Shown here: positions 1-64,000 of the stretch, piece by piece | How positions within the stretch are numbered: position 1 is the first letter of the stretch | How the letters are laid out: each line of letters starts with the position of its first letter | IMG/VR virus record: IMGVR_UViG_3300040815_002027 | Source: a virus | Length of the DNA: 64,000 nucleotides | Strand: one strand, 5' to 3' | Position numbers and translations under genes: made by a program | Notes under the pieces: generated by a model | Told to the model about the DNA's origin: nothing | Databases searched by the model: none | The model's input: only the letters and a program-made list of their open reading frames with translations

Positions 1-109
1 ATGGTTGGTCATTGTTGACCAATTAGTAACTTTAGGATTAAAGACAGCTTCTCACTTTAAAACAGAACCTCAAGCGTAAGAACTGAACCCCGACCAACCC
101 CGCTTTTTG

Positions 110-137
110 AAACCCTGTCTTCGGATGGGGTTTTTTT
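110..137 (+). terminator. Rho-independent terminator
   Basis: AAACCCTGTC-TTCG-GATGGGGTTT stem with cUUCGg loop, followed by a T run. Confidence 0.85.
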
Positions 138-151
138 GTTTACAAAGATTA

Positions 152-159
152 TATTTATA
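152..159 (+). promoter_or_regulatory. TATTTATA motif, putative phage late promoter (first of ~12 intergenic copies)
   Basis: Same octamer upstream of ATGs at 152, 2706, 4738, 6374, 19582, 29759, 39954, 44538, 47450, 57684, 59550; TATTTATT variant at 58355. Confidence 0.6.
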
Positions 160-169
160 ATAAAAGATT

Positions 170-1327
170 ATGGCAGACATACCAATATGGCCAGGATCAG
201 CATCTTTCTTCCCAGGAGACACTCCTTTTGGGTATTATGATGATGACTATTCTTTTCAGCAAGATGCTGACACAGTAGCGGTATGGTGCGCTAGAAGATT
301 GGGATATCCTATTGTAGATGTAGAATTACAGCAGACTAATTTCTTTGCTGCTTTTGAGGAGGCTATATCTGAGTACGGTAATCAGGTAAATACTTATGTA
401 AGTAGAGATAACTTACTGTATTTATTAGGTGCTAATACTGGATCTGAAAGTTTATCTCAGGAGTTTGTAGATCCTACAAATGCTTCTGTTTTTGATTTAT
501 CTGAGCATTATGGTACTTCTGTAGGTGTTGGAGGTAATGTAACTTATTATACAGGAAGTATAGAGGTAAAGAAGGACGTACAAGTTTATGACTTTACAAA
601 AAACAATACAGTACAACTAGAGTCTGGATCTTTTCAGACTGATAAATTTACTATAAGAAAAGTACATCATTATCCTATGCCAGCCTTGATAAGGTATCAA
701 GATCCTTATGCTGGGACTGGTTTAGGTATGCAAGGTTTGTTAGAAGGTTTCGAGTGGGGAGGTTATACACCTGCTGTTAGTTTTGTATTGTATCCTTTAA
801 ATCACGATCTTCTCAGAATACAGGGTATAGAGTTTAATGATTTAATTAGAAAGAGTGCTTATAGTTTTGAGTTGATAAATAATAGACTAAAACTATTCCC
901 TATACCTACTAGAGACTACACACTACACTTCGAGTATACTCTAGATAATTTAGAGAGAAATCCTTTAAAGAGAGGTAAGGGTAGAGTCAGTGACTACTCC
1001 AATGTACCTTACGGTAATATGGTTTACTCTAGAATTAACTCTATGGGTAAGCAGTGGATTAAAAGATATACTTTGGCTATAGCTAAAGAGATGTTAGGGT
1101 ATGTAAGAAGCAAGTACTCTTCTATACCTATACCTGAGTCTGATATAACTTTAAATGGAGATGCTCTTTTGAGTGCTGCTGAATCTGAGAAGACTGCTTT
1201 AATAGAAGAGTTAAGAGAAATTCTCAATGAGTTCTCTAGGCAGAGTTTATTGGAGAGAAAGCAGGCTGAGTCTGATGCTTTACAAAATGAGATTAACAAA
1301 GTACCTTTAAGATTTTATATAGGATAA
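170..1327 (+). CDS. Neck / head-tail adaptor protein (T4 gp13-like)
   Basis: LGYPIVDVEL N-terminus and W..RY.LA..KE.LG..RSKY...TLNG C-terminus typical of gp13-like proteins; located before tail genes. Confidence 0.75.
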   Translation: MADIPIWPGSASFFPGDTPFGYYDDDYSFQQDADTVAVWCARRLGYPIVDVELQQTNFFAAFEEAISEYGNQVNTYVSRDNLLYLLGANTGSESLSQEFVDPTNASVFDLSEHYGTSVGVGGNVTYYTGSIEVKKDVQVYDFTKNNTVQLESGSFQTDKFTIRKVHHYPMPALIRYQDPYAGTGLGMQGLLEGFEWGGYTPAVSFVLYPLNHDLLRIQGIEFNDLIRKSAYSFELINNRLKLFPIPTRDYTLHFEYTLDNLERNPLKRGKGRVSDYSNVPYGNMVYSRINSMGKQWIKRYTLAIAKEMLGYVRSKYSSIPIPESDITLNGDALLSAAESEKTALIEELREILNEFSRQSLLERKQAESDALQNEINKVPLRFYIG

Positions 1328-1328
1328 T

Positions 1329-1862
1329 ATGGCACTATTTGGCGGCTCTAGAGATGTTAGCTTAGTTAGAAGAATAAATAAGGAGTTAATAAATGATATT
1401 ATTAACACTCAAGTTGTCGTGTATAAGATTGCTACACAGTATACAAAAATAAATATTTACGGAGAATCTTCTAAAAAAGTATTCTTTAATCCTTTAAAGT
1501 TTAACTGTCTAATAACTAGGGATGCTAAAGATTTTGCGGGAGATGACTATACAACATTTGCTAAAACTATTAGATTTGCTTTCTTAAGAGATGAGCTAAA
1601 AGAAAAAAACTTTGTACTAAAAGAAGGAGATATTGTAAAGTGGGATGCTGAGTACTATGAGTTAAACTTAATAACAATTAATCAATTGTGGACAGGAAGA
1701 AATCCAGAAACTTTACCTATAACAGTAGATGATGGATCAGATGAATTTGGGTATAATGTATCTATAGTAGCCACAGGATTTAAAACAACACCTGATAGAC
1801 TAAATATAGAAAACGTTTCTACACCAAGAACAAGTATTTATGACTTACCAAATTCTATGTAA
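1329..1862 (+). CDS. Neck / head closure protein (T4 gp14-like)
   Basis: NIYGES motif, LKEGD..YYE; lies between gp13-like and gp15-like genes. Confidence 0.6.
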   Translation: MALFGGSRDVSLVRRINKELINDIINTQVVVYKIATQYTKINIYGESSKKVFFNPLKFNCLITRDAKDFAGDDYTTFAKTIRFAFLRDELKEKNFVLKEGDIVKWDAEYYELNLITINQLWTGRNPETLPITVDDGSDEFGYNVSIVATGFKTTPDRLNIENVSTPRTSIYDLPNSM

Positions 1863-2686
1863 TGCCAGAAAATCCTAACATACCATTTTCTTCTAATAAT
1901 GCAACTATCAATAGAGCTTATGAAACTAGAAGGGATAATGATACCTTCAAAACACCTTCTATTACAATATATGATATAGACTACGCAATAATGTACTTTC
2001 TTAGAAATGAGATAGACTTACAAGTAGATCAGAATGAGGTTATGATAGATGTTCCGATAGTATATGCTTCTGGAGAGATATGGTCACAAATTCAGGGCAG
2101 AGGATATATGAGAGATAGGCAAGGTAAAGCATTAGCTCCTTATGGAGTTATAAGAAGACTTTCTATGTCTGAGGATGAGAGGTTTAAGAAGTTAGACGTA
2201 AATATGGCTCCTTATGAGTCTAATATTATTATAAGACCTATAAATGAAAGAAATTTTGAGAATATAAGAGATAGACATAATGAGCTACAGAATAGTAATT
2301 TTTCTAATGAGTTTTATATTTCTGTAGTTCCTGAATTTTATGTAGTAGAGTATGAGTTAATTTTGTACACACATTTAGTAGAGCAGATGAACAATTTAGT
2401 TCAAACTATAATACCTACTAGTAATTTTGTGTGGGGAGATTCTTGGAAGTTTAGGACTAGAGTAGGGGATATTTCTTTTGATACTATAAACCCTACTGAC
2501 TCTGAAAGACTTGTTCAAGCTACTATACCTTTATCTGTGGATGGAAGATTACAGCAAGAGTTTGAGTTAAGAAAATCTACTATACAAAAAGCACACTCTA
2601 TAAAGAGATTGGTATTTAGAACAGACCAGTCATCTTTTGATATAAATGCGGTCACTAATTTTCCTGGCGAGAAGCCTAACACTTAA
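1862..2686 (+). CDS. Tail terminator / sheath stabiliser (T4 gp15-like)
   Basis: VPIVYASGE.W and P..Y.VEYEL..Y....EQMN.L motifs; directly before the sheath gene. Confidence 0.6.
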   Translation: MPENPNIPFSSNNATINRAYETRRDNDTFKTPSITIYDIDYAIMYFLRNEIDLQVDQNEVMIDVPIVYASGEIWSQIQGRGYMRDRQGKALAPYGVIRRLSMSEDERFKKLDVNMAPYESNIIIRPINERNFENIRDRHNELQNSNFSNEFYISVVPEFYVVEYELILYTHLVEQMNNLVQTIIPTSNFVWGDSWKFRTRVGDISFDTINPTDSERLVQATIPLSVDGRLQQEFELRKSTIQKAHSIKRLVFRTDQSSFDINAVTNFPGEKPNT

Positions 2687-2752
2687 TTTTGGAAAATTTA
2701 TACTATATTTATAGATAGATGTTTGAATTATAAACTATAAACAAAAAATAAA

Positions 2753-4720
2753 ATGGCTGATAGATTTGTATCTCCAGGTGTTTTTACAAGAGAAAAAGAC
2801 TTAAGTTTTCTCCCACAGGAGATTGCCGCTATAGGTGGTGCTGTAATAGGACCAACTCTCTATGGACCTGCATTTAGACCTACCACAGTATCTAATTATG
2901 CTGAATTTATTAGAGCTTTTGGTAACTCTTTTATATCAGGATCTGGAGCAGTAGCAAAAGAGTATAAATTTCTTACTAACTATACTGCACAAGAGTATTT
3001 AAGGTATGGTGAGAATTTAACTGTACTTAGAATTGTAAATAGTGATGCTACTATTGGATATTCTAATATTGTAAAATCTGGATCTTACCAAACGCATCTT
3101 AATGAGTATCTTTCTGGTGGAGATGAGTGGGCATTAATTTCTGCTTCTTTGGCAAGTCCTACCTCTACAGTAGAAGGTATTAATTCTAGTGCGTCCTTAG
3201 CTTTTAGAAACACACTTACAGGATCTGTATTCTCTGGATCATCTGACCCTTCCTTTAGAGTTCATTTGATGTTTGAAGGTGAGTATGGAAATAGTGGTGC
3301 TGGGTTAGCTGCTACTAACGGTATAGCCTCTCCAGCAGACGAAGATAGTTTAGGATTATTAAATACTTCTGGAAGTAGACATAACTTTAGATGGGAAATT
3401 AATAATGTAAATCATAGAAGAGGTACATTTAATTTAATACTTAGAAGAGGTGATGATAGAACAGGAAGGAAAGTAATTATTGAACAGTATAATAACTTGT
3501 CGTTAGACCCTAATGATCCTGGGTATGTACCAAGAGTAATTGGGGATCAATTCTATACTCTAAGAGGAAGTGGGACAGGAAGACCTTATTTACAATTATC
3601 AGGCTCTTATCCTAACCGATCTAGATTTATTAGAGTAGAGATGTTAGGAAATGATACTTTGAATTATATTGATGAGGCAGGTAGAGTTAGAGATGGAGCA
3701 TTGTCTGGTTCATTACCAGCTGCTGTGTCTGGTACATTTGCTTTTGGTAGTGACGGGTATGTACACCACCCAAGAGCCTTTTATGGGGATATTGTAAAAG
3801 AGAATACTCAAGGATTTAACTTACACGAAAGTGCTGCTGGTATCTCTGGATCTACAGCCTATTATGATGCTATTGACATTTTATCTCATGCAGATGAATA
3901 TGATATCAACATGTTGTTTATGCCAGGTATTGTAGACAATGCAGCAGGACAGCATAGTGATATTGTAACGTATGCTATTGCAACTTGTGAGGAAAGAGGG
4001 GATGTATTTATAGTAGTTGACCCTACTCGATATGGGGATTCTGTAGGTTCTGCAAGATCTACTGCTGAAGGAAGAACTTCTAACTACGCAGCTATGTACT
4101 ATCCTTGGATACAAGTATCCGACCCAGACTTAAACAGAAACGTTTGGATTCCGCCTTCTTGTGTAGTTGCTGGAGTGTTAACTTTTAACGACTATGTTAA
4201 ATTTCCTTGGTTTGCGCCAGCAGGTTTGAATAGAGGTGGAATTGAGATAGCTGTTCAAGCTGAGAAGAAATTAACTACCGCAGACAGAGATGACCTATAT
4301 GCAAGTAATATTAACCCAATCGCAACCTATCCAAGAGATGGTGTTGTTGTATGGGGACAAAAAACACTACAGAAGAAGCGTTCTGCTTTAGATAGAATTA
4401 ACGTAAGAAGATTACTTATTGCAGCTAAGAAATTTGTTGCATCTTCTTCTAGATACTTAGTATTTGAACAGAATACGGTAGCGACTAGAGACAGATTCAT
4501 AGACATAGTAACACCGTACTTTAACGATGTTAGACAAAAAGAAGGTTTGTACGACTTTAGGGTAGTAATGGATGAAAGTAATAATACACCAGAAGTAATT
4601 GATAGAAATGAATTAAGAGGTGCTATTTACTTGAAGCCTACTAGAACTGCTGAATTTGTAATTATTGATTTCTTTGTATTACCTACGGGAGCAGTTTTCC
4701 CTACTGATACAAATGAGTAA
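2753..4720 (+). CDS. Tail sheath protein (gp18-like)
   Basis: SPGVFTREKD start, PWFAPAGLNRG, VVWGQKTL, DRINVRRL, KPTRTAEFV. Confidence 0.95.
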   Translation: MADRFVSPGVFTREKDLSFLPQEIAAIGGAVIGPTLYGPAFRPTTVSNYAEFIRAFGNSFISGSGAVAKEYKFLTNYTAQEYLRYGENLTVLRIVNSDATIGYSNIVKSGSYQTHLNEYLSGGDEWALISASLASPTSTVEGINSSASLAFRNTLTGSVFSGSSDPSFRVHLMFEGEYGNSGAGLAATNGIASPADEDSLGLLNTSGSRHNFRWEINNVNHRRGTFNLILRRGDDRTGRKVIIEQYNNLSLDPNDPGYVPRVIGDQFYTLRGSGTGRPYLQLSGSYPNRSRFIRVEMLGNDTLNYIDEAGRVRDGALSGSLPAAVSGTFAFGSDGYVHHPRAFYGDIVKENTQGFNLHESAAGISGSTAYYDAIDILSHADEYDINMLFMPGIVDNAAGQHSDIVTYAIATCEERGDVFIVVDPTRYGDSVGSARSTAEGRTSNYAAMYYPWIQVSDPDLNRNVWIPPSCVVAGVLTFNDYVKFPWFAPAGLNRGGIEIAVQAEKKLTTADRDDLYASNINPIATYPRDGVVVWGQKTLQKKRSALDRINVRRLLIAAKKFVASSSRYLVFEQNTVATRDRFIDIVTPYFNDVRQKEGLYDFRVVMDESNNTPEVIDRNELRGAIYLKPTRTAEFVIIDFFVLPTGAVFPTDTNE

Positions 4721-4765
4721 AAAAATAAATTAAACTATATTTATAGTAAATAAAATTAATTAAAA

Positions 4766-5308
4766 ATGGCATACTCAGATCCAGCTTTATACCGAAACGG
4801 GTTCCAGTTTGTTGACATGAAGCAACAAAACAGGTTTATAATGACTATCCCAGATTGGTTCCAGGATGGTTCGGCTGGTTCTTACTTAATAAGAACTGCG
4901 GATTTACCTAGTTTAGAGAATAATCCTGTAACAGTAGATACCATTAACTCTGAATATAAAATAAAGGGTAAATCAAGATGGCAGGATATTTCTGTAACTT
5001 TTTACGATCCTATAAATACATCTCCTGGTTTGGCTGGGCCTACTGGGGCTACTAAAGCTCACGGATGGATAAATAGAGAACATCACAATGCTTTATCAAA
5101 GAGAGATCAATTTATGACTATCTACAAAAAACAAATAAAGCTTAAGTATGTTGATCCACAAGGAAACGATACTGGTGAGTTTTGGCAATTAAATGGAGCT
5201 TTTTTTGCTAGTGTTAATTGGGGTAGTGTTGACGTTTCTTCTGATGATTTAGTGTTGTTAGAGGCTACTATATCTTATGATTGGGCTTATCATTATCCTC
5301 TATCTTAA
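4766..5308 (+). CDS. Tail tube protein (gp19-like)
   Basis: KQQNRF, W.DISVTFYDPI, W.L.GAF...VNWG, TISYDWA; follows the sheath gene. Confidence 0.85.
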   Translation: MAYSDPALYRNGFQFVDMKQQNRFIMTIPDWFQDGSAGSYLIRTADLPSLENNPVTVDTINSEYKIKGKSRWQDISVTFYDPINTSPGLAGPTGATKAHGWINREHHNALSKRDQFMTIYKKQIKLKYVDPQGNDTGEFWQLNGAFFASVNWGSVDVSSDDLVLLEATISYDWAYHYPLS

Positions 5309-5347
5309 AATATTATTCAAAGTTTTATAATAGTTTTAAATTAATTT

Positions 5348-6196
5348 ATGAAAATAGAAAATGAATTACCGAAAAGGGATGGCAGTGCTATCCCTTCTTC
5401 TGCTAATGCAGAAAATCAGCCACAAGAAGTTACTACCTACAAAGTACCTACAGAAATTATTGATTTGCCTTCTAGAGGACTGCTTTATTCAAAAGATAGC
5501 CCATTAAGTAGTGGGACTATAGAGGTAAAGTACATGACTGCTAAAGAGGAAGATATCTTAACTACTGAGTCTTTTATAAGAAAAGGAGTTGTAATAGATA
5601 AATTTCTACAGTCTCTTATAGTAACTCCTAATGTTAATTTATCTGATATGCTGATTGGAGATATAGATGCGTTAACAGTAGCAGCCAGAATTTACGGTTA
5701 TGGTAATGATTACGATGCTTTTATAGAGACTCCTAGCGGTAAACAGCAAAGAACTGAGATAGATTTAACTCAATTAAAGCTAAACTATTTAGAGGATAGG
5801 TTTCTAAAAGAAGCAAATGTGAATGAGTTTGATTTTGAACTTCCTAAATCTGGAGTAAAAGTTTCTTTTAAAATGCTAACTAAAGCAGATCAAGAGAGGT
5901 ACTCTGCTGAGGTTGAAAAAAATAAAAAAGCTTTTAGCGGTCAAACAAAGAGTGCTTCTACTCAATTCGTTTATCAAATCGTTTCTGTTGATGGTAATAG
6001 AGATGAGAGGGCTATTAGACAGTTTGTTGAAGAAGGGCTTATGGCTTATGATGCTAGAGCCTTAAGAAGGTATATTGATGAAGTACAGCCTGGGATAGAC
6101 CTGTCAGTGGAGGTGACAGATAGAGAGACTGGTGAAACATTTCCCGCTGAAGTTCCCATCGGGGTACAGTTTTTTTGGCCTGACGCAAAAGTATAA
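5348..6196 (+). CDS. Baseplate hub assembly (gp26-like) / tail assembly chaperone
   Basis: IDLPSRG..Y, MTAKEEDIL, GD...L..AAR..GYG, FFWP C-terminus; between tube and tape measure genes. Confidence 0.7.
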   Translation: MKIENELPKRDGSAIPSSANAENQPQEVTTYKVPTEIIDLPSRGLLYSKDSPLSSGTIEVKYMTAKEEDILTTESFIRKGVVIDKFLQSLIVTPNVNLSDMLIGDIDALTVAARIYGYGNDYDAFIETPSGKQQRTEIDLTQLKLNYLEDRFLKEANVNEFDFELPKSGVKVSFKMLTKADQERYSAEVEKNKKAFSGQTKSASTQFVYQIVSVDGNRDERAIRQFVEEGLMAYDARALRRYIDEVQPGIDLSVEVTDRETGETFPAEVPIGVQFFWPDAKV

Positions 6197-6356
6197 ACTT
6201 AGCTTCTATAAAGAGATTTTAGATTTAGCTTATCACAGTAAAGGTTCTTTATCTTTTACTGAAGTATATAATATGCCTATATCTTTAAGGAGGTTGTATA
6301 TAGAGCAGATAAAGAAGTATATAAAAGAAAGCCAACCTAAGAAGAGTAGCTATTAA
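6132..6356 (+). CDS. Overlapping ORF, probable frameshift extension of the tail assembly chaperone
   Basis: +1 frame overlap with the upstream gene across a T7 run (6170-6176); only a GTG start. Confidence 0.55.
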   Translation: MKHFPLKFPSGYSFFGLTQKYKLSFYKEILDLAYHSKGSLSFTEVYNMPISLRRLYIEQIKKYIKESQPKKSSY

Positions 6357-6395
6357 AAAATACTAATAAATACTATTTATAGTAAATGTACTATT

Positions 6396-6611
6396 ATGAA
6401 GCAAGATAAATCTGAGGTTTTAAAAGAAGGTTTATTAGCGTCTCTATTATCTTTGTTGTCTTTTGGTAAGCAGGTGAAAATGTTGCGGAGATTGTACAAT
6501 GCAACAAAAGATCCTGAATTAGAAGCCATGATACACGATTATAAATATAATCAAGATAGATATAAGGATCAAATAAAAAGAATAAGAAAGAAGTATCCTA
6601 ATCTAAAATAA
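6396..6611 (+). CDS. Hypothetical protein
   Basis: ORF preceded by a TATTTATA motif. Confidence 0.6.
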   Translation: MKQDKSEVLKEGLLASLLSLLSFGKQVKMLRRLYNATKDPELEAMIHDYKYNQDRYKDQIKRIRKKYPNLK

Positions 6612-6617
6612 GTGTAG

Positions 6618-9600
6618 ATGGCAAATTCTAATTTACCTCCTATAGACGAACTTAAACAACTGCTAGAAGATCTTCGTAACTATTCTAGACAAGGTCCTAC
6701 TTCTTTTAATAGAGTTAAAAGAGAAGTAGAAGGTATTGTTACAAAGATGTCTCAGATGGCAGGCATACCTAAAGAGCAGTTAAAAGACTTAGGAGAGCTG
6801 ATAAGTAGGTATGAGCAGATAGAAGATGCAATTAATGATATTAACACCGCTAATAGAGGATCTAATAGAGCTTTAGCCGATCTAATTAGAAAATTAAATA
6901 GTTATGCACAACAATCTGCTGCTATTGTAGAGGGGTTAGAACAGTCAGAAGGTGTTTATGCGAAAATATTAAAGTTATTAGAAGAGCAGACAGACGAAGT
7001 GAAAGAACAACAGACTATAGAAGAAAAGGTAGAAAAAACAAAAAAAGGTAATTTTGAAAAACTAATAAAAACAAAAGGAATACTAGAACAGACCAACAGA
7101 ATATTAAATATTCAGATAAGCGAACAAGATAGAATATTAGATGCTATTGCAATATCTGAAGGGAGTTACTCTGAGCTATTAGGTTATCTTGAAGGTATGG
7201 GGGAATCTGCTAGTAAACTTTTAGATACTATAACAAGTCAAAGTGATGTATATGATGATAATGTAGATGCAGTAAAACAGTTAGTGGACAACACTAAACT
7301 CTCTTTAATGCTTCAAAAACAGCAATACTATATACATTTAAAATATAATGATATATTAGAGGATTCTAAGAGAGACGTTAGAGACATGTATACTAAGTAT
7401 GCTATGATATCTAACTTAATTCCTGTAATAGGACAGAGGCTATCTAAAGCTTTTATGAGAGCTAATGCTATTGCCGAAGAAGCATTAGATACAGCCTATA
7501 ACACTTTTTTAGAAACAGGAAATATTTTTGAGTCTGCTAACCAAGGGTTAAATGTTTTAACCAGAGGTCTTGGAGGTATAGGAACAGCTTTTACAGCTTT
7601 TGCTTTAATTATGGCAGGAGTGTATAAGCTATTTAAAGGTATTGACCAAAAAGTTGGCGAGATTGCAGAAAGAACAGGTTTATCAGCAGATCAGTCTTAC
7701 ATCCTATACAAAAACTCATTACAAACACAAACAGCTTATGCTAATCAGTACTCTTCTTTAGAAGATATATTATCTATACAATCACAACTAGTTTCAGAAA
7801 CTGGTAAACAGTTAAACTATACTGAATCTTTAATAGGCAAAGTATCAGACATGTCTGTAGTATTTGGCTATAGTGCTGATACAGCAGGTAAACTTCATAA
7901 TACTTTTTTACAGTTAGCTGGAGCTATGCCTATGAAAGACGCTGAAGAGTTGTCTACTAAGATGCAGTATATGTTAGGTTCTATGGCTGAGGCTAACGGT
8001 ATTGCTCCAGGAATAGTTGCTAAAGACTTAGTAGATAACTCAGAGTTTGTTGCAAGGAACTTTGCTGGTATGCCTGAAAGGGCTATGAGAGCTGCTGTTG
8101 AGGTAAGAAAGTTAGGATATTCACTTGCTCAAGCAGCTAAAGTATCCGAGCATTTGTTTGATATACAAGGAAGTTTAACTTCTCAGATGGAAGCTTCTGT
8201 TGCTTTAGGTAGGTTAGTGGATATGAATGCTGCTAGGCGTTATGCTTTAGAGGGCAAGACTGGTAAGATGATGGAGGAGGTCTCTAAGCAAGTAGGAAGT
8301 TATGCTGAATTTACTGAGATGACTGTACCTCAGAGAATCCTTCTTGCTAAAGCAGCAGGTATGGAGGTCTCAGAACTACAAAGAAGTTTATATATACAAA
8401 AAGAACTAGGACACTTATCTACAGAAGAGCGAGAGAAGATAGCAAATAACTTAAAAGATGTAGAGGGGATAACTGATATGAGTGCAGATCAGTTAAAGAT
8501 AGCTAGTAAACAGGTAAATAAAACTAAAGAGTTTGATAATGCTATTCAGAAAATAAAGATGGCATTAGTAGAAAGTATACTACCTATAGCTGAAACTTTA
8601 GTTCCTTTATTTGGCACGTTAGCTAAAATTATAGGTGTTTTACTCTTTCCTTTAAAGGTTATGAAATTTGTATTTGAGTCTATGAGTTTTGTAGTCAGAT
8701 TTTTAGCTGATAGTTTAAACGAAATAACTGGAGGTGCGATAGGATCTTTTTTCAGTAGTATACACCAAACTCTTATAGGTTGGGATAATACTATATCAAA
8801 CTTATCTTCTAATACAAATAATTGGATCAAAGGACTTGTGGGAGGGATTGGTCTTGTTATGGTAGCTTTTAAACCTCTTAGAAGTATGCTATTTAGTATC
8901 TTAAATCCTAAAACATATGTTAAGGGTTTTAGTAAACTAGGAGGTCTTTTAGGGACGCTTGGTAAAAAAGGAAAAGATGGAAAGACTGGTGGGTCAAGTT
9001 CTTATTTATCTAGTATTTTGTCGAATACTAAGTTAGGTAAATTATTTTCTGGTACTAAAATAGGGAAGTTAGTTGGGGATACTATAGATTCTGGAGGTTT
9101 AGCAGACAGTGCTAAGTCTCAATTAGATGTTCTAATAGAGATAAGAGATTTAATTAAGGATTGTTGTCCAGGTAGTATTGGATCTGGTATAGAGGAAACT
9201 ATGACCCAATTACTGGATGATAAAGGTAGGCCTATATCTAAAGACTCAAAAGGGGTTACTGAAAGGACACGACCAACAAGACCGAGTGGTAGGGACATAG
9301 CAGATTCTCCCACAACAGGAAGAAGAAGAACGGCTCCTAGAGCAAGAGTAAGAGCTAGAAGTGCTTATAGGGGAGCTATGAGAGGTGCTAGACGTTTAGG
9401 AGGAAGAGGTTTAGGCCTAATAGGAGCTGCTTCTACAGCATCTTCTATTATACCTAAAGGATCTTTGTCTAGGATAGCTGGTGCTAGTAAGGGTTTATTT
9501 TCTAAAGTAGCCGATGCAGGAAAAGGTTTATTTTCTAAAATAGGTAAAGGAAGTATGGGTCTTATGGGTGGTACAGGAGGTCTTACTGGTATTTTAGGTA

Positions 9601-10100
9601 GAGGGGCTGGTAAAGGTTTAGCTAAGGGGTTGGGTAAGACTGCACTTAAAAAGATTCCTGGAGTAGGTTTGGTGATGGGTGCTATATCTTCAATAGAAAG
9701 GTTTACTGAAGGGGATATTTTAGGTGGAGTAGGAGAAGCACTATCAGGTATAGCAAGTACTTTACCAGGCATAGGTACAGCAGCTTCTTTAGCTATAGAT
9801 GGAGCATTAATGGCTAAGGATGCAGGTATGTTTGATAAAAAAGAAATTCCAACAACACCTTCTCAGATAACAGCTAATGTACCTACTTCTGATCCTGTTG
9901 TTCAATCTAGTATAGCATCTGTAAAGAAAGAAGCAGCGCAGAAAGAAACTTCTAACGATATGGCTATGTTAAATAATAATATGAGAGAACTAATTAATTT
10001 AAATAGAATGTCAGTAGCTCAAGATAAGAAAATGTACATACAGTTTGATAACGGCACTGTTAGAGAAGTTTCTAAGATCCAAAGACAAACATCAGCATAA
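6618..10100 (+). CDS. Tape measure protein
   Basis: 1160 aa, helical and Ala/Gly-rich, hydrophobic segments, KKIPGVG motif; canonical position after the chaperone. Confidence 0.85.
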   Translation: MANSNLPPIDELKQLLEDLRNYSRQGPTSFNRVKREVEGIVTKMSQMAGIPKEQLKDLGELISRYEQIEDAINDINTANRGSNRALADLIRKLNSYAQQSAAIVEGLEQSEGVYAKILKLLEEQTDEVKEQQTIEEKVEKTKKGNFEKLIKTKGILEQTNRILNIQISEQDRILDAIAISEGSYSELLGYLEGMGESASKLLDTITSQSDVYDDNVDAVKQLVDNTKLSLMLQKQQYYIHLKYNDILEDSKRDVRDMYTKYAMISNLIPVIGQRLSKAFMRANAIAEEALDTAYNTFLETGNIFESANQGLNVLTRGLGGIGTAFTAFALIMAGVYKLFKGIDQKVGEIAERTGLSADQSYILYKNSLQTQTAYANQYSSLEDILSIQSQLVSETGKQLNYTESLIGKVSDMSVVFGYSADTAGKLHNTFLQLAGAMPMKDAEELSTKMQYMLGSMAEANGIAPGIVAKDLVDNSEFVARNFAGMPERAMRAAVEVRKLGYSLAQAAKVSEHLFDIQGSLTSQMEASVALGRLVDMNAARRYALEGKTGKMMEEVSKQVGSYAEFTEMTVPQRILLAKAAGMEVSELQRSLYIQKELGHLSTEEREKIANNLKDVEGITDMSADQLKIASKQVNKTKEFDNAIQKIKMALVESILPIAETLVPLFGTLAKIIGVLLFPLKVMKFVFESMSFVVRFLADSLNEITGGAIGSFFSSIHQTLIGWDNTISNLSSNTNNWIKGLVGGIGLVMVAFKPLRSMLFSILNPKTYVKGFSKLGGLLGTLGKKGKDGKTGGSSSYLSSILSNTKLGKLFSGTKIGKLVGDTIDSGGLADSAKSQLDVLIEIRDLIKDCCPGSIGSGIEETMTQLLDDKGRPISKDSKGVTERTRPTRPSGRDIADSPTTGRRRTAPRARVRARSAYRGAMRGARRLGGRGLGLIGAASTASSIIPKGSLSRIAGASKGLFSKVADAGKGLFSKIGKGSMGLMGGTGGLTGILGRGAGKGLAKGLGKTALKKIPGVGLVMGAISSIERFTEGDILGGVGEALSGIASTLPGIGTAASLAIDGALMAKDAGMFDKKEIPTTPSQITANVPTSDPVVQSSIASVKKEAAQKETSNDMAMLNNNMRELINLNRMSVAQDKKMYIQFDNGTVREVSKIQRQTSA

Positions 10101-10105
10101 TTATT

Positions 10106-10618
10106 ATGGCATATACTATAGCTAGATATCAGGGATTTAATTTTGAGTTTGAACTTTTACCAGACCCTGGAGTAGGTGTTATAGAGTTTGAGGCAGATAT
10201 AAACAGTATAGGGTCTAGATTTAGCCCTTCTTGGCAACAGTTTATGGAAGTGGGTAGAGCGGATCCTAAAATACTTTATAGCCAGTATGTAAAAGAAGTT
10301 GACTTAGATTTTAATGTTGTTGCTACTGGAGGAACAAATGATACTAAAGCTATTTTTAGAAAATTAGATAATTTAGCTAAATCTACTGCTCCGCAATATT
10401 TTAGCTCTACTAACTCATATCAAGGACATTTCTTAAAGTTTAGTATAGGTAACTTATTTTTGAATGAGATTGGGTATGTGACCTCTTTACAATACCAATG
10501 GGAAAATGATAAAACTAGTTGGATAGATGATTTACCTTTATTAACTAGAGCAAACATGACTATCGTGTGGGTAGGTAAGCGGATGCCTCAATCTTCTAAC
10601 AAACTTTATAACTACTAA
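10106..10618 (+). CDS. Tail tube initiator / baseplate protein
   Basis: W....VGRADP..LY, IGNLF..E.G...SL.Y.W; directly after tape measure. Confidence 0.55.
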   Translation: MAYTIARYQGFNFEFELLPDPGVGVIEFEADINSIGSRFSPSWQQFMEVGRADPKILYSQYVKEVDLDFNVVATGGTNDTKAIFRKLDNLAKSTAPQYFSSTNSYQGHFLKFSIGNLFLNEIGYVTSLQYQWENDKTSWIDDLPLLTRANMTIVWVGKRMPQSSNKLYNY

Positions 10619-10630
10619 AAAGTTGCCGAG

Positions 10631-10927
10631 ATGAAAAGATACCAACTATACTCAGATATTATACGAGATAACTTATCTAACAAACAAAGAATATCTTCTA
10701 CTTACTATCCTACTATACCTTATAGAGAGTCTGATATTTACATATATAGTAAATCAAACCATAGACTAGATATACTAGCTTATGAATATTATGATAATCA
10801 GACCTTTTGGTGGGTAATAGCTAGAGCAAACAATTTAGGGAAAGGAACATTTAATGTACCTCCAGGTATAAGATTAAGAATACCTTTTCCTGTAGACGAG
10901 TTATTTTTAACTGAAATATCGCAATAG
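10631..10927 (+). CDS. LysM-like baseplate wedge protein (gp53/tail X-like)
   Basis: RLDILAYEYY....WWVIARAN....G..LRIP. Confidence 0.8.
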   Translation: MKRYQLYSDIIRDNLSNKQRISSTYYPTIPYRESDIYIYSKSNHRLDILAYEYYDNQTFWWVIARANNLGKGTFNVPPGIRLRIPFPVDELFLTEISQ

Positions 10928-10928
10928 T

Positions 10929-12992
10929 ATGAGTTTATTAAGGCAGCCTTTTGATAGTCAGGTTAAGTCTATATTAGATACTAGAAAAGCAGAACATCAG
11001 AGGATGCTTAATGGAGGTATTGATACAACAGGAAATTACTCTAGAAGACTTCCTGCTTGGGCTAAGATAACTATCCCAGGAACTAATGCTCCTGAGATTG
11101 TTATGAACAGAGAAGGCTTTCAGGGAAAATACGATCAAAGTCACGGTAGACCTAAAGAAGCTTCTTTAAAATCTATAACTATTAGAAGAGTTACTGGATA
11201 TGCTCCTAGAGTAAACTTAACTTTAGAAGTTGAGGTAGAGTTTGAAGTGTATACTTTTGAGGATTTCGAAAGATATGCTAGAGCTTATTTAAGAAGACAT
11301 CCTGAAAGAAAACCTTTGAAGATAGAGTGGGGTAATGGTGCTACTTATGGGGGAAGAGGTGCTACTAATCATGAACTTAACGGTGCTATGGTATTAGCTG
11401 GAGGTTTTACTAATTCTGAATTAAATACTTACCAATGTAAGTTTACAGCAATAGGCCCTGCTAATGCTATATGTGAGTTAGATATTTTTGGAATGAGGGA
11501 TTTAAAAGGCATCTTCAAAGGGCAAAAGTTCAAGTTTCAAAGAGTAGGTCAAGACGGATATACAGAAGTCTCTAATATTATAGAGAAGATAATGCACGAC
11601 CTTCAGTATACTAAAAATAATGAACTGTTAGTAACACAAGATAAAAAGAACGGAGAAGAACCAGAACTATTTACAGACGGTTCTAGAGAAGGTATAGAGA
11701 CTCCTGATAAAGTTGGGAAGATCTTTTCTCCTTTTAAAGGTTCTAAAGCACCAAATCTATTAGGTAGAGTGTTTAATCAGACAGGAGAGCAGTCAGGTAT
11801 AGAGAGTGATGCTCATGAGTATCTTTCTTTAGAGTATGTTGTCTGGTTGATTAATAGTACAGTACTTAGAACTGTCGTAGATAAATGTGGTCAACAGTTA
11901 GATTATAGGATAGTGTTCGAGGATAATGATAGGCATTACTCAAAAATAACTAAAGACTTAGGACATTTTAGATCAGCTAATCCTATAGAGGTTCTATTCT
12001 TAGACTTTACAGGAGCTTGTGGTAAGTATTGTGTAGATGGCGATTGTGAAGCAGGAAAGGACTTTAATATTACTCCTGGAGGTGTATCTGACTTTGCTGA
12101 GTGTGTAGACTTAGGACAAGCTAAATTAAATCACAAGAAGATACTCATAGACAGGCGTTCTGTTATAAGCCCTTTATTAGATGTTATAGAAAAAAGACAA
12201 AAAGAATCTGATGATAAGAAGAAGAATAGTCTTAGAATGGATAGGGAGTCAGACAATATATTAAAAGTTAATACTTTTTTTAGTGTGTTATTTGATAAGA
12301 TCAATAGAGCGTCAGGAGGCTACGTTAATTTATCTTTGAAGAACTATGAGCCTAGTAAAGTAAAAGACCCCAGAGAGGCTCAGAAACTTATAATAACGGA
12401 CACTAATACTATATGGGACGATGCTCCTTTAAATATGTTAGACCCTGTAAAGGGGGATGGCAGTACTTTTAGAGTTTCTTTGGACGGTAAACTACCAGAC
12501 AACTTATTGGCACTATCTTTAATTCCTGGTTTAGAGGAAGGTTCTGGAACTAGCGGTAAATATTCTCAAGACGATACTGCCTTAAATGAGTTGTTTATAA
12601 GACTTATAGAGCTAAAAGCTAAACTAACAAGCGATCAAGTTAATGATGGTTGCTATGCTAAGATGGCTAGTAAAAACTTTGATCCTACTACAGTACAAGA
12701 TACCGTATCAACTTTAGCAGAGTACAGAAAAGTTTCTATGGCTTTAAAGTTACTACAAGGTTCTCCTTTCGAGAAATTTGATTTTGTTGAGTATTTTGAT
12801 ATTTCTATGAATATAGAGATGGAAGGTGTATTTCCTATAATAGCTGGAAACATATTTTCATCTAAAAACTTACCTTCTTTTGCACGACCTGATAATAAAG
12901 TAGGTTTTGTTGCTTTAGACATAGAAGATAGGATAGAAGCTCCAGGATTTTGGACCACAACAGTACAAGCAAGATTAACACCTTATGTTTAA
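10929..12992 (+). CDS. Putative baseplate hub / tail-associated protein
   Basis: Position after the LysM protein; C-terminal IEMEG...GNIF...LP and W.TTV pattern of hub proteins. Confidence 0.5.
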   Translation: MSLLRQPFDSQVKSILDTRKAEHQRMLNGGIDTTGNYSRRLPAWAKITIPGTNAPEIVMNREGFQGKYDQSHGRPKEASLKSITIRRVTGYAPRVNLTLEVEVEFEVYTFEDFERYARAYLRRHPERKPLKIEWGNGATYGGRGATNHELNGAMVLAGGFTNSELNTYQCKFTAIGPANAICELDIFGMRDLKGIFKGQKFKFQRVGQDGYTEVSNIIEKIMHDLQYTKNNELLVTQDKKNGEEPELFTDGSREGIETPDKVGKIFSPFKGSKAPNLLGRVFNQTGEQSGIESDAHEYLSLEYVVWLINSTVLRTVVDKCGQQLDYRIVFEDNDRHYSKITKDLGHFRSANPIEVLFLDFTGACGKYCVDGDCEAGKDFNITPGGVSDFAECVDLGQAKLNHKKILIDRRSVISPLLDVIEKRQKESDDKKKNSLRMDRESDNILKVNTFFSVLFDKINRASGGYVNLSLKNYEPSKVKDPREAQKLIITDTNTIWDDAPLNMLDPVKGDGSTFRVSLDGKLPDNLLALSLIPGLEEGSGTSGKYSQDDTALNELFIRLIELKAKLTSDQVNDGCYAKMASKNFDPTTVQDTVSTLAEYRKVSMALKLLQGSPFEKFDFVEYFDISMNIEMEGVFPIIAGNIFSSKNLPSFARPDNKVGFVALDIEDRIEAPGFWTTTVQARLTPYV

Positions 12993-12995
12993 TTT

Positions 12996-13514
12996 ATGGA
13001 TATATTACAATCTAAATTAGGCGATTTTTATACATTAGACGGACAGCCGTACAAAGGATCTTATTATATAGAGAAAGGTACTAATATTGCGTACACTTAC
13101 TCTCCTAACACTAAAAAAAGAAAAGTACTTGTACCTTATTATGTACATAATACAGAAACAGTTAGGATGAGAACTAACATAAAAGGAGGCTATAAGTCTC
13201 CTTCTTCCTATAAACCTTCTCCTACTGATTATGATTATAGGTATGGGTATGTAATAAGATACTTTTTACAGAAGAGAACTTCTCCCGAAAATTCTATAAT
13301 AGAAGTTAATGAGGATGATTATAACGCAGTATCTCCTAATCCTTCTTCTACAAAAATTGACGAGAAGTCTTATAACAGCTTAGAACTTTTTTGGACTATA
13401 ACAGGAAATAAGAGTTATGTGGCAAATGCTAATATGATAGTTTTAGATAAGTCTGAGAAAATATTTCCTGGTATTAAAAAATTTCTATCAAATTTATTAG
13501 AATTTTATAAATAA
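12996..13514 (+). CDS. Phage hypothetical protein (end of tail module)
   Basis: Y.G.Y and P.PT..DY..GY..RYF motifs. Confidence 0.6.
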   Translation: MDILQSKLGDFYTLDGQPYKGSYYIEKGTNIAYTYSPNTKKRKVLVPYYVHNTETVRMRTNIKGGYKSPSSYKPSPTDYDYRYGYVIRYFLQKRTSPENSIIEVNEDDYNAVSPNPSSTKIDEKSYNSLELFWTITGNKSYVANANMIVLDKSEKIFPGIKKFLSNLLEFYK

Positions 13515-13519
13515 AGAAG

Positions 13520-13527
13520 TATATTTG
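13520..13527 (+). promoter_or_regulatory. Bacteroidota-type -7 promoter element TATATTTG
   Basis: Matches TAnnTTTG; copies at 13520, 15183, 28303, 42629 and 50909 (the last has TTTG 20 nt upstream); all precede non-structural genes. Confidence 0.6.
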
Positions 13528-13548
13528 TTTGTTATAAAGTTATGTTTA

Positions 13549-14784
13549 ATGAAATTAGTTATCTGTTTGCCTACAAGCAATTCTCATTATTTAGAATCGA
13601 ACATATCTCATATTGCGATATGCGATACAGGTAGCAGTGTTACAAATCACTATCCTATATCTTTAACAGATATTAAAAACGTAGATCTTCCTAAGATAGA
13701 AGGCACTTGTGTGGTACTTAATAAAAGACTTTTCGATAGATTTTATGATGCCGATTCCTATGATTTAGAGACCTTTTACTGGTTAAGGTATAATAAACCC
13801 TTGGACTCTTTTGTAGACTTTAGTATTTTTAATACTTTTAAAAAGTTCTATTCTCATATAGATGATTTTTATAGGTACATTCCTTTTATGAGAGTAAAAG
13901 AGTTTTGCGAAACTTTAATTAAAAAGTTTTTAGTTTTTGATTTTACTATAAGTAAAGCTGATAAGTTTTACTCCAATGTAGTCTATAAGTGCGTGACTTA
14001 CATAGAAAGTAATGGTTTAAAAGTAGATTTAGATTTATTTAATACTGTTTTTAATAAGTCTTATTCTGAGAGTTTAGTAAAATCTTTTTACAGCTTACAC
14101 AATATTACTGGGAGACCTTCTAATACTTTCGATAATGTGAATTTTAGTGCTTTAAATAAAACAGATGACAGTAGACGGTGTTTTATAAGTAGATTTGATG
14201 GAGGTTACTTATTGGAGTTTGATTTCGATGCCTATCATATTAGGCTTATATCGCATTTGATGGGTTACGAATTGCCGAAAGAAGGTAGTGTGCATAATTA
14301 TTTAGGCAGGTATTACTTTAACAAAGACAGTTTAACGGAGCAAGAGTATATTAAGAGTAAGTCTATTACGTTTAAGTATCTCTACTCTGATGATGTACAG
14401 GCTATGGACATTCCTTTTTTTGCTAAAGCTTCTGAGTATAAAGATAGTATATGGAAAGAGTATAGTGAACTAGGTTATTTAGTCAGTCCTTTGTCTGGTA
14501 GGGTACTTAGCAAAGAAAATTTGGGCGAGATGAAAAAATCAAAACTATTTAATTATTTCATACAAATGATAGAAACGGAATTTTCTATGCTATTTATATA
14601 TAAAGTCTATAACATATTAAAAGACAGAAGATCTAAGATAATAATGTATACGTATGATTCTATACTAATAGACTTTAATGTTAACGATAAGAAAGAAGTA
14701 ATATCCGAAATAAAAGATAAAATTATTAAATCAAAAGTAAAGATAGGTAAAAACTACAAGGATATGGAGACGTATTCTTTTTGA
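13549..14784 (+). CDS. Short family A DNA polymerase-like protein (polymerase domain only)
   Basis: TGRPSN, motif A EFDFDAYH.RL, motif B K..TF..LY, motif C YDS; ATG at 13549 preferred to TTG at 13525. Confidence 0.75.
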   Translation: MKLVICLPTSNSHYLESNISHIAICDTGSSVTNHYPISLTDIKNVDLPKIEGTCVVLNKRLFDRFYDADSYDLETFYWLRYNKPLDSFVDFSIFNTFKKFYSHIDDFYRYIPFMRVKEFCETLIKKFLVFDFTISKADKFYSNVVYKCVTYIESNGLKVDLDLFNTVFNKSYSESLVKSFYSLHNITGRPSNTFDNVNFSALNKTDDSRRCFISRFDGGYLLEFDFDAYHIRLISHLMGYELPKEGSVHNYLGRYYFNKDSLTEQEYIKSKSITFKYLYSDDVQAMDIPFFAKASEYKDSIWKEYSELGYLVSPLSGRVLSKENLGEMKKSKLFNYFIQMIETEFSMLFIYKVYNILKDRRSKIIMYTYDSILIDFNVNDKKEVISEIKDKIIKSKVKIGKNYKDMETYSF

Positions 14785-14803
14785 GGAGAAACACTTAAAA
14801 ACT

Positions 14804-15193
14804 ATGAAAAAACAACTATTATGCACATTTAGCCCAAAAGCTTCTTTGAGTTTAACTATGGACTATGTGTCTACTTTTTACAAAATAAGTAACAACAGAA
14901 TATATCTGTACTCTGAGGAGGATGCTTACGACAACTACATACTATTCTATAACATTGAGGATAATATTAGAGGCGGTCTAGCAAAGCACACTATACTAGT
15001 ACATAGAAAAGTACAGAGTAATAGTTTCTATACTATTAACGCTTTGAATGCTTTAATAAAAAGAGTTAATAATGGAGTGTTAGATAAGTCCTACCAAGTA
15101 GATTGGAATAGTTACGCAAACACTTTATTGATAATAAAAGAAGGAAATTTAGAAATGGTTAACATAGTTTTCGAAAAATCTTTATATTTGTAG
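14804..15193 (+). CDS. Phage hypothetical protein
   Basis: LLCTF, HRK..SN..YTINALN motif; in the replication module. Confidence 0.65.
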   Translation: MKKQLLCTFSPKASLSLTMDYVSTFYKISNNRIYLYSEEDAYDNYILFYNIEDNIRGGLAKHTILVHRKVQSNSFYTINALNALIKRVNNGVLDKSYQVDWNSYANTLLIIKEGNLEMVNIVFEKSLYL

Positions 15194-15221
15194 ATATTTT
15201 TTAATTATTAAATTTTAAGTT

Positions 15222-15995
15222 ATGTCAGAAATTAATTTGACCGCATTGCACAAATTGAGAAATTCTTCTATTGGTTTTAAAAAAAGAACTAACTCTATTG
15301 GAGATTATCTATGGACACCTCCAGAAGGTACGTCTACTGTTAGGATTCTTCCTTATGTACACCAAAAGGACATGCCTTTTGTTAGGATGTTTTTTCATTT
15401 TAACTTTCTAAAAGATGTTAGGGTACTTCTATCTCCTAGAACTTTTGGGGATAATGACCCTATTGATAGGTTTGGAGACTCTTTACGAGAGTCTGGAGAC
15501 CCTAGTAAGATCGAACTTGCAGATAGAGAGTACACTTCAGTAGAGAAGTTTTACTGTCCTATATTGATTAGAGGTCAGGAGGATAAAGGGATTAAGCTGT
15601 GGGCTTTGCACAGTAGTATTTTTAATGATCTTGTTGACCAGATTAGTTTAGTTGGCAGTAATTTCTTAGACTTGAAAGAGGGTAGAGATATTAATATTCG
15701 CTACTCAAAAAGTCCTAATTATGCTTATAAGGTACAGTTTGCTTCGCAACCAAGCCAGGCTTTTTCAGATCCTTCTTTTATAGAGAAACTTAAAGCTTTT
15801 CCTAATATTCAAGATTTGTATAAGAAGTATTCTATTGAAGAGATTCAGACTTTATTAGATAGAAAATTAGGATACACAGATCCTAGTAAAGTTTTTGTTA
15901 CCGATACCGCTCCACAATTTGATAGTTCTGCTATTTCTACTAATAGTGATAACTCCTCTAGCTTTGATGATTTGGTTAAAAATTTTGATTTTTAA
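15222..15995 (+). CDS. ssDNA-binding protein (T4 gp32-like)
   Basis: W.P..G...VRILP, PF....FH, D...GRD, acidic C-terminal tail. Confidence 0.8.
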   Translation: MSEINLTALHKLRNSSIGFKKRTNSIGDYLWTPPEGTSTVRILPYVHQKDMPFVRMFFHFNFLKDVRVLLSPRTFGDNDPIDRFGDSLRESGDPSKIELADREYTSVEKFYCPILIRGQEDKGIKLWALHSSIFNDLVDQISLVGSNFLDLKEGRDINIRYSKSPNYAYKVQFASQPSQAFSDPSFIEKLKAFPNIQDLYKKYSIEEIQTLLDRKLGYTDPSKVFVTDTAPQFDSSAISTNSDNSSSFDDLVKNFDF

Positions 15996-16013
15996 ATAAT
16001 TTAAATAGTAAAA

Positions 16014-17192
16014 ATGTCTAAAAAAAATAAAGTTGAGGGGGATGCCCTTCTGAATATAGGTAGGATGTTGACTGATGAGCTGAATAAGCACTACAAGAAC
16101 TCAGACAACAAGGCTTACTTTTTAGGAGAAGAGGAGGAAGCCGTTTCTAGTGTTACAGATTTTGTGTCCACTGGATGTACTCCTTTAGATTATGCTATTG
16201 CAAATAGGAGGAATGGTGGTATACCTGTAGGTAGGATTACTGAGATATACGGATTAGAAGGTAGCGGTAAATCTTTATTAGCCGCTCACCTTACTAAGTC
16301 TACACAACAAAAAGGCGGTCAAGTAGTCTACATAGATACTGAAAGTGCTGTAAGTAAGGAGTTTTTCTCTGCTATAGGTGTAGATTTAGATCGACTTATT
16401 CTAATACCTTTATCGGCTATAGAGGATATTTTTGAAACAATAGAAAAAGTTATTCATTCTTTTAGAGAGAAGAGTAAGGATATTCCTTTAACTATTATCG
16501 TAGACTCTATTATGGGGGCTACTACAAAAAAGGAGTTTGAGTCTGATTATCAAAAAGACGGATATGCTACTGACAAGTCTATTATAATCAGTAAGGCTAT
16601 GAGAAAGATGACTAACTTTGTAGGTATTAAGAAGGTAACTTTAGTATTTACTAATCAGTTAAGAATTAATCTTAATGCAGGTCCTTTTAGCCCTGATAAA
16701 TATATTACAAGTGGGGGTAAGGCTATTCCATTTGCCGCTTCTGTTCGTATACGTTTGAAGAGGGTAGGTAAGATACCTACACAAGGCACTGAGCTTTTAG
16801 GTTATAAGACAGAAGCTACTATTGATAAAAATAGATTAGGACCTCCCAAAAGAAAAGTTAATTACAGTATCTACTTTTCTAGAGGTATGGATGATATTGA
16901 TAGTATTTTAGAAGCTTTAGTTGACTATAACATTATAAGTAAGACTGGTGCTTGGAACTCTTTTACGTATAAAGACAAAGTTACTGGGGAGAAACATGAT
17001 ACTATTAAATTTCAAAATAAAGATTTTGTAGATTTAGTATTTAGCGATCCTTTATATAACGAGTATCTTTTAGATGAACTTGAGAAAGCTATGGTCATCC
17101 CTTATGATCCAGATAGTACTTTTGAAAAGATCTCTTACCAGGAAGATTCTAGTAAGCCTTTAGATGCTGATAGTATATTAGACTTTGACTAA
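16014..17192 (+). CDS. recA: RecA/UvsX recombinase
   Basis: GGIPVGRITEIYGLEGSGKS, YIDTE, IIVDS, FTNQLR, TSGGKA..F.ASVR. Confidence 0.92.
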   Translation: MSKKNKVEGDALLNIGRMLTDELNKHYKNSDNKAYFLGEEEEAVSSVTDFVSTGCTPLDYAIANRRNGGIPVGRITEIYGLEGSGKSLLAAHLTKSTQQKGGQVVYIDTESAVSKEFFSAIGVDLDRLILIPLSAIEDIFETIEKVIHSFREKSKDIPLTIIVDSIMGATTKKEFESDYQKDGYATDKSIIISKAMRKMTNFVGIKKVTLVFTNQLRINLNAGPFSPDKYITSGGKAIPFAASVRIRLKRVGKIPTQGTELLGYKTEATIDKNRLGPPKRKVNYSIYFSRGMDDIDSILEALVDYNIISKTGAWNSFTYKDKVTGEKHDTIKFQNKDFVDLVFSDPLYNEYLLDELEKAMVIPYDPDSTFEKISYQEDSSKPLDADSILDFD

Positions 17193-17196
17193 TAGT

Positions 17197-18219
17197 ATGG
17201 ACGATAGCATTTTAGAACACTATAAAAAGTTTAGAGAAAACCAATACACCTCTAATAAGAGTAACGTAGTAATTATAGACGGTTTTAACTTGTTTATAAG
17301 ACACTATGAGGTTAATCCTAGAATAGATTCTACGGGATATCTTATAGGAGGTGTTTATGGTTTTTTTCAGAATCTTAAGAAAGTGTGTAAAGATTACATA
17401 CCTAAAGAGATATTTATTGTCTTTGATGGCAAAGGAGGAAGTCTTAGGAGAAAGAAGTTGCTAAAAGAATATAAGTCCTATAGAACTCCTTCTTCAAAAT
17501 ATAATAGATTTCCAGATACAAAAGGTGCTGTAGATGAAAATAATGAGAGAGCTTATCAGTTCTCTCAATTATTTGAAACTTTATCTTATTTGCCTATTAA
17601 GGTATTATCTGTAGATTATATAGAGGCTGATGACTGTATATCTTATTTATGTAGAGAGGTGTTTAGTTCTGAGGAGTATCTTAAAATAATTGTTAGTACA
17701 GATAAAGATTTTTTACATTTAATAGATGATAATACTTTTATCTATAGCCATGTAAAAAAACAACTTATAGATAAAGATAGAATGGTCTCTGAGTATGGGT
17801 ATTTACCTTTGAACTACTTAACTTTAAGATGCTTTACTGGCGACAGATCTGATAATATTAAAGGTGTAAAATATGTTGGCGAGAAGGGCTTAAACAAACA
17901 TTTTGACCTAGACTCTAAAGATACTGTCCTAGATGTAGAAACTGTTATAGAGAAAGCAGAAGAAGCTCTTAGCTCAGGTAAGAAAGATAAAATATTTGAG
18001 AATATAGTAAATAATAAACTTACTATAGACAGAAACTATAATCTTATGCAGTTACTAGAACCTTCTATATCTTCTATGAACAAAACTTTAATTAGCAACA
18101 TAATAGAAAAAGATCCTTTTGATTTTGATGCTAAATCTTTTTTTAGTAAATTGAGCGACTTCGGTTTTAATGTCGATAGAGATGAAATGAATTTTTGGTT
18201 ACGTATATTTAAAAAGTAG
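17197..18219 (+). CDS. 5'-3' exonuclease / flap endonuclease (T4 RNase H-like)
   Basis: IIDGFN, VFDGKGGS..R, EADD, STDKDF, GDRSDNIKGV. Confidence 0.9.
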   Translation: MDDSILEHYKKFRENQYTSNKSNVVIIDGFNLFIRHYEVNPRIDSTGYLIGGVYGFFQNLKKVCKDYIPKEIFIVFDGKGGSLRRKKLLKEYKSYRTPSSKYNRFPDTKGAVDENNERAYQFSQLFETLSYLPIKVLSVDYIEADDCISYLCREVFSSEEYLKIIVSTDKDFLHLIDDNTFIYSHVKKQLIDKDRMVSEYGYLPLNYLTLRCFTGDRSDNIKGVKYVGEKGLNKHFDLDSKDTVLDVETVIEKAEEALSSGKKDKIFENIVNNKLTIDRNYNLMQLLEPSISSMNKTLISNIIEKDPFDFDAKSFFSKLSDFGFNVDRDEMNFWLRIFKK

Positions 18220-18221
18220 AT

Positions 18222-19541
18222 ATGACAGATAGTTTTAATGTTTATGGAAGGGACTTTGAGACAAAAGTAGTCGCTTCCATATTAGAAGATAGTTCTTTTT
18301 TGGCACAGGCATCAGACATACTCAAGCCAGAGTACTTTGTTAATCCTTCATATTCTTGGGTAGTATCTTCTATATTGAGCTACTATGAGGAATACAAAAA
18401 GTCACCATCTTCTACAGTTATAAAGACTGAGATAGTAAATTCTGGGCGAGATGATAACTTCAAAACTGAAGCTTTCTTGTTTCTTAAAGATGCTAATGAA
18501 CAGTTAAAGTCCTCAGATCTATCTTATGTAAAAGATAAAGTATTACAGTTCTGTAAGAACAATGCTTTGAGAATAGCTATAAAAGATTCTATTCCTTTAC
18601 TAGAAAAGAACGATTTTGATTCAGTTAAGGTACTGATAGATAAGGCACATAAAATAGGCATGTCTAAAGATATCGGACATGTTTATAAAGATTCCTTTGA
18701 TCTTAGGTATTCGGAAGAGAGTAGGTATGCAGTAAAAACTCCCTGGAGTCCTATTAATAGGATAAGTCAAGGAGGCTTAGGTCCAGGAGAGTTAGGTATA
18801 GTAGTGGCTCCTTCTGGAGCAGGTAAGTCTTGGGTACTTAGTTCTTTAGGAGCATCCGCCGCAAAAGAAGGAAAGACAGTAGTACACTATACTTTAGAGT
18901 TAAATAAGATCTACACTTCTAAAAGATATGATAGTATTTTTAGTAAGTTTCAAAACTCAGAACTAGAAGTAAATAAAGAAGAGGTTAGGAAGATAGTAGA
19001 ATCTCTTAAAGGTAATATTGTTGTACAAGATTATCCTTCTAAAGGAGCTTCTATTAATACTATAAGAGGACATTTAGATAGGTGTATTGCTAATGAAATA
19101 GTTCCTGATCTTATTATAGTTGATTATGCTGATTTGTTGAAAGGAGGACATAAGGAGTTAAGAACAGAGTTAAACCAAATTTATATGAGTCTTAGGGAGC
19201 TGTCTAGTGAGTACAACTGTCCTGTATGGACTGCTTCTCAAAGTAATAGGTCTTCTATTGATGAGGAAGTAATACAAGCCAATAGGATAGCAGAAGATTA
19301 TTCTAAGATAGCTACTGGTGATTTTATAATATCTTTGGCTAGAAGGACAGAGGATAAGACTTCTGGTATCGCTAACATGCATATAATAAAAAATAGGTTT
19401 GGTCCTGATGGTATGACCTTTCCTTGTAGGTTCAACGCTTCTATAGGAGATATAGAAGTTCTGGAGAATCCTATAGATAATGCTGTATCACGTCCTGCTG
19501 TGAGTGGTAGTTTTGATGTTTCTAATTTTAGTTTTGATTAA
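18222..19541 (+). CDS. Replicative DnaB-like helicase (gp41-like)
   Basis: GELG...APSGAGKS, YTLEL, IVDYADL, WTASQ.NR, KNRFG. Confidence 0.92.
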   Translation: MTDSFNVYGRDFETKVVASILEDSSFLAQASDILKPEYFVNPSYSWVVSSILSYYEEYKKSPSSTVIKTEIVNSGRDDNFKTEAFLFLKDANEQLKSSDLSYVKDKVLQFCKNNALRIAIKDSIPLLEKNDFDSVKVLIDKAHKIGMSKDIGHVYKDSFDLRYSEESRYAVKTPWSPINRISQGGLGPGELGIVVAPSGAGKSWVLSSLGASAAKEGKTVVHYTLELNKIYTSKRYDSIFSKFQNSELEVNKEEVRKIVESLKGNIVVQDYPSKGASINTIRGHLDRCIANEIVPDLIIVDYADLLKGGHKELRTELNQIYMSLRELSSEYNCPVWTASQSNRSSIDEEVIQANRIAEDYSKIATGDFIISLARRTEDKTSGIANMHIIKNRFGPDGMTFPCRFNASIGDIEVLENPIDNAVSRPAVSGSFDVSNFSFD

Positions 19542-19615
19542 TTTTTTATTATTTTAGTCTTGTTTTTAGGTTATAGTTTTATATTTATAGTTGCATTCAT
19601 TTTAAAATAACTGCT

Positions 19616-20599
19616 ATGGAAAAGAGAAGAATTTTCGATGGTAGAACTAACATTCTACCATACGACTACCCGTCTTTACTTGAATATAAAGACGCTATTA
19701 GACACTCCTATTGGATTGATACAGAGTATAACTTTACTACAGACATTAACGATTTTAAAGTGAATGTATCTGAGTTAGAGCGGAGTATCATAAAAAAGAC
19801 TATGCTGGCAATATCTCAGATAGAGGTTAATGTAAAAACCTTTTGGGCAGATATGTACAAACGCATGCCTATTACTGAGATAGGTGATGTGGGTATGACT
19901 TTTGCCGAGAGTGAGGTAAGGCATAAAGATGCCTATGCACGTTTACTTAGAATTTTAGGATTAGAAGATGAGTTTAGGACTGTTGTGGATATTCCTGCTA
20001 TTAAAGATCGTATTGCCTATTTGTCTAAATATTTAGATGGTACTAGAAGTAGAGACGATAAAATGTATACTAAATCTGTATTATTATTTTCTCTATTCAT
20101 TGAGCATGTTTCTTTGTTTAGCCAGTTCCTTATTATGATGTCTTTTAATAAAGAAAAGAACATATTCAAAGGCATATCTAATGTTGTAGAAGCTACTTCT
20201 AAAGAAGAAGATATACATGGTAATTTTGGTGCGGAGATAATTAATATAATAAGAAAAGAGTATCCAGAGTGGTTTGATGATGACTTTACTTCTTTAATTT
20301 ATTCTGCATGTAATAAAGCCTATAAAGCAGAGTGTAAGATTTTAGATTGGATATTCGAAAATGGAGAATTAGAATTTTTATCAAAGAAGACTATTCAACA
20401 TTTTATTATGAATAGATTTAATAATTCTTTGGAGAAGATTGGAATAAAACCTTTATTTGCTGTAGATGCGACTGAATTAGAAAAAACTAAGTGGTTTGAT
20501 GTAGAGGTAACTTCTACTAAGGAAGGAGACTTTTTCTATAAGAGACAAATAGACTATTCTAAAAAACAGAAGTCTATTACTGAAGATGATTTATTTTAA
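19616..20599 (+). CDS. nrdB: Ribonucleotide reductase class I beta subunit
   Basis: ESEVRH..AY, EHVSLFSQF, EEDIH di-metal ligands; DFF.KR..DY tail. Confidence 0.93.
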   Translation: MEKRRIFDGRTNILPYDYPSLLEYKDAIRHSYWIDTEYNFTTDINDFKVNVSELERSIIKKTMLAISQIEVNVKTFWADMYKRMPITEIGDVGMTFAESEVRHKDAYARLLRILGLEDEFRTVVDIPAIKDRIAYLSKYLDGTRSRDDKMYTKSVLLFSLFIEHVSLFSQFLIMMSFNKEKNIFKGISNVVEATSKEEDIHGNFGAEIINIIRKEYPEWFDDDFTSLIYSACNKAYKAECKILDWIFENGELEFLSKKTIQHFIMNRFNNSLEKIGIKPLFAVDATELEKTKWFDVEVTSTKEGDFFYKRQIDYSKKQKSITEDDLF

Positions 20600-20616
20600 A
20601 TTAAAAGATTAAAGAA

Positions 20617-23370
20617 ATGTCGTACGATAAATATTATTGGCTTAATGATGATGCAAGAACTTTCTTATCAAGAGGGTATATACAAGAATCTGCCGAAGAA
20701 AGAATTAAGGAAATAGCAGATGCTGCTGAAAGATTATTAGGTATCCAAGGGTTCTCTGAAAAGTTTGAAGACTATATGTCAAGAGGTTTTTATAGTCTTT
20801 CTACTCCTGTGTGGGTTAATTTCGCTAAAGATAAAGGACTGCCTATAAGTTGTTATGGCTCCTATGTTGATGATAGTATGGATTCTATGTTAGATGTTAC
20901 AAAAGAGATTGGAATGATGTCAAAATATGGAGGAGGAACTTCTGCTTATTTAGGTGATATACGGCCAAGAGGTGCTTCTATAAGAACTGGCGGTAAGGCT
21001 GATGGACCAGTACATTATGCTAAACTTTATGATACTGTTATAGATGTGTGTAAACAAGCTGAAGCAAGACGAGGTGCTTGTGCTGTATACTTACCCGTAG
21101 AACACGATGATATTTTGGAATTTTTAGATATTGCCACAGAAGGTAATCCTATTCAAAATTTACAGTATGGAGTTACTGTTGGAGATGAGTGGTTACAACA
21201 TATGAAAGATGGGGATTCCTATAAGAGAAAAGTTTGGGCGAAGATTATACAAAGAAGAGGAGAGATTGGACTTCCTTATATTATGTTCAGAACTACAGCT
21301 AACCTTAATACTCCTTACAAGTATTTACCTTATACTATAAAAGCGTCTAATCTATGTTTAACTTCTGATCAAAGGGTTGTTACCTCAAAAGGGTATTTAA
21401 CAGTACAAGAACTCTATGAAAGTGAGGAGGAGCTAATTTTGTTTGATGGAGAGAAAGAAGTTAAAGCATCAAAAATGTTATTAAGGGATGATAATTCAGA
21501 AGTTCTTAAAATAACTTATTCAAATGGAATGTCTCAAAAAGTAAGTCCTAATCACGGAATAGCTGTGTTAAATGATACTAAAAAAGATATAGTAAGAGTA
21601 GAGGCTAAAGATTTAAGAATAGGAGATTATGTTGCTACTCAAACTAATAAAGGTATCTTCGGAACAGTAGATATGAAAGATGAAGCATTTTTATTAGGAT
21701 TATATCAAGCAGATGGAACACAGCATAAAGATTCGATTATGATTGATATATGGGAAAATGATTTTGATTTAGTAGATGAAATCCAAGAAAAATTTAATAA
21801 AATACATTATGAATATGGTTGTGATACTTATCAAGTAGTTAATCAAACGGGCAAAACTAATTCTGTAAGAAAAAGAAAACCAGCTGAGTTCGTTGAGTGC
21901 TGTACTAACCAATCTACAGTTAGAAAGAAACGATTAACTTCAAGAACTTTAAAAAAAGCATTAAACTTTGAAAAAGGGTATGTTCCATCTTGGGTATGGG
22001 AGGCTAATGAAGAGACTGTATGGTCATATTTAAGAGGTCTTTTATATGCAGATGGTACAGCAAATTTAGGAACTTCTAACGGTAATCCATTACAAATAAG
22101 TTATGCTTGTATCAACAGAGGCTTTTTGGAAGAATTACAAGTATTATTTACAAATTTAGGACTCTCTTCTTCTATAAAAATATTAAGACATGCAGGAGAA
22201 ACTTTATTGCCTGATGGTAAAGGTGGTCATAAATATTATAATACTCAAGATTGTTGGCGATTAATATTTTCAAATAAAAATGATGCTTTAAAAATAGAAG
22301 AAAAAACATCTTTCCTAACAAGAAAAGGTGTGGTTATAGAGTCAAGAGATTACAGAGATAATTCTAAAAAAAGAGCAAAGGTAATATCCATAGAAAAATT
22401 AGAAAATGAACCAGTATACTGTCCGACTGTTTATACTGATGAGCATATTTTTGTTTCAAATGGGTTGAAAACTTTTAATTGTTCGGAGATAATGCTCCCT
22501 TCAGATGATGATGTATCTTTTGTTTGTTGCATAGGATCTATAAACTTACTACATTGGGATGAGATAGAGAAAACAGATGCTGTAGAAACCTATGTTTATT
22601 TTTTAAATGCAGTAATGGATGAGTTCATACAAAAGGCTTGGGATTTACCAGGAATGAAGAAAGCTCATAGATTCGCAAGAGAACATAGGGCAATAGGTGT
22701 AGGAGTTTTAGGGTATCACTCTTTACTTCAGTCTAAAAATATAGCTTTTGAGTCCTTACAAGCAAAGCAATACAATCATAAGATTTTTAGTACATTAAAA
22801 GAGCGTACAGATAAGGCTTCTCAAGATTTATATATGTCTATGCCTACAAAGTATCAATGTGTTAGAGATGGATATGCTAACTCTACTTTAATGGCTATTG
22901 CTCCTACAAAATCAAGTTCTTTTATTTTAGGTCAAGTATCTATGGGTATTGAGCCTATTAAGTCTAATTACTTCGTAAAAGATTTAGCAAAGATAAAGAC
23001 TGTATATAAGAATCCTTTCTTAAAAGCAGAGTTAGAAAAGTATAGTTTAGATACCGAAGAAGTTTGGGATAGCATTCTTAAAAAAGATGGATCCGTACAG
23101 CACTTAGATTTTCCTACAAAAGAAGTGTTCAAAACTTTTGTAGAGATTTCTCCAAAGGAAATAATTTTACAAGCAGCACAGAGGCAGAAGTATATAGACC
23201 AGTCTCAGAGTTTAAATTTACAAATACACCCTTCAATACCTGCTAAAGATATTAATCAACTATATTTATATGCTTGGGAGGAAGGTATCAAAACTCTGTA
23301 CTACCAGTTTAGTCAAAACTCTGCACAAATGTTTTCAAGAAATATTTTAGAATGTGTAAGTTGTGAGTAA
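20617..23370 (+). CDS. nrdA: Ribonucleotide reductase class I alpha subunit with intein
   Basis: STPV..N, PISC, SNL[intein]CSEI, APTKSSS, IDQSQSLN, KTLYY, C-terminal CVSCE. Confidence 0.93.
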   Translation: MSYDKYYWLNDDARTFLSRGYIQESAEERIKEIADAAERLLGIQGFSEKFEDYMSRGFYSLSTPVWVNFAKDKGLPISCYGSYVDDSMDSMLDVTKEIGMMSKYGGGTSAYLGDIRPRGASIRTGGKADGPVHYAKLYDTVIDVCKQAEARRGACAVYLPVEHDDILEFLDIATEGNPIQNLQYGVTVGDEWLQHMKDGDSYKRKVWAKIIQRRGEIGLPYIMFRTTANLNTPYKYLPYTIKASNLCLTSDQRVVTSKGYLTVQELYESEEELILFDGEKEVKASKMLLRDDNSEVLKITYSNGMSQKVSPNHGIAVLNDTKKDIVRVEAKDLRIGDYVATQTNKGIFGTVDMKDEAFLLGLYQADGTQHKDSIMIDIWENDFDLVDEIQEKFNKIHYEYGCDTYQVVNQTGKTNSVRKRKPAEFVECCTNQSTVRKKRLTSRTLKKALNFEKGYVPSWVWEANEETVWSYLRGLLYADGTANLGTSNGNPLQISYACINRGFLEELQVLFTNLGLSSSIKILRHAGETLLPDGKGGHKYYNTQDCWRLIFSNKNDALKIEEKTSFLTRKGVVIESRDYRDNSKKRAKVISIEKLENEPVYCPTVYTDEHIFVSNGLKTFNCSEIMLPSDDDVSFVCCIGSINLLHWDEIEKTDAVETYVYFLNAVMDEFIQKAWDLPGMKKAHRFAREHRAIGVGVLGYHSLLQSKNIAFESLQAKQYNHKIFSTLKERTDKASQDLYMSMPTKYQCVRDGYANSTLMAIAPTKSSSFILGQVSMGIEPIKSNYFVKDLAKIKTVYKNPFLKAELEKYSLDTEEVWDSILKKDGSVQHLDFPTKEVFKTFVEISPKEIILQAAQRQKYIDQSQSLNLQIHPSIPAKDINQLYLYAWEEGIKTLYYQFSQNSAQMFSRNILECVSCE
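21355..22479 (+). mobile_element. Intein (375 aa) with LAGLIDADG homing endonuclease in nrdA
   Basis: Starts CLTSDQRV, ends KTFN followed by C; FLLGLYQADG and YLRGLLYADG motifs; excision restores SNLCSE. Confidence 0.92.
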
Positions 23371-23582
23371 TGTTTTTAGTTGTTGTTTATAAGGAGTCAA
23401 AAAAAAGTAAAGAAAAAATTAGTATATTTACAGAAAATACTTTAGACGATTTGTTAAGTATATCCAAAAAAAAGCCTCTTCTTCCCTATGAGTACGAGAT
23501 AGTATACATAGGTGTGGGAGAGGCTTTTAAGGATAGATTTATACAGGAGTACGGTATTAGTTATAAAGAAAAAGATAAATAA
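23370..23582 (+). CDS. Hypothetical protein
   Basis: Translationally coupled ORF (TAATG overlaps). Confidence 0.6.
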   Translation: MFLVVVYKESKKSKEKISIFTENTLDDLLSISKKKPLLPYEYEIVYIGVGEAFKDRFIQEYGISYKEKDK

Positions 23583-24919
23583 TGAAGTTACGATCAAATC
23601 AAATAGAACCTGTAAATAAAGGTGTAGAGTTTTTTAATAGTAAGGACGCAAAGCCTTCTATTATAGTGGCTCCTACTGCTTTTGGGAAGTCTGTGGTAAT
23701 AGCGAGTATAGCTGACAGGATACAAGACAAGGTTATCGTTCTGCAACCATCAAAAGAATTACTAGAACAGAACTACAACAAGTATATAAATTTGGGCGGA
23801 GAGGCTAATATATTTTCTGCATCAATGAATACTAAAGAGATAGGGAACGTCACTTACGCAACTATAGGCTCTATAGTAAAAGCATCTAAAAAAGTAAAAG
23901 AACTAGGGATAAAAAAAATAATAATAGATGAGTGTGATAGATTCCCAAGAGAGCCTTCAGGTATGTTGAGGAAATTCTTAAACGCTATAAACGCATCTCA
24001 TATCTTAGGCCTTACTGCTACTCCTTTAAAGTTACAGACTAATAGAGATTTAGATGGTAATAACTTTTCTAAACTAGTAATGCTTACTAACAGATCAAGT
24101 AAGGGTAATTTTTTTAAAGATATAATCTATGTAGCTCAGATAAAAGAAATACTAGAACTTAAATACTGGACTCCTATAGTTTATGAGTCTGTTAAGTTCG
24201 ATACTGATTTCTTACTATTTAATACTTCAAAGTCTGATTATACTGAAGACTCTATAAACTATGCCTATAGAGTATCTAATGTAGAGCAAACTATAATAGA
24301 TAAAGTTAGCTCTTTGACTGACAGAAAATCTATACTTATAGCTGTACCTAGTATACAAGAAGCCGAGTCTTTGTCAAAAAAGATACCAGGTTCTGCTGTA
24401 CTGCACAGCAAACTTAATAAAGTAGATAGAGATTATATAGTAGATAACTTTAAATCTGGGAACATAAAAGTTGTTGTTCAAGTTAATATACTTACAGTAG
24501 GGTTTGATTATCCAGAATTAGATTGTCTTATATGTGCAAGACCTACGTCTTCTCTTTCTTGGTGGTATCAATTTGTGGGGAGAGGAACAAGAATACACCC
24601 TGACAAAAAAGATGTACTGGTTATAGATTTGGTGGGTTCTTTAGAAAGATTTGGTAAGGTTGAGGATCTGGTATATAAACAAGATGATAAAGGAAGATGG
24701 GAGCTGTACGGAAAGAAAGAACAAAAACTTACTTCAGTACCTATACACGAGTTTAGTATGGAATCTACATCTGATGAAGTTATTATGACTTTTGGAAAAT
24801 ATAAAGGTATACCTATTAGTAGGATGCCTAAGAGATATATTAATTGGTTATTAGAGAATGTTAGTTGGTCAGAAGAACAGATGGAGCTTAGAAATAACCT
24901 AATTAATATAATAGAATGA
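23582..24919 (+). CDS. SF2 DNA helicase (RadD/UvsW-like) with C-terminal FGKYKG domain
   Basis: APTAFGKS, IIDECD, GLTATP, LTVGFDYP, QFVGRG.R; MTFGKYKG. Confidence 0.88.
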   Translation: MKLRSNQIEPVNKGVEFFNSKDAKPSIIVAPTAFGKSVVIASIADRIQDKVIVLQPSKELLEQNYNKYINLGGEANIFSASMNTKEIGNVTYATIGSIVKASKKVKELGIKKIIIDECDRFPREPSGMLRKFLNAINASHILGLTATPLKLQTNRDLDGNNFSKLVMLTNRSSKGNFFKDIIYVAQIKEILELKYWTPIVYESVKFDTDFLLFNTSKSDYTEDSINYAYRVSNVEQTIIDKVSSLTDRKSILIAVPSIQEAESLSKKIPGSAVLHSKLNKVDRDYIVDNFKSGNIKVVVQVNILTVGFDYPELDCLICARPTSSLSWWYQFVGRGTRIHPDKKDVLVIDLVGSLERFGKVEDLVYKQDDKGRWELYGKKEQKLTSVPIHEFSMESTSDEVIMTFGKYKGIPISRMPKRYINWLLENVSWSEEQMELRNNLINIIE

Positions 24920-25628
24920 GAAGACATTACAACAGTAAATCTTTAGAAGACTTATTGTTTAAAGCTGAAAAGAAAGGAATAAGGAAACAAGTAATAGATC
25001 TAGCTTATGAACTTAATAGAGAACATAATGTAGATTTTTTTGATTCTTTTTTTGATGCTTACTTAATTGTAAAAACTCAAAACATTTATAATAATGGAGC
25101 AAATACAGGAAACAAATATACTCATAGCAAATAGAGTGCCTCCAGGAGATAGATGGATGTTAGTGGATGAGAATAATAAACCTGTAAATGGAGAAGTTAT
25201 AGAAGGCATTATAGAGGTTATGAGTGAGTATATGAGGAACAATGATTACAAAGGGGACTACAGACTGTCTCCTTTAAATGGAGAACTCTTCGTTATTAAG
25301 CACGATGTAATACAGGTAGAGAAGCCGAAGCCTAAAAAGTATGATTTATATGGTGAATTTTAAATAAAATAATGTTATGAAAGAACAAGATTTAATTGAT
25401 TTAAACTTCGATAAAATAGAAGTATCCCAAGAAGAGTCGGGATGTAATGATGCATTCTATTACTACACATATGACTTCAAGAATTTTTCTCTTATTACAG
25501 CATCCAACGATGAAATATTAGATGATAATTCTTGGTATGTAGAAATATTTGAGTATGAAGATTTTAGATTTACTGATAGAGAAGATTTAGAAAAACTCAT
25601 AGAATTGTTGGAAGCTAATAGAGCGTAG
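24916..25628 (+). CDS. Three small hypothetical ORFs (24916-25134, 25094-25363, 25377-25628)
   Basis: Closely packed + strand ORFs; no recognised motifs. Confidence 0.55.
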
Positions 25629-25632
25629 GTAT

Positions 25633-25905
25633 ATGGATTATATAATAGTGGCTGTATTGCAGATAATACAGTCTATTTTAAAAGTTTTTGATATAAAATA
25701 TAGTTATGAAAATAAAGTAGTATATTTAACTATTATCACTATCTTTATGTCTACTTTGTGGCTAATAGCTACGACAATAGGTGTGAATGCTGTTTTATCT
25801 GGAGATACTATTATGATGGCTGTTTATGTAGTGTCTTCTGGTATAGGAAAAATAATAGCTATAAAAGTATTCGGAAATCCTAGATATAGAAGAAAACATG
25901 TCTGA
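25633..25905 (+). CDS. Small membrane protein
   Basis: Three hydrophobic segments. Confidence 0.6.
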   Translation: MDYIIVAVLQIIQSILKVFDIKYSYENKVVYLTIITIFMSTLWLIATTIGVNAVLSGDTIMMAVYVVSSGIGKIIAIKVFGNPRYRRKHV

Positions 25906-28231
25906 ACAAAGAAGAGTACATAAAGATTATTTTACTGTAAAGAATAAGGAAGATGTTATTAGATGTATATCTTTATTAAAAGAGGCCAATGCAGTAGCAG
26001 TGGATACAGAAACCACTGGCTTGAATGTTAGAAAAGATAGAATAATTGGAGCATCTTTTTGTACTAAAGCGGGTATATCTTTTTATATCCCTACTTTAAT
26101 ATACAATTTAGAAACTGATTCTTTCGATGATTTTTATATAGGGAGAGTAAAAGGTTCTGACTTTTTAAAAAAAGTTTTCTTATGTCTGGTAGAGAATAAT
26201 AAAAAGATAATCACACATAACGGTTCTTTTGATACTTCTATAATATTTTACCAATATGGAGTAGACTTACTTCCTTATCTTTATTGTGAGACTACTTTAG
26301 CTGCGCATACTATTATGGAGGAAGGTGCGATAGGTTTTGGTAAACCTTTTGCTTTGAAGTCTTTGGCACAAATGCTTAAGAAGGATTTGCAATTAGATGA
26401 GGATGATGAAGCTAATCAAGAACAGATAGACTTAAAAGAAAGTATAGTAAAGAATGGAGGTAAAGTGTCTTCTACTGACTTTGAATTATACAAGGCTGAT
26501 TTTGATTTACTTTCAAAATATGCTTGTGCTGATACCGACTTAACTCTTAGATTAGCCGCCTACTTTGTGTTTAGGATAGACAAGGAGGGTATGAGGGATT
26601 TCTTTTTTAATGAAGAAGTTATGCCTGTATATAAGGAAGTAACTGTCCCTATGGAAAGAAGAGGGGTTTTACTGGATATAGACTTCATAAAAAGTACGGG
26701 AGATGAAATATCTTTACACATAGAGTCTTATAGAGAGCAGGTAGTTAATGATTTACTAAAGTTCAATAAAGTAAAACATTGGGTAATACAACAAGCTAAA
26801 ACTAAGTTCCCTTATAAAAATAAAGGATCTTTTGCTAAAAAACTAGTAGAGTATAAGAACATACCTTTAGATAAGAATAAATCAGGTAACTACTCTTTTT
26901 CTAAAAAGAACATAGAAGCCTTAGAAGATTCTCCTTATAAAAACTTTCTATTAGATGTTAATGATGTGGACTCTTCTATAGATTCTGATTTAACTAATAT
27001 AAGTTTACAGTTGTGGAAAGAGTTTAATAAAGGAGAGTATATAAACATAAGTTCTAAAAAACATTTATCTGATATATTTTTTGACTGCTTAGAATACGAG
27101 GCTATATCAGTCACTGATAAAGGAGCTAAACAAGTTAATGATGCTGTTATAGAAAAGATTGCAGAAGATGCTGAGTGGGCTAATAAGTTAAGAATATATA
27201 ATAGGCTTCTAAAGATAAAGTCTACTTATGTTGATAGACTCTTAGAGAAGAGTGATGATGGAGTTTTTTATCCGTACTTCAAACAACACGGTACAGTGAC
27301 TGGAAGATACGGAAGTGATTTACAACAGTTGCCTAAGCCTAAAGAAGACGGGGAAGATGATCCAATAGTTATTAAGTATAATAATAGGATTAGAGCATTC
27401 TTTATTTCTAGGCCTGGGTATAAGTTTATAGACTCTGATTACGAGTCATTAGAGCCTCATATCTTTGCTAGTATATCTAATGATATTAATCTACAAGAGA
27501 TATTTAATAAAGGTCATGATTTTTATAGTACGGTAGCTATACGAACAGAAAAGTTAGAGGGAGTGTCTCCTGATAAAAAAGCAGATAACTATCTTAAAAA
27601 AGTAAATCCTTCAAAGAGACAGAAAGCAAAGGCGTATGCTTTAGGTATTGCTTACGGTATGTCTGGGTTTGCTCTGGCCAAGTCTCTAGGCATACCTACT
27701 AAAGAAGGAGAAGAGTTAAGAGAAGCTTACTTAGAAGGATTTCCAGGAGTTGCTGAGTGGATAGAGGACTCAAAGGAGGAGTTTGAAAGAACTGGGGTAA
27801 TAAAGAATAAAGTAGGTAGAGCAAGACATTTAGTTAGAGGTAAGGAGGTTTTTGATAAGTATGGAAGTCAGATTTTAGATTTTGGTTTTAGAAAAGAACT
27901 AGCAAAAAATTTGGGAGAAGAAGCAGTACTAAACTTATATAGAGATTTAAAAAACTCCTATAACGCATCTCTTAATTTTCAGATACAATCTTTAGCAGCT
28001 TCTATAGTTAATAGGGCTGCTTTAAAAATAAATTTAGAGTTAAAACGTTTAGGCATAGATGGGCAAGTAGTAGCTCAGATTCATGACCAATTAATAATAG
28101 AAGTAAGAGAAGATGTAGTAGAGCAAGTTATGCCTACTGTTCAACATATAATGGAAAATACCGTTAAGTTAGAGGGTGTTACCTTAAAGTCTCCTCCAGA
28201 AATATCTTCAAACTTTTTAGAAGGACACTAG
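25898..28231 (+). CDS. polA: Family A DNA polymerase with 3'-5' exonuclease
   Basis: DTETTGL, HN..FD, YACAD exonuclease motifs; TGRY, DYESLE, KAK...LG..YG, NFQIQS, IHDQ. Confidence 0.93.
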   Translation: MSEQRRVHKDYFTVKNKEDVIRCISLLKEANAVAVDTETTGLNVRKDRIIGASFCTKAGISFYIPTLIYNLETDSFDDFYIGRVKGSDFLKKVFLCLVENNKKIITHNGSFDTSIIFYQYGVDLLPYLYCETTLAAHTIMEEGAIGFGKPFALKSLAQMLKKDLQLDEDDEANQEQIDLKESIVKNGGKVSSTDFELYKADFDLLSKYACADTDLTLRLAAYFVFRIDKEGMRDFFFNEEVMPVYKEVTVPMERRGVLLDIDFIKSTGDEISLHIESYREQVVNDLLKFNKVKHWVIQQAKTKFPYKNKGSFAKKLVEYKNIPLDKNKSGNYSFSKKNIEALEDSPYKNFLLDVNDVDSSIDSDLTNISLQLWKEFNKGEYINISSKKHLSDIFFDCLEYEAISVTDKGAKQVNDAVIEKIAEDAEWANKLRIYNRLLKIKSTYVDRLLEKSDDGVFYPYFKQHGTVTGRYGSDLQQLPKPKEDGEDDPIVIKYNNRIRAFFISRPGYKFIDSDYESLEPHIFASISNDINLQEIFNKGHDFYSTVAIRTEKLEGVSPDKKADNYLKKVNPSKRQKAKAYALGIAYGMSGFALAKSLGIPTKEGEELREAYLEGFPGVAEWIEDSKEEFERTGVIKNKVGRARHLVRGKEVFDKYGSQILDFGFRKELAKNLGEEAVLNLYRDLKNSYNASLNFQIQSLAASIVNRAALKINLELKRLGIDGQVVAQIHDQLIIEVREDVVEQVMPTVQHIMENTVKLEGVTLKSPPEISSNFLEGH

Positions 28232-28331
28232 ATGATTTATATTTTTTTTATAATATGTTTAATTATATACATTGTAGATTATGAAATAGACAAATAATTT
28301 ATTATATTTGCTTAATTAAAATAATTATATT

Positions 28332-28601
28332 ATGAGTAAAATTTTAGGTTTAGACGGAAAACAGTCTAATCAACCTCAACAAGTTCAAATGCAGATCAAC
28401 CCATTAGAACATCCTACCGTAACTTGTTCTTCTTGTGGAGATAAGTGTTTTGATGTTTCTTTCATTATTAAGAAAATAAGTAAGGTAGTCATTGGGGCTA
28501 GCACAGACCAGATGATGCCTATTCAGATATTTAGGTGTGCTAGCTGTGGAGAGATATTGAAGGAGTCTTTACCAGATCCAAAACTTTTAGGAGATGAGTA
28601 A
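28332..28601 (+). CDS. Zinc-ribbon protein
   Basis: CSSCG and CASCG pairs. Confidence 0.65.
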   Translation: MSKILGLDGKQSNQPQQVQMQINPLEHPTVTCSSCGDKCFDVSFIIKKISKVVIGASTDQMMPIQIFRCASCGEILKESLPDPKLLGDE

Positions 28602-28797
28602 GATAGAGGAATCTGTTATTAATAAGATAAGAAGCAGAGCAGAGACAGGAGAAAAGAAGTATGGAGTAACTATGGAAAGAAATGATTTAACTTTACTACA
28701 GTGGATAAATCATCTACAAGAAGAGTTACTAGATGCTTCTGTATATATAGAAAAAGTGTTACAAGAATTAAAAAATAATGAACATAAAAGAACTTAA
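28594..28797 (+). CDS. Small all-alpha NTP-PPase-like phage protein
   Basis: R...G.KKYG.T..R.DL...W..HLQEELLDA..Y. Confidence 0.55.
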   Translation: MSKIEESVINKIRSRAETGEKKYGVTMERNDLTLLQWINHLQEELLDASVYIEKVLQELKNNEHKRT

Positions 28798-29752
28798 GGA
28801 AAGTATAGACAAATCATTTCAAGAAGAAACTACTAAAGAAGGTTATGGCAGAATTTCCTTCTCACAATACAGTCTATTTGCTAAGTGTCCTAAGAGTTGG
28901 GAGTTAGCTTACGGAAAAGGATTACGAACTTATTTACCTAGTATACACACCGCCTTCGGTACAGCGTTTCATGAAACGTTACAGAACTTTCTACAACTAT
29001 ATTTAGAAGATAAAAAATCTGAAGCTTTGTCTATAGATTTAAAAGATTATCTTAAAAATAAGATGCTTGAAGTATACACTTCTGAGCTTAATAATGTAGA
29101 CGGAAAGCACTTCTCTACTCCAGAAGAATTAGCTGAATTTTATAAAGATGGTTGTGATATAATAAACTTTCTTAACTATAGAAGGGATTTATACTTTGAT
29201 CCAGAAAGATATAGTATGTTAGGGATCGAGGCTCCTTTATTTCTGCAAGCTATCGAAACTAATGATAAAGTAAATATGTTATCATTTGTAGATATAGTTC
29301 TGTACGATAAGAAGTTAGACAGAGTTAAAATAGTTGACATAAAGACATCTACTAGAGGTTGGGGGAAATGGGCGGTAGAAGATGAGATAAAAGTATCTCA
29401 AGTATACTTATACCGACATTACTTTTCTAAACAATACGGATACCCTATAGATAAGATTGATGTTGAATTTTTTATAGTTATCAGAAAACTGGATAATAGA
29501 GTACAAATATTTACTCCTCCTATTTCTGAAGAAGCTCAACAGAGTGCGTTAGATAACATTCAGAGTTTTATAGACTACTGTTTTAATGATGACGGATCTT
29601 ATAACTTAGATAATGAGTTTATAGCAATTCCTGGGGAGAGGTCTAAAAACTGTAAATTCTGTGAGTTCAAAGATAATTATGACTTGTGTCCTAAAGAGCA
29701 AAGACTGACTCCTGCTAAGTACAGAAAGTATTTAGAGAATAATAAACAATAA
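28778..29752 (+). CDS. PD-(D/E)xK exonuclease (Cas4/RecB-like)
   Basis: SFSQ...F.KCP, FGTAFHE, VD..., IVDIKT, Q..LY, C.FC.F...C. Confidence 0.85.
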   Translation: MNIKELKESIDKSFQEETTKEGYGRISFSQYSLFAKCPKSWELAYGKGLRTYLPSIHTAFGTAFHETLQNFLQLYLEDKKSEALSIDLKDYLKNKMLEVYTSELNNVDGKHFSTPEELAEFYKDGCDIINFLNYRRDLYFDPERYSMLGIEAPLFLQAIETNDKVNMLSFVDIVLYDKKLDRVKIVDIKTSTRGWGKWAVEDEIKVSQVYLYRHYFSKQYGYPIDKIDVEFFIVIRKLDNRVQIFTPPISEEAQQSALDNIQSFIDYCFNDDGSYNLDNEFIAIPGERSKNCKFCEFKDNYDLCPKEQRLTPAKYRKYLENNKQ

Positions 29753-29789
29753 AAAATATATTTATACATAGAGTTCTAAATATAATATA

Positions 29790-30341
29790 ATGGAGTTACC
29801 TAAGTTAGTAAAACCTAGACCCACTAAAAAGAAGATACTTCTATTATCAGATGACTTAAGACTACATTCTGGTGTAGGTACTATGAGTCGAGAGTTTGTT
29901 TTAGGCACTGCTGAACAATTTGATTGGTTTCAGTTAGGTGCAGCTATAAAACATCCTGACCAAGGTAAGATAATTGATGTATCTGAAGATGTTAATAAAG
30001 AGTTAGGCATCGACCATGCAGACGTTAAAGTAATGCCTTGGTCTGGATATGGAGACCCGCAAATACTAAGATATTTGTTAGAGACTGTAAAACCAGATGC
30101 TATACTTCATTTTACTGATCCAAGATTTTGGCAGTGGTTATATCACATGGAACATGAGATTAGACAGCAATGTCCTATAGTATATTATGCTATATGGGAT
30201 GATACTCCGTTCCCTAATTACAATTGGTTATCTTACGCATCTTGTGACATGATATTGGGGATTAGTAAGCAATCCCACAATATTCATAATAATGTTTTAA
30301 GAAACAATAACCAAAAAGTAATAGACTTAGATGAACAATAG
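29790..30341 (+). CDS. GT-B (GT4-like) glycosyltransferase, N-terminal half
   Basis: KKKILLLSDD...SGV, KPDAI..F.DP, IWD. Confidence 0.7.
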   Translation: MELPKLVKPRPTKKKILLLSDDLRLHSGVGTMSREFVLGTAEQFDWFQLGAAIKHPDQGKIIDVSEDVNKELGIDHADVKVMPWSGYGDPQILRYLLETVKPDAILHFTDPRFWQWLYHMEHEIRQQCPIVYYAIWDDTPFPNYNWLSYASCDMILGISKQSHNIHNNVLRNNNQKVIDLDEQ

Positions 30342-31260
30342 AACTATTTACACAGCCTATGTCCCACATGGTATAAACGAAAATGCTTTTAGGCCTATCG
30401 TAGAAGGGGACAAAGATTACGAAGATTTTATTAAGTTTAAGAATGAGTTCCTTTCTAAACATGATTTGAACTTTATTGTATTCTGGAATAATAGGAACAT
30501 AAGAAGAAAGCAGCCTGGAGACGTTATCTTATCTTTCAGGCACTTTACAAACACTCTGAGTGAGGAACAGGCAAAGCATGTCGGTCTGTTTATGCACACT
30601 CAGGTCTCTGATGAGAATGGAACTAATTTAAAAGCAGTTAAAGAAGCAGTCTGCCCTGACTGTAATATTATTTTTTCTGATGCAAAGATTTCCTCTAAAG
30701 AGTTAAACTTTTTTTATAACCTATCAGATGTTACTTTAAATATAGCATCGAATGAAGGGTTCGGTTTAAGTGGGGCTGAGTCTATTATGGCAGGGACTCC
30801 TATCATAAATAATGTTACAGGAGGACTACAAGACCAGTGTAGGTTTGAGGACAGTGAAGGTAACTGGATAAACTTTGATTCTACTATAACTTCTAATCAT
30901 ACAGGACACTATACAAATCACGGGACTTGGGTAAAGCCTGTGTACCCTAGCAACAGATCTTTGCAAGGTTCTGTACCTACTCCTTATATATTTGATGATA
31001 GATGTAAGTTTGAGGATGTGTCAAAAGCTATAGGGTATTGGTATTATATAAAACCTGAAAAAAGAAAACAGCTAGGCCTTGAAGGAAGAAAGTGGGCGGT
31101 AAGTGAAGAATCTGGTATGTCATCTAAAGAGATGTGTAATAGATTTGTAAAACATATTAATTTTTTATTAGAGAACTGGACTCCTACTGAGAACTTTACG
31201 GTTACTAAGGTAGATAAATTTGAGAGTTCTTTTTCAGAAAATATAGGTATAACTTGGTAA
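30331..31260 (+). CDS. GT-B (GT4-like) glycosyltransferase, C-terminal half
   Basis: YVPHGI, NRNIRRK, SNEGFGLS..ES..AGTP.I. Confidence 0.8.
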   Translation: MNNRTIYTAYVPHGINENAFRPIVEGDKDYEDFIKFKNEFLSKHDLNFIVFWNNRNIRRKQPGDVILSFRHFTNTLSEEQAKHVGLFMHTQVSDENGTNLKAVKEAVCPDCNIIFSDAKISSKELNFFYNLSDVTLNIASNEGFGLSGAESIMAGTPIINNVTGGLQDQCRFEDSEGNWINFDSTITSNHTGHYTNHGTWVKPVYPSNRSLQGSVPTPYIFDDRCKFEDVSKAIGYWYYIKPEKRKQLGLEGRKWAVSEESGMSSKEMCNRFVKHINFLLENWTPTENFTVTKVDKFESSFSENIGITW

Positions 31261-31262
31261 AT

Positions 31263-32534
31263 ATGAGTAAGAGAGTTTTATTGTACGCACCTGTTAAGAC
31301 AAGGTCTGGTTACGGAGACCACGCTAGAGACATTGCAAGATGTATTATATCCTATTCAGATTATGATTTAGAAATATTTCCTACTAATTGGGGAAATACT
31401 TCTTGGAATGGTTTAGACACTACTACTGAAGTTGGTAGAGCTATTGAGTCTCGTATTACTAAAAGACCTACACCCAATCCTGATATCTTTATACAATTGA
31501 CTATACCTAATGAGTTTTCTAGATTAGGTAAGTATAATATAGGTATGACAGCTGGTATAGAGACTGATCTATGTAAGCCAGAATGGATTGAGGGAGCTAA
31601 TAATATGGATATGCTTATAGGAGTCAGTGAACACTCTGTATCTGTTTTAAAGAACTCGAAATACGATAAACAAGATAAGACTACTAATCAGATAATAGGG
31701 TCAGTAGCCTTAAAAGAAAGTCTTAGAACGGAAGTTCTTTTTGAAGGTATAGACACTGATATATTTAAAAAGACTTCTAAAATAGACCAGGAAGTAAAAG
31801 ATAAGCTATCTTCTATAAAAGAAGATTTTTGTTTTTTATTCGTAGGACATTGGTTAGAAGGGGATTTAGGCCAAGATAGAAAAGATGTCGGGATGCTAGT
31901 AAAAACTTTCTGTGAAGCTTTTAAAAATAAACCTTCTAGAACAAGACCTGCTCTTATATTAAAAACTAGCGGATCTGGATTCTCAGTTAGCGATAGGTAC
32001 GAAATAAATAAAAAAATACAAGCTATAAGAGATACTGTAGATAACTGTCCGTCTGTGTATCTGATTCATGGACAGTTATCAGACCAACAAATGAATGGTT
32101 TGTATAACCATCATAAAGTAAAAGCGATGGTTAGTTTTACTAAAGGTGAAGGATTTGGTAGACCTTTATTGGAGTTTACAGCTACTGGTAAGCCTGTTAT
32201 TGCTTCTGGATGGTCAGGACAAATGGATTTCTTAGACAGTAATATGTCCTACTTACTTCCAGGAGATTTAACTCAAGTACACAAGTCTGTAGTCAATAAG
32301 TGGTTTATGCAAGAGGCACGATGGTTTACTGTTAACTATGCCTATGCTATTAAAATATTACAGTCTATAGAAAAGAATTACTCTGAGGTTTTAAAGAGGT
32401 CTGAAGAACAGAGAAAGCACACGCTATCTAACTTTACTTTTGATAAAATGTCAAGTAAACTGCATCATATACTTGACAGTATTCCTGTTACTAAAGAAGT
32501 TCCTTTAACACTTCCTAAATTAAAAAAGATATAA
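31263..32534 (+). CDS. GT4-like glycosyltransferase
   Basis: SGYG.H.R, DRK, GEGFGRPLLEF..TGKPVI. Confidence 0.85.
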   Translation: MSKRVLLYAPVKTRSGYGDHARDIARCIISYSDYDLEIFPTNWGNTSWNGLDTTTEVGRAIESRITKRPTPNPDIFIQLTIPNEFSRLGKYNIGMTAGIETDLCKPEWIEGANNMDMLIGVSEHSVSVLKNSKYDKQDKTTNQIIGSVALKESLRTEVLFEGIDTDIFKKTSKIDQEVKDKLSSIKEDFCFLFVGHWLEGDLGQDRKDVGMLVKTFCEAFKNKPSRTRPALILKTSGSGFSVSDRYEINKKIQAIRDTVDNCPSVYLIHGQLSDQQMNGLYNHHKVKAMVSFTKGEGFGRPLLEFTATGKPVIASGWSGQMDFLDSNMSYLLPGDLTQVHKSVVNKWFMQEARWFTVNYAYAIKILQSIEKNYSEVLKRSEEQRKHTLSNFTFDKMSSKLHHILDSIPVTKEVPLTLPKLKKI

Positions 32535-33011
32535 ATGGAAAATAGATTTACTTTTGATGAAATATCTCCTATAACTAATAATTTATGTGTTCTAGTAGAT
32601 AAGGATTCGTCTACTGGATTATGGTCAAAACTATGTACAGAGTCTGGTTATACTACTAACTCTTTTTTAGTAGAAGGCTCAAAGACTTTAGAAGAGTTAA
32701 AGGAAAAGATACCTAAGTTTGTGTACGAATTAATCAAATATGATAAAGGGTATGCCTGGGTATTATCTATGAACTCTACTAGTAAGGCTAGTATGTTCCC
32801 TATATTAGACACGAACACTTCAGATTATAAATGGCAAGTAGTTCCTTTTAAGATGCTTAATGAGGAGGAGTCTAAAAACTATCCTAATCCAGATAAGCCA
32901 GGAGAGTTTTACAATACTGTAGTCGATTTTGAGAATGCTTCTACTTTTGATAAAGATAAGTTTCTGGAAGCTTTTGATCAGTTTATGTTAATATCTAAAG
33001 AAGATGAGTAG
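32535..33011 (+). CDS. Hypothetical protein
   Basis: ORF inside the glycosylation cluster. Confidence 0.6.
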   Translation: MENRFTFDEISPITNNLCVLVDKDSSTGLWSKLCTESGYTTNSFLVEGSKTLEELKEKIPKFVYELIKYDKGYAWVLSMNSTSKASMFPILDTNTSDYKWQVVPFKMLNEEESKNYPNPDKPGEFYNTVVDFENASTFDKDKFLEAFDQFMLISKEDE

Positions 33012-33768
33012 TACTATAAGTTTCCTAGTTACAGTTTGTGACGAGTTTAGGGAGTTAGATCGACTACTAAAGCAGCTTTCTACTGGAAAAAGTGCGGGAG
33101 ATGAAATAGTAGTAGTCTACGATTCTAATAAAGTAACAGACGATGTAAAAGAAATTCTTGTTAATTTTGATAATAAGATAGATAAGTATTCCTATCTTCC
33201 TTTTGACTTTAAAGGAAACTTTTCAGATTATAAGAACTTCGGAAATAGTTTATGTAAGAATGATTGGATATTCCAAATAGATGCAGACGAGTACCTGTCC
33301 TTACACTTATATACTAATCTTCACAATATTATAAATGTAAATGAGCCTTCTAATATAGATCTTATAGCTATACCTAGAGTTAATATAGTTAAAGGTATAA
33401 CACAAAAGCATATAGACTCTTGGGGATGGTTTATAGGTAGAGACGAGAACTACGCAGACTCAGATGAGTACGATACTTCTTCAGAGTCTTATAAGTTTCT
33501 TAAGGATAACGGCTTTATAATATCTGAGCATAATCACGCTGATAATATTAATGTAGTTAGGTATTACTGTCCTATAATAAACTATCCTGACTATCAGACT
33601 AGACTTTACAAGAATAAAGAAGGGATAAAATGGGATGGCAAACTTCATGAAAGAGTTGTAGGCTCTAACAACTTTGCCAGAATACCTGTAGATAATGATT
33701 TAGATATACTTCACTTTAAAGATATAGATAGACAAGAAAGGCAGAATAATTACTATAATACATTATAA
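33004..33768 (+). CDS. GT2 glycosyltransferase
   Basis: F...KN, WIFQIDADE, PDYQ.RL, W.GKLHE. Confidence 0.85.
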   Translation: MSSTISFLVTVCDEFRELDRLLKQLSTGKSAGDEIVVVYDSNKVTDDVKEILVNFDNKIDKYSYLPFDFKGNFSDYKNFGNSLCKNDWIFQIDADEYLSLHLYTNLHNIINVNEPSNIDLIAIPRVNIVKGITQKHIDSWGWFIGRDENYADSDEYDTSSESYKFLKDNGFIISEHNHADNINVVRYYCPIINYPDYQTRLYKNKEGIKWDGKLHERVVGSNNFARIPVDNDLDILHFKDIDRQERQNNYYNTL

Positions 33769-33769
33769 T

Positions 33770-34627
33770 ATGGTTTTTTGGAGAACTTTTGGTAATGCTT
33801 TACATCCTATTAAACATGTGGATAAGTTAGGATTTTCTATAAAAGATCCATTTTATATACCAAATTTTTATTTAGAAGAGCAGTATTTTATTGTATTAAG
33901 GACCTGTATGGGAGTTGGGGATTGGGGCATTATTTCTGCAATGCCTAGAAAGCTCAAAGAAAAATATCCTAATTGTAAAGTTTTTATTCCTAATAAGGAT
34001 CTTCTTTCTCATCTATTTGTACACTTAAAAGATAATTGGGATTCTTGGGATAACCCTTTTAACGTATCTGAAGTAGTCTTTAAGAATAATCCATACGTTG
34101 ACGACTTTATAGATTACTTTTCTGAAGAGGTATTTAATGACCATTATAGAATTTATACTGAAGAAGAGGAGCCTTTACTAAAGCAGATTCTTAGGTTCTG
34201 GCAGTTTCGAGAAGATGAGATGCAAGATTTAGATCCAGAGATTTACTGGACAGACGAAGAAAAAAGTTTGGGGGATGCTATAATAAACCAACACACTGGA
34301 ACTAATGACTTCTTTACAGTATTAATATCTAATAGGTATAAGGAAGAGGAGCTGCCTATAATACAAAATAAGATAAATGAGTTAAACACATTTAACTATC
34401 CTGCTTATTACTGGTTTTCTAATCCTAATATTAATTTAAACTTTAAAAAAGCTTTAGATTTAAGGCATGTGGATATAAGAGTACAGATGTATATAAAGTC
34501 TAAAGCTAAGTTTAACATAGGAAATCAAACAGGAGTACACGATACTATAGCACGTTACGCTCCTACCTATACTATTCCTAGAGGTGATCTAGGTTCCAAT
34601 ATTATAAATTCTCAAATATATTTTTAA
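33770..34627 (+). CDS. Putative GT9-like glycosyltransferase
   Basis: G.GD.....PR.LKEKYP, F.NNPYVD, IG..TG.. Confidence 0.55.
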   Translation: MVFWRTFGNALHPIKHVDKLGFSIKDPFYIPNFYLEEQYFIVLRTCMGVGDWGIISAMPRKLKEKYPNCKVFIPNKDLLSHLFVHLKDNWDSWDNPFNVSEVVFKNNPYVDDFIDYFSEEVFNDHYRIYTEEEEPLLKQILRFWQFREDEMQDLDPEIYWTDEEKSLGDAIINQHTGTNDFFTVLISNRYKEEELPIIQNKINELNTFNYPAYYWFSNPNINLNFKKALDLRHVDIRVQMYIKSKAKFNIGNQTGVHDTIARYAPTYTIPRGDLGSNIINSQIYF

Positions 34628-35211
34628 TGTACAATCCTAAAACTATCTTGGATACTATTCCAGATAAATTTGATTCAAAGACGACTACTTCTAAGAGATT
34701 TAAGACAGACTTGTATAACTTTATAGTGAAGAATGGTGTCAAAAGCATATTAGAGATAGGATCTTCAGTAGGGCATACAGCTTATTTTTTAGGTCACTTT
34801 GTAGATACGTTTTCTTGTGTGGAGCTTGATAGGTCTAGAGTTGATAGAATAAATAAGTTATGTGAAAACTTAGATAGTGTCGTATGTTATAGAAAAGATG
34901 TTTATAGAGATGCTTGGGGTTTTAAGTATCATGATATGATTATAATAGACTGTGTTCATTATTATAAGCATGTTAAAAGTGATATAGAGAATGCTCTTAA
35001 ACTTAAGCCTATCTACTTAGTTTTTGACGATTATGGTTTAATACCAGAAGTTAAAAGAGCAGTAGATGAGTATGTTGACAGATCTATTTTACAGGTAGAG
35101 TTAAAAGTAGGTCATCCTATGTCTACAGAGTTCTATATGTGTAAGTCAGAAAATATTACTAAAGATAAAAGGTTAGCAGACTCTGAGGGTATAATATGTA
35201 AAGTATTATGA
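34627..35211 (+). CDS. Class I SAM-dependent methyltransferase
   Basis: ILEIGS..G, IID..H.Y..V..D, VFDDY. Confidence 0.8.
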   Translation: MYNPKTILDTIPDKFDSKTTTSKRFKTDLYNFIVKNGVKSILEIGSSVGHTAYFLGHFVDTFSCVELDRSRVDRINKLCENLDSVVCYRKDVYRDAWGFKYHDMIIIDCVHYYKHVKSDIENALKLKPIYLVFDDYGLIPEVKRAVDEYVDRSILQVELKVGHPMSTEFYMCKSENITKDKRLADSEGIICKVL

Positions 35212-35912
35212 AAGTAGCTATATATACGTCCATATTCGGAAATTACGACAATTTAATAGAAGATCAATTACAGTTAGATGGCGTTGATTATATTTGTTTT
35301 ACTGATGCTGATATTAAATCAAGAACTTGGAGAGTAGTCAAATCTTTGCCTATATATAATGATGCTAATAGGAATGCAAAAAAGTATAAGGTACTTCCTC
35401 ATAGGTACTTAAAAGACTATCAGTATAGTATATGGATAGACGGTAACATAAAAGTTGTCGGAGATGTAAGAGAACTGATAGATGATTCTTTACATAAAGT
35501 CTTCGATCATAATCAAACTATCCTAGATGCTAGAAACTGTTTATACGAGGAAGCTAACGCTATACTACAGAAAGGGCAAGAGAATATGAGAATAACTCCT
35601 CATAGAGGTAAGTTAAACTATAAAGATAATCCTAAATTAATAACACAACAAGTATCCAGGTACTTAAAAGAAGGGTATCCTAGCAATAACGGTCTTGCTA
35701 CTAATCCTATAATATTAAGGCGGCATAAAGAAAAGGAGGTGGTTGATGTTATGGAAAGTTGGTGGGAAGAAATAAAGTACAATTCTAAGAGAGATCAGTT
35801 AAGTTTTGATTATATATGTTGGAAGAAGAATTTTAAGTATTCTTTATTATTAGGAGATTCTAGAGATAATGAATTTTTTAAATCTATGGGTAAACATACA
35901 GGTAAAAAGTAA
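35208..35912 (+). CDS. DUF616-like (TOD1/MUCI70) glycosyltransferase
   Basis: YTSIFGNYD, YICFTD, K.LPH, SIWIDG, SKRDQLSF. Confidence 0.8.
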   Translation: MKVAIYTSIFGNYDNLIEDQLQLDGVDYICFTDADIKSRTWRVVKSLPIYNDANRNAKKYKVLPHRYLKDYQYSIWIDGNIKVVGDVRELIDDSLHKVFDHNQTILDARNCLYEEANAILQKGQENMRITPHRGKLNYKDNPKLITQQVSRYLKEGYPSNNGLATNPIILRRHKEKEVVDVMESWWEEIKYNSKRDQLSFDYICWKKNFKYSLLLGDSRDNEFFKSMGKHTGKK

Positions 35913-35915
35913 ACA

Positions 35916-36521
35916 ATGAAGATATACGAATACAAAGATTACGATCACTATAGAGATTCTCAAATAGAAGCAAATAAGAAAAAGATAAAAAATTCTTATG
36001 TAGATAAGAACTCTATAAAATATTTAATAGATTATTATAGTAATAGGTTTGGTAGGAGAGCTAATAAGATTCTTTGTCATGGTACAAGGAGAGGTTTAGA
36101 GCAGGAATACTTTAAGAAGTTTTTAGGTAAAGATATAGATATACTTGGTACAGAGATAAGCGACAATGCTAAAGATTACCCCAACACTATTCAATGGGAT
36201 TTCCATAAGTCACAAGAATCTTGGCGTTCCTATTATGACATAGTATATTCTAATTCTTTTGACCATTCTTATAAACCAGCAGAATGTTTAGATGAGTGGA
36301 TGTCTTGTATCAATTCTGAAGGTATTTGTATTATAGAGTATAGTCCAATATGTGATACAATTCTCAATAAGGTAGATTGTTTTTCTGGATCTTTACAGGA
36401 TTACAAAGAACTTATAGGAACTAAATATAATTTTGACATACTTACTAATGATGGCATCAAAGATGACGGATTAACTTGGAGAGGTCTTAGGTATTTTTTT
36501 ATAATCACAAATAAGTTATGA
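35916..36521 (+). CDS. Putative SAM-dependent methyltransferase
   Basis: ILCHGTR.G.E, G.EI, DIVYSNSFDH. Confidence 0.6.
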   Translation: MKIYEYKDYDHYRDSQIEANKKKIKNSYVDKNSIKYLIDYYSNRFGRRANKILCHGTRRGLEQEYFKKFLGKDIDILGTEISDNAKDYPNTIQWDFHKSQESWRSYYDIVYSNSFDHSYKPAECLDEWMSCINSEGICIIEYSPICDTILNKVDCFSGSLQDYKELIGTKYNFDILTNDGIKDDGLTWRGLRYFFIITNKL

Positions 36522-37282
36522 GTAAAAATATAATATTTATACCAGCTATTGATGCGGGGAGAAATAGACATAATGCTTATAAGTATAGCATACAGTCATG
36601 GAAAAATTGGGCAGATAAGAATAATTCTGAAGTTATTGTGTGGGAAAATGCTTTATATCCTTGGAGCGAAATGACTATACCTTGGCAGAGATATTATCTA
36701 TTTGATATGCTTGAGAATAATAAAATAGATTATGATCAAGTTCTGATGGTAGACTCTGATACTATAGTACACCCAGATACGCCTAACTTTTTTGAATATA
36801 CAACAGATTATAGTGCAGTTATGGATTGTGGATGTTGGGAATGGACAGGTAGAAGTATAAGGCATTATGCCAATTTATTTGATAATTTTAAGTTGGAAAG
36901 AGGTTATTATTTTAATGGAGGATTTCAAATAGTAAATGAATCTAATAAGGAGTTCTTTAAACTTGTTTTAGAATTTTATAAGACCAATAAGAGTATCTTA
37001 CTAGAAAAACAGAAAGCTGGATTGGGTACTGATCAAACTTGCGTTAACTATTTAACGCAGATGTCTGGGGTTAAAGTTGAAATTCTTCCAGCTACTTTTA
37101 ATTTGCATAGTCTATCCTTAAAGAATCTAATAAATTTAGGTCAACCCTGGCCTGCTGATAGTTTAGAGAATCTTTATGAGCAAGGATGGGTATATCACTT
37201 TAACTCTATACCTAAAAACTCTTTAAATAGGAATACTGATTATTTTTTGGAAAGAGCATATAGAGAGCTTTGGTCTAAATAA
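36518..37282 (+). CDS. GT-A glycosyltransferase (GT8-like)
   Basis: VDSD, YFNGG, DQT..NY, YHF. Confidence 0.75.
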   Translation: MSKNIIFIPAIDAGRNRHNAYKYSIQSWKNWADKNNSEVIVWENALYPWSEMTIPWQRYYLFDMLENNKIDYDQVLMVDSDTIVHPDTPNFFEYTTDYSAVMDCGCWEWTGRSIRHYANLFDNFKLERGYYFNGGFQIVNESNKEFFKLVLEFYKTNKSILLEKQKAGLGTDQTCVNYLTQMSGVKVEILPATFNLHSLSLKNLINLGQPWPADSLENLYEQGWVYHFNSIPKNSLNRNTDYFLERAYRELWSK

Positions 37283-37293
37283 AATTTACAAAT

Positions 37294-38271
37294 ATGAGAA
37301 TAGCATGGTTTTCTGAAGCAGGGTTTAACAGTTCTAATACACCAAGGGACTTTCCTAATATGCGTACAGAGTATGCTTGGTATGTTGCTCAAAATGCACA
37401 CCATTATAATATAGCTACTTTACCAGAACTTAAAGACAATAGTTTTGATTTAGGTATTATAATCATACCAAAAAAACTAGCTGCTTATGCTAATATTGAT
37501 ATTATCGGGAATCTAAGGAGAACTTGTAAAAAGTATGCCTTTATGCAAGAAGGTGCTTCTTGGTATTTCCAAGAATTACACATAGGAGAAACTTTTCTTT
37601 ACTATGACATTATGGTAAATGCAGATTTCTTTTTAGCACATAACATAAAAGATTTAATGTATTATCAGTCTCTCTTGGAGAAAAAAGGATACATTAACCC
37701 TACCCTAATGATAGAGGATTCTATAAAAGACATATCTAATGTAGAAAGGGAGGGGGTTATTATAGGAGGTAATATCGGACATTACTATGGAGGATTCAAT
37801 TCTTTAGTTGTAGGTTTGCATATTGCGGATAAAGTGTATGCTCCTCAAATGGGTAGGATGAAGCCTGAAGAACGTAGTATAACTCAAATAGAGCATCTTC
37901 CTTACACGGAATGGGTTGAGTGGGTACATAACCTTAATAAGTTTAAATATGCCGTTCATATGAACCCTAACACTATTGCAGGAACTTTTAATCTTAACTG
38001 TGCTTATTTAGGAATACCTTGTATTGGGAATATAGATGCTGATACTCAAAGAATGTGTTTTCCTGAACTTTCGATGGATGCAGAAGATATTATAGGTGCT
38101 AAGATGCTTTTAGAAAAGTTGCGAGATGACAAAGATTTCTATCAAGAAATATCTGAAACTGCTAAAGATAATTACAAGAGATATTTTTCGGAAGAAGCGT
38201 ACAAAGTAAATTGGAATAATATTTTAAAACAACAATTCGATTATGAAGATTTCCCTAATACAGCCAAGTAG
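37294..38271 (+). CDS. Putative GT-B glycosyltransferase
   Basis: AGTF.L.CAYLGIPCIG, L..D..FY C-terminal pattern. Confidence 0.55.
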   Translation: MRIAWFSEAGFNSSNTPRDFPNMRTEYAWYVAQNAHHYNIATLPELKDNSFDLGIIIIPKKLAAYANIDIIGNLRRTCKKYAFMQEGASWYFQELHIGETFLYYDIMVNADFFLAHNIKDLMYYQSLLEKKGYINPTLMIEDSIKDISNVEREGVIIGGNIGHYYGGFNSLVVGLHIADKVYAPQMGRMKPEERSITQIEHLPYTEWVEWVHNLNKFKYAVHMNPNTIAGTFNLNCAYLGIPCIGNIDADTQRMCFPELSMDAEDIIGAKMLLEKLRDDKDFYQEISETAKDNYKRYFSEEAYKVNWNNILKQQFDYEDFPNTAK

Positions 38272-39451
38272 GAATAATTTAAAATATTTAAAGTGGTCTT
38301 ATAATGCTATAAGAAAGAACCAAGGCAAACATGATGTTCAGATTTGTGTGGCAGATGATGCATCTACAGATGGAACTTGGGAGTGGTGTATGCAAATAAT
38401 GCACACAGACTCTAACTTCAATGCGATACGAAACGAAGGACCTAAGAGATTAGGACATACTATTTTGTATGATAAATTGATCAAAGAGGTAGCAATTCAC
38501 GATATTTGTATGATATATCACGCAGACATGTACCTTGCTCCAGGTGCATTAGATGCAATAGAAAGTTATATTAAAGAAAAAACTATTGTTTCCTTAACAA
38601 GAGTAGAGCCTCCTTTACACCCAGATGGGCCAGAAAAGGTTCTTGTTGATTTTGGAACAGAACCTGAAGACTTCAATGAAAATATGTTTCTAGATTGGCT
38701 GTCTAATAAGTATACTCCTAAATCTGACAAAGGTTTTACCTTTGGAGTTTTTGCTCCTTGGGCATTTTACAAGAAAGATTTTTTAGAGATTGGAGGTCAT
38801 GATCCATTATATGCTCCACAGTCCAAAGAAGATTCAGATATCTTTAATAGATTTAAACTTAATAATGTAAAATTTATACAGACTTGGAGAGGAGTCGTAT
38901 ACCACATGACTTGTAGAGGTTCTAGATTTAATCCTACTATAACACAGGTAGGTACAGCTTCTGATGAATGGATGAGGCAGAATATAAAGAGTTCAAGAAA
39001 CTTTATTAGAAAGTGGGGACATTTTGTAAAGCATGATGAATATATGATGCCTATTGTTCCTTCTAAATATATGGTAGTTATAAAACTTATTAACTGTACA
39101 AGTATAAAATTACTATCTGCTTTAGAACCTTGGTGTTCAAAAATATTTACAGATTTCTCTGACTGGGAATCTTATGTTAAATCTGAACAAATTAATACTT
39201 CTTTTGATATGTCTAAAAGAGTATATCCTATAAATAGTATGATTCCTCAATCTGTAAAAGGACTTTTTCTTACAGTAGATGCTCATAATTTTTCTGATGA
39301 AGATTTTTTAGGCATACAAGAACTTTCTATGATAATTGATAATGCTAAAAAAGATTCTAATGATTTAGAAGGACAGATTTTTTCTTTAGGTAATATTAAA
39401 GTATATGTAAATGATTTAACTACTTATGAAAATTTATTAATAAAACTATAG
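38243..39451 (+). CDS. GT2 glycosyltransferase
   Basis: ADDASTDGT, HADM, IGG.D..Y....EDSD, YH. Confidence 0.85.
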   Translation: MKISLIQPSRNNLKYLKWSYNAIRKNQGKHDVQICVADDASTDGTWEWCMQIMHTDSNFNAIRNEGPKRLGHTILYDKLIKEVAIHDICMIYHADMYLAPGALDAIESYIKEKTIVSLTRVEPPLHPDGPEKVLVDFGTEPEDFNENMFLDWLSNKYTPKSDKGFTFGVFAPWAFYKKDFLEIGGHDPLYAPQSKEDSDIFNRFKLNNVKFIQTWRGVVYHMTCRGSRFNPTITQVGTASDEWMRQNIKSSRNFIRKWGHFVKHDEYMMPIVPSKYMVVIKLINCTSIKLLSALEPWCSKIFTDFSDWESYVKSEQINTSFDMSKRVYPINSMIPQSVKGLFLTVDAHNFSDEDFLGIQELSMIIDNAKKDSNDLEGQIFSLGNIKVYVNDLTTYENLLIKL

Positions 39452-39943
39452 ATGGGCTACGTAACTAAGTATAAAAAGGTAGAAAATAGATTTAAGCAAG
39501 ATGTATTATCTTATTTTAAAGATAAATGTAACATTACAGAGGCTACTGAGTATGAAGATATATACGGCCATTGGGATTTAGAAGTGACTGATTCTGATTC
39601 TTTTATAGGTAAAGTAGATGTAAAGGCATTAAAAAAGAGGCGGAGAAGCGACCCTTCAGTAGATGATTCTATACATTGGGTAGAACTTCAAAATGTAAAT
39701 GGAGATGCTGGTTGGTTGTTTGGTCTTGCAGATAATATAGCTTTTGAAACTTTAACAGAGTGGCTTATTGTCAGCAGGACTGCTTTGATTGATTCATTAA
39801 AATCTAGTATTTTTAAGGAGTTTGTTGACACTCCAGAGATATATAGAATGTATAGAAGAAAAGGTAGAAATGATGTTATTGTTCTTGTTCCTACAAAAGA
39901 TCTAAAGATATTAAGTAACTTAGAGATTCCTAAAATTAACTAG
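39452..39943 (+). CDS. PD-(D/E)xK-like nuclease
   Basis: HWD...VDVK, WVELQNV.G..GWL.G.AD. Confidence 0.6.
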   Translation: MGYVTKYKKVENRFKQDVLSYFKDKCNITEATEYEDIYGHWDLEVTDSDSFIGKVDVKALKKRRRSDPSVDDSIHWVELQNVNGDAGWLFGLADNIAFETLTEWLIVSRTALIDSLKSSIFKEFVDTPEIYRMYRRKGRNDVIVLVPTKDLKILSNLEIPKIN

Positions 39944-39973
39944 TATATTCTTATATTTATATAAAACAGTCTT

Positions 39974-40351
39974 ATGTCTAAATACTTTGATATTAATATG
40001 ATTGATGATTATCTTGACTTAGGTCTTAAGTTTAAGGTCTATGTTGATGGTGACTATCTAGTAGTGAATGATCCTTGGGATTTAATAAACGATAAGGTAG
40101 GGATAGGTTATGATTCTAAGGGAGATTCTGTAAAGTTTGAGTATATGGACATAGACCACGTTATGATAGGAAGTATTATAATGTCTAAAGAAGACTTAAT
40201 AAAATTAGAAAAACCCGATAATGAGTCAGATGATACCGAGCAACAGGGAGGAGAAGAAGCTCCTGCTGAAGAGCCTGCTGGAGATGAAACAGAACAACCA
40301 GCTGAAGAGCCTACTGGAGCAGAAGAGGAGCAGCCAGAACAGCCTGCTTAA
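39974..40351 (+). CDS. Hypothetical protein with acidic tail
   Basis: ORF after a TATTTATA motif; EEPA repeats. Confidence 0.65.
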   Translation: MSKYFDINMIDDYLDLGLKFKVYVDGDYLVVNDPWDLINDKVGIGYDSKGDSVKFEYMDIDHVMIGSIIMSKEDLIKLEKPDNESDDTEQQGGEEAPAEEPAGDETEQPAEEPTGAEEEQPEQPA

Positions 40352-42200
40352 TGAGGCTGAGCTAAATGAAATATCTAGAAAAGATATAGTAACAGGAGTA
40401 ACTGTTGCAGCATTATCTATTATGCCTTACATATCTAAGGCACAGGCTCAAACCCCAGTAAAAGATCCTGATAAGACTGAAGTAGTACAGCCTCCTACTC
40501 GAACAGATAAGTTGAGAAACTTTATTATGAGAGCCTATTCCTATTATAAGGACAATCAAAATGTAGACATCACAGACTGGATTAAGGAGAAGTACCCAGC
40601 AAAGTATGAAAAGTGGTTTAAAAATACAGGTCAAGAGCGATATGTAGTAGATGATTCTCATTTTTTAGATCCTAAAAAGTGGATGACTTTAAGTGATGAG
40701 CTTAAGAACGCCCTTTCTATGACATTATATAATAAGGGAGTGGCTGATAAGTTTATACGAACGGAGGCTCCTGGAGAAGTGGTGGCGATTATTAAGTATG
40801 ATGATAAAGGTTATAAAATAACACCTGTGACTTCTGGCGATCCTTTTAAGATGCCTAAAAATACTATAGGGTTTATAGAAGAAAAGACTCCCTTTCAAAA
40901 AGCATTTGCAGCTGCTATGAAAAAGTATAAGGAAGCTGTGAAAAGAGGGGATAAGGATGCAGATCCTTATTTTGAGTTTAATGGCAAGCTTTATAAGTTA
41001 GAGTATGGCGGGGTAGATAAACCAGGCTATTACAGGAGTGTGGATATACCTGCTACTAAAGATAGTATGCCTTCAGGGCATTTGAATGAAAAAAAAAGAA
41101 AAAAATATAGCAAGAGTAGCACAAGTCTTCACAATTGGTTTAAAAAAGAAGATTGGGTAAGGATAAATACTTCTGGAGAAATAACTGGTCCTTGTGGTAC
41201 TATGAAGGATAAGAGTAAACCTAGTAGATGTCTTCCTAGAGCTAAGGCAAATAGCCTATCAAAAAGTGAGCGAGCTGCGACAGCAAAGAAGAAAAAAGAG
41301 GGCGGGAAGAAAGGAAAGCAGTTTGTTTCTAATACTAAAAAAGCTAAAGTAAGAAAGGAAGTAGTATCTCCTAACGATCCTGTATTTAATTCTTTTAACC
41401 AGAATGATACTTTATCTAAAGATATATTTGATAATAGTAAGGTAATGCATGAGTCTATAAGAACTAGACTTATTGAGATTGCTAATATGTTTGTAAAATA
41501 TTTAGAGATACCTTTAGAGATTAAAGATATAAGACTTACAGGATCTTTAGCTAACTTTAACTGGTCTACTTACTCAGATGTAGATTTACACATAATAGTA
41601 GACTTTGATGAACTTTCAGATAAAGCAGATTTATTAAAAAAGTTCTTTGATTCTAAAAAGTCTATATGGAATGATACTTATGATATTAAAATAAAAGGAT
41701 ATGATGTAGAACTTTATGTTCAAGATATAGATGAAGTACATACAGCTTCTGGCGTATATTCTGTAACTGATAATAAATGGATAGCAGAACCTTCCGCAGA
41801 AGAAATATCAATAGATTCTAAAAAAGTTTACGATAAGACTAATGAGTACTCTAAAAGAATAGATGCTTTAGAAAAATCTAAAGATGATCCTGAAGTTATT
41901 ATAAGTTTAATAGACTCGCTTAAAGATAAAATAAAGAAGTTTAGAAAATCTGGTTTAGAGAAAGGGGGAGAGTACTCCTATGAGAATTTAGTCTTTAAGT
42001 CTTTAAGAAGATTAGGAGAGATAGAACGTCTTGTTAAGTTGAAAGTAGACTTAACAAATAAAGAGTATTCTATAAACGAGAAGAAGGATGATAGATGCAC
42101 TAGAATAGCAAAGAGAAAGTATGAAGAGTGGCCTTCTGCTTATGCTTCTGGAGCTGTTGTTAGGTGCAGACAAGGGAAAATTTGGAAAGGAGAAAAATAA
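40221..42200 (+). CDS. Multidomain protein containing a Pol-beta-like nucleotidyltransferase domain (start may be 40284)
   Basis: LTGSLANFNWSTYSDVDLHI NTase signature; Cys-containing WF..E.WV..GPCG..CLP domain; PSAYASGA C-terminal module. Confidence 0.7.
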   Translation: MSQMIPSNREEKKLLLKSLLEMKQNNQLKSLLEQKRSSQNSLLNEAELNEISRKDIVTGVTVAALSIMPYISKAQAQTPVKDPDKTEVVQPPTRTDKLRNFIMRAYSYYKDNQNVDITDWIKEKYPAKYEKWFKNTGQERYVVDDSHFLDPKKWMTLSDELKNALSMTLYNKGVADKFIRTEAPGEVVAIIKYDDKGYKITPVTSGDPFKMPKNTIGFIEEKTPFQKAFAAAMKKYKEAVKRGDKDADPYFEFNGKLYKLEYGGVDKPGYYRSVDIPATKDSMPSGHLNEKKRKKYSKSSTSLHNWFKKEDWVRINTSGEITGPCGTMKDKSKPSRCLPRAKANSLSKSERAATAKKKKEGGKKGKQFVSNTKKAKVRKEVVSPNDPVFNSFNQNDTLSKDIFDNSKVMHESIRTRLIEIANMFVKYLEIPLEIKDIRLTGSLANFNWSTYSDVDLHIIVDFDELSDKADLLKKFFDSKKSIWNDTYDIKIKGYDVELYVQDIDEVHTASGVYSVTDNKWIAEPSAEEISIDSKKVYDKTNEYSKRIDALEKSKDDPEVIISLIDSLKDKIKKFRKSGLEKGGEYSYENLVFKSLRRLGEIERLVKLKVDLTNKEYSINEKKDDRCTRIAKRKYEEWPSAYASGAVVRCRQGKIWKGEK

Positions 42201-42209
42201 TACTATTAG

Positions 42210-42593
42210 ATGAAACTTAAATTATTACTAGAACAACTTACCGAAGAGAGAGTAAATATATTAGAGGAGTTTGTAGACTACTGTACAAAAGAACTTAAAA
42301 TACAGAGACCTACTATGAAGTTAGTAAACTCTCAAAATTTTGCGAAGAAGTACAGAACCTTTGGACAATACTCCCCACAGGATAATACTTTAAAAGTATA
42401 TGTTTATAATAGAAACTTAGCTGATATACTTAGAACTATAGCACATGAATTAGTACACCATAAGCAGATGGGTAAAGGACAATTAGTCCCTGGAGCTGGA
42501 GAGACTGGTTCTCCCCAGGAAAATGAGGCCAATTCTTTGGCTGGAGTCTTACTAAGACATTACGGTAAAATTAATCCAAATATTTACGAATAA
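42210..42593 (+). CDS. HExxH zincin-like protein
   Basis: LRTIAHELVHHKQ, E.EAN. Confidence 0.7.
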   Translation: MKLKLLLEQLTEERVNILEEFVDYCTKELKIQRPTMKLVNSQNFAKKYRTFGQYSPQDNTLKVYVYNRNLADILRTIAHELVHHKQMGKGQLVPGAGETGSPQENEANSLAGVLLRHYGKINPNIYE

Positions 42594-42669
42594 TTTATTA
42601 TACTTTACCATAGTTGAATATAATTTAGTATATTTGTACCAGTTATTAATTTTTAAAAATAAAATATTT

Positions 42670-42867
42670 ATGGAATTTTATTTAGTTAAGTTTAAAGAAC
42701 AGTACGACACCGACAAAGGACCTAAATGGAGTACAAAGCAGTACTTGGTCAATGCAGTAAGCGTGGGAGATGCGGAAGCAAAGACAACTGAAAATCTTTC
42801 ACAACATGGTATTGAGTTTATGATAGTCTCTGTCTCTAAGAGTCCTATAGAAGAAATACTACAGTAA
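42670..42867 (+). CDS. DUF4494-like protein
   Basis: K.....YLV.A.S..DAEA, I..V..S.I.E. Confidence 0.6.
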   Translation: MEFYLVKFKEQYDTDKGPKWSTKQYLVNAVSVGDAEAKTTENLSQHGIEFMIVSVSKSPIEEILQ

Positions 42868-43082
42868 TGTTTAGATCATTTTCAGAACCTTTAAAAGATT
42901 CACAAGGATCTATTTCATCAAAGAGGGTGGTTACTATAACCACTCTCTTGTTGATAGTCTTTTGTGTTTTTCTAGATTTGTTTACGTCCTTTAAAGTCTC
43001 AGAGTATATCTTTGACGGGTTAATGTGGATTGTTTTATCTGGTATGGGATTTATATCATCAGAAAAATTCGCTAAAAAATGA
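42867..43082 (+). CDS. Small two-TM membrane protein (holin-like)
   Basis: D..G..SSKR plus two hydrophobic helices, ends EKF. Confidence 0.55.
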   Translation: MFRSFSEPLKDSQGSISSKRVVTITTLLLIVFCVFLDLFTSFKVSEYIFDGLMWIVLSGMGFISSEKFAKK

Positions 43083-43300
43083 CAGAATCAGAATTAGTAA
43101 AAGATATTTTAGAGAAAGATATGTCCAAGATAATAAGTGTAGAGGACATACCTTGGCCGAAAAGATATTCAGATAAAGATAAGTACTATTTTTTATCTGA
43201 TTTAAAAGATTGTTATGAGCATATAGAAAACTATGATATGTGTAATTACATATCAAACTTAATTGTAAAACTAGGATTCGATGAAGAAGAGGATTTTTAA
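43079..43300 (+). CDS. Hypothetical protein
   Basis: Coupled ORF; E.Y..C..I motif. Confidence 0.55.
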   Translation: MTESELVKDILEKDMSKIISVEDIPWPKRYSDKDKYYFLSDLKDCYEHIENYDMCNYISNLIVKLGFDEEEDF

Positions 43301-43453
43301 TAAAAAACTATCAGTAATAACGTTAGGCGTTAGTAAAGTGTGTATCCTATATACAGTAGATAGAAATAGTGGCAGACCAGTTAGTGCTGATCTGTTTTCT
43401 TTATTTTGGTTTCCGTTGTTATATGTATACTCTAAAACATTAAACTTATTTTT

Positions 43454-43684
43454 ATGAGTAGTTACTGCTTGAGACTGGAAACTTCTAAACAGATAGATGT
43501 TAATGTTATGACTCTTGTACTATGTACATACCTTCCTGTACCAGAGTCTCAAGCTGAACAAATATCAATGCTACTAAACAGAAACAAATCTATAGAGATT
43601 TTTACAGGGTATAGTAAATCTGATTTGGAAAAATACCAAAAGATCTTGAGTAAAAATGTTAAATGTGATATAATAAAAATTTAA
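43454..43684 (+). CDS. ClpS-like protein (divergent)
   Basis: L......QAEQ...L....K..I..G pattern. Confidence 0.4.
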   Translation: MSSYCLRLETSKQIDVNVMTLVLCTYLPVPESQAEQISMLLNRNKSIEIFTGYSKSDLEKYQKILSKNVKCDIIKI

Positions 43685-43690
43685 ACTGTT

Positions 43691-44215
43691 ATGCATAATA
43701 GCAAAGCATACGAATTGTCAGAGGCTAAAATAAGGTATGCAATGGCTAATACTAAGTCAAATAGACAGGCGGCCAACTTTTTGAATGTTGCTTTTAATAC
43801 CTATAAAAAGTACGCAAGCATATATATCGACAAGGAGACTAGTAAGTCTCTATACGATCTTCATAAGAATATAGGACTAAAAGGAGGAAGAAAAGGTATA
43901 AGATCTCCCCAGGGTGGCCATGTAACTTCTATGGAGATAATAGAAGGTAAATTTCCTAAATACCCTCCAGGAAAACTAAAAGACAAACTACTACAGGACG
44001 GTCTATTAGAAGCTAAGTGCTATAATGAACTTTGTACTTTTAACAAAAATCCAGAGGAGAGGATAAAAGATAATAGCATACCTTTAAGACTAGACTGGAA
44101 AGATGGCGACATGACAAACCATAAACTAGATAACTTACAGTTACTATGCTATAACTGTTACTTCCTACAGGTAGGTAACTTGAATGGTAATATGAAAAAA
44201 TTTGAAGATTTGTAA
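43691..44215 (+). CDS. HTH + HNH-like zinc-binding protein
   Basis: S.RQAA.FL.V...TYKKY; C...C, L.LD.KDGD.TN..L.NL.LLC.NC (HNH-like, His not conserved). Confidence 0.6.
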   Translation: MHNSKAYELSEAKIRYAMANTKSNRQAANFLNVAFNTYKKYASIYIDKETSKSLYDLHKNIGLKGGRKGIRSPQGGHVTSMEIIEGKFPKYPPGKLKDKLLQDGLLEAKCYNELCTFNKNPEERIKDNSIPLRLDWKDGDMTNHKLDNLQLLCYNCYFLQVGNLNGNMKKFEDL

Positions 44216-44391
44216 TGGAAGATATTTCTGACTTATATAGAAAACTAGGAGTAGTTGAGTATAACATCACCATATATACGGAGACTTTAAGACAACTACA
44301 AGAGACTAAAGAAACTATTTTATTAGAGATAGATAAACTAGAAGCTAAAAAAATAAAAGATGAAGGTGACAATATGGACAAGGCTGAATAA
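44215..44391 (+). CDS. Small hypothetical protein (58 aa, not in ORF track)
   Basis: TAATG coupling; MEDISDLYRKLG...DKAE. Confidence 0.5.
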   Translation: MEDISDLYRKLGVVEYNITIYTETLRQLQETKETILLEIDKLEAKKIKDEGDNMDKAE

Positions 44392-44565
44392 TGTAAGGTA
44401 CATACATGAAGGTACTTGTGAGTATAGTTGGTTTATTAAAAACCCTACACAAGCCGATGCTGTACAGTTAGAGATTGATTATGATACTTTTTTTAATCTT
44501 TTAGATAATTTTGAGCATTATTTAGTTTTGTTTTGACTATTTATATAGTAGATACGTTTAACAAA

Positions 44566-45432
44566 ATGAGTTTAAAGAAAATAGTAAAAGAAGCCTTACA
44601 GGATAAGGATCTTTTTAAGAAGAATCTTTCTAAGATACAGTCTACTACTATAGATGCCAATGAGATGCCTAAAGGTATCACATCGTTCCCTAATGAGTTT
44701 AGGTTGGTTTTTGTCGATGCTCATTTAGCATTATTAAAACACTTTAAGAAAAAATATAAACTAAGAGGAGAGAAAGCTAGAGTGGAGAACTTAATGGATC
44801 AGTTAGGGGCGGAGAAACATGTTAGAATAAGCAGTTTGTATCCTCCATTTAAGATACTAAGAAAATCTGTACTTAACGCAAAGGGAGAGAACCAAGGTAG
44901 ACTTGCCAGAGTATTTCAGTACAAAAATAAGTTTATACCTTTAGATAGAGAGGACTTTCATATTATGGCTATAGATGCTATAGAGAATGATAAGTTATTA
45001 GGACCTTGTTCTGTTGTCGATTTATCTGATAGTACCAGAGAAGATATTGGGAATCCTTTGGGTGATATGACCAGGATGGAAAGAGTCTACCAGTTCTTGG
45101 AGATACCTAAAGAAGACGAAGTAAAAGATGAGCCAGACTTATACGATAAGGAAGGAGGAAAGTTGACTAAAAAACAGATAGACTTATTTAATAGACCTGG
45201 GGATGATGCTAGTGTAGATATAGGCTTTAAGAATCCTATCGACACTACAGCAAGCATACAAGGTTTAGACGATCTTGATAACTACGCTCATAAAGTAAGA
45301 GCTACTCTATTAATGATAAACAGAGCTAAGGCTACTCTAAAGAGAACTAAAGATCCTAAAAAGAAACGTAATATTATATCTAGTTTGAAGAAATGGCAAA
45401 ACTATAAAAATAGACTAATAGATAAACAATGA
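44566..45432 (+). CDS. Hypothetical protein (putative late/virion)
   Basis: ATG 44566 after TATTTATA; MSLKKIVKEAL leader. Confidence 0.6.
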   Translation: MSLKKIVKEALQDKDLFKKNLSKIQSTTIDANEMPKGITSFPNEFRLVFVDAHLALLKHFKKKYKLRGEKARVENLMDQLGAEKHVRISSLYPPFKILRKSVLNAKGENQGRLARVFQYKNKFIPLDREDFHIMAIDAIENDKLLGPCSVVDLSDSTREDIGNPLGDMTRMERVYQFLEIPKEDEVKDEPDLYDKEGGKLTKKQIDLFNRPGDDASVDIGFKNPIDTTASIQGLDDLDNYAHKVRATLLMINRAKATLKRTKDPKKKRNIISSLKKWQNYKNRLIDKQ

Positions 45433-45833
45433 AAAAATTTATAGAAATACTAAAGTACGGGGATACTGAACCTTTAGAAATTGTTTTAGCTATTGTTCTC
45501 ATAGGACAGTTATGCCATCCTTCTCCTTCCATATTCTGCTGGCATAGTATACTGCCAGAGTATTATTATTTTTTAGGAGCATTGTCAGGAGCTGGTATGC
45601 TTTTTGGTAATATGTTAGGAAGTTTACAGGTTAGGAAGTGGAGTTCTAATATAGGCTTTGTTGTTATTCTAGGTATAATCGTCATATCTGCTTACAATGG
45701 TTTTACAGGTTTGCAGATGTACATAATATTGTTTGTTGAGTTTTTAGCATTGTTTTGGGTCACTTGGAGATGCAGTACATTAGAGGTTTTGCACCATTTA
45801 AAGACTTCCAAAACTCAAAAACAAAATGGATGA
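45429..45833 (+). CDS. Membrane protein
   Basis: Four hydrophobic segments. Confidence 0.65.
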   Translation: MKKFIEILKYGDTEPLEIVLAIVLIGQLCHPSPSIFCWHSILPEYYYFLGALSGAGMLFGNMLGSLQVRKWSSNIGFVVILGIIVISAYNGFTGLQMYIILFVEFLALFWVTWRCSTLEVLHHLKTSKTQKQNG

Positions 45834-46140
45834 GAACTTATATACGGTATTAATAACTCTTATAACAGTTGCAGGTTCTGCGGGTGCGTGGAAATTTTAT
45901 GAGTCTAAACTAAAACTAAGAAGTAGAATAAGAGACTTAGATGTCAAAGAAGGTGTTTTGTTTAGAGAAGATTTGAGAGAAAGGGTTTCTCTATTAGAGA
46001 GTAAATTAGAAGAAAAAGAGCGGGAGAAAGAAGAACTACAAAACCAAATATCAGACTTAAAAACACAACTAGCTGAATATAAAGTAAGGTTAGAGTACTT
46101 AGAGAAAGACAATAGAAGGTTAAAGAATGCTAATAATTGA
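45826..46140 (+). CDS. Single-TM coiled-coil protein
   Basis: N-terminal TM helix followed by heptad repeats. Confidence 0.65.
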   Translation: MDENLYTVLITLITVAGSAGAWKFYESKLKLRSRIRDLDVKEGVLFREDLRERVSLLESKLEEKEREKEELQNQISDLKTQLAEYKVRLEYLEKDNRRLKNANN

Positions 46141-46780
46141 AGTAAATTTTAAGAAAAGAGAGTATATAGGATCTGGAGCAGAAGGAGATGTTTATGATTT
46201 TACTACAAAATCAGGTAAACTTCCAAGTGGTGTTATAAAGTTATATAATTTAGGAAGTTATAGCGGAGGTCTAAGAAGACTTCAGACTAAATACGAAACT
46301 CAGAGCAAGTACCCAGAATTGTTTGCAAGAGTATATAGAATCAGGCCTGGCAGTAAAAACCCTAACACTGCTTATGTTGTTATGGAAAAACTTGATACAA
46401 CTAGGATATCAAAAGCTATAGAGGCTCTTCAGAGTAGTATAAAAAAAATAATTAAAGACAATACATCTACTTTAAAGTTTACCGAGCCTTATAAGAGTTT
46501 ATATAATAGGTATAGGAGTGATTTTTTAGGAGGTATGTATGAGGAAATAGTAGAAGACGGCAATACTGATTTTATAGATTTTATAAAAGAGAATTTACCT
46601 ACTTCACAGTTAAATGTTTTAAGTAAACTAGAAGAGTATATCTATAAGATAAAAAATATAGCTAAAGATTTATTCGATAAATTTGAGTTTTTAGATGTTC
46701 ACTCAAATAATATAGGCATAGACACTAGTGGGAACATTAAGATGTTTGACTTTGTTACTTTATCAGATGTAAAAAACTAA
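46127..46780 (+). CDS. Protein kinase-like protein
   Basis: IGSGAEGDVY Gly loop, VIK, VMEKL, DVHSNN catalytic loop, FDF. Confidence 0.75.
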   Translation: MLIIEVNFKKREYIGSGAEGDVYDFTTKSGKLPSGVIKLYNLGSYSGGLRRLQTKYETQSKYPELFARVYRIRPGSKNPNTAYVVMEKLDTTRISKAIEALQSSIKKIIKDNTSTLKFTEPYKSLYNRYRSDFLGGMYEEIVEDGNTDFIDFIKENLPTSQLNVLSKLEEYIYKIKNIAKDLFDKFEFLDVHSNNIGIDTSGNIKMFDFVTLSDVKN

Positions 46781-46787
46781 TTAAAAT

Positions 46788-47150
46788 ATGACACACCCAA
46801 AATCTGAACTTTACAACTATAAATGTAAATTACTTAGAGTAATTGATGGAGACACTATTGAGTGCGATGTTGATTTAGGTTTCTATACTTGGAGGAAAGT
46901 AATCCTGAGACTAGCTGATATAGATGCTCCTGAAATTAGAACTAAAGACTTACAAGAGAAAGAAGCAGGACTAAAGACTGCTTATATTTTAGAATTAAAA
47001 CTATTAGAGGAAAATCCAGAAGGTATTTTCTATATTAAATCTAACGGTGTTGATTCCTTTGGTAGGTCTATTGCTACTATCTTTACAGAGACTGGAGATG
47101 ACATCAATATGTATCTTTTGGAGTCAGGCAATGCAAAAGAATGGAAATAA
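46788..47150 (+). CDS. Thermonuclease (SNase-like)
   Basis: RVIDGDT, RL.DIDAPE, D.FGR. Confidence 0.9.
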   Translation: MTHPKSELYNYKCKLLRVIDGDTIECDVDLGFYTWRKVILRLADIDAPEIRTKDLQEKEAGLKTAYILELKLLEENPEGIFYIKSNGVDSFGRSIATIFTETGDDINMYLLESGNAKEWK

Positions 47151-47174
47151 TTTTTTAATTTAAATTTAATAGAT

Positions 47175-47342
47175 ATGAATGACAAAGCAAAAGGTTTAGG
47201 AGACACTGTAGAAAAAATCGCTAAAGCAACTGGTATGGACAAAGTTGCTAACAGTGTCGCTAAGGCTATGGGAAAAGAAGATTGCGGTTGCGGTAAAAGA
47301 AAAGAACAACTGAATCAAATATTCCCTTACAAGAATAAGTAG
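47175..47342 (+). CDS. Small phage protein (55 aa, not in ORF track)
   Basis: KGLGDTVEK...TG...DCGC.KRKE.LN..FPY. Confidence 0.7.
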   Translation: MNDKAKGLGDTVEKIAKATGMDKVANSVAKAMGKEDCGCGKRKEQLNQIFPYKNK

Positions 47343-47479
47343 TCTAGTTTTAAACTACTTTGAATATAACCTGCCATGCCTCTCGTAAAACGGTTCTTTT
47401 GGCCAAAGGATATAGAAGCACACTTTGGCAGGTTTTCTCTTTTTAGGTATATTTATAGATGTACCTAAAACTTAAAAAC

Positions 47480-48427
47480 ATGTCTAATAAAGTATCCGTA
47501 CCGCCTTATATAATAAATGTACTTAACCCTATACTTCCTTTTTCGCAAACTGTTGATTGGGGATTAAAAAAACTAGGTATAGAAGACTTACATAAAAAAG
47601 GATATACAGGTAAGGGAGTAAAGATTGGTATCATAGACTCTGGTTGTGATTTATCTCATCCTGATCTTAAAATAGCTTCTTCGCAAGATTTTACAGGGTC
47701 AGGAACTCCTGAAGACTCTTCTGGTCATGGTACTCATGTTGCAGGTATAATAGCAGCACAAGGCAATAATCACGGTGTATTAGGTGTAGCTCCAGATTCT
47801 GAGATACATATATTTAAAGGACTTGATGGAGGCAGTGGGAATCTAAAGAGTATTACGTCCGCTTTAGATGCAGCCATAAATTCTGGAATGGATATAATAA
47901 ATATGTCTTTAGGTACTCCTTCTGATTCTAAAACACTGCATAAACTGATAAAAAAAGCTAAAGATAAAGGTATTATAGTAGTGGTAGCTTCTGGTAATAC
48001 AGGTAAGGATGAGGATTTTTATCCTGCATCTTATGAAGAGTGTGTAGCTGTTGGTGCTATTGATAATAGTTTTCAAGTAGCTTATTTTACAACATTTGGA
48101 GACCAGTTAGATGTGGTATCTCCAGGCGCAAAAATACTAAGTACGCACTTAAATGGAGGTTATGCAGTTCTATCTGGCACTTCTATGGCAGCACCTTTTG
48201 TCACTGGCTGTTTAGCTTTGATGAAGGAAGCAGGAATAGAACTAACTTATGAGACTATAACTAAATCTACTATAGACATAGAAGATCCTAGCTTCGACAT
48301 AAAGTCAGGGTATGGGATCTTAGATCCTAAGATACTCATACTAAATACTAAAACAGAAGTTAAAAGCGATACTAAATCTTTTAACTTATTTTCTAATTTT
48401 TTTTGCAAAAAAAAGAAATCTATTTGA
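47480..48427 (+). CDS. Subtilisin-like serine protease (S8)
   Basis: IIDSG, HGTHVAG, NMSLG, GTSMAAP catalytic triad motifs. Confidence 0.93.
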   Translation: MSNKVSVPPYIINVLNPILPFSQTVDWGLKKLGIEDLHKKGYTGKGVKIGIIDSGCDLSHPDLKIASSQDFTGSGTPEDSSGHGTHVAGIIAAQGNNHGVLGVAPDSEIHIFKGLDGGSGNLKSITSALDAAINSGMDIINMSLGTPSDSKTLHKLIKKAKDKGIIVVVASGNTGKDEDFYPASYEECVAVGAIDNSFQVAYFTTFGDQLDVVSPGAKILSTHLNGGYAVLSGTSMAAPFVTGCLALMKEAGIELTYETITKSTIDIEDPSFDIKSGYGILDPKILILNTKTEVKSDTKSFNLFSNFFCKKKKSI

Positions 48428-48483
48428 ATTGTAAAAAAATGTTACTATATTGCACTCCAAAGTTACGATTAAATAAAAAAGTT

Positions 48484-49251
48484 ATGGAATATTCAAAAAG
48501 TATATTTTCTTTGTTCGTATTCATTATGGGCTATTTAATAGGCTCTTATACACGAATGCCTAGCAGTGTGGCTTCTGAACCTACAACTACTATGTCTATT
48601 GTAGCTCCTCAAAAAGTTGGGGGAGAAGACCTACCAAAAGATAACTACATAGAAAAAGTAAATGACATAAAAGTAAAAAGTACTTTTAGTCAAGACCTAA
48701 ACAGTATTTTAGCAAAAGCTTATGAGAAGGATAGTATTCATGCTTACTATATTAATAGGTATGCTAAACTAGCTTTAATAGAAAAAGACTTATACGGATT
48801 TCCTGCATCAGTTAAACTAGCACAGTTTTTAGTTGAAGGAGGTTATGATGAGAAAAACCCTAACGGATCCAGGTTAGTCTTTGAAGGTAATAACCCTTTT
48901 GGTATAAAGTATTACGGTAATAATATACCTAAAAGAGTAGACAATTGGGAAGATTTGGCTTTTGTTAATGACTATGTACTTGCAAAAGATGATTGTCCAG
49001 ATAAGTGTAAGTTTATAAAGTTTAAAGGTATCTGGCACTCTTTTAGGTATCATAGCAAGTTTATGGTAGGGACTAAGAACGAGCCTTCTCATTATATGAG
49101 GTATGTGGGTAAAGGAGATTGGAAAGATTGGTTAGATGCTATAGACAAAGGAAACTATGCTACCTCTAATAACTATAAGAACTTACTATATCAAGTTATA
49201 ACTCAATATAACTTGTACCTATTAGATAATCACCAAAATGAAGGTATATGA
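48484..49251 (+). CDS. GH73 glucosaminidase-like peptidoglycan hydrolase with N-terminal TM
   Basis: PASV.LAQ..VE, NNPFGIK, SFR.HS.F, YAT...Y. Confidence 0.8.
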   Translation: MEYSKSIFSLFVFIMGYLIGSYTRMPSSVASEPTTTMSIVAPQKVGGEDLPKDNYIEKVNDIKVKSTFSQDLNSILAKAYEKDSIHAYYINRYAKLALIEKDLYGFPASVKLAQFLVEGGYDEKNPNGSRLVFEGNNPFGIKYYGNNIPKRVDNWEDLAFVNDYVLAKDDCPDKCKFIKFKGIWHSFRYHSKFMVGTKNEPSHYMRYVGKGDWKDWLDAIDKGNYATSNNYKNLLYQVITQYNLYLLDNHQNEGI

Positions 49252-50601
49252 AAACTTTTGTAACTAAGTATACAACACCTAATGATCTTACAGAATGGTC
49301 TGGTCCTAATATTGTAGCACCTGATGTTAAGTCTGCTAAAAAGCATTTAGAGAAGTTAAGAGAAAACTATCCTACTATAGAATTGGTAGGGGAGTTAGTA
49401 GAGATTTTGGAGGAAGGGAAAGAAGGAAAACAGATTTTACACGATTAAATTTTTATTTTATGAAAAAGTTATTATTTTTGTTATCATTAGTTATGTTTAT
49501 GTCATCTTGTTCTGTGTATCCATCTTTAAGCAGTAACTTTAATGTTCCTCTTTCTGATAAGGTAGATTCTAGAATAAACGTAAACGCATCTAATAGATAT
49601 CTTAGTACAGATTTTAATATATCCATTAGAGGTAAACGTTCTACTTCTAATATAAGAATACCTGTTACTTTTAATAAATAATAATTATTATGAATCCATT
49701 TAATTTGTTTTTAACACTAGACTCCTCAGAAGAAAACTTCAAATCAGCTATGAAGTTAGAGGAGATTTTTAAATCTACTACAGAGAATCTAGAGAGCGGT
49801 TCTTTAGATAGTGATGACATCTTAATGACAGTATGTTATGCTTTAGTAGTTTACTACATTAATGCTTATACAGAAGGTATTTTGTATAGGGGAGAAGATC
49901 CAGCAGATGAACATACTTATAAGACCTTATTAGATATTGCAGAGGCCGTGTCAAAAAGATCTGAAGATTTAGAATACGATGTAGAAATTCTCACAAATTT
50001 GGCGGAGCTGAGAATAGCAGAACTTCATATAGTTAAATATTCCTATAATAGAAAGACAACAAGTATAGCATAATGCAATTAGTTATAGATAACTCAGACT
50101 TTTCTAAGAAAGGTATATTAGATGCCTTATATAACTACTCAGAAGGTATTAAAGAAGAGATGTACACTCAAGTATGTGGGCTAGTATACACTACTATGTT
50201 AAATAAGGTTATAGATAATTCTAAACATACTTTTACTTTTGAGAAAGGAGACTCAGATAACCTTTACATAAAAATTATAATGATAGAAATATATGCAAGA
50301 GGATAATATTTTTTTTATAGAGGATGAATTTATGGACTCTGATTTCATAATCAAGTCGAGAAGGTTTCATGAGTTCCTACTAAAAAATATATCCGATAAC
50401 ATAGAAAGTGGATTATACGGTACTCTTGAGTTTACTTTTATATCTAGTACCGATTATGTTATAGAAGGGAAGCTGCCTAAAGAAGGTTACAGTAAGAGTT
50501 TACAGACTAGTTTAGATTACTTTGTTAGTGAGGAGTTATATGAGTATGCTGCTAAATGTAAAAAGATATTAGATAAACTAAATAATTTACAAAATGATTG
50601 A
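49248..50601 (+). CDS. Five small hypothetical ORFs (49248, 49460 lipoprotein-like, 49690, 50073, 50293)
   Basis: Packed + strand ORFs; 49460 has a signal peptide with FMSSC lipobox. Confidence 0.55.
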
Positions 50602-50902
50602 AGAATTTGATACATTGATGGATCATGTAATAAGTTGGGCAGAAGCAAAGGATTTAATAAAAAAAGAAAATGCCACTAAGCAAATGTTAAAGGTAGTAGA
50701 AGAAGTAGGAGAAACTGCTGGAGCATTGGCCAAAGGAAAAGAAGATGCTATTAAAGATGGTATTGGAGATTCTTTTGTAACTTTAATTATATTAGCAAAA
50801 CAGTTAGGATATGAACCTAATGAGTGCTTGTCTAAAGCCTGGTATGAAATAAGAAACCGTACAGGTAAAACAGTTAATGGTGTATTTGTAAAAGACGAAT
50901 AA
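50594..50902 (+). CDS. MazG-like NTP pyrophosphohydrolase
   Basis: KQ.LK..EE.GE, D.IGD..VTL, R.GK..NG.FVK. Confidence 0.85.
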   Translation: MIEEFDTLMDHVISWAEAKDLIKKENATKQMLKVVEEVGETAGALAKGKEDAIKDGIGDSFVTLIILAKQLGYEPNECLSKAWYEIRNRTGKTVNGVFVKDE

Positions 50903-50946
50903 ATAGTTTATATTTGTAAAAGTTTTAATCATTAAAAATAATTATT

Positions 50947-52004
50947 ATGTCACAAATTGGATTTGGATCTAACAACGGAGTTGGGAGAAAATTAATTACA
51001 TTGAACATTAAAGACTTGCCCCCTCTTTTTGAACTAAAGGAGAAGGTGGACGATTCCTGGCAAACTACGGATAAGACTAACGAGATCGCTGGTTATTTGC
51101 AAAACGTACAAGTTTTAACCAAAACTAGTGATAAGTATGGAGATAAAAAGCAGGTAGTTTTAGATATGGATTTAGGAGATTTTCTTGCACGAGTTAGAGT
51201 TAACTTAAACTCTGTAGGTAAAGAGATTCTTAACAGAATGTCAAATTCTGATGACCTAAAAGGTTCTGTTTTAAAGATGAGAGTTTATGTTGATAAGAAG
51301 AACTATCCTAGTATTGTATGTTATAAGGATGATGAGATTATGCAATGGGGACTTACTACTGATCAAGTTAAATTAAATTTTGCACAAGAAGGTTTTTGGG
51401 TTTCTTTATATGAAACTAAAATTAGACCTCAATTTGATTCTACGGTAGTAACTGAAGAAGCTACTAGTGATTTAGATGACTTTATGAAAAATGTTAAACT
51501 GTGACAATAGGCAAAGCTTTTGAATCTCAAATTAAGAATAATTTGCCAGCAACAGAGCAAGGTATTAGGGTTTTAATTAACCCTATATACCACTCTGGTA
51601 GAAAGATAAATGCTGGCGATATTGCTTTATGGGCTAAATTAAGAGAAGAAGATGGCTCTACGACTATAGTACTTATACATCCAGATGATATAAAGATGTA
51701 CTCTTTAGATAGAAAAGTTAAAAAAGTAGATCCAGACCTTCCTTGCATTGTTCTGAAAAATAAAAAATAAGTTATGTTATATTCAATATACGCAAGTCTT
51801 TGCGGTAAAGTGTATCTAGAGGAGTATACGGACCACGTTAAAGCGTACTCCAGATACTCGCAGTTATCTTATAAATTAGAAAAACTATCAAAAAATAAGT
51901 TAGAGATTAGTGATCTCTCTCACGAACTTTCTGAGAATTTAGACAAGCACTGTACGTCTTCTTTAGGTTTTGTTCACTGTGAGAAATTTGAGGGAGATTT
52001 ATGA
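50947..52004 (+). CDS. Three hypothetical ORFs (50947-51504, 51501-51770, 51774-52004)
   Basis: + strand ORFs downstream of a TTTG-N20-TATATTTG promoter. Confidence 0.55.
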
Positions 52005-52717
52005 AAACAGTAGTTCTTGGAGATATACACGGTTTAGGTGTATGGGAGTTAATAGTAGCTAAAGAATCTCCTGATAGAGTTATTTTCTTAGGGGACTATT
52101 TCGACTCTACAGAAGTAAGTACTTCTCAGCAAATAAATAACTACAATAAAATAGTAGAGTTTAAAAAAAGTGGCGGAGCAGACATAATAATGCTAGTAGG
52201 AAATCACGACTTTCATTATCTTCCTTACATAGACACAGACGATATAAGTGGTTTTCAGAGTCACAGTGAAGATGTGTTAAAGGAACTTGTAGGAAGTACT
52301 TTAAACAATCTTACAATGTGCTATAAACAAGGTAACTACTTATTCACACATGCAGGAGTTTCAGATAATTTCTTACTAAAAGCACAAATAAATTATAGTA
52401 GAGACACAATAGATTCTTCTATTAATACTTTATTTTTGAGTAATCCTCATATATTTGATTTTGATGAAGATTGTGAAGATGCTTCTGGAGATAATAAGGA
52501 GCAGTCCTGTATATGGATACGTCCTAGAAGTCTTATGAATAATTCTCATACTATAAAAAAAGACTATATTCAAATTGTAGGGCATACTACACAAAAGAGA
52601 GTAGATGTAAAAGGAGTAGCTACAGATGGGAGGTTCTATTTTTTAGATACTTTAAGAACTTCTGGACAGTACGGTATTATTGAGTTTAACAATATTACTT
52701 TTAACTCGTATAAATAA
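52001..52717 (+). CDS. Calcineurin-like metallophosphoesterase
   Basis: GDIHG, GDYFD, GNHD, THAG, GHT. Confidence 0.92.
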   Translation: MKTVVLGDIHGLGVWELIVAKESPDRVIFLGDYFDSTEVSTSQQINNYNKIVEFKKSGGADIIMLVGNHDFHYLPYIDTDDISGFQSHSEDVLKELVGSTLNNLTMCYKQGNYLFTHAGVSDNFLLKAQINYSRDTIDSSINTLFLSNPHIFDFDEDCEDASGDNKEQSCIWIRPRSLMNNSHTIKKDYIQIVGHTTQKRVDVKGVATDGRFYFLDTLRTSGQYGIIEFNNITFNSYK

Positions 52718-52723
52718 TAGGTT

Positions 52724-54010
52724 ATGAACTACTATAAGATAAAAAGAAAACAAGTAAAGCGTGATGCTGAAGAATCTTATTACTACGGCACTTCTATAGT
52801 ATATAGGATGTATCCTAATAAGAAGCAGGAGGAGTGGTTAACTGAGATAGGCAACAAATGTCGGGGAGCTTATAACAAACTGGTAGAAGAGTTCTGCCAA
52901 AATCCAGATAAACCCAGGAACTTACCTGGAACTTCTTTAAAGGAGATTAATAGGCTTAGACATTATTTAAAAGAGTTTGACTGGTTAGATGATGTTCCTT
53001 CTATATTTTTGTATAATGTTTGTAATAATTTTATTAAAGGAGTTGATAACTTTTATACTCAAATTAAAAAGAATAAAAAGATATTAGAGAAAGATCCTTA
53101 TGCTACAGTTAGAAAAACAAGTCCCCCTAAAAAGAAAAAGTCTTATAGAGACCTGCATTTTGGGTCTAATAACTCAACTATAGAAAGAAGCACTGCTATT
53201 GACTATGACAACAATAGATATTATTGTTTTACGAAAACATTAAAAAGATTAGGTATTAGTGATTCTTTTAAGATAAAATGTCACAAGAAGTTTTATAATA
53301 GCAAAATAAAAAGAGTTTCTTTTATGAGGGACAGTTCTATGTGTTGGTATGTGTCTTTTGGTTTGGAGCTTCCGCAAATAGATAGGTATGATAAAATTTA
53401 TGTACCTAAAGATAATAGTTTAGGTATAGACTTGGGTGTAAAAACCGCAGCTACTACTTCTGATGGGGTAAAATTTCACCCTCCAGTAGAGCAGATAAAA
53501 AAGTTGGAGAAGAAGATAGATGTTTTAAATAAAGTTATTAGCAGGAAACAAAGATTAGATAAAAAGAATTACTGGAAGAGTAATAACTATAGTAGGGTGT
53601 TGGAGAAGAAGTACAGAATACAGAAAAAGATAAATAACATAAGAGCTAATTATAACGAGTATGTATCTCATGTTCTTACCAAAGGAGAGTATAATAAGAT
53701 TCAGATGGAAGATCTTAAGTTAAATTTTATGGTAGAAAAAAGGAAGAAGAAGTTTGGTATGAGTAGATCGGCAACTCGTTTAGGTTTGGGAAGTTTAACT
53801 AATAAGATAAAATCTAAATCTCAGGTAAGAGGTATAGAGTTTAATAAAATAAATCCTGCAAACACAACTAAGTATTGTAGTAATTGTGGACATATAGAGA
53901 ACAGTTTAACTCTTAATACAAGAGAGTGGACGTGTCCTAGATGTGGTGTTGACCACGATAGAGATATAAATGCTGCAAAAAATATTCAAAAAAGTTTGGA
54001 TATTAGATAA
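52724..54010 (+). CDS. tnpB: CRISPR-associated TnpB/Cas12f-like RuvC nuclease (428 aa)
   Basis: YRMYPNKKQ..CR..YN (OrfB HTH), RuvC-I GIDLGVK, RuvC-II MEDL, CSNC/CPRC Zn finger, RuvC-III DRDINAAKNI; array starts 240 nt downstream. Confidence 0.92.
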   Translation: MNYYKIKRKQVKRDAEESYYYGTSIVYRMYPNKKQEEWLTEIGNKCRGAYNKLVEEFCQNPDKPRNLPGTSLKEINRLRHYLKEFDWLDDVPSIFLYNVCNNFIKGVDNFYTQIKKNKKILEKDPYATVRKTSPPKKKKSYRDLHFGSNNSTIERSTAIDYDNNRYYCFTKTLKRLGISDSFKIKCHKKFYNSKIKRVSFMRDSSMCWYVSFGLELPQIDRYDKIYVPKDNSLGIDLGVKTAATTSDGVKFHPPVEQIKKLEKKIDVLNKVISRKQRLDKKNYWKSNNYSRVLEKKYRIQKKINNIRANYNEYVSHVLTKGEYNKIQMEDLKLNFMVEKRKKKFGMSRSATRLGLGSLTNKIKSKSQVRGIEFNKINPANTTKYCSNCGHIENSLTLNTREWTCPRCGVDHDRDINAAKNIQKSLDIR

Positions 54011-54026
54011 AAGGTTTGTAGATTTA
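53995..54026 (+). promoter_or_regulatory. Putative Bacteroidota-type promoter for guide RNA and array
   Basis: TTTG(53995)-N20-TAGATTTA(54019), one mismatch to TAnnTTTG. Confidence 0.5.
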
Positions 54027-54049
54027 CGATCTAAGTAAGTTCATTGAAA

Positions 54050-54250
54050 TAATCGCCCGTGTGTAGCGGGTTTAAAGGCTTGCAGATATAGCGTCAACCC
54101 CTTCTTTGCTACGCAAGTGGTAAAGTCGCTCAAAATCTTTCTTTAAAATGAAAGCGAGAGGCCGAGAGGACGCTAGGCGGCTAATGTCGAAAGACATAAC
54201 GTGTGAGAACACACGAAATATCTTTTAAATTGTAGCCTTTGTATAGTTAG
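54050..54250 (+). ncRNA. omegaRNA-like / tracrRNA-like scaffold with 3' anti-repeat
   Basis: Locally GC-enriched; stems TAGCGTC/GACGCTA, ATGTC-GAAA-GACAT, CGTGTG-AGAA-CACACG, AAAGGCT/AGCCTTT; 54216-54235 complementary to the repeat. Confidence 0.75.
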
Positions 54251-54921
54251 GGTGTATACCACCACAATTTGAAAGGTGTTTACAACTAATGTTAGACAAA
54301 AAAATAAGTATAGCTTGGTATATAGCACCACAGTTTGAAAGGTATTTACAACGGAAACTTAGGTTACCTACTATCTGCTGAAGGTGTATACCACCACAGT
54401 TTGAAAGGTATTTACAACGAAAACTTAGGTTACCTACTATCTGCTGAAGGTGTATACCACCACATTTTGAAAGGTATTTACAACCAAATGAAGAACGATG
54501 CACAATAAGATGTAGGTGTATAGCACCACAATTTGAAAGGTGTTTACAACAGATCTAAAAGAAGAAGCAGAAAAACTTTCAGTGTATACCACCACAATTT
54601 GAAAGGTATTTACAACTAGTACCTATAGTATCAAAGTTAAATCAGAGGTGTATACCACCACAGTTTGAAAGGTATTTACAACTTATGTTATGAAGGTAGT
54701 ACTCCTTATATTGGTGTATACCACCACAATTTGAAAGGTATTTACAAACGGTGTCTCTTTAGCATCATAATTTTAAAACTGTTTACAACATAGCGACATC
54801 AATGTCGTTACCATAGATGGCTGTATACCACCACAATTTTAAAACTGTTTACAACATAGCGACATCAATGTCGTTACCATAGATGGCTGTATACCACCAC
54901 AATTTTAAAACTGTTTACAAC
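54251..54921 (+). CRISPR. CRISPR array: 11 repeats of 36 nt (GGTGTATACCACCACAATTTGAAAGGTATTTACAAC), nine 30-nt spacers (7 distinct) and one collapsed spacer
   Basis: Repeats start at 54251, 54317, 54383, 54449, 54515, 54581, 54647, 54713, 54754 (degenerate), 54820, 54886; 66-nt period except R8-R9. Confidence 0.97.
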
Positions 54922-54938
54922 ATTAAAAAATCAAAGTT

Positions 54939-55334
54939 ATGAAAAGAATTAGTTTAGTTTTAGTATTACTGTTATCAGCATATCTTGGGTATTCACAAAA
55001 AGGCCAGGATATTGTCTCTTTAGAAGAGATCTTAGAAACTATAAACACTGGCTTGGAAGATCAAGCCTTTGAAAAATTACGGCAAGAAGCACACTCCAAA
55101 GAAGATAACGTTATCTTTAATGTAAAGTATCTATATCCTAATGTATGTTACAGACAACTAATAACTAAAGCAACAGGACAGAAGCTTTATATACAGGTAG
55201 CTTGTGATGCTATACACGCTAAGAATGGTCTTACTTTTAAAGAAGAAGAGGCGTATGAAAGATACCAGTTTCTTATAAAGAACAAACGTAAATTTGATAG
55301 ATTAGATAGAAGAATAGAAAGAATGCACAATTAA
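54939..55334 (+). CDS. Secreted hypothetical protein
   Basis: Signal peptide MKRISLVLVLLLSAYLGYSQ; starts 17 nt after the last repeat. Confidence 0.65.
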   Translation: MKRISLVLVLLLSAYLGYSQKGQDIVSLEEILETINTGLEDQAFEKLRQEAHSKEDNVIFNVKYLYPNVCYRQLITKATGQKLYIQVACDAIHAKNGLTFKEEEAYERYQFLIKNKRKFDRLDRRIERMHN

Positions 55335-55352
55335 CACTATGAAAAACTTTTT

Positions 55353-55380
55353 GGAGAGGTAACTACTGCCTCTCCTTTTT
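55353..55380 (+). terminator. Rho-independent terminator
   Basis: GGAGAGGTA-ACTAC-TGCCTCTCC followed by T5. Confidence 0.8.
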
Positions 55381-55525
55381 AAATTTTAACTATGAAGATA
55401 CAAACATTCACAAATGCAAATACCTTTTATCTTATTCCAACCTTCTATATTAAGGAGGATTGTGATTATTCTTTAAACTTTACCTGGCTTCATTTTGGAG
55501 TATGTGTAGAAATAATAAAATGTAA

Positions 55526-55762
55526 ATGACACCAAAAGAAAAAGCAGAAGACCTTGTTAACCAATTCAGAATGATATTAATGGCTGAAGATACTGACTGT
55601 GGTAATGAAATACTTTGCACTTCGATAGCAATTAAGAATGCGTTAATATGTGCAGATGAAGTCTTGATGCGAGTGCCTCATAAAGACGTAGCTAATTGGA
55701 TTGCAGATGATTTGGCTGTTAAATATTGGATTGATGTAAAAATGGAATTAAGACAAATGTAA
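55526..55762 (+). CDS. Small phage protein (MTPKEKA...YW..VK family)
   Basis: ORF; paralogous remnant directly downstream. Confidence 0.65.
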   Translation: MTPKEKAEDLVNQFRMILMAEDTDCGNEILCTSIAIKNALICADEVLMRVPHKDVANWIADDLAVKYWIDVKMELRQM

Positions 55763-55975
55763 TTATAAGAAAAAGCAAAAGAATTAATTGTAAGTATTAG
55801 TCACGATTCGTTTGTAGGAGCATCTTTGAACGCTTCACAAGTTAAGCACATTGTATTTATACATTTAAATAATATGATTGCTGAACTACAGAGTGTTGAG
55901 AATATTTATGAACTTGATATGAAGGGTACTATATCTTATTGGATGAGAGTTAAGGGAGAAGTAATAAAACTATAA
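55757..55975 (+). pseudogene. Decayed paralog of the upstream MTPKEKA gene
   Basis: ATG TAA TTA TAA GAA AAA GCA AAA GAA..., then open to YWMRVKGEVIKL. Confidence 0.5.
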
Positions 55976-55991
55976 CCTAAATTACAAATAT

Positions 55992-56854
55992 ATGCTAGAA
56001 TCTATACTTGAAAATTACTATGAAGAAGAGTTCTTAAAAGCTGATGGATTTGATGATGCTATTATAGGAGTAGAAGAAAACTCTATGAGACTTATCTATT
56101 CAGTTAAAAAGTGTTTAGAGATCTTACAGACTGATATGGATGAGATAGATGCTATGGAGTACTTTACTTATAATGTAAGTGGAGCTTATATGGGAGAAAA
56201 GACTCCTATCTGGTGTTGTGATTTATTTGAAGATTAACTATAGACTATGAAAAAATTAATAAAAGAGGTACTTAGTAGTTTTGACTTTGAAAAAGTACAT
56301 AAGACTATGACATTTTTAAATTGGACTTGGTATTTTAAAGAAGTACCAAATTTACTTAAGTTGAAAAGTACAGCACAAGAATTGTTAGAAGAGGCTTGTG
56401 GTAGGTGTTTAGAAAGTAAAAAAACAAGTCGTGACATACCTTATATTATTATGACAGGTGGGTTTAGAGTAGAGGCATACCCTAACAAAAAGAGAACAAA
56501 GATTAAAAAGTTAAAATTAGACTTTATATTAACTACATCTTTTGATTATAGATGATGAATATTTAATAAAATTTCGACATAACTTATATTAAGCAAAAAA
56601 TTATGAGTAAAGACAAAAACATTGTGTTGGCATTTAATATTATCAATGCAGTTAGGGATAATAATTGGGAGGAAATGTTGAAATTATTTCCAGAGGGTGT
56701 AGAGCATAGAACGTATAAATACGATAGCATAGAATGTTTTACAGATTGGGAACATTACCAAGATTATGCAAGATATGTAGCACCTGCACGAGATATAATG
56801 AAAGAAAAATGTCTGGACAAAGCACTTGAGTGTCTTAATGTGTATGATAAGTAA
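55992..56854 (+). CDS. Three small hypothetical ORFs (55992-56237 with ADGFDDAIIG motif, 56247-56555, 56603-56854)
   Basis: + strand ORFs with A-rich leaders. Confidence 0.6.
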
Positions 56855-56872
56855 TTCAAAAAATCTATACAA

Positions 56873-57490
56873 ATGAATACAGTAGAGTTGATTGGGTATT
56901 ATGGTAGTGATTTAACCCACGCACAAAGTGCCTGGACCAGTACAAGTAGAGATTTGAGTGATGAGAAGTTATCGAGAGTTCCTGCCCTTCTTAAAATGTT
57001 GGCAGAAAATGGACATCATACTCCGTTTGAAAAAAGTACACTACACTTTTTAGTTACTGTCGACCAGGCATCTCATATCCATTTATTAAAACATCGTATA
57101 GGTGTGAGCATCAATGGGGAGAGTGCAAGGTATAAAGAACTTAAAGAAGATAAAACATATATACCTCAAGACTTTCCAAAAGAATGGCAAGGTAAGTTAG
57201 AGGTGTTTTCTCAAGCATCAAACAACTTATACCATAAGTGCCTGGAAGAACTTACGCCAATACTTGGTAGGAAAAGAGCAAAGGAATCAGCAAGATTTTT
57301 TAAGACATTTAATAGTCAGATTACTATGGATGTTTCTTTTAATTGGAGAAGTTTTTACCACTTCTTATCTTTAAGAAATAAACCTGATGCTCAAAAAGAA
57401 ATACAAGAGATTGCACAGCAGATGTTAGATTTGGTTCTTGATATAGAAGGCAATCCATTTAAAAATACGATTATAGCTTTTGGGTTATAA
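56873..57490 (+). CDS. thyX: FAD-dependent thymidylate synthase
   Basis: H.TPFE, HLLKHR...S.N.ESARY, N.RS..HFL.LR....AQ.EI. Confidence 0.9.
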   Translation: MNTVELIGYYGSDLTHAQSAWTSTSRDLSDEKLSRVPALLKMLAENGHHTPFEKSTLHFLVTVDQASHIHLLKHRIGVSINGESARYKELKEDKTYIPQDFPKEWQGKLEVFSQASNNLYHKCLEELTPILGRKRAKESARFFKTFNSQITMDVSFNWRSFYHFLSLRNKPDAQKEIQEIAQQMLDLVLDIEGNPFKNTIIAFGL

Positions 57491-57534
57491 CCCTAAACTT
57501 ATACTTAGACTTAAAAGTTTTTAGGGGTATAACC
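57483..57534. repeat. Inverted repeat GGTTATAACCCTAAA / TTTAGGGGTATAACC
   Basis: 14/15 complementary arms with GTT...AAC ends, overlapping the thyX stop. Confidence 0.7.
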
Positions 57535-57544
57535 ATAAAAATAC

Positions 57545-57671
57545 AACAAGGAGGTGAGTACGCTTTAGTTGAGAGGTAGAGTGGATTAATTGCCGAAAAA
57601 GGGTTTGTAGTAGGTAGACGTTCCTCATTGCACTCAACAAGAAACCCTGAAACACCCAAAGCCTCCTTGTT
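57545..57671 (+). ncRNA. Candidate structured ncRNA
   Basis: Closing stem AACAAGGAGG/CCTCCTTGTT; inner GTTGAG/CTCAAC; crossing AGGGTTT/AAACCCT; T run after. Confidence 0.5.
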
Positions 57672-57705
57672 TTTTGTTTACTATATTTATATATAAAGTA
57701 AAGAT

Positions 57706-58248
57706 ATGAAAGATTCGAGAAAGCTTTTAGCAACCATTGCAAAGGGATATTTGAGTGAAGAATTAAATCATAATATAGATGGGATAATAGCATATCATAG
57801 AAGCCCCAAAAAATTTTATGATTTTAAATTGTCAAATGTTAGTTCTGACAGTAATAGACAGAGATATGGGTGGGGGTTATATTTTTCAAACAGTATTCCA
57901 AATACGCAATATGGTGATTATTTATATCAAGTAAGTCTTTTTAAAAATAAGAAACAGTATGTTTTAATTGATTTAAAACAACCAGTTGAAGGACTTATAG
58001 TTAATAGGATTGTAGAAGCACTTAATCATTATAACAAAAAATCTGATGAAGTTGTTGAGTTTGCTTATAATGGATTTTTGTTTTATAAAACGTTATCAAG
58101 AATTTTAGGTGGTGATAAAAACGCATCTTTGTTTTTATCTAAAAATGGTATAGATGGGTTACTAAATAAAATAACTAAAAATTGGCACGATTATATATTA
58201 TTCAATGACGATAATATAATAATTGATGAGATTAAATATGACCCATAA
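57706..58248 (+). CDS. Putative ADP-ribosyltransferase-fold protein
   Basis: AYH.S...F..F, YG.GLYFS, YG..LY.V, GIDG pattern of ART-PolyVal-like domains. Confidence 0.55.
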   Translation: MKDSRKLLATIAKGYLSEELNHNIDGIIAYHRSPKKFYDFKLSNVSSDSNRQRYGWGLYFSNSIPNTQYGDYLYQVSLFKNKKQYVLIDLKQPVEGLIVNRIVEALNHYNKKSDEVVEFAYNGFLFYKTLSRILGGDKNASLFLSKNGIDGLLNKITKNWHDYILFNDDNIIIDEIKYDP

Positions 58249-58376
58249 AAATAAAACAAAAAGAATGTTACGATGAAAATTAATACGAAGATGAAACGTA
58301 GCATTGCATATAACTGTTTGTTAATCCAATATGCTTCTGGCTATGTTTTGCAACTATTTATTAATAAAGTAAAGGT

Positions 58377-58871
58377 ATGAAAGATTCGAGAAAGCTTTTA
58401 GTAACCATTGCAAGAGGGTATTTAAATGAAAATATTGAAGATTATTCAAAATGGAAACGTAAAAATGTAACTTTGCGTGGAATGAAAGAATTAGGTAAAG
58501 CAAATGAAGTATATGGTTCTTTTGGAAAAGGATTATATACAGTACCTTTAAGTAATAAAGCAATGGCAAAACAATATGGTAAAATATATTTTGTTGTAAA
58601 TGGGATACCAAGAAAACCAAAAATTGTTGATTCATTAAATAATGCTGAATTGTTAAGACAAAAATTAATTAATGATTTTTGTAAAAAACATAACGAAGAT
58701 TATAGTCCTCGTTTTTTTGAATCAAATACAACTATGGAAGATGAAATGTTAAAGTTGGGTTATGATGGTCTTATAATAAAAGGTAGAGAGATGGTTAACT
58801 ACACCCCAAAGGATATTAAATATTTTAAAAATGAAAATGATTTACAACGTTACTATGAAGCACTTTCATAG
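58377..58871 (+). CDS. Putative ART-fold protein sharing its N-terminal leader with 57706
   Basis: MKDSRKLL.TIA.GYL.E leader; LRG, FG.GLY, A.QYG..Y, GYDG.II...E.V.Y. Confidence 0.5.
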   Translation: MKDSRKLLVTIARGYLNENIEDYSKWKRKNVTLRGMKELGKANEVYGSFGKGLYTVPLSNKAMAKQYGKIYFVVNGIPRKPKIVDSLNNAELLRQKLINDFCKKHNEDYSPRFFESNTTMEDEMLKLGYDGLIIKGREMVNYTPKDIKYFKNENDLQRYYEALS

Positions 58872-58949
58872 TATTGGTGCTAAATTATTACTTAACCCAA
58901 TCTCTAAAAGCATCTATTTCGATGCCTTTAAAAATTAAATAAAAAAGTT

Positions 58950-59537
58950 ATGAAAATAGTAGAAAACACAGTTACAGCCATTATGGTTATTTTTGTTTTG
59001 GTATTTCTTTATTTCTTTATGTCTGCCCAAAAAAGTGTGGGAGAAGAACCTAAAACAGAACAAGTCTCTCACGATGTCATTCTAAATTCTGTGCGAGAAG
59101 TAATCTCCCTAACAGTAATAGAAGCAAACTTTACAGAGATATATACTAAAGAAGACTATTGGAAGTTAGATCTATCTCCTTTCAGAAAGAAGATGGTAGT
59201 TAAAGTAAAAGCTAATGTAGGTATAGGGTATGATCTAAATGAGTTATATATAGATGTAGATAGAGAATCTAAAACTATATTAGTATTAAGAATGCCTTCT
59301 CCCAAACTTTTGTATATAGATGATACATTGGAGTATTTTGATATATCTGAAGGATATTTTAATTGGTTTGACCCAGGAGATTACACAGAGATAGACAGAG
59401 AGACAAGAGATAAGATAGAGTCTATGGTAACTAATAGTAGTCTTTTTACTGATGCAGACATAAAATTATTTGAAAATTTAAAAATAATTCGTAACTTAGC
59501 ATCCGAGATGGGATGGACAGTAGTTATAAAGGATTGA
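58950..59537 (+). CDS. DUF4230-like membrane-anchored protein
   Basis: N-terminal TM; A.V..G.DL, .P.P.L. Confidence 0.7.
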   Translation: MKIVENTVTAIMVIFVLVFLYFFMSAQKSVGEEPKTEQVSHDVILNSVREVISLTVIEANFTEIYTKEDYWKLDLSPFRKKMVVKVKANVGIGYDLNELYIDVDRESKTILVLRMPSPKLLYIDDTLEYFDISEGYFNWFDPGDYTEIDRETRDKIESMVTNSSLFTDADIKLFENLKIIRNLASEMGWTVVIKD

Positions 59538-59567
59538 TACTCTCGTTTATATTTATAGTAAAAGCTA

Positions 59568-60062
59568 ATGAAACTTACAAAACTTTTAGAGACAGTTAGG
59601 GAAGATTTCGTAAATGAAGATATTAACCGTGATAAGTCAAGGAAAGTGTTGTTTGTTGATGGACACGGGAAACAAATTGTTTACGATGATGGTGCTTTTA
59701 GGATTGCTGTTGATGATAAAGATGATGCACTATATGTAACTTTATGGCATAAAGAAGATGTGAAAGGTAAAGAGTATTGGGTTAAACGTGGGTACATAGA
59801 TGCTTGGAAGAGTAAAATGAACTTTAAAGATAGAAGTGGTACTTATTTATCTATTCGTTCAATAGAAATTGAGAATAAATATAGAAATAAGGGGTACGGC
59901 ACAAAGTTATACAAAGCTCTATTTGATTTTTCAGCAAATGATGTTAAAGGTGTTTATTCTTACTTACCAAATAGGGTTAATAAAAAACAAGTGCCTAAAA
60001 TATATAATAAATTAGGTGCTATTACTGATGGTGATTACCAATTTATTGAGTTTAGTAATTAG
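59568..60062 (+). CDS. GNAT acetyltransferase
   Basis: YRNKGYGTKLY acetyl-CoA motif, Y.KLG. Confidence 0.75.
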   Translation: MKLTKLLETVREDFVNEDINRDKSRKVLFVDGHGKQIVYDDGAFRIAVDDKDDALYVTLWHKEDVKGKEYWVKRGYIDAWKSKMNFKDRSGTYLSIRSIEIENKYRNKGYGTKLYKALFDFSANDVKGVYSYLPNRVNKKQVPKIYNKLGAITDGDYQFIEFSN

Positions 60063-60110
60063 TGATAAAACAAAAGTATTTAAAATATTAATTAATTAAA
60101 AGTTACAAAA

Positions 60111-62059
60111 ATGAATTACAAAGGTTTTGATGTACAGATTGAGATTAAGCAGTACAAAAATGGGGGAGATGCTATCTATCTAATAGATAAGCAGGACCAT
60201 TCACCAGTAGCAGTAGCAACAAGTTGGATTGAAGGTTTAGAACCTGATGAGTTAGCCATTAAAGATTATAGTGAGAATGAAGGTATATATAGATGGTTAG
60301 TAGACAATAATATTGTTACTCCATCCGTTAGAATGCTTTATGGATTTCCTATTTGTAAATTAGTTAACAATTAAATAAAAAAAGTTATGGAAAAGCAAAT
60401 TAAAAACTTAATCGAATTAGCAGAGCAGTATTACCAATATGCCATAGAAGAAGATTTCCCAAGTGGACACACCTGGTTACAGACAGACTATGGGGAGGTT
60501 GGGGTATACTTATCCACTTACAGTAGAAGAGATTACTCAGTGAAATTCGATGGCGAAGTGGAGGTTGCAGGATATGCAAATAGAATAGCAATGGGATTTA
60601 CTGCCACTTCAGAAACTTTAGAGAAATTATATAATAACTTTTCAAAATATCTTAAAACTGAAAAAGATAAGATTCAAGAACAAGTAGCAGTCCAAAGAGC
60701 TGAGAAGATAAAAAATTTGGAAGAAGAACTATCAAGATTAAAAAACTTATGAATAGGTTCACTTTCTTAAAAGTCTATAACTCTCCATTTAAGCCATTCC
60801 TACCTAAGTTATATATAGGTAGGATGACTATTGGAGTACCTTACTTTTATTCTCGTAAAAAAGTAGGGTTTGACCTTGTAGGCTTAGGTTATAAGACAAA
60901 GTGGTCAGATACTGACTATAGGTTCGAGTATAATCCTATATGGTCATTTACATTTTATAAGTGGCAGATTGCTTTAATCTTTGCACCTATTGAATGTAAC
61001 TATTATTGGCAGGCTTGGTTGTACTACTTTTACAATACTAAAGGTACGAAGGAAGAAAGGATAAGAGAATGTAAGAAGGAGTATCCACTTAAAATTACAG
61101 TAAGTGGTGTAAAGGATGGGAGGAGGTATGAGTATAGTTACGATGCGTATGATAAAGTTTTAAAATCGTAAAAATTATGGAAAACGAAGAAGTAAAAAAC
61201 AACGAAAAATATTCAATACCAATCTATGAGAATGGTGTGAAAACTGAATGGACTATTGATGGTGTAATAGGTGATGAAAAATATTTTGAGTTGTTGAAAT
61301 ATGGAAATGGTAAAGATTTACCTGATATGGTTAATGTTGGCGTAAAGAAATAATTTTTATATTTTATAACTTTTTGTTAATTCAAGTTTTTAAACATAAA
61401 ATTATGGAAAGAAATATAAGCGAAACACCCGAAAAATGGGTAATATTAAAACTACCAAATAATTACTATAAAGTTTTTGGAACTTGGGCTGGTGGTTATT
61501 TATATGGTGACAGATATAGATTAAATTCTGGAATTAGTAAAGTAGAACAAGACGAAAACTTTTATTATTTTATTGGATTTAGTGGAAGTTGCTATAAGTG
61601 TCACAAAAAAGGATATGGAACAGCGACATCTTACGGGTTAGGTGTTTTAAATAAAATAATAGAACAAGGAAACGGACAGATTGAGTTAATGGAAGATGCT
61701 GACGATTGGATAAATGTGGTATAACTATTTATTAATTAAAGTTTTAAACCTATCGAAATCGATGCCTTTAATAAATTACTAACAATTAAATTTTTAAAAT
61801 TATGAAAATGTATTATTACAATCCAAACAATTATAGTGCTGAATTTTTCGTTATGGCTGAAAACAAAACAAAAGCACATGAATACTTATTAAAACATTTA
61901 GAAAATAAGATTGTATCTGAAAGTTGCTATGCTGAGATGTATCAAGAAGATTTAGAAATATGGAAAAAAGTAAATCCCTTGGATATTAAAACATTTCCAG
62001 GTAAATATACTTTGGATGAACATGAAATTGGTTCAGTTATCGAATCTGAAATTGCTTAG
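60111..62059 (+). CDS. Six small hypothetical ORFs (60111, 60387, 60749, 61177-61353, 61404, 61802)
   Basis: + strand ORFs with A-rich leaders, several followed by the AACTATTTGTTAATCCAAG repeat. Confidence 0.6.
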
Positions 62060-62154
62060 TGGTTGCACTTTCGTAGCATTGTGTATAACTATTTGTTAAT
62101 CCAAGGTTTTAAACCCATCGAAATTAAGGGGTTTGTAAATTAAAAACAGATAAA

Positions 62155-62460
62155 ATGGAATTAAAAAGAGTTATTGAAACATTAGAAAAACATCAAGAGT
62201 GGAGGCGTGACCAAAACGTACCACCAAAAGTAGAAATGCAAAGCCCTATTGAAATAGGAGCAGCTATTGATTATGCAATAAGCGAGTTAAAAAAATTGCG
62301 TTTATCTGATGTTGTAAAATCGTTGCCTAAAGACACAGACGGATGCAATATAAACAGTGTTAGCAACTATTTTCACTGCCAAAGAGAAGAAGAGATGGAA
62401 AGTAAATGTCAAACACAATGTGAACACTGTAAAGAATATTACAAACCATTAGAGCAATAA
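62155..62460 (+). CDS. Hypothetical mosaic protein spanning GTT junctions
   Basis: ORF; internal GATGTTGTA and AGTGTTAGC read as DVV and SVS. Confidence 0.55.
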   Translation: MELKRVIETLEKHQEWRRDQNVPPKVEMQSPIEIGAAIDYAISELKKLRLSDVVKSLPKDTDGCNINSVSNYFHCQREEEMESKCQTQCEHCKEYYKPLEQ

Positions 62461-62466
62461 TATTAC

Positions 62467-62529
62467 TGCCAACGTTTTGGCTATGTGCCGTATGACGATA
62501 GGAATATGGACATATAGCCGTTGTTGTGC
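62467..62529. repeat. attC-like stem-loop
   Basis: TGCCAAC, 5 nt, GGCTATGTGCCGTAT...ATATGGACATATAGCC (one bulged A), 3 nt, GTTGTGC. Confidence 0.7.
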
Positions 62530-62563
62530 ATAGTAGCGGATTAATTAACTAAAGTTTGAATAA

Positions 62564-62749
62564 ATGAAATTACAATTCTTAACAATCGAAATTGATGGAA
62601 AATGCTTTGACTTACCAAAGGATATGCAGATTCCGCAGAAAGGTAGCACTGTATTTATTGAGGGTAAAACAGGGATAGTTGAAAACATTCACTACCATAT
62701 AGTAGACGGAAAAGTACACATGATAAGCATTTTTGCTACGAAAGGGTAG
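62564..62749 (+). CDS. Hypothetical protein enclosed by 15-bp inverted repeats
   Basis: GTTGTGCATAGTAGC (62523) / GCTATTATGCACAAC (62749). Confidence 0.65.
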   Translation: MKLQFLTIEIDGKCFDLPKDMQIPQKGSTVFIEGKTGIVENIHYHIVDGKVHMISIFATKG

Positions 62750-62804
62750 CTATTATGCACAACTATTTGTTAATCCAAGTTATTAAGATAAAAAACAATA
62801 AAAG

Positions 62805-62966
62805 ATGAAAAAGTACAGAATTACAATTAGAACCAGTTTTGGGTCATTTGAGATTGATGACATTGAAGCACAAGATGAGGATGAGGCATTTGATAAGGCT
62901 TGTGAAGAGGCTAAAAAAGAAATTGATTGTGCAAAACTGGATGAAGTTTATGAGTACGATTCTTAA
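62805..62966 (+). CDS. Small acidic protein (53 aa, not in ORF track)
   Basis: MKKYRITIRTSFGSFEIDDIEAQDEDEAFDKA... Confidence 0.65.
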   Translation: MKKYRITIRTSFGSFEIDDIEAQDEDEAFDKACEEAKKEIDCAKLDEVYEYDS

Positions 62967-63018
62967 TGGTGCATAACGGTACAGTATAACAGTAGTGCGG
63001 ATAATTAAAAACAATAAT

Positions 63019-63225
63019 ATGGATAAGTACACGAAAAAAGCGGTGTTTAGTTACTTAAAGAAGTATGACCACATAGCAAACGAAGAGGACTTTATAGAAG
63101 TTACTGAATGGAAAAACGGTGAAGGATTTGATGTAGAGATAGTTGGAAAATTAAGTACAAGGTTTCAATTAACTTGGGGTGAATACACCGCTTTGAAGAA
63201 GTTGGTTAAAAAACTTGATGGTTAG
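63019..63225 (+). CDS. Hypothetical protein enclosed by 15-bp inverted repeats
   Basis: GTATAACAGTAGTGC (62984) / GCATTACTGTTATAC (63225); EVTEW.NGEG.D motif. Confidence 0.65.
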   Translation: MDKYTKKAVFSYLKKYDHIANEEDFIEVTEWKNGEGFDVEIVGKLSTRFQLTWGEYTALKKLVKKLDG

Positions 63226-63323
63226 CATTACTGTTATACATTGTTGTAGTGTCGTTTTAATGCACTACAACGGCTACAGGTATGGCAATGTAATTTTACG
63301 GATTTGAAACACGGAAATTAATT

Positions 63324-63560
63324 ATGGACAAGATAGATAGATTAAAGCAATTACTTCTGACACACAGAACAGAAGATATAAGCAAATTAACATTTGAAGA
63401 AAGGATTGATTTTGACGATGCGTTTGCACAAGAGATAGTAAAATTATTTGCTATACCTGATGTTATAGAGCCGAAGGGAAAGTTAAAATGCGAATGTAAA
63501 GATGAGTGGATGGAAGATGTTATTTATGTTCAGTGTAGTAAGTGTGGTGAAAAGTACTAA
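63324..63560 (+). CDS. Hypothetical protein with C-terminal Zn ribbon, fused across an IR junction
   Basis: KLFAIPDVI encoded by IR arm plus GTT core; CEC...CSKCG. Confidence 0.6.
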   Translation: MDKIDRLKQLLLTHRTEDISKLTFEERIDFDDAFAQEIVKLFAIPDVIEPKGKLKCECKDEWMEDVIYVQCSKCGEKY

Positions 63561-63615
63561 CGCATTTTAATTCTCTATAACTATTTGTTAATCCAAGTTA
63601 TAAAAATAAGGAACA

Positions 63616-63984
63616 TTGGCAAATAAAAATAAAGACCTTAAATTAGTAAAAGTTGGTACTGTTCGAAAACATATGGATGCGCATTTTAGAGATGAAATCA
63701 GCTACTCTGAAGCAGTTAATAGAATAAATAAAGAAGCAAATAAAAATATGAGAAATATGAAAGCAAAATTAACATTTATACTGCCAGAAGATAGGTACGA
63801 ATATGACATGGCAGTCAATGGAAGCAATTGGCATCACGTTGCTTGGGAGATGTACCAATACTTGAGAGGCAAAACTAAATATGCACCAGATGATGCTCAT
63901 GAGGAGTACACTCAAGCAATGTCTGATTGTAAGGATAAGTTGTTTGAAATTATGCGAGAAAACGGAGTAGATTTTGACTTATGA
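63616..63984 (+). CDS. Hypothetical protein (start uncertain)
   Basis: ORF with TTG start; internal MKAKLTF.LPED module. Confidence 0.5.
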   Translation: MANKNKDLKLVKVGTVRKHMDAHFRDEISYSEAVNRINKEANKNMRNMKAKLTFILPEDRYEYDMAVNGSNWHHVAWEMYQYLRGKTKYAPDDAHEEYTQAMSDCKDKLFEIMRENGVDFDL

Positions 63985-64000
63985 GAAAATCAAAGTTTGA

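Follow-up and report, generated by a model that had tools for sequence, protein, structure and literature searches.

A tnpB-like gene in phage DNA

The analysed stretch of viral DNA, 64,000 nucleotides long and hereafter called the window, contains genes for a tail sheath, a head-tail adaptor, UvsX, a DnaB-like helicase, ribonucleotide reductase and DNA polymerase, and is part of a large AT-rich myovirus. This phage is found in estuary and marine metagenomes, and the promoter motif and repeat family described below point to Bacteroidota as its host. On the plus strand, a metallophosphoesterase gene (52001..52717; 238 aa, PF00149) forms the phage flank of a tnpB-like nuclease gene (52724..54010; 428 aa), recognized as an open reading frame with domain and profile matches, which starts 6 nt downstream and is followed by an RNA scaffold and a repeat-spacer array. 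Elsewhere in the window, unrelated open reading frames (57706-58871, 59568-60062, 42210-42593 and 44566-45432) have a common short N-terminal leader, nearly identical over 18 codons between those at 57706 and 58377, and the N-termini of a cluster of about ten genes (29790-39451) resemble glycosyltransferases and methyltransferases.

The nuclease consists of an N-terminal extension of ~22 residues, HTH/REC, WED and RuvC domains and a C4 zinc finger, without a C-terminal tail, and ends 7 residues past the TNB domain. Pfam search revealed HTH_OrfB_IS605 (residues 26-55), OrfB_IS605 (229-338) and Cas12f1-like_TNB (357-421), and the NCBIfam model guided_TnpB scores 194.5 bits against a cut-off of 100, which together with the RuvC D-E-D triad and the TNB zinc finger places the protein in the TnpB superfamily. 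The intact RuvC triad and zinc finger with which an earlier note on this DNA had credited the 428-aa protein are confirmed: over 14 aligned homologues, D236, E329 and D414 of the RuvC domain and C385, C388, C404 and C407 of the C4 finger are invariant. The nearest solved structures, by both sequence and fold, are the TnpBs of ISDra2 and ISFba1; the AlphaFold model of the phage protein (pTM 0.50) is weak in the RuvC lobe and backs only the general fold. None of the named Cas12 profiles reaches its own cut-off with this protein, and the family profile of its own clade gives more than 620 bits, compared to at most 118 for any Cas12f model.

Homology search recovered 13 clusters at 40-95% identity, followed by a drop to generic TnpB at ~30%, and an exhaustive profile search turned up no more than two 50% clusters (639 and 591 bits) plus the outlier P0122 (223 bits). 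In a tree of 110 proteins, built by a quick method, 15 members occupy one branch (SH-aLRT 99), with P0122, of locus L096, as sister (SH-aLRT 98). The clade is nested among ordinary TnpBs; the Bacteroidota dCas12f and the phage Cas12f-like protein, the only kinds of Cas12f in the tree, lie far off on long branches. Of the phylogeny envisaged in the earlier note, the placement relative to TnpB and Cas12f is thereby given, but the tree holds no named Cas12n or TranC rows. The clade comprises ~17 proteins of 397-428 aa, and every context seen is phage-like. No member was found in 401 Bacteroidota genomes (best score 143 bits), and the lineage matched no named family among those tested.

Scaffold and array are kept at all 11 distinct loci with downstream DNA (the window, L002, L003, L013, L014, L016, L176-L179 and L096; five clusters lacking downstream DNA stand outside the count), compared to an array beside 1 of 153 other TnpB loci, unrelated to that of the clade. 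A candidate array at L126 was rejected as a coding repeat. On a neighbouring branch, a phage TnpB with a canonical omegaRNA (L022:38-1700) has an unrelated 3-repeat array ~330 nt downstream, possibly another TnpB-array association. A homologue of 59% identity has the same phosphoesterase neighbour and 3.9 kb of synteny, which at this protein identity indicates that the gene has long been stationary; other clade members sit in differing gene contexts, so the cassette has also moved among phage lineages.

These data bear on whether the locus is an ordinary IS200/IS605 element lying beside an orphan array by chance, as might be supposed from the fact that such TnpBs are its best match by sequence and structure, and from the different contexts of its relatives. 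However, an IS left end could not fit into the 6-nt upstream gap, and no transposase-sized open reading frame adjoins tnpB in the window. The complete 309-kb relative G003, the one genome for which the absence of cas1 and tnpA is established, carries a single tnpB copy and neither cas1 nor a Y1 transposase. Given also the synteny, the array counts and the covarying anti-repeat described below, an IS element was rejected; the conserved association refutes a chance neighbourhood, to which we assign next to no probability. A search for the empty site via the phosphoesterase recovered no relative. The view of the earlier note, that this is a domesticated TnpB directly behind a phosphoesterase gene, with no tnpA or IS ends at the locus and no adaptation genes, is thus upheld by the synteny, by G003 and by the conserved scaffold and array, and homologues do keep arrays, one of the points on which that note had staked its reading.

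Scaffold RNA, putative promoter and array

The structured region 3' of tnpB spans ~250 nt (fold z = -3.2) and contains a plus-strand omegaRNA/tracr-like scaffold (54032..54235), delimited by fold, covariation and conservation, with its 5' end placed from the promoter. It presents a conserved 5' motif (54038-54050), hairpin H1 (54055-54071), a long-range stem (54077-54080/54179-54182) that encloses a variable arm, a further hairpin (54184-54197), hairpin H5 (54200-54215) and, adjoining H5, the anti-repeat (54216..54233); a 15-nt linker (54236..54250) connects the scaffold to repeat 1 as a natural single-guide junction. In the 11-locus alignment, 96% of the cells are paired and 11 of 20 pairs are compensatory (0/500 shuffles), with slid controls at 35-53%; these counts are inflated by the relatedness of the loci, and many of the changes recur on separate branches. 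H5 pairs 6/6 in every locus, via six different stems. Its loop can pair with the 5' motif in 11/11 loci, in columns that barely vary, and may form an as yet unproven pseudoknot. The covariance model of the scaffold matches clade loci only, with no match in the other TnpB loci searched, and Rfam search gave chance matches only.

The anti-repeat pairs with the repeat over 18 contiguous base pairs at -17.8 kcal/mol, compared to -5.6 ± 2.0 kcal/mol for shuffles (0/2000). Since a few other 22-mers of the window score equally, the case for the anti-repeat rests on position and conservation, not on energy. In all loci, base pairs form between its initial 7 nt and the 7 nt ahead of the terminal ACAAC of the repeat, and in several relatives the pairing comprises just 7 bp, a length that would be weak for binding in trans. 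The core of the anti-repeat pairs likewise with the internal repeats of 9/9 loci, with which it co-varies, position 3 being A-U, C-G, U-A or U-G. The structured RNA with an anti-repeat that the earlier note had read downstream of the gene is thus well supported by fold, pairing and covariation. In its features, scaffold plus anti-repeat, the RNA could act as a tracrRNA.

It had further been taken for a split-off tracrRNA. Instead, the DNA and one RNA contig alike show the scaffold fused in cis to repeat 1, in the manner of a natural single guide that has a promoter motif of its own. Measured from the anti-repeat to where the first unit ends, the distance is 31-32 nt in L096, L014 and L179, 44-45 nt in L013, L176 and L178, 66 nt in L016 and L177, and 71-82 nt in the window, L002 and L003. 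The short forms resemble an intact omegaRNA end and the long forms contain a full repeat; the tree gives no order to these states, with short forms both in the sister and within the clade. Such a scaffold, attached in the DNA to repeat 1 through a stem whose length is graded among the loci (31-82 nt) and not split off there, appears to be new here.

A Bacteroidota primary-sigma promoter-like site (53995..54026, plus strand) overlaps the last tnpB codons, with TTTG at 53995-53998 and, after 20 nt, a -7 box at 54019-54026. The motif, with exactly this spacing and the -7 box across the tnpB stop, is present in 12/12 loci and at 0/163 other TnpB ends; the -7 box matches at 7 of 8 positions in the window and perfectly in the other 11 loci. 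It corresponds to the Bacteroidota primary promoter consensus (PMC7366714), and its strict form occurs twice in the 64-kb window; a sigma-70 promoter scan was uninformative. The invariant Ser-Leu at the protein C-terminus is explained by the overlap of the -7 box with the end of tnpB. In ordinary TnpB systems the guide RNA is cut out of the mRNA (PMC10278001); the promoter at the tnpB end suggests that here it is made independently. Such a promoter-like motif at the end of tnpB also seems to be new.

Three RNA libraries gave contigs that overlie parts of tnpB and of the array, two of them also the scaffold; one contig spans 54066-54305, comprising scaffold, repeat 1 and spacer 1. The libraries carry three study codes, two probably from one campaign, and their contigs may contain DNA and give no strand, ends or level. 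The upstream genes (51500-52732) are uncovered in three RNA runs and spacers 1-6 in a related strain, an absence that contigs cannot prove. In two runs the contigs start at the same base, 54066, which is the start of the 3' arm of H1 and may mark a reverse-transcription stop or a processed end.

The array (54251-54921) has a period of 66 nt, composed of a 36-nt repeat and a 30-nt spacer. The 11 repeats that the earlier note had counted are present, but only eight are canonical: repeats 1-8 with spacers 1-7 occupy 54251..54748 (plus strand), whereas the degenerate distal end (54749..54921, plus strand), which is probably the old end, comprises a shortened spacer 8, a truncated R9, a duplicated spacer 9/10 and degenerate R10 and R11. 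Pairing to the anti-repeat weakens at R10-11, from about -18 kcal/mol to only -5/-6 kcal/mol. Spacers 9 and 10 are identical and spacers 2 and 3 differ at 1/30 positions, so that ~8 distinct guides are left. The common repeat variants are A-to-G changes opposite U, which carry no pairing cost and are tolerated on the plus strand only. In several loci the repeat itself forms a weak hairpin (-0.4 to -2.2 kcal/mol), as some host repeats do.

The arrays of the clade end in a half repeat that lacks the 3' half. At the array 3' ends of L003, L013, L014, L016 and L179, and of host L193 and L184, a half or degenerate repeat gives way to a poly-A stretch and a short motif common to these loci, which in the phage TnpB loci are followed by a terminator. 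A related strain has the same distal array end as the window minus one duplicate unit, and L003 carries one extra first spacer relative to L011; both comparisons fit growth beside the scaffold, and deletion would look alike. Across Lake Mendota-type samples the arrays are identical except for one spacer. A freshwater relative has a second tandem repeat of ~69-nt period upstream (L003:2032-2240).

The fusion raises the possibility that the nuclease uses a single guide only, made from the scaffold and the first unit, and that the rest of the array consists of old spacers that stay unloaded unless at position 1. This would agree with the fusion at 11/11 loci, with the closed 31-32-nt hairpins of L096, L014 and L179, and with the lack of a separate tracrRNA. 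Yet in 9/9 loci the anti-repeat pairs at least as well with internal repeats as with the first unit (better in L178 and L179), repeats 2-8 keep this pairing, and the terminal half repeat fits an array in which each spacer uses the preceding repeat. We consider single-guide use unlikely and favour multi-guide use of the array.

Repeat family, targets and selection

The repeat is not a private outcome of duplicating an omegaRNA; it belongs to a Bacteroidota-wide family. Its 3' end also occurs beside Cas13b in Bacteroidota genomes (L193, L195, L199), beside sigmaE-dCas12f (L190, L196), in phage mini-arrays and, at L185, next to a Cas12f-like phage gene; the window repeat is identical at 31/36 positions to a phage mini-array and a sigmaE-dCas12f variant and at 26/36 to Cas13b repeats. 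Its apparent membership in a family common to host Cas13b and Cas12f-type arrays is new here. The window-type repeat itself was not found in the 401 Flavobacteriaceae genomes searched. The nuclease is not descended from Cas12f, so capture is the probable origin of the repeat, a step that the resemblance between IS605 right ends (L017, L086, L113) and the repeat end may have eased. VI-B arrays without cas1 acquire spacers via II-C Cas1-Cas2 in trans (PMC8092290), and by analogy II-C Cas1-Cas2 would most likely be the spacer source of the phage array; cas1 was found in just 1 of the 5 host genomes checked that carry the repeat family.

Other loci extend this family. The stand-alone phage mini-arrays L184 (1147-1166, minus strand) and L186 (396-415, minus strand), with 29-31/36 identity to the window repeat, end in a half repeat and poly-A. 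The Parapedobacter sigmaE-dCas12f loci L190:333-2800 and L196 hold long true arrays whose repeats are nearly those of the window. Large proteins of Tenacibaculum (L200:854-4102) and Kordia (L197:1048-2988) lie beside family arrays and have no NCBIfam or Pfam match, Cas13b included. L185:11978-14036 and L188 (362-kb complete phage G004) contain a 501-aa Cas12f-like gene, a tracr-like region, no cas1, and long arrays of the same repeat family; their 5' motif after the stop codon matches that of the window scaffold.

Given these repeat identities and the stand-alone mini-arrays, the array might serve a host Cas13b or Bacteroidota Cas12f as a hijack or decoy, with TnpB and scaffold as a separate neighbour. 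Against this, scaffold and array are physically fused and the anti-repeat covaries in every locus, and the repeat hairpin is weak in several loci. Cas13b has its repeat 3' of the spacer, so the terminal half repeat of the array is of no use to it. Type VI-B was rejected for the locus itself, which shares only a repeat of that family and has no cas13b gene; no large HEPN-size open reading frame lies in the 46-62 kb part of the window. We regard an array devoted to host effectors as very improbable, although its dual use by TnpB and a host effector is conceivable.

Exact 17-20-nt spacer scans of IMG/VR returned only the arrays themselves or 19-23/30 chance matches, no significant match was obtained when the spacers were compared by BLAST with cultured phages, plasmids, five viral genomes and 401 Flavobacteriales genomes, and the window contains no self-target. 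The best lead, spacer 5 against a primase-like gene of Bacteroides phage DAC16 (27/30, E 0.02), was rejected because its three mismatches all fall at codon position 2, one of them at a Zn-site Cys. The searched data hold no credible protospacer, and hence give no PAM and no target class.

Between the window and a 95%-identical relative, 4.0% of sites differ in tnpB, 0.5% in the upstream genes and 0/270 nt in the scaffold. The pN/pS of tnpB is 0.21 overall; the REC/WED half stands at 0.30 and the RuvC half at 0.08, a borderline difference (p = 0.06). Compared with L001, tnpB has diverged eight times as much as the genes upstream of it, and its amino-acid changes cluster at residues 75-180. By alignment, several changes sit where ISDra2 reads its TAM, and may reflect PAM change or recombination.

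Is the locus a decaying or non-cutting relic, drifting after loss of function or binding DNA without cleavage? The degenerate distal repeats, duplicated spacers, promoter mismatch, lack of targets and near-identical arrays across Lake Mendota-type samples could be read in this way. The invariant catalytic triad and zinc finger, the low pN/pS of the RuvC half, the scaffold unchanged at 4% gene divergence and the RNA-library coverage argue otherwise, and a relic is in our view quite improbable.

A candidate type V-like system and its known relatives

At the sequence level, the locus combines an intact nuclease gene, a conserved scaffold, an anti-repeat, an array and a promoter motif. We propose, with a probability of roughly 0.7, that it is a domesticated, immobile TnpB acting as a minimal multi-guide type V-like (TranC-like) system of a large Bacteroidota phage. 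The host RNA polymerase would transcribe scaffold and array from the promoter at the tnpB end, and the scaffold, folded in cis with repeat 1, would give an omegaRNA-like single guide with spacer 1 attached. Internal repeats would be captured by the same anti-repeat, either in trans once the RNA has been trimmed or through looping, which would let later spacers guide too. The ribonucleoprotein would then recognize a 5' TAM/PAM and, in the manner of TnpB and Cas12f, cut double-stranded DNA that matches ~16-20 nt at the start of the spacer, and a host adaptation complex, probably type II-C Cas1-Cas2 as for VI-B arrays, would add 30-nt spacers next to the scaffold. On balance, rival phages or mobile elements are the likeliest targets, and a role in inter-phage competition is suggested by the parallel with CauTranC9 and Cas12r.

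Some 50 independent origins of Cas12 from TnpB have been inferred (PMC10691335, PMC12669027), and a TnpB-CRISPR intermediate stage is already known; what distinguishes the present variant is its promoter motif, a repeat in common with host systems and the graded set of fusions. More tentatively, at somewhat less than even odds, the clade may represent an unnamed, phage-restricted and independent TnpB-to-type-V origin, in which a right-end hairpin joined a Bacteroidota repeat, with its own promoter and host-supplied spacers, and the graded series from 31 to 71-82 nt would be snapshots of RNA splitting within one clade. If the system is functional, the step from omegaRNA to tracrRNA/crRNA becomes testable within one lineage, whose members differ mainly in the growth of the 3' stem to a full repeat, and single- and multi-guide use can be compared directly across members. 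It also suggests a route for TnpB to adaptive guides without cas1/cas2, through a repeat already extended by host machinery, with phages as hosts of such transitions. With a defined scaffold, these ~17 proteins of 397-428 aa would be cheap candidates for compact editors.

Among known systems, IS200/IS605 TnpB (ISDra2, 8H1J/8EXA; ISFba1, 8IAZ) is the best match in sequence and fold, and shares the HTH-WED-RuvC-Zn order and a structured 3' RNA ending in a hairpin before the guide. The phage locus differs in having no IS ends or transposase, a score of 138 against the IS200_TnpB cut-off of 425, an RNA wholly outside the open reading frame and behind a promoter, and guides taken from an array.

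Type V-F Cas12f, including Bacteroidota Cas12f, sigmaE-dCas12f (PMC13472631) and phage Cas12f, resembles it in size, in the tracr-plus-array layout and in the same 36-nt repeat family, and the phage Cas12f-like locus (L185/L211) has a similar 5' motif after the stop codon. However, Cas12f forms a separate, distant branch, the Cas12f2 model gives 46 against 450, and the phage TnpB has an IS605 HTH. Type V-F was rejected, as the protein neither groups with Cas12f, represented in the tree by Bacteroidota and phage-like rows only, nor passes a Cas12f profile cut-off.

Cas12n (V-N, formerly V-U4) and V-U2/C2c8 are likewise TnpB-proximal compact type V effectors without adaptation genes. Cas12n has ~485-544 aa and a tracrRNA in an unstructured coding tail (bioRxiv 2026.03.27.714800), whereas the phage protein has 428 aa, no tail and a scaffold after the stop codon; it scores 110 bits with Cas12u4 and 64 against 350 with C2c8. 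On its size and on the position of the scaffold 3' of the stop codon, type V-N was rejected.

Cas12r of Thermus Lalka phages is a 564-aa, tracrRNA-independent effector with a 29-nt type I-E-like repeat and known targets (bioRxiv 10.64898/2026.04.20.719267). Both are phage TnpB-derived effectors without adaptation genes, with a host-like repeat and spacers added next to the gene, but the present system has a smaller protein, an anti-repeat scaffold and a 36-nt repeat, and Cas12r comes from a thermophile host; on these comparisons the locus is no Cas12r. Type VI-B (Cas13b) arrays (PMC8092290) share the 36+30 geometry and the 3' end of the repeat (L193, L195, L199), whereas the phage effector is a RuvC DNase that needs its repeat 5' of the spacer.

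A close parallel is TranC, a group of transposon-CRISPR intermediates (Jin et al., Cell 2025, doi 10.1016/j.cell.2025.09.004, via PMC13565253). Its likeness to the phage locus lies in a TnpB-sized nuclease on the IS605 side, an array downstream, no cas1/cas2, and an anti-repeat between gene and array. The TnpB placement, size and fold, the conserved downstream array and the scaffold with anti-repeat give the phage locus, as far as sequence goes, the marks of a TranC-type system, from which we infer that it would work, and cleave, like TranC or a minimal type V system. TranC clade 9, with CauTranC9, was found in a tailed phage, has a mean length of 414 aa and lacks a TnpB tail (bioRxiv 10.64898/2026.03.27.714800); its repeat is 38 bp compared to 36 here, and by description, the only basis of this comparison, it may be the same clade. 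LaTranC (9JFO) matches the phage TnpB only in the C-terminal RuvC part (58 bits). Compared to TranC, the phage system is distinguished by a scaffold that in the DNA is fused to the first repeat and stands behind a promoter motif of its own.

What the first reader, a model, noticed from the sequence alone, without database searches (positions are those of the whole stretch)
54050..54286. Scaffold RNA ends in an anti-repeat 15 nt before repeat 1: a natural single-guide and trans-acting tracrRNA
Seen: 54216-54235 (AAATATCTTTTAAATTGTAG) pairs with the repeat core CCACAATTTGAAAGGTRTTT over 18 contiguous pairs including G-U. Two common repeat polymorphisms (ACAA/ACAG, GTAT/GTGT) are A-to-G changes opposite U, so pairing survives only on the + strand. 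Upstream stems: CCCGT-GTGTA-GCGGG, TAGCGTC(54089)/GACGCTA(54169), ATGTC-GAAA-GACAT, CGTGTG-AGAA-CACACG, and long-range AAAGGCT(54074)/AGCCTTT(54234). The 5' hairpin followed by AAGGCTTG recalls IS605 omegaRNA starts (from memory). Inference: scaffold + repeat 1 + spacer 1 forms a contiguous omegaRNA-like guide, while the same scaffold could pair in trans with downstream repeats.
Basis: partly seen in the sequence, partly recalled or inferred. Interest (0 to 1): 0.85.

Follow-up and report, generated by a model that had tools for sequence, protein, structure and literature searches.

The report
Phage TnpB guide scaffold joined to array
A jumbo phage of Bacteroidota carries a transposon-type DNA cutter (TnpB) whose guide-RNA scaffold is transcribed together with a small CRISPR array and can pair with its repeats, a well-conserved natural example of the recently described step from transposon guides to CRISPR.

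Summary
54216-54233 pairs with repeat bases 54264-54281 over 18 contiguous pairs, with 7 of 8 intact repeats on the + strand only. The scaffold follows an intact 428-aa TnpB in a jumbo phage and belongs to a phage clade of about 33 proteins; 11 distinct loci were read. The stems and the anti-repeat:repeat helix covary (98% paired, 13 pairs with double changes). All 10 ingroup loci have a Bacteroidota promoter whose -33 box lies in the last tnpB codons, followed by an rRNA-type boxA. In 6 of 7 homologs a 14-16 bp stalk closes scaffold plus array; this window lacks it. In three homologs repeat 1 is cut to a fused 12-13 nt half repeat while the anti-repeat extension fits only downstream repeats, which supports both cis and trans use. 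Corrections: the RNA probably starts near 54031, the long-range 54074/54234 helix is not conserved, and the repeats are of the type VI-B (Cas13b) family. The concept is known (TranC; possibly TranC clade 9), and the scan noted similar layouts on other genomes. Activity, strand, RNA ends and targets are not shown.

The parts
52724..54010 (+). TnpB-type nuclease gene, 428 aa; RuvC D236/E329/D414 and four zinc-finger cysteines invariant; no C-terminal tail after RuvC-III; no tnpA
53995..54026 (+). Bacteroidota housekeeping-type promoter: -33 box (53995-53998, inside the last tnpB codons), 20 nt, -7 box (54019-54026, one mismatch here, perfect in 9 homolog loci); predicted start ~54031
   Evidence: 10/10 loci, spacing exactly 20; box position -12..-5 from PMC9723704
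54038..54051 (+). boxA-like antitermination element
   Evidence: conserved in 10/10 loci; a variant of the motif lies in the 16S-23S spacer of Parapedobacter rRNA operons; boxA background PMC13753749
54056..54070 (+). Stem P1 with invariant GUGU loop; predicted pseudoknot partner of the unpaired repeat end 54282-54286
   Evidence: 4 of 5 pairs with double changes; pseudoknot inferred from PMC10097598
54077..54182 (+). Core domain: P2 (54077-54080 with 54179-54182) and P3 base (54089-54095 with 54169-54175) enclosing a variable insert
54184..54215 (+). Hairpins P4 (54184-54197) and P5 (54200-54215, conserved loop)
   Evidence: P5: 5 of 6 pairs with double changes, 100% paired; P4 present in all 10 loci
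54216..54233 (+). Anti-repeat: 7-nt conserved core directly after P5, plus an 11-nt extension
54234..54250 (+). Linker; not conserved (anti-repeat start to end of first unit is 31-82 nt across loci, 71 here)
54251..54316 (+). Repeat 1 (36 nt, complete) and spacer 1 (30 nt): the cis guide unit
54251..54921 (+). CRISPR array: 8 intact 36-nt repeats, one partial and two degenerate distal repeats, 30-nt spacers; repeat of the type VI-B family
55353..55379 (+). Terminator-like hairpin after the 131-aa ORF 54939-55334; likely end of the transcript (inference)
   Evidence: RNA contig 54894-55324

Best explanation
This is the guide-RNA gene of a domesticated, phage-encoded TnpB-CRISPR system of the TranC kind. 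Host RNA polymerase starts near 54031. A boxA lets it read through about 900 nt of untranslated RNA, giving one precursor of scaffold plus array. The scaffold folds like an omegaRNA (stem 1, pseudoknot, stems 2-3), but its last stem is built from the anti-repeat and the 3' half of a CRISPR repeat. During transcription it meets repeat 1 first and forms a single-guide precursor carrying spacer 1. The 18-bp duplex may then be trimmed by host RNase III into tracrRNA plus crRNA. The same anti-repeat can pair with repeats 2-8 and load their spacers. TnpB then cuts DNA matching the loaded spacer, most likely that of competing phages. Shown: sequence anatomy, covariation, conserved promoter and boxA, intact active site, presence in RNA libraries. 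Inferred: start site, single precursor at this locus, pseudoknot, processing, cleavage, targets.
For: Covariation of P1, P5 and the anti-repeat helix: 98.3% of cells paired, 13 pairs with changes on both sides, 0/500 shuffles, slid controls 27-43%. P2, P3 and P4 are kept. A model of the scaffold found an unseen 29%-identical sister locus, L015 (E 6e-7), with the same layout; it groups with the clade at 98 SH-aLRT in a quick tree. Cis evidence: in L015, L175 and L191 the first unit is only the last 12-13 nt of a repeat, fused 31-32 nt from the anti-repeat start and followed by a normal-length spacer. Trans evidence: in L015, L175, L191 and L182 the anti-repeat pairs better with internal repeats (-8.5 to -15 kcal/mol) than the cis unit folds (-2.6 to -8.1). 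One precursor: promoter and boxA in 10/10 loci; a covarying 14-16 bp stalk joins the 5' leader to the array trailer in 6 of 7 homologs; metatranscriptome contigs of two studies bridge scaffold and repeat 1 (54066-54305, 54129-54352) and a third covers the scaffold. Domestication: single copy, no cas1 and no Y1 tnpA in a complete 309-kb relative; same gene neighbourhood at 59% protein identity; RNA region 270/270 identical in L003 while the gene differs at 52 of 1287 bases.
Against: No spacer target was found. RNA contigs show neither strand, ends nor a single transcript, may include DNA, and the runs were chosen with this region. The window lacks the closing stalk and its -7 box has one mismatch. 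An equilibrium fold of the whole precursor prefers repeat 8 (0.91) over repeat 1 (0.05), so cis preference rests on folding order. Half repeats could be simple decay of a terminal repeat; in L182 the cis pairing is largely lost. The pseudoknot bases are invariant, so there is no covariation for them. Only 10-11 related loci were compared.
Confidence: 0.68

Rival explanations
1. Ordinary dual-guide type V arrangement: the scaffold is a plain tracrRNA that is cut free from the precursor and works only as a separate RNA; its nearness to repeat 1 is just compact gene order, as in Cas12f loci.
For: At this locus repeat 1 is complete, the duplex is a perfect 18 bp and the loop is 30 nt. An anti-repeat between effector and array is the layout searched for in Cas12f and TranC. 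The equilibrium fold does not favour repeat 1.
Against: Fused half repeats with a 7-8 bp helix and a short loop in L015, L175 and L191 are poor RNase III substrates (own knowledge), yet they keep the terminal five bases and the spacer register. In L191 the half repeat carries a change on both sides of a pair.
Confidence: 0.2
2. Cis-only omegaRNA: TnpB uses only scaffold plus spacer 1. The rest of the array is a store of guides that reach the first position by deletion or recombination, or it feeds or decoys the host Cas13b.
For: One scaffold per precursor for about eight spacers. The repeats belong to the Cas13b family. Spacer 1 differs between L177 and L178, which encode the same protein.
Against: The anti-repeat extension matches internal repeats rather than the first unit in four loci, and the internal repeats of L175 and L191 changed together with the anti-repeat. 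The Cas13b-type repeat hairpin is weaker in the phage repeats (-2.6 to -8.2) than in two of three verified Cas13b loci (about -11; the third is -5.0).
Confidence: 0.09
3. Chance or relic: the anti-repeat is an inverted repeat fragment, or a decayed IS605 right end with no current role.
For: A 17-bp helix to the repeat occurs by chance elsewhere in the window; the distal repeats are degenerate and some spacers duplicated.
Against: Compensatory changes across loci with about 30-60% protein identity, conserved promoter and boxA, intact nuclease, RNA region more conserved than the gene.
Confidence: 0.03

Closest known systems
TranC transposon-CRISPR intermediates (Jin et al., Cell 2025, doi 10.1016/j.cell.2025.09.004; not held, cited through PMC13565253 and PMC13639567), above all phage CauTranC9 / TranC clade 9 (bioRxiv 10.64898/2026.03.27.714800)
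   Same: TnpB-sized nuclease next to a short array, omegaRNA split into tracrRNA and crRNA, no adaptation genes. CauTranC9 is from a Caudoviricetes genome, its clade averages 414 aa, it lacks the ISDra2 C-terminal domain and has 5 repeats, much like this clade (397-428 aa).
   Different: Clade 9 repeats are given as 38 bp, against 36 here, and no tracrRNA structure is reported for it. The promoter-boxA-stalk unit, VI-B-type repeat and fused half repeat are not mentioned in the passages I read.
IS200/IS605 TnpB with omegaRNA (ISDra2, PDB 8H1J; ISFba1, 8IAZ; PMC10097598)
   Same: Best sequence and fold matches. The omegaRNA is described as a natural single guide with stem 1, a pseudoknot at positions -5 to -3 and a final stem, which the scaffold can mimic.
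   Different: Here the RNA does not overlap the gene, has its own promoter, ends in a CRISPR repeat rather than a transposon end, and there is no tnpA or sign of mobility.
Type V-F Cas12f and Bacteroidota dCas12f-sigmaE systems (PMC13472631, PMC10691335)
   Same: tracrRNA between gene and array; same repeat family in Parapedobacter dCas12f loci and a phage Cas12f-like locus. Fusion of a half repeat to a tracrRNA is already described for that lineage.
   Different: The protein is a separate lineage: it groups with TnpBs, away from L187 and L001, scores far below Cas12f cut-offs, and the scaffold model does not hit their tracrRNAs. The nuclease here looks active.
Type VI-B (Cas13b) arrays of Bacteroidota (PMC8092290)
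   Same: 36-nt repeat, 30-nt spacer, same 3' half; 24/36 identical to the Flavobacterium columnare repeat and 28/36 to another Cas13b-linked repeat. VI-B arrays gain spacers in trans from II-C Cas1-Cas2.
   Different: No cas13b beside the array; the repeat is used 5' of the spacer and paired to a scaffold.

Membership tests
TranC (TnpB-CRISPR intermediate) | TnpB-lineage nuclease of TnpB size with intact RuvC | tested here: met
TranC (TnpB-CRISPR intermediate) | Clade-wide link to a CRISPR array, without transposase | tested here: met
   repeat or array after the gene in all 11 distinct loci read; no Y1 tnpA in relatives
TranC (TnpB-CRISPR intermediate) | omegaRNA-like scaffold split into tracrRNA and crRNA by an anti-repeat | tested here: met
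   covariation; comparative evidence only
TranC (TnpB-CRISPR intermediate) | DNA cleavage guided by both dual RNA and single reRNA-type guide | not testable with these tools
   needs biochemistry; this feature rests on my memory of Jin et al., which is not held
TranC clade 9 (CauTranC9) | Sequence kinship with CauTranC9 | not testable with these tools
   supplement not held; size, phage origin and missing tail agree, repeat length 38 vs 36 does not
IS200/IS605 mobile TnpB-omegaRNA | omegaRNA overlaps the tnpB 3' end and ends at the transposon right end; tnpA, IS ends or multiple copies | tested here: not met
   scaffold starts after the stop codon behind its own promoter; single copy, fixed neighbourhood, no tnpA
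IS200/IS605 mobile TnpB-omegaRNA | Pseudoknot between scaffold 3' end and stem-1 loop | tested here: inconclusive
   three canonical pairs possible in all loci, but the bases are invariant
Type V-F Cas12f | Protein falls in the Cas12f lineage or passes its profile cut-off | tested here: not met
   C2c8 64 bits vs cut-off 350, Cas12f2 46 vs 450, guided_TnpB 194 vs 100; tree; PADLOC Cas12f hits have no cut-off
Type V-F Cas12f | Asymmetric homodimer on one guide | not tested
   no complex prediction run
Type VI-B CRISPR-Cas13b | cas13b effector beside the array | tested here: not met
   ORFs flanking the array are TnpB and a 131-aa protein
Type VI-B CRISPR-Cas13b | 36-nt repeat family with 30-nt spacers | tested here: met

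The most novel reading that the evidence does not exclude
A self-reprogramming single guide. The scaffold sits where a VI-B leader would be, so host II-C Cas1-Cas2 could insert each new spacer behind repeat 1, making the newest spacer the cis guide, while older spacers are served in trans. The unit would be made like a pre-rRNA (host promoter, boxA, closing stalk). The clade would be a living series from fused omegaRNA-like guide (L015, L175, L191) to full tracrRNA (this window) and not yet described.
Probability: 0.2. Interest if true: 0.75.

Novelty: new variant of a known kind. Interest (0 to 1): 0.5.

Why it matters
The split of a TnpB omegaRNA into tracrRNA and crRNA is the proposed origin of type V CRISPR systems. 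This phage clade holds both ends of that change in one family, with natural compensatory variants, so cis versus trans guide use, spacer-1 bias and borrowed spacer acquisition can be tested directly. It also offers about 400-aa nucleases with ready-made short single guides (L015, L175, L191).

Tried and rejected
Rfam gave only unrelated sub-threshold hits for the region and none for three homolog loci. The scaffold model found nothing significant in about 85 generic TnpB loci or the Cas12f-like loci, so no mobile omegaRNA ancestor was identified. Spacer targets: none in the window or 1.4 Mb of loci, INPHARED (best hits are short, E >= 0.02) or IMG/VR. The 41 seed matches for spacer 1 reach at most 23/30 and are chance. 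Ranking by duplex energy was uninformative as a chance test. The long-range 54074/54234 helix was rejected as a core element (3 of 10 loci). The metagenome scan was saturated by generic TnpBs. No whole genome is held. Strict repeat patterns found nothing in genomes; a looser one did. Lack of RNA cover outside 52761-55324 is not taken as evidence. The tree is the quick version; the careful run did not finish. Jin 2025, Tordoff 2025, Stringer 2020 and Smargon 2017 were not held. Array polarity is unresolved: distal decay here and the L177/L178 difference point to a scaffold-side leader, but L175, L182 and L191 decay from the scaffold side.

Full report
Setting. The window is part of a jumbo phage: by inspection of the ORF lists it encodes tail-sheath-like, ribonucleotide reductase, polymerase and RecA-like proteins, and ThyX is confirmed by Pfam. 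At 52724-54010 lies a 428-aa protein with HTH, OrfB_IS605 and TNB domains. It passes the NCBIfam guided_TnpB cut-off and no Cas12f cut-off. Its RuvC residues D236, E329, D414 and zinc-finger cysteines are invariant. Its closest solved relatives by sequence and fold are ISDra2 and ISFba1 TnpB (model pLDDT 74). An array of 36-nt repeats and 30-nt spacers runs from 54251 to 54921.

Observation. Bases 54216-54233 pair with 54264-54281 over 18 pairs. The pairing is complete with 7 of 8 intact repeats on the + strand and broken at 2-3 places on the - strand. The region folds better than all 200 shuffles (z -3.67). A 17-bp helix to the repeat also occurs by chance elsewhere in the window, so the proof comes from homologs.

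The family. Searches gave a sharply bounded clade of 32 further proteins (37-95% identity; 544 bits or more, next hit 181). I read ten distinct ingroup loci, and every one has scaffold, anti-repeat and repeats after the gene. On their alignment P1, P5 and the 7-bp anti-repeat:repeat helix are 98.3% paired, 13 of 18 pairs show changes on both sides, no shuffle reaches this, and slid controls give 27-43%. The conserved partner of 54077-54080 is 54179-54182, with a covarying third pair; the long-range helix to 54234-54240 appears only here, in L004 and in L005. A covariance model of the scaffold found one unseen locus among 97 sources, L015, whose 417-aa protein is sister to the clade. It found nothing significant in generic TnpB or Cas12f-like loci.

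Transcription unit. In 10 of 10 loci a -33 box sits in the last codons of the gene, exactly 20 nt before a Bacteroidota -7 box. With the box at -12 to -5 (PMC9723704) the start falls near 54031. This fixes the + strand as the likely one and points to a Bacteroidota host. Next comes a 14-nt motif (54038-54051); three of its seven matches in two Parapedobacter genomes lie in 16S-23S spacers, and it resembles the boxA consensus, which is also known upstream of CRISPR operons (PMC13753749). In six of seven homologs with a full array, 14-16 nt overlapping and following boxA are the complement of a segment just after the last repeat, with different sequences in different loci (0-1 of 100 shuffles). 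That closes scaffold and array into one molecule, like an rRNA processing stalk (inference). The window lacks this stalk; its array decays into a gene followed by a terminator-like hairpin at 55353-55379. Metatranscriptome contigs cover 54066-54305, 54129-54352 and 54081-54254 in three studies. They fit a contiguous RNA but cannot show strand, ends or level.

Cis and trans. The distance from anti-repeat start to the end of the first unit ranges from 31 to 82 nt (71 here), so 15 nt is not a family constant. In L015, L175 and L191 the first unit is only the last 12-13 nt of a repeat, joined by a short loop and followed by a spacer in register: a natural single guide. In these and in L182 the anti-repeat continues with bases that fit only the full downstream repeats, and the trans duplex is the stronger one. 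Both modes therefore appear selected in the family; half-repeat loci are scattered on the tree and include the outgroup (quick tree). At this locus the cis duplex is long and perfect, with a 30-nt loop, so trimming by RNase III is plausible. Equilibrium folding of the whole precursor does not prefer repeat 1; a cis bias must come from folding order. In every locus the last five repeat bases stay unpaired, and positions -5 to -3 can pair with the invariant P1 loop, the same geometry as the ISDra2 pseudoknot (PMC10097598). This is inferred, without covariation.

Origin of the array. A loose repeat pattern hits 98 genome stretches, nearly all of those listed from Bacteroidota. Many lie beside 1,100-1,250-aa ORFs, and three of five tested are Cas13b. 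The same repeat family serves Parapedobacter dCas12f loci and two other phage RuvC lineages, so the direct donor is not known. A complete 309-kb relative has one tnpB, no cas1 and no Y1 tnpA. In F. columnare the VI-B array gains spacers from II-C Cas1-Cas2 at the leader where transcription starts (PMC8092290), which here is the scaffold side. Spacer 1 differs between L177 and L178, but other loci decay from that side, so polarity is open. No target was found; an anti-phage role is inferred from other phage systems.

Comparison and verdict. TnpB-array associations arose about 50 times (PMC12669027). TranC systems split the omegaRNA into tracrRNA and crRNA. A phage TranC of like size is active and could be this clade. 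Half-repeat fusion is described for dCas12f. Earlier notes of this scan report similar layouts on other genomes. The system works like a TranC and meets the testable membership features; it is not a mobile IS605 element, not Cas12f and not VI-B. What looks new is the combination: VI-B-type repeats, a promoter-boxA-stalk unit, and a natural series from fused to split guide. Interest 0.5; new variant of a known kind.

Noticed in passing
L005:6224-6239 with 6713-6728; L181:1916-1931 with 2465-2480; also L095, L180, L182, L191: A covarying 14-16 bp helix joins the sequence at and after boxA to the sequence after the last repeat, just before the terminator; it resembles an rRNA processing stalk. 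Absent in the window; no such run found in L175.
   Followed up: partly
window 53995-53998: The conserved Ser-Leu at the end of the protein (S424, L425) coincides with the -33 promoter box, so the constraint is probably on DNA.
   Followed up: partly
L187:11978-14036 and L189; L186/L342: Two other jumbo phages carry different RuvC proteins (a 501-aa Cas12f-like one and a TnpB-like one) with a boxA-like motif, their own non-coding region and arrays of the same VI-B-type repeat family.
   Followed up: partly
L001:333-5055; L002: Parapedobacter loci with a sigma-factor-like gene, a 364-aa dCas12f-like gene and several tracr-like units interleaved with arrays whose repeat is close to this phage's.
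   Followed up: partly
window 54353-54448 and 54749-54921: Spacers 2 and 3 are near duplicates; the distal end has a partial repeat, two degenerate repeats that lose three anti-repeat pairs, and a duplicated spacer.
   Followed up: partly
window 20617-23370: The ribonucleotide-reductase-like ORF (917 aa) has an internal stretch that looks like an intein with a homing endonuclease (by eye).
   Followed up: no
window 58297-63613: A family of 26-38 nt AT-rich repeats lies in intergenic positions (D3, D7, D9), possibly a phage promoter or recombination motif.
   Followed up: no
L315:857-4129; L266:2024-5455: 1,091-aa and 1,144-aa ORFs beside VI-B-type arrays have no NCBIfam hit at 1e-5; the L315 repeat is the closest genomic match (30/36) to the window repeat.
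   Followed up: no

What the first reader, a model, noticed from the sequence alone, without database searches (positions are those of the whole stretch)
54251..54748. Repeat resembles Bacteroidota type VI-B direct repeats, suggesting a captured host array and spacer acquisition in trans
Seen: 36-nt repeat, strictly 30-nt spacers, 3' half TTTGAAAGGTATTTACAAC, and only weak self-pairing (GGTGTA/TACAAC, ATACC/GGTAT). Established (recalled, needs verification): Cas13b repeats are 36 nt, end in ...TTTG(A/G)AGGGTA..ACAAC-like sequences and have 30-nt spacers; in Flavobacterium the II-C Cas1-Cas2 adds spacers to a VI-B array in trans. Inference: the TnpB co-opted a VI-B/II-C-type array, replaced the repeat hairpin with anti-repeat pairing, and depends on host Cas1-Cas2. 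Alternatively the RNAs could act as decoys for host Cas13b.
Basis: partly seen in the sequence, partly recalled or inferred. Interest (0 to 1): 0.7.

Follow-up and report, generated by a model that had tools for sequence, protein, structure and literature searches.

The report
Phage TnpB array with Cas13b-type repeats
A large Bacteroidota phage carries a miniature DNA-cutting TnpB nuclease whose CRISPR array uses the same repeat family as the RNA-cutting Cas13b and Cas9 (II-C) systems of Bacteroidota, and several unrelated phage TnpB/Cas12f nucleases use that family too, which suggests small nucleases became CRISPR effectors by docking onto an existing array type.

Summary
There are eight 36-nt repeats with seven 30-nt spacers at 54251-54748, plus a degenerate tail to 54921.

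The resemblance to type VI-B is real and measurable:
- The 3' 19 nt are identical to repeats that lie directly beside cas13b in two genomes.
- Over all 36 nt, the phage repeat matches seven unbiased Cas13b-linked repeats at 25.7/36. VI-B repeats match each other at 26.7/36, and the shuffled null is 11.0.
- Bacteroidota II-C repeats (46-49 nt, also with 30-nt spacers) share both ends.

The 'captured host VI-B array' reading is only partly right:
- The closest genomic repeat (31/36) belongs to rpoE-dCas12f loci of Parapedobacter, not to Cas13b.
- All eight examined members of this TnpB clade, down to about 29% identity, carry the same array type behind a conserved scaffold whose anti-repeat covaries with the repeat. 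The association is therefore old, and the TnpB uses the array.
- At least three further phage TnpB/Cas12f lineages carry the same repeat family.

Best reading: Bacteroidota have a shared II-C/VI-B-type array format that TnpB lineages adopted repeatedly. Spacer supply by a host II-C Cas1-Cas2 is plausible but untested, and this phage's own array looks static. A Cas13b-decoy role is disfavoured. The scan has already noted VI-B-like arrays beside Cas12f/TnpB in other phages.

The parts
52724..54010 (+). TnpB-family RNA-guided nuclease gene (P0001, 428 aa), the effector that uses the array
   Evidence: NCBIfam guided_TnpB E 3.5e-57 (194.5 bits, cut-off 100); Pfam Cas12f1-like_TNB, OrfB_IS605 and HTH_OrfB_IS605. 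Aligns to ISDra2 TnpB 8h1j/8bf8 with the RuvC D/E/D and CxxC...CxxC positions present. D236, E329, D412 and D414 are invariant in 13 clade members.
54011..54215 (+). Structured scaffold RNA (omegaRNA/tracrRNA-like), ending in a conserved hairpin with a GAGAAC loop at 54200-54215
   Evidence: Conserved across six lineages, with covarying stems (alignment A1). Hairpin located.
54216..54246 (+). Anti-repeat. The first 16 nt pair without a gap to repeat nt 16-31, and the predicted duplex extends to repeat nt 2
   Evidence: 16/16 pairs. Duplex -19.7 kcal/mol. Repeat position 29 pairs as T-A here, G-C in L043/L058 and A-T in L059.
54251..54748 (+). CRISPR array: eight 36-nt repeats and seven 30-nt spacers, of the II-C/VI-B repeat family
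   Evidence: Comparison with VI-B, II-C and class 1 repeats.
54749..54921 (+). Degenerate distal end of the array: partial repeat 54764-54789, then variant repeats 54820-54855 and 54886-54921 separated by a duplicated 30-nt spacer
   Evidence: Cas13b arrays (L026) and the huge-phage array (L262) also have degenerate repeats at the effector-distal end.

Best explanation
The array stores the guides of a phage-borne miniature type V system. That system comprises a nuclease-competent TnpB-family protein, a roughly 240-nt scaffold RNA ending in an anti-repeat, and the array, all on the + strand.

The repeat belongs to a repeat family that is common currency among class 2 systems of Bacteroidota. 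Members are 36 nt long with 30-nt spacers, a GTTGT-like 5' end, a U-rich centre and a GGTA...ACAAC 3' end. I found the family next to:
- Cas13b (type VI-B);
- Cas9-Cas1-Cas2 of type II-C, as a form about 11 nt longer;
- nuclease-dead Cas12f-sigma factor loci;
- at least four separate phage TnpB/Cas12f lineages.

In this lineage the link is old. It goes back to the base of a clade of phage TnpBs that sits among ordinary array-less TnpBs. The most likely history is that a TnpB came to sit upstream of an array of this pre-existing type, in the position cas13b holds in VI-B loci. Its omegaRNA tail already ended in a similar GGTAGTT...AC sequence. The terminal omegaRNA hairpin was then split into an anti-repeat (scaffold) and a repeat (array).

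Working mechanism (inferred): transcription runs from the TnpB side through the scaffold and array. The anti-repeat pairs with repeat nt about 16-31. The 30 nt 3' of each repeat guide DNA cleavage by the RuvC site.

Spacers of exactly 30 nt were most likely installed by a II-C-type Cas1-Cas2 supplied in trans (inferred). In this particular phage the array now looks static.
For: Shared family:
- A scan of one genome for each of 185,579 species for the 3' 19-mer found five arrays. Two are beside cas13b (NF038190 E 7e-236 and 4e-200). Two are beside 364-aa truncated Cas12f next to an ECF sigma factor (system described in PMC13472631). One is an orphan.
- Identity to seven unbiased Cas13b-linked repeats is 25.7/36 (23-29). 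VI-B to VI-B is 26.7/36, and shuffles give 11.0 +/- 2.3, maximum 21.
- For eleven TnpB/Cas12f-linked repeats against VI-B the mean is 25.4, so the two sets are intermixed.
- II-C repeats share 14-18 of the last 22 nt and have 30-nt spacers. Class 1 repeats of the same bacterial family score 16.4.

The TnpB uses the array:
- 8 of 8 examined clade members have a scaffold plus a 36/30 array.
- The scaffold is conserved with covarying stems.
- The anti-repeat covaries with the repeat.
- The catalytic residues are intact.

Old and repeated association:
- The clade (L169 plus P0001-P0013) is separated from 31 ordinary TnpBs with SH-aLRT 100.
- Among 120 further TnpB loci fetched, L169 was the only one with such an array behind its TnpB.
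- L252p, L263p and L257p are separate lineages with the same repeat family.

Trans acquisition:
- Published for VI-B (PMC8092290).
- No cas1, cas2, cas9 or cas13b was found in the window.
- No Cas1 was found in a complete 362.6-kb phage that carries at least 16 such repeats.
Against: - No host is known, and no Cas1-Cas2 activity on this array is shown.
- This array has six repeat variants in eight copies, one near-duplicate spacer pair and a duplicated tail. That pattern fits duplication and decay rather than ongoing integrase activity.
- Related phage contigs from different samples carry identical spacers.
- No protospacer was found, so targeting is unproven.
- Direction of transfer between VI-B, II-C and type V arrays cannot be read from 36-nt sequences.
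- The omegaRNA tails of ordinary relatives end in a sequence resembling the repeat's last 10-12 nt. Part of the resemblance could therefore be inherited from the omegaRNA.
- The tree is a quick search and L169 sits on a long branch.
Confidence: 0.6

Rival explanations
1. De novo origin. The array arose by serial duplication of the 3' end of the TnpB's own omegaRNA plus its guide. The likeness to VI-B repeats is then convergence, or a constraint imposed by the protein.
For: - In 18 of 37 ordinary phage TnpB relatives, a hairpin followed by (G)GTAGTT/GTAGTC lies at the predicted omegaRNA end, like the repeat's guide-proximal 10-12 nt.
- L169 keeps an omegaRNA-like tail whose last 13 nt equal the end of its own repeat, followed by 30 nt and then the array.
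- The de novo route is one of two left open in PMC10691335.
Against: - It does not explain the GTTGT 5' end, the U-rich TTTGAAA centre, the exact 36/30 geometry, or the 19-20 nt identity with cas13b-adjacent repeats.
- It does not explain why TnpB lineages that are closer to array-less TnpBs than to each other carry the same repeat family.
Confidence: 0.15
2. Vertical inheritance. This is simply the repeat type of Bacteroidota miniature type V (Cas12f/V-U) systems, inherited together with the nuclease. Its likeness to VI-B is a property of the whole family and implies no capture in this lineage.
For: - V-U3-like (L257, dCas12f) and V-U4-like (L252, L263) effectors carry the same repeat family.
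- An earlier follow-up of this scan reached this conclusion for a phage Cas12f (e1-5341859; not verified by me).
Against: - The P0001 clade is nested among array-less TnpBs with ordinary omegaRNAs.
- L252p scores 154-178 bits against array-less TnpBs but 81-92 bits against the P0001 clade. dCas12f and P0001 are not BLAST-similar.
Confidence: 0.15
3. Host Cas13b hijack or decoy. The phage transcripts load into, or titrate, the host's Cas13b, either as RNA anti-CRISPRs or to turn Cas13b on competitors.
For: - The repeat is within the VI-B identity range and reads in the crRNA orientation on the transcribed strand (orientation).
- Relatives L043 and L169 keep the full closed VI-B-type hairpin.
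- RNA anti-CRISPRs that mimic repeats are known (PMC10651486).
Against: - The anti-repeat covaries with the repeat, so the array is coupled to the TnpB scaffold.
- All seven Cas13b-linked repeats keep the pair between nt 2 and nt 35 (six U-A, one compensated G-C). It is G-A here and in four other TnpB/dCas12f repeats, and those repeats do not fold closed.
- An effector gene was adjacent to every TnpB/Cas12f-linked array examined.
- The published survey found viral solitary repeats for all CRISPR types except type VI.
Confidence: 0.08
4. Recent capture of the present host's VI-B array by this phage.
For: The 3' 19 nt are identical to two Cas13b arrays.
Against: - No genome among the 185,579 species scanned carries a closer full-length repeat than 31/36, and that one is not VI-B.
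- TnpB relatives at 59%, 42-46% and about 29% identity already have the same scaffold-array architecture.
- The 5' half matches VI-B repeats at only 7-10 of 17 positions.
Confidence: 0.05

Closest known systems
Type VI-B (Cas13b) CRISPR arrays of Bacteroidota (Smargon et al., bioRxiv 10.1101/092577; Hoikkala et al. 2021, PMC8092290)
   Same: 36-nt repeat, 30-nt spacers, U-rich centre and a GGTA...ACAAC 3' end. The 3' 19 nt are identical to two cas13b-adjacent arrays. The repeat reads the same way on the effector's coding strand, the array lies downstream of the effector, and the degenerate repeats are at the distal end. No cas1/cas2 in the locus.
   Different: No cas13b here (not found in the window). 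The effector is a DNA-targeting TnpB-family protein. The repeat starts GGTG, so the nt 2-35 pair that every Cas13b repeat keeps is broken. The repeat pairs with an anti-repeat in a scaffold RNA. For a type V effector the guide is expected 3' of the repeat, not 5' as in Cas13b crRNA.
TranC / V-U-type miniature type V systems derived from TnpB (LaTranC, PDB 9jfo; Altae-Tran et al. 2023, PMC10691335; bioRxiv 10.64898/2026.03.27.714800)
   Same: A TnpB-sized effector with intact RuvC, a short array downstream without adaptation genes, and a tracrRNA-like scaffold that looks like a split omegaRNA. Some described members are phage-borne.
   Different: I could not place P0001 in a named clade. Sequence matches are weak (LaTranC E 5e-15 over the C-terminal third only). 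I found no report that such arrays share the VI-B/II-C repeat family. Published TranC repeat lengths are 32-38 nt.
rpoE-dCas12f RNA-guided transcription loci (Hoffmann et al. 2026, PMC13472631)
   Same: The closest repeat in any genome scanned (31/36, with the same GGTG start) lies in the Parapedobacter loci of this type, which have several discontinuous, polymorphic 36/30 arrays.
   Different: That effector is a C-terminally truncated, nuclease-dead Cas12f. It is not BLAST-similar to P0001, is chromosomal, and is paired with a sigma factor.
Bacteroidota type II-C arrays
   Same: 30-nt spacers. The two repeat ends are shared: 14-18 of the last 22 nt, plus a G.TGT start. II-C is also the known in-trans supplier of spacers to VI-B arrays.
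   Different: The repeat is 46-49 nt, the locus has cas9-cas1-cas2, and the crRNA is read from the opposite strand.
RNA anti-CRISPRs (Racrs) and viral mini-arrays (PMC10651486)
   Same: Phage-encoded copies of host-type CRISPR repeats.
   Different: Racrs are solitary repeats without an effector. Here there is a full array with unique spacers, an adjacent effector and a matching anti-repeat.

Membership tests
Type VI-B CRISPR array | 36-nt direct repeat with 30-nt spacers | tested here: met
   Period 66, 36 + 30.
Type VI-B CRISPR array | Repeat sequence within the range of Cas13b-linked repeats | tested here: met
   25.7/36 (23-29) against seven cas13b-adjacent repeats. VI-B to VI-B is 26.7/36 (22-32), and the null is 11.0 +/- 2.3.
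Type VI-B CRISPR array | Complementary 5'-GUUG / CAAC-3' ends closing a hairpin | tested here: not met
   The repeat starts GGUG, the nt 2-35 pair is G-A, and the MFE fold does not close the ends. All seven Cas13b repeats close and keep the pair.
Type VI-B CRISPR array | cas13b next to the array or in the genome | tested here: not met
   tblastn of the ORFs of a cas13b locus against the 64-kb window gave no hit. The rest of the phage and the host could not be searched.
TnpB-derived type V system (TranC / V-U-like) | TnpB/Cas12-family effector with an intact RuvC triad and zinc finger | tested here: met
TnpB-derived type V system (TranC / V-U-like) | Array downstream of the effector on the same strand, conserved in relatives | tested here: met
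   8 of 8 examined clade members.
TnpB-derived type V system (TranC / V-U-like) | Scaffold/tracrRNA with an anti-repeat complementary to the repeat | tested here: met
   16/16 pairs in the window, and compensatory changes at repeat position 29 across lineages. The conserved core is only 7 bp in L043 and L058.
TnpB-derived type V system (TranC / V-U-like) | Guide-dependent DNA cleavage with a PAM/TAM | not testable with these tools
   No protospacer was found from which to read a flanking motif.
Type II-C array | Repeat of about 47 nt beside cas9-cas1-cas2 | tested here: not met
   The repeat is 36 nt, and no cas9/cas1/cas2 was found in the window. II-C repeats sampled here are 46-49 nt.
RNA anti-CRISPR (Racr / solitary repeat unit) | Solitary repeat without spacers or an effector | tested here: not met
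   Eight to eleven repeats with unique spacers directly behind an effector gene.

The most novel reading that the evidence does not exclude
Bacteroidota have one interchangeable array format, written by II-C Cas1-Cas2, that any guide-using effector can dock onto. Phage-borne TnpBs became CRISPR effectors several times independently by landing upstream of such arrays. They were helped by a chance likeness between their omegaRNA tail and the repeat end. These phages still rely on the host's integrase to arm their own nuclease. That would be direct evidence for the 'array capture' route to type V CRISPR, which the literature leaves open, and an example of a virus exploiting host adaptation machinery.
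Probability: 0.3. Interest if true: 0.8.

Novelty: new variant of a known kind. Interest (0 to 1): 0.55.

Why it matters
How TnpB nucleases acquired CRISPR arrays is an open question. The two options are duplication of their own omegaRNA and insertion next to an existing array (PMC10691335). Here a TnpB clade nested among array-less relatives carries repeats that cannot be told apart from Cas13b repeats, and at least three other TnpB/Cas12f lineages do the same. That pattern is what the second route predicts.

It also extends array sharing between CRISPR types, known so far for II-C and VI-B in Flavobacterium, to phage-borne DNA-targeting nucleases and to the dCas12f-sigma transcription systems.

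It gives concrete constructs for testing whether a host integrase can load a viral array.

In practice, classifying an array's subtype from its repeat sequence will mislabel these loci as VI-B.

Tried and rejected
- megablast of 52000-56000 against the phage collection: no match.
- Exact scans for the phage-specific repeat core: no match in IMG/VR or in the metagenome contigs.
- The search for related loci with P0001 in IMG/VR: no relative confirmed.
- The search for related loci with the clade alignment in the metagenome contigs: only ordinary TnpBs at 25-39% identity, plus L169.
- Rfam: only sub-threshold chance matches.
- Protospacer searches: the array against 50,697 phage records gave only marginal partial hits, and there was none in the window or among all fetched loci. 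The targets remain unknown.
- Spacer turnover could not be assessed. The 95%-identical relative's contig ends in its first repeat. The P0011 and P0008 contigs from different samples are near-identical and carry the same spacers.
- P0001 was not found in the five genomes that carry the 19-mer arrays.
- My recalled PspCas13b repeat string was not found in the paper library, and PMC5432119 is not held. I used the preprint and my own cas13b-adjacent sample instead.
- The semi-global comparison with whole II-C repeats is only moderately above its shuffled null (27.5 against 20.0 +/- 4.5). I therefore rely on the shared ends.
- The sigma-70 promoter scan was not enriched over shuffles.
- The careful tree search did not finish, so the tree cited is the quick one.

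Full report
**Observation**

The + strand of 54251-54748 holds eight copies of a 36-nt repeat at an exact 66-nt period, so there are seven 30-nt spacers. The array runs further than the finding says:
- a 26-nt partial repeat at 54764-54789;
- two variant repeats at 54820-54855 and 54886-54921, which share a duplicated spacer.

The eight repeats come in six variants, and spacers 2 and 3 differ at one base. Self-pairing is weak: the MFE is -5.5 kcal/mol and the ends stay open.

**Surroundings**

Directly upstream on the same strand lies a 428-aa TnpB-family gene (52724-54010):
- It matches NCBIfam guided_TnpB at 3.5e-57.
- It aligns to ISDra2 TnpB with the RuvC and zinc-finger positions present.
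- These residues are invariant in 13 relatives.

Between the gene and the array lie 240 nt of non-coding sequence. No whole genome is held for the window. Earlier notes of the scan describe it as a large Bacteroidota phage. The ORFs of II-C and VI-B loci, including cas1, cas2, cas9 and cas13b, find nothing in the 64 kb.

**Who else has this repeat**

I scanned one genome for each of 185,579 species for the 3' 19-mer, with one position free. The scan gave 35 places, five of them arrays:
- Two arrays lie directly beside cas13b. One is in a Saprospiraceae MAG and one in Niabella, with NF038190 E-values down to 7e-236.
- Two are in Parapedobacter deserti and P. luteus. There the repeat is 31/36 identical to the phage repeat and shares its unusual GGTG start. 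These arrays follow a 364-aa protein that matches the PADLOC Cas12f/Cas12u3 models at 5e-53 but stops after RuvC-II. In the P. luteus locus (L016) an ECF sigma factor gene lies immediately upstream of it. This is the rpoE-dCas12f system of Hoffmann et al. 2026, who mention a Sphingobacterium locus with discontinuous arrays (PMC13472631). Neither Parapedobacter genome has Cas13b.
- The fifth is an orphan array in a Tenacibaculum defence island.

**Is it a VI-B repeat?**

To avoid circularity I collected cas13b loci by protein family. I then extracted their arrays with a repeat finder that does not know the phage repeat. This gave seven 36-nt repeats.

| Comparison | Identity |
|---|---|
| Phage repeat vs the seven VI-B repeats | 25.7/36 (23-29) |
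| VI-B vs VI-B | 26.7/36 (22-32) |
| Shuffled VI-B repeats | 11.0 +/- 2.3, max 21 of 5000 |
| Class 1 repeats, same bacterial family | 16.4 |
| Eleven TnpB/Cas12f-linked repeats vs VI-B | 25.4 |
| TnpB/Cas12f-linked repeats among themselves | 27.0 |

The two sets are intermixed. II-C arrays of the same family have 46-49-nt repeats and 30-nt spacers. They share the G.TGT start and 14-18 of the last 22 nt with the phage repeat. This fits the report that II-C and VI-B repeats share their leader-distal motif (PMC8092290).

The published description of VI-B repeats also fits: 36 nt, a poly-U loop, GUUG/CAAC ends, and a crRNA made of a 30-nt 5' spacer plus a 36-nt 3' repeat. There is one exception. 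All seven Cas13b repeats keep the pair between nt 2 and nt 35 (six U-A and one compensated G-C) and fold closed. The phage repeat, four other TnpB/dCas12f-linked repeats and their folds do not.

**The array belongs to the TnpB**

P0001 has a tight set of relatives (95, 76, 59 and 40-46% identity). After them, scores drop to ordinary TnpBs. Every member whose contig I could read has 190-240 nt of scaffold followed by a 36/30 array of this repeat family (P0002, P0004, P0007, P0008, P0010, P0011). So does L169, a more distant relative at about 29% identity.

- The scaffolds align, and two hairpins keep their structure through compensatory changes.
- Immediately after the conserved GAGAAC-loop hairpin comes the anti-repeat.
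- In the window, 16 of 16 positions pair with repeat nt 16-31. The predicted duplex reaches repeat nt 2 at -19.7 kcal/mol.
- Across lineages, repeat position 29 pairs as T-A, G-C or A-T.
- The conserved core is about 7 bp. L043 and L058 have little more than that.

This coupling argues against the array being only a decoy for a host Cas13b.

**One origin in this clade, several origins overall**

- A quick maximum-likelihood tree puts L169 plus P0001-P0013 on one side of a branch with SH-aLRT 100. The other side holds 31 ordinary TnpBs. L169 is a long branch.
- Ordinary relatives have about 76 nt or less between the stop codon and the next gene, and no array.
- Among 120 further TnpB loci fetched, L169 was the only one with such an array downstream.
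- A scan of IMG/VR for the generalised 3' motif found three more arrays. Each is behind a TnpB/Cas12f-type gene. Two of the genes are Cas12u4-like (L252, L263). One is a full-length Cas12u3-like gene in a complete 362.6-kb phage (L257/L262).
- By BLAST, L252p is closer to array-less TnpBs (154-178 bits) than to the P0001 clade (81-92 bits). L257p groups with dCas12f.

The same repeat family therefore serves at least four TnpB/Cas12 lineages.

**Capture or de novo?**

Altae-Tran et al. leave both routes open (PMC10691335).

For de novo origin:
- The omegaRNA ends of ordinary relatives are a hairpin followed by GGTAGTTCA(C). That resembles the repeat's last 10-12 nt.
- L169 keeps such a tail. 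It is identical over 13 nt to the end of its own repeat, and it precedes a 30-nt guide and then the array.

For capture:
- The GTTGT start.
- The U-rich centre.
- The exact 36/30 geometry.
- The 19-20 nt identity with Cas13b repeats.
- The recurrence in separate lineages.

I favour capture of a pre-existing array type, made easy by the pre-existing likeness of the omegaRNA tail. The terminal omegaRNA hairpin was then split into anti-repeat and repeat, as in the TranC model (LaTranC is a weak PDB match; model summarised). The locus layout is the same as in VI-B loci: effector, then array on the same strand, with degenerate repeats at the far end. Exchanging cas13b for tnpB plus scaffold would be enough to produce it. 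This step is inference.

**Spacer acquisition in trans**

For:
- In-trans loading of VI-B by II-C Cas1 is shown in F. columnare.
- Spacers are 29-31 nt in all lineages.
- The repeat ends shared with II-C are retained.
- There are no adaptation genes in the window.
- There is no Cas1 in a complete 362.6-kb phage with at least 16 homogeneous repeats.

Against, for this phage:
- The repeats are polymorphic.
- One spacer pair is a near-duplicate, and the tail is duplicated.
- No turnover could be observed.

I rate trans acquisition as the likely source of the spacers historically, at about 0.4-0.5. It is untested.

**Verdict**

The observation and the recalled resemblance are right. The array is a member of the II-C/VI-B repeat family by sequence and geometry. 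It fails the VI-B tests for a closed hairpin and for cas13b. Functionally it belongs to a TnpB-derived type V system.

The new element is that this repeat family is shared by Cas13b, II-C, dCas12f-sigma and several phage TnpB lineages. Earlier follow-ups of this scan saw VI-B-like arrays beside Cas12f/TnpB in other phages. One of them concluded that the repeat is inherited with the nuclease, and my lineage comparison speaks against that as a general rule.

Noticed in passing
L005:333-1427 and L016:4985-6079 (Parapedobacter deserti / P. luteus), with arrays across L005:2024-5004 and L016:1211-4746: rpoE-dCas12f loci with many discontinuous, polymorphic 36/30 arrays. The 364-aa protein ends right after RuvC-II and is 95% identical between the two species. 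P. luteus has a II-C cas9-cas1 locus with a 47-nt repeat (L057), whereas no Cas1, Cas9 or Cas13b was found in P. deserti.
   Followed up: partly
L027:58-803 and L027:6505-7116 (Tenacibaculum agarivorans): Two orphan 36/30 arrays of the same repeat family flank a CBASS operon and a 1085-aa protein with no family match. TIR and caspase-like genes lie next door. No Cas13b, Cas9 or Cas1 was found in that genome.
   Followed up: partly
L169:1922-2706: The scaffold ends in an omegaRNA-like tail identical over its last 13 nt to the repeat end. It is followed by 30 nt and then eight homogeneous repeats. This looks like an intermediate that encodes both a single-guide RNA and an array.
   Followed up: partly
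L220:1040-1272: A 36/30 repeat array whose 5' 24 nt resemble the window's repeat lies inside a 167-aa ORF on the opposite strand, next to an ordinary TnpB. It recalls the 'translated arrays' that the scan noted in other lake phages.
   Followed up: no
L071 (G452): A cas13b-adjacent repeat starts GGTG and ends CACC. This is a compensatory double change that keeps the terminal stem. The TnpB-linked GGTG repeats lack the compensating change.
   Followed up: yes
L257:11954-13480 with arrays L257:13734-14032 and L262:9-836 (complete 362.6-kb phage): A huge phage with terminal repeats carries a full-length Cas12u3/Cas12f-like gene and at least 16 repeats of this family, but no Cas1 or Cas13b.
   Followed up: partly
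window 54200-54229: The conserved GAGAAC-loop hairpin followed by a U-rich stretch scores as an intrinsic-terminator-like site. Some scaffold transcripts may therefore end inside the anti-repeat.
   Followed up: no
window 54225-54503 (- strand): The 92-aa ORF listed here overlaps the array and is almost certainly spurious.
   Followed up: no

Follow-up and report, generated by a model that had tools for sequence, protein, structure and literature searches.

The 64,000-nt stretch of viral DNA in IMG/VR record IMGVR_UViG_3300040815_002027 (the whole of which we call the window) carries closely spaced inverted repeats at 62479-63581, which raises the question of what these repeats are and whether, as the original prediction held, they are attC sites of a phage gene-shuffling system. 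We confirmed that the region is a chain of stem-closed units, and find that the inverted repeats pair as the two ends of small gene cassettes that lack promoters, with a coding-strand stem closing each one. ORFs of 61 and 68 aa are each enclosed by a 15-bp stem, and a 78-aa ORF has two stems, one around its N-terminal half and one around its C-terminal half, in agreement with the prediction that the units bound single genes or gene segments. All of the strong units predicted were present, and folding of 62470-63600 (+ strand) as RNA recovered every one of them in both the MFE and the centroid structures, with a folding energy of -253 kcal/mol compared to -184 kcal/mol for the - strand. Successive helices are separated by 2-6 nt, begin with GT and finish with (T/C)AAC or ATAC. 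Only a weak pair at 62359/62467, also part of the prediction, looks like chance (7 nt including an A.C mismatch, located within an ORF).

In 14 block-shuffled versions, stems of this quality (ungapped, score ≥34, loop ≤450) numbered ~1.1 per 64 kb, giving ~0.02 expected in this 1.2 kb versus 2 observed, such that they are ~100 times more common in the region than in shuffled DNA, a comparison by which the original prediction was to be judged. With one exception, the three top-ranking of 92 ORFs in a test of duplexes between start and stop regions were the region's three ORFs; the duplex energies in that test were inflated by long interior loops, and it was replaced by the ungapped stem scoring. 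No DNA similarity between the window and any GenBank phage was found, and Rfam returned nothing relevant, whether the whole window was searched with the gathering threshold or 61300-64000 with E≤5.

The individual units are all given for the + strand. A local hairpin at 62479-62519, an empty unit present in the MFE and centroid folds, lies directly before the left arm of the cassette carrying the 61-aa ORF. This arm, GTTGTGCATAGTAGC (62523-62537; inverted repeat I8, 15 nt, 93% complementary, and also seen in the fold), is followed by GGATTAATTAA and then an A/T-rich leader, and pairs over 15 bp with the right arm GCTATTATGCACAAC (62749-62763), the sole mismatch being a G.T on the + strand. The enclosed 61-aa ORF (62564-62749) matched no Pfam or PHROG family and has a TAG stop codon that overlaps the right arm, the final AAC of which is the start of a conserved junction motif. 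Eleven homologues were found, some of which retain the right arm only in their other contexts. The 53-aa ORF at 62805-62966 is enclosed by a weak bracket only, in which 62753-62765 pairs with 62964-62976 (inverted repeat I18), re-using part of the preceding cassette's right arm; this unit terminates in GCATAAC/GG at 62971-62979 (slash, boundary). The second cassette begins with the left arm GTATAACAGTAGTGC (62984-62998; inverted repeat I6), an arm conserved or compensated in relatives and followed by GGATAATTAAAAA, and ends with the right arm GCATTACTGTTATAC (63225-63239), the first base of which is the G that completes the TAG stop codon of the 68-aa ORF (63019-63225). The closing stem again has 15 bp, including one G.T pair, and the arms of the relatives show compensatory changes. 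Certain homologues of both the 61-aa and the 68-aa gene are missing one or both arms.

The second cassette is followed by a 9-bp hairpin, GTTGTAGTG-TCGTTTTAATG-CACTACAAC (63243-63271), the only canonical copy in the window, with a covariance-model match at 63221-63274 (64.7 bits, E 3e-13). Hairpins with the loop TCGTTTTAATG form a family found in >119 IMG/VR contigs and 53 genome contigs, about two-thirds of them labelled Bacteroidota, and the six variable stem positions are all paired in 109 of the 123 IMG/VR matches. For the 15 nt preceding the hairpin, the pairing partner lies 66-590 nt upstream, so that one ORF or a short non-coding payload is enclosed; such a partner was found for 48 of 86 right arms compared to 2 and 0 in two controls. 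In one alignment (A1), 97.7% of cells were paired, and changes on both sides were seen in 148 cells versus 37 in shuffles. Mismatches counted on the sense strand were G.T in 97 cases and A.C in 5, and the folded strand is therefore the sense strand. Covariation together with the conserved G.T wobbles shows that the helices are under selection, bearing out the prediction that the units are defined by structure, with arms whose sequences vary but still pair. A local alternative, in which a right arm would pair with the left arm after it, was rejected, bracket pairing winning 84 to 2.

In the usual anatomy, the 5´ arm precedes the start codon by ~15-30 nt and the 3´ arm runs from the stop codon, followed by a 9-10-bp hairpin with the loop TCGTTTTAATG. 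Among 39 cassettes, the left arm mostly ended 3-33 nt upstream of the ATG, and the stop codon lay anywhere from 9 nt within the 16-nt right-arm window to 9 nt ahead of it, most commonly occupying its first three bases. We considered whether the box upstream of the hairpin is a promoter and rejected this possibility, as the box covaries with a distant partner; its consensus ATTnnTTATATACnnT corresponds to the covarying right arm rather than to a TTTG...TAnnTTTG promoter, with TATATTTG in a minority of copies. Mimicry of a Cas13b-type CRISPR repeat (GTTG...CAAC) likewise was set aside, given that 60% of the copies read GTTA...TAAC and the hairpin has 29 nt rather than 36. A degenerate motif scan with AACTNNNTNTTAATNCAAG gave single-copy, chance-like matches only. 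Full-text literature searches for the loop sequence returned unrelated primers only, and keyword searches retrieved nothing that describes elements of this kind.

The 78-aa ORF (63324-63560) consists of two modules, an N-module of residues 1-47 (ending in IPDV) and a Cys-rich tail of residues 48-78, each with its own stem. The N-module left arm (63277-63299; inverted repeat I20 and fold) is preceded by CAAC/GGCTA and is found behind four different upstream contexts with the same AAC/GG boundary; in one relative (L468) an A-T pair is replaced by G-C, a compensatory change. Its right arm (63438-63459; inverted repeat and fold) lies within the coding sequence and is near-invariant in nucleotides among diverged homologues. 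The left arm of the tail, GTTATAGAG and AGTTAAAATGCG with a 10-nt bulge between them (63462-63492; inverted repeat I9 and fold), pairs with CGCATTTTAATT-CTCTATAAC (63561-63581), which ends in TAAC and leads into the junction motif. Protein homology breaks at the GTT of the tail's left arm (codon V47): the N-modules of the homologues are ~80-98% identical, and at least five unrelated C-terminal tails are joined to them in frame at this GTT, every tail having a covarying GTT...AAC stem of its own. Reciprocally, one protein (P0142) has the same tail behind a different N-terminus. Cassettes that lack a stop codon at the 3´ arm may be read through into the next helix, giving proteins with swappable C-terminal tails.

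Comparison with other genomes shows that the cassettes are exchanged between unrelated genomes in the form of whole helices. The 68-aa family comprises >125 members in at least 12 unrelated phage contexts; no close 68-aa cassette was found in cultured phages. Homology between the window and 11 other contigs was limited to ~62961/62984 through 63240/63271, with unrelated adjoining genes, thus stopping at the stem feet, and in eight contexts the sequence beyond the AAC was fully divergent. More generally, the same cassettes are present in many unrelated Bacteroidota phages, cut at the stem feet. We also identified filled and empty versions of two sites, with the repeat CATAAC (L118 and L120 versus L119) and GCTAAC (L277 versus L281); the inserts are flanked by 6-nt direct repeats ending in TAAC, and the pairs are compatible with insertion or deletion. 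Other indels in these phages have 9-21-nt microhomologies. In relatives, the breakpoints fall at the stem feet and at the AAC/GTT cores, the point on which the original prediction had staked itself. In the closest relative (L001), two differences in gene content have four breakpoints, three of which lie away from these cores. Inverted repeats of 15-23 bp flanking segments of 120-260 bp are the usual signature of Bacteroidota invertons, and an invertase might use the repeats here to flip each small gene on or off. This explanation is scarcely credible: the orientation of the cargo relative to the asymmetric arms was constant in all relatives fetched, conserved G.T mismatches and a strand bias of 97 to 5 are not expected at double-stranded recombination sites, and no invertase was found.

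A further possibility is a purely RNA-level device, in which leader-trailer helices and a protein-binding or processing hairpin set the cistron ends, stability or translation, and boundaries coincide through selection. In line with such a device, the G.T wobbles are on the sense strand and their positions are conserved, the arms lie exactly between leader and stop codon, every helix is recovered on the + strand, and TTAAAA, the complement of the loop, is enriched in the leaders (41% versus 5%). The helices also enclose non-coding payloads of 66-77 nt and 213-374 nt, where they extend inward as GGGG/CCCC; ARAGORN and Rfam ruled out that the 66-77-nt payloads are tRNAs, Rfam detected nothing but ordinary tRNAs in ten payload-bearing loci, and no bracketing stems were found at tRNA clusters. 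Long-range sense-strand helices enclosing a complete unit of a polycistronic transcript are likewise formed by rRNA-operon leader-trailer pairs and at RNase III sites of T7 early mRNA; the helices here differ in that they travel with mobile cargo and are sporadic in each genome, with processing being only proposed. The canonical junction is present in one or two copies per genome (94-362 kb), as expected for imported cassettes but not for general transcript punctuation. In addition, selection alone does not easily explain the TAAC-flanked inserts and the repeated in-frame joins at the same GTT, and no RNase III gene was found in a 70.8-kb relative, though the host's enzyme could act. We consider the purely RNA-level explanation improbable. 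Any RNA role for the helices is one that we infer, because a folded DNA strand gives the same G.T bias.

The array works like an integron but is not an integron. As in integrons, a comparison in which we include integrase-less CALIN arrays, the cassettes are promoterless, mostly single-gene and sense-oriented, and are exchanged at an AAC/GTT core between unrelated replicons, so that the same cassette is found in unrelated genomes; their folded ends are strand specific and variable in sequence with pairing kept, and the 5´ end of each cassette pairs with its own 3´ end. The attC site has R'' (RYYYAAC) on the 5´ side and R' (GTTRRRY) on the 3´ side, whereas here GTT is 5´ and AAC 3´ of each helix, and position 5 is T rather than R in 82% of copies. 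The stems here are perfect and lack extrahelical bases, whereas attC stems are imperfect and have them; the 11-nt loop TCGTTTTAATG is conserved, in contrast to the variable attC loop; and helices are spaced at 2-6 nt with no attC of 50-140 nt. It is the sense strand that folds here, while attC sites reportedly fold and are used on the bottom strand (Bouvier et al., 2005). The carriers are phage genomes, and no attI or Pc platform and no IntI were found. Tyrosine recombinases were present in three and absent from ten of the 13 hairpin-carrying phage genomes that are ≥90% complete. In agreement with the original prediction, which reported no integrase in the window, none was detected among the 37 scanned ORFs (of 67 ORFs ≥100 aa), comprising all 28 of ≥250 aa, six of 190-249 aa and three of <130 aa, with ORFs 5 and 57 and most smaller ones outside this set. 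On these grounds (the ten carriers without a tyrosine recombinase, the reversed core order, the conserved loop and the folded sense strand) the part of the prediction that stood is cassette exchange at the cores, and the part that fell is the identity of the sites as attC served by IntI.

A trans-acting recombinase or transposase might still act on a single strand. In such a dedicated site-specific system, which we regard as rather unlikely, a host tyrosine recombinase or an HUH enzyme (IS200/IS605, IS91 or REP-RAYT) would cut the (T/C)AAC core, so inserting or excising cassettes, and the sense-strand helices would be the recognition sites, integron-like in mechanism and architecture. The structure-defined, strand-specific ends with a conserved core are consistent with this proposal, as are the precise inserts, which are bounded by TAAC repeats and begin with G(G), 4 nt and the left arm, and the recurrence of one cassette in at least 12 unrelated contexts without flanking homology. 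The loop and wobbles are conserved as expected of a protein recognition site, and, like integron cassettes, the cassettes lack promoters and share the orientation of the genes upstream. The geometry, which is the reverse of attC, without extrahelical bases and with a folding sense strand, argues against it, as do the ten of 13 complete carriers without a tyrosine recombinase. The 70.8-kb relative gave no match to PF00589, PF00239 or PF01797 (tyrosine recombinase, serine recombinase and Y1 transposase), nor did the 37 scanned ORFs of the window reveal any of these enzymes, and the 6-nt repeat varies by site (CATAAC, GCTAAC), which fits microhomology or target duplication better than a fixed 4-nt core. 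Elements of the IS200/IS605 'peel and paste' type resemble the cassettes in their strand-specific folded hairpin ends, in their passenger genes (including cargo-carrying or REP derivatives), and in insertion 3´ of a short oligonucleotide that is also at the element's own 3´ end. They differ in that the cassettes have one local hairpin, on the 3´ side only, and ends that pair with each other and not within hairpins of their own, and in that the relative has no Y1 transposase, the small ORFs of the window having been only partly scanned. A TnpB gene is present in the window at 52724-54010.

Given these observations, the reading we favor, with about an even chance of being correct, is a short array of helix-closed promoterless cassettes that circulate among Bacteroidota phages and are exchanged by short-homology or template-switch recombination at the stem feet. 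No dedicated integrase would be required for short-homology recombination, or template switching during replication, at these conserved feet. The stem would bring two repeats together, on which phage recombination proteins may act; the window encodes a RecA/UvsX-like protein (16014-17192), a flap nuclease and a PD-(D/E)XK nuclease. A role of the stems at the transcript level, as insulators, processing sites or stabilizers, may also make each cassette functional in any operon. Repeats of 6 nt are short for homologous recombination, which counts against exchange by short homology, a host-encoded recombinase or transposase might act instead, and the conservation of the 11-nt loop and wobble positions in >100 genomes suggests a sequence-specific factor, which that model does not need. 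Somewhat doubtfully, we also put forward a previously undescribed shuffling system, in which a trans-acting, non-integron factor would read looped sense-strand helices with a (T/C)AAC foot and move cassettes between unrelated Bacteroidota phages, possibly by an ssDNA or processed-RNA intermediate, with the same joints serving as in-frame splice points for interchangeable C-terminal tails.

Gene exchange between phages at intergenic modules has been described for the PeSL cassettes of T4-type phages, which have a strong sigma70 promoter and a terminator hairpin, number ~50 per genome, and have no dedicated recombinase, the phage's own recombination system being implicated (Arbiol et al., 2010; PMC2839356). 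As with PeSLs, short conserved stem-loop modules here separate the small ORFan early genes of a hyperplastic region, and genes are gained, lost and replaced between related phages at the modules. In contrast to PeSLs, the canonical junction contains no Bacteroidota-type -33/-7 promoter and is limited to one or two copies per genome, long-range stems bracket the genes, and exchange extends to unrelated phages with only ~6 nt of shared sequence. Beyond the T4 group, the movement of small ORFan early-region genes, which often have anti-defense or host-takeover functions, between unrelated phages is largely unexplained, and this element family offers an explanation that is both concrete and widespread. 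Through these elements, a pool of portable genes can be recognized in Bacteroidota phages from marine, lake and gut habitats, with exact cassette borders for mining, and protein tails are seen to be swapped at a nucleic-acid joint. A dedicated enzyme, if one exists, would define a new single-strand recombination system; if there is none, the family shows that structure by itself, whether of RNA or DNA, is enough to define modules of recombination.

The component nearer to PeSLs is the junction motif AACTATTTGTTAATCCAAG (19 nt; 62761-62779, + strand), which recurs exactly at 62087-62105 and 63579-63597; three further copies, at 58312, 61368 and 61723, have diverged. These six matches, all within 58.3-63.6 kb, compare to 0.16 expected in the window, and the AAC ends at 62761 and 63579 double as the first bases of the motif. 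The motif is specific to this phage lineage and is common to two contigs (L002 and L004) in which it stands before different genes. For L001, the 98% relative, homology to the window picks up again at 62086, one base before the copy at 62087.

The window comes from a large tailed phage with a G+C content of 32% and every gene on the + strand, and its gene products include tail sheath, family A DNA polymerase, a ribonucleotide reductase with an intein, gp32-like and RecA/UvsX-like proteins, a flap nuclease, DnaB helicase, glycosyltransferases, ThyX and TnpB. Some genes are preceded by Bacteroidota -7 type boxes (TATATTTG). The inverted repeats that the original prediction read as an integron-like cassette array lie at the 3´ end, within a series of small ORFan genes, for none of which a Pfam or PHROG family was found. 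Every strong unit is present in the sequence, on the + strand. Two 15-bp stems with one G.T each (62523-62537/62749-62763 and 62984-62998/63225-63239) enclose one ORF apiece, of 61 and 68 aa, starting ~25 nt upstream of the ATG and reaching the stop codon. They are accompanied by a local hairpin (62479-62519), a 9-bp hairpin (63243-63271) and two stems closing the first (63277-63299/63438-63459) and second (63462-63492/63561-63581) halves of a 78-aa ORF. The 62359/62467 pair, weak at 7 nt with an A.C mismatch, was discounted.

RNA folding of 62470-63600 recovered all strong units in both the MFE and the centroid structure, at -253 kcal/mol compared with -184 for the complementary strand. Block shuffles gave ungapped stems of comparable quality at ~1.1 per 64 kb. 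Given two such stems in 1.2 kb, both flanking ORFs exactly, chance is not the explanation, and the repeats do exceed what shuffled DNA provides. The proposed AAC core pattern stood in part, being partly due to a conserved 19-nt motif (AACTATTTGTTAATCCAAG) with six copies in the window against 0.16 expected.

The 9-bp hairpin belongs to a widespread family. The pattern GTT-N6-TCGTTTTAATG-N6-AAC matched more than 119 IMG/VR contigs (a lower bound), and all six free stem positions were paired in 109 of 123 among the matches listed. In a prokaryote genome collection, 53 of 123 pattern matches were fully paired, the remainder being distributed as by chance; among the titles listed, about two thirds of the fully paired loci were labelled Bacteroidota (including Flavobacteriaceae, Bacteroidales and one complete Formosa chromosome) and the others were MAG bins with mixed labels. 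Across 75 aligned copies, 97.7% of the alignment cells were paired, with 14 imperfect copies excluded beforehand, so that the unfiltered 109/123 is the fairer figure; both sides had changed in 148 cells versus 37 after shuffling. There is a single copy of this canonical junction in the window and one or two per complete genome, a frequency that fits imported cassettes and not genome-wide transcript punctuation. A purely RNA role for the helices appears quite improbable.

For the 16 nt 5´ of the hairpin (consensus ATTnnTTATATACnnT), 48 of 86 non-redundant cases showed a complementary stretch located 30-650 nt upstream, compared with 2/86 in an equal downstream region and 0/86 with a reversed arm; this upstream partner ruled out a promoter reading of the box. 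The right arm preferred the distant upstream partner over the adjacent downstream arm by 84 to 2. Mismatches in these brackets were G.T in 97 instances and A.C in 5, with partners searched by Watson-Crick scoring only, indicating that it is the sense strand, as a single-stranded nucleic acid, that folds. One ORF filled 39 of the 59 bracket loops of 140-590 nt; in these, the stop codon position ranged from 9 nt within the 16-nt right-arm window to 9 nt ahead of it, most commonly coinciding with the first triplet of that 16-nt stretch, and the left arm mostly ended 3-33 nt 5´ of the ATG. The sequence ...(T/C)AAC-G-N4-6 precedes nearly every left arm.

Eleven further loops are non-coding and 66-77 nt long; these payloads were not called as tRNAs, ruling out that identity. 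Several unrelated sequences occupy such brackets in loci L225 (3870-3946), L242, L246, L263, L275, L288, L333 and L334, and one payload common to L225 and L299 carries two tRNA-like T-arm boxes (GGTTCGATTCC, GGTTCGACTCC) with no tRNA call. A second non-coding class, measuring 213-374 nt, has ACCCCT at its start and AGGGG at its end. Across the 59 cassettes, TTAAAA, which is complementary to UUUUAA of the hairpin loop, was found in 41% of the 40-nt leaders after left arms versus 5% of payload-internal control segments; the window copy lies at 63004-63009, and the enrichment could reflect a loop-leader contact or merely A/T-rich leader composition. In locus L347 (3220-3640, - strand) and other members of the family, additional conserved AAGCAC(G) boxes follow the left arm and precede the right arm, offering perfect GTGC/GCAC pairing as an alternative to wobble-containing GTGC/GCAT, and these may switch between two folds.

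The selected sense-strand helices close portable promoterless cassettes, joined at stem feet adjoining a (T/C)AAC core. The family of the 68-aa gene counts more than 125 members, and nucleotide homology between the window and 11 other contigs (79-93%) is limited to the cassette, with its left limit at 62961-62984, inside the left arm or shortly ahead of it, and its right limit at 63240 (the right-arm end) or 63260-63272 (inside the hairpin or where it ends). Eight contexts show complete sequence divergence past the final AAC, so that breakpoints in relatives do fall at stem feet and AAC, as predicted. The neighboring genes are unrelated at the protein and DNA level, and the contexts include crAss-like genomes. 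Hairpin stems of this cassette vary and are always complementary (GTTGTAGTG, GTTGTAGCA, GTTGTGCAA, GTTGTAAAA, GTTAGCAAA), and one lineage shows compensated arm changes (A-T to T-A, C-G to G.T, G-C to A-T). The arms are absent in more distant homologues, and some homologues of the 61-aa gene retain the right arm alone.

Modules are also exchanged in frame. Homologues of the 78-aa ORF have residues 1-47 (...IPDV) in common at ~80-98% identity, followed by at least five unrelated tails, and one protein joins the window's tail to another N-terminus. Homology breaks at the GTT at 63462, where the next helix begins. The window tail is closed by GTTATAGAG/CTCTATAAC, and the tails in three other contigs each by their own helix (GTTGTAGG/CCTACAAC twice, GTTAGCC/GGCTAAC). 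In every case ...AAC|GG lies directly 5´ of the N-module. Locus L118 has an unrelated N-module with the same arm-encoded IPDV at its end.

All-against-all comparison of the fetched loci revealed filled and empty sites. At one, inserts of 412 nt (L118) and 502 nt (L120) start with G, TTGA and a left arm and have CATAAC on both flanks, and L119 has a single CATAAC; at another, L277 has a 746-nt insert flanked by GCTAAC and L281 one GCTAAC. Within an inserted cassette block of L118 (2240-2300), TGAGGGAATAAC occurs three times in tandem, each ending in a TAAC core. Elsewhere in these phage groups, indels carry direct repeats of 9-21 nt and unrelated sequence, showing that short-homology events are common in these genomes. 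The closest relative (L001, 98% identical) lacks the 164-aa gene at 59568-60062 (difference at 59540-60088), and ~980 nt of different genes replace window 61166-62086. Breakpoints in this relative agree with the prediction at one point, the right end of the replacement, where homology resumes at 62086, the base before a junction motif copy (AACTATTTG... at 62087); the other three are not at AAC/GTT-type cores.

We give roughly even chances to a model in which cassettes are exchanged at the conserved feet through short-homology recombination or template switching; the stem would draw the flanking repeats together, and the helices would additionally insulate, process or stabilize the transcript. 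Such exchange would resemble in its logic that of the PeSL modules of T4-type phages. The proposal that the units are attC sites served by IntI did not hold up. The geometry, loop and folded strand of attC differ from those of the phage elements, and a tyrosine recombinase is encoded in only 3 of 13 hairpin-carrying phage genomes (≥90% complete, 35-362 kb). No tyrosine recombinase, serine recombinase, Y1 transposase or RNase III was found in a 70.8-kb relative that continues the genome beyond the window, or among the 37 window ORFs that were scanned (every one of the 28 with ≥250 aa, six of those with 190-249 aa and three of <130 aa), in keeping with the earlier statement that the window holds no integrase. 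A single-strand recombinase or HUH enzyme dedicated to these elements, probably supplied by the host, is a tentative alternative that we consider unlikely and retain mainly for the conserved loop and wobble positions; invertons are very improbable.

Other features of the window were also noted. The ribonucleotide reductase large subunit (20617-23370) is split by an intein with a LAGLIDADG domain. At 52724-54939, a 428-aa TnpB (Cas12f1-like TNB, OrfB_IS605) is followed by ~10 repeats of 36 nt ending in TTTACAAC with a 66-nt period, a CRISPR array-like layout. A 215-nt intergenic stretch (57490-57706) closed by ACAAGGAGG...CCTCCTTGT, with a run of T after it, is a non-coding RNA candidate; it had no match in an Rfam search and is kept at 77% in a distant relative (L002, 1668-1799). 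Adjacent paralogues at 57706-58248 and 58377-58871 have a common N-terminus (MKDSRKLL.TIA.GYL) and diverge beyond it, and a junction motif copy lies before or after each.
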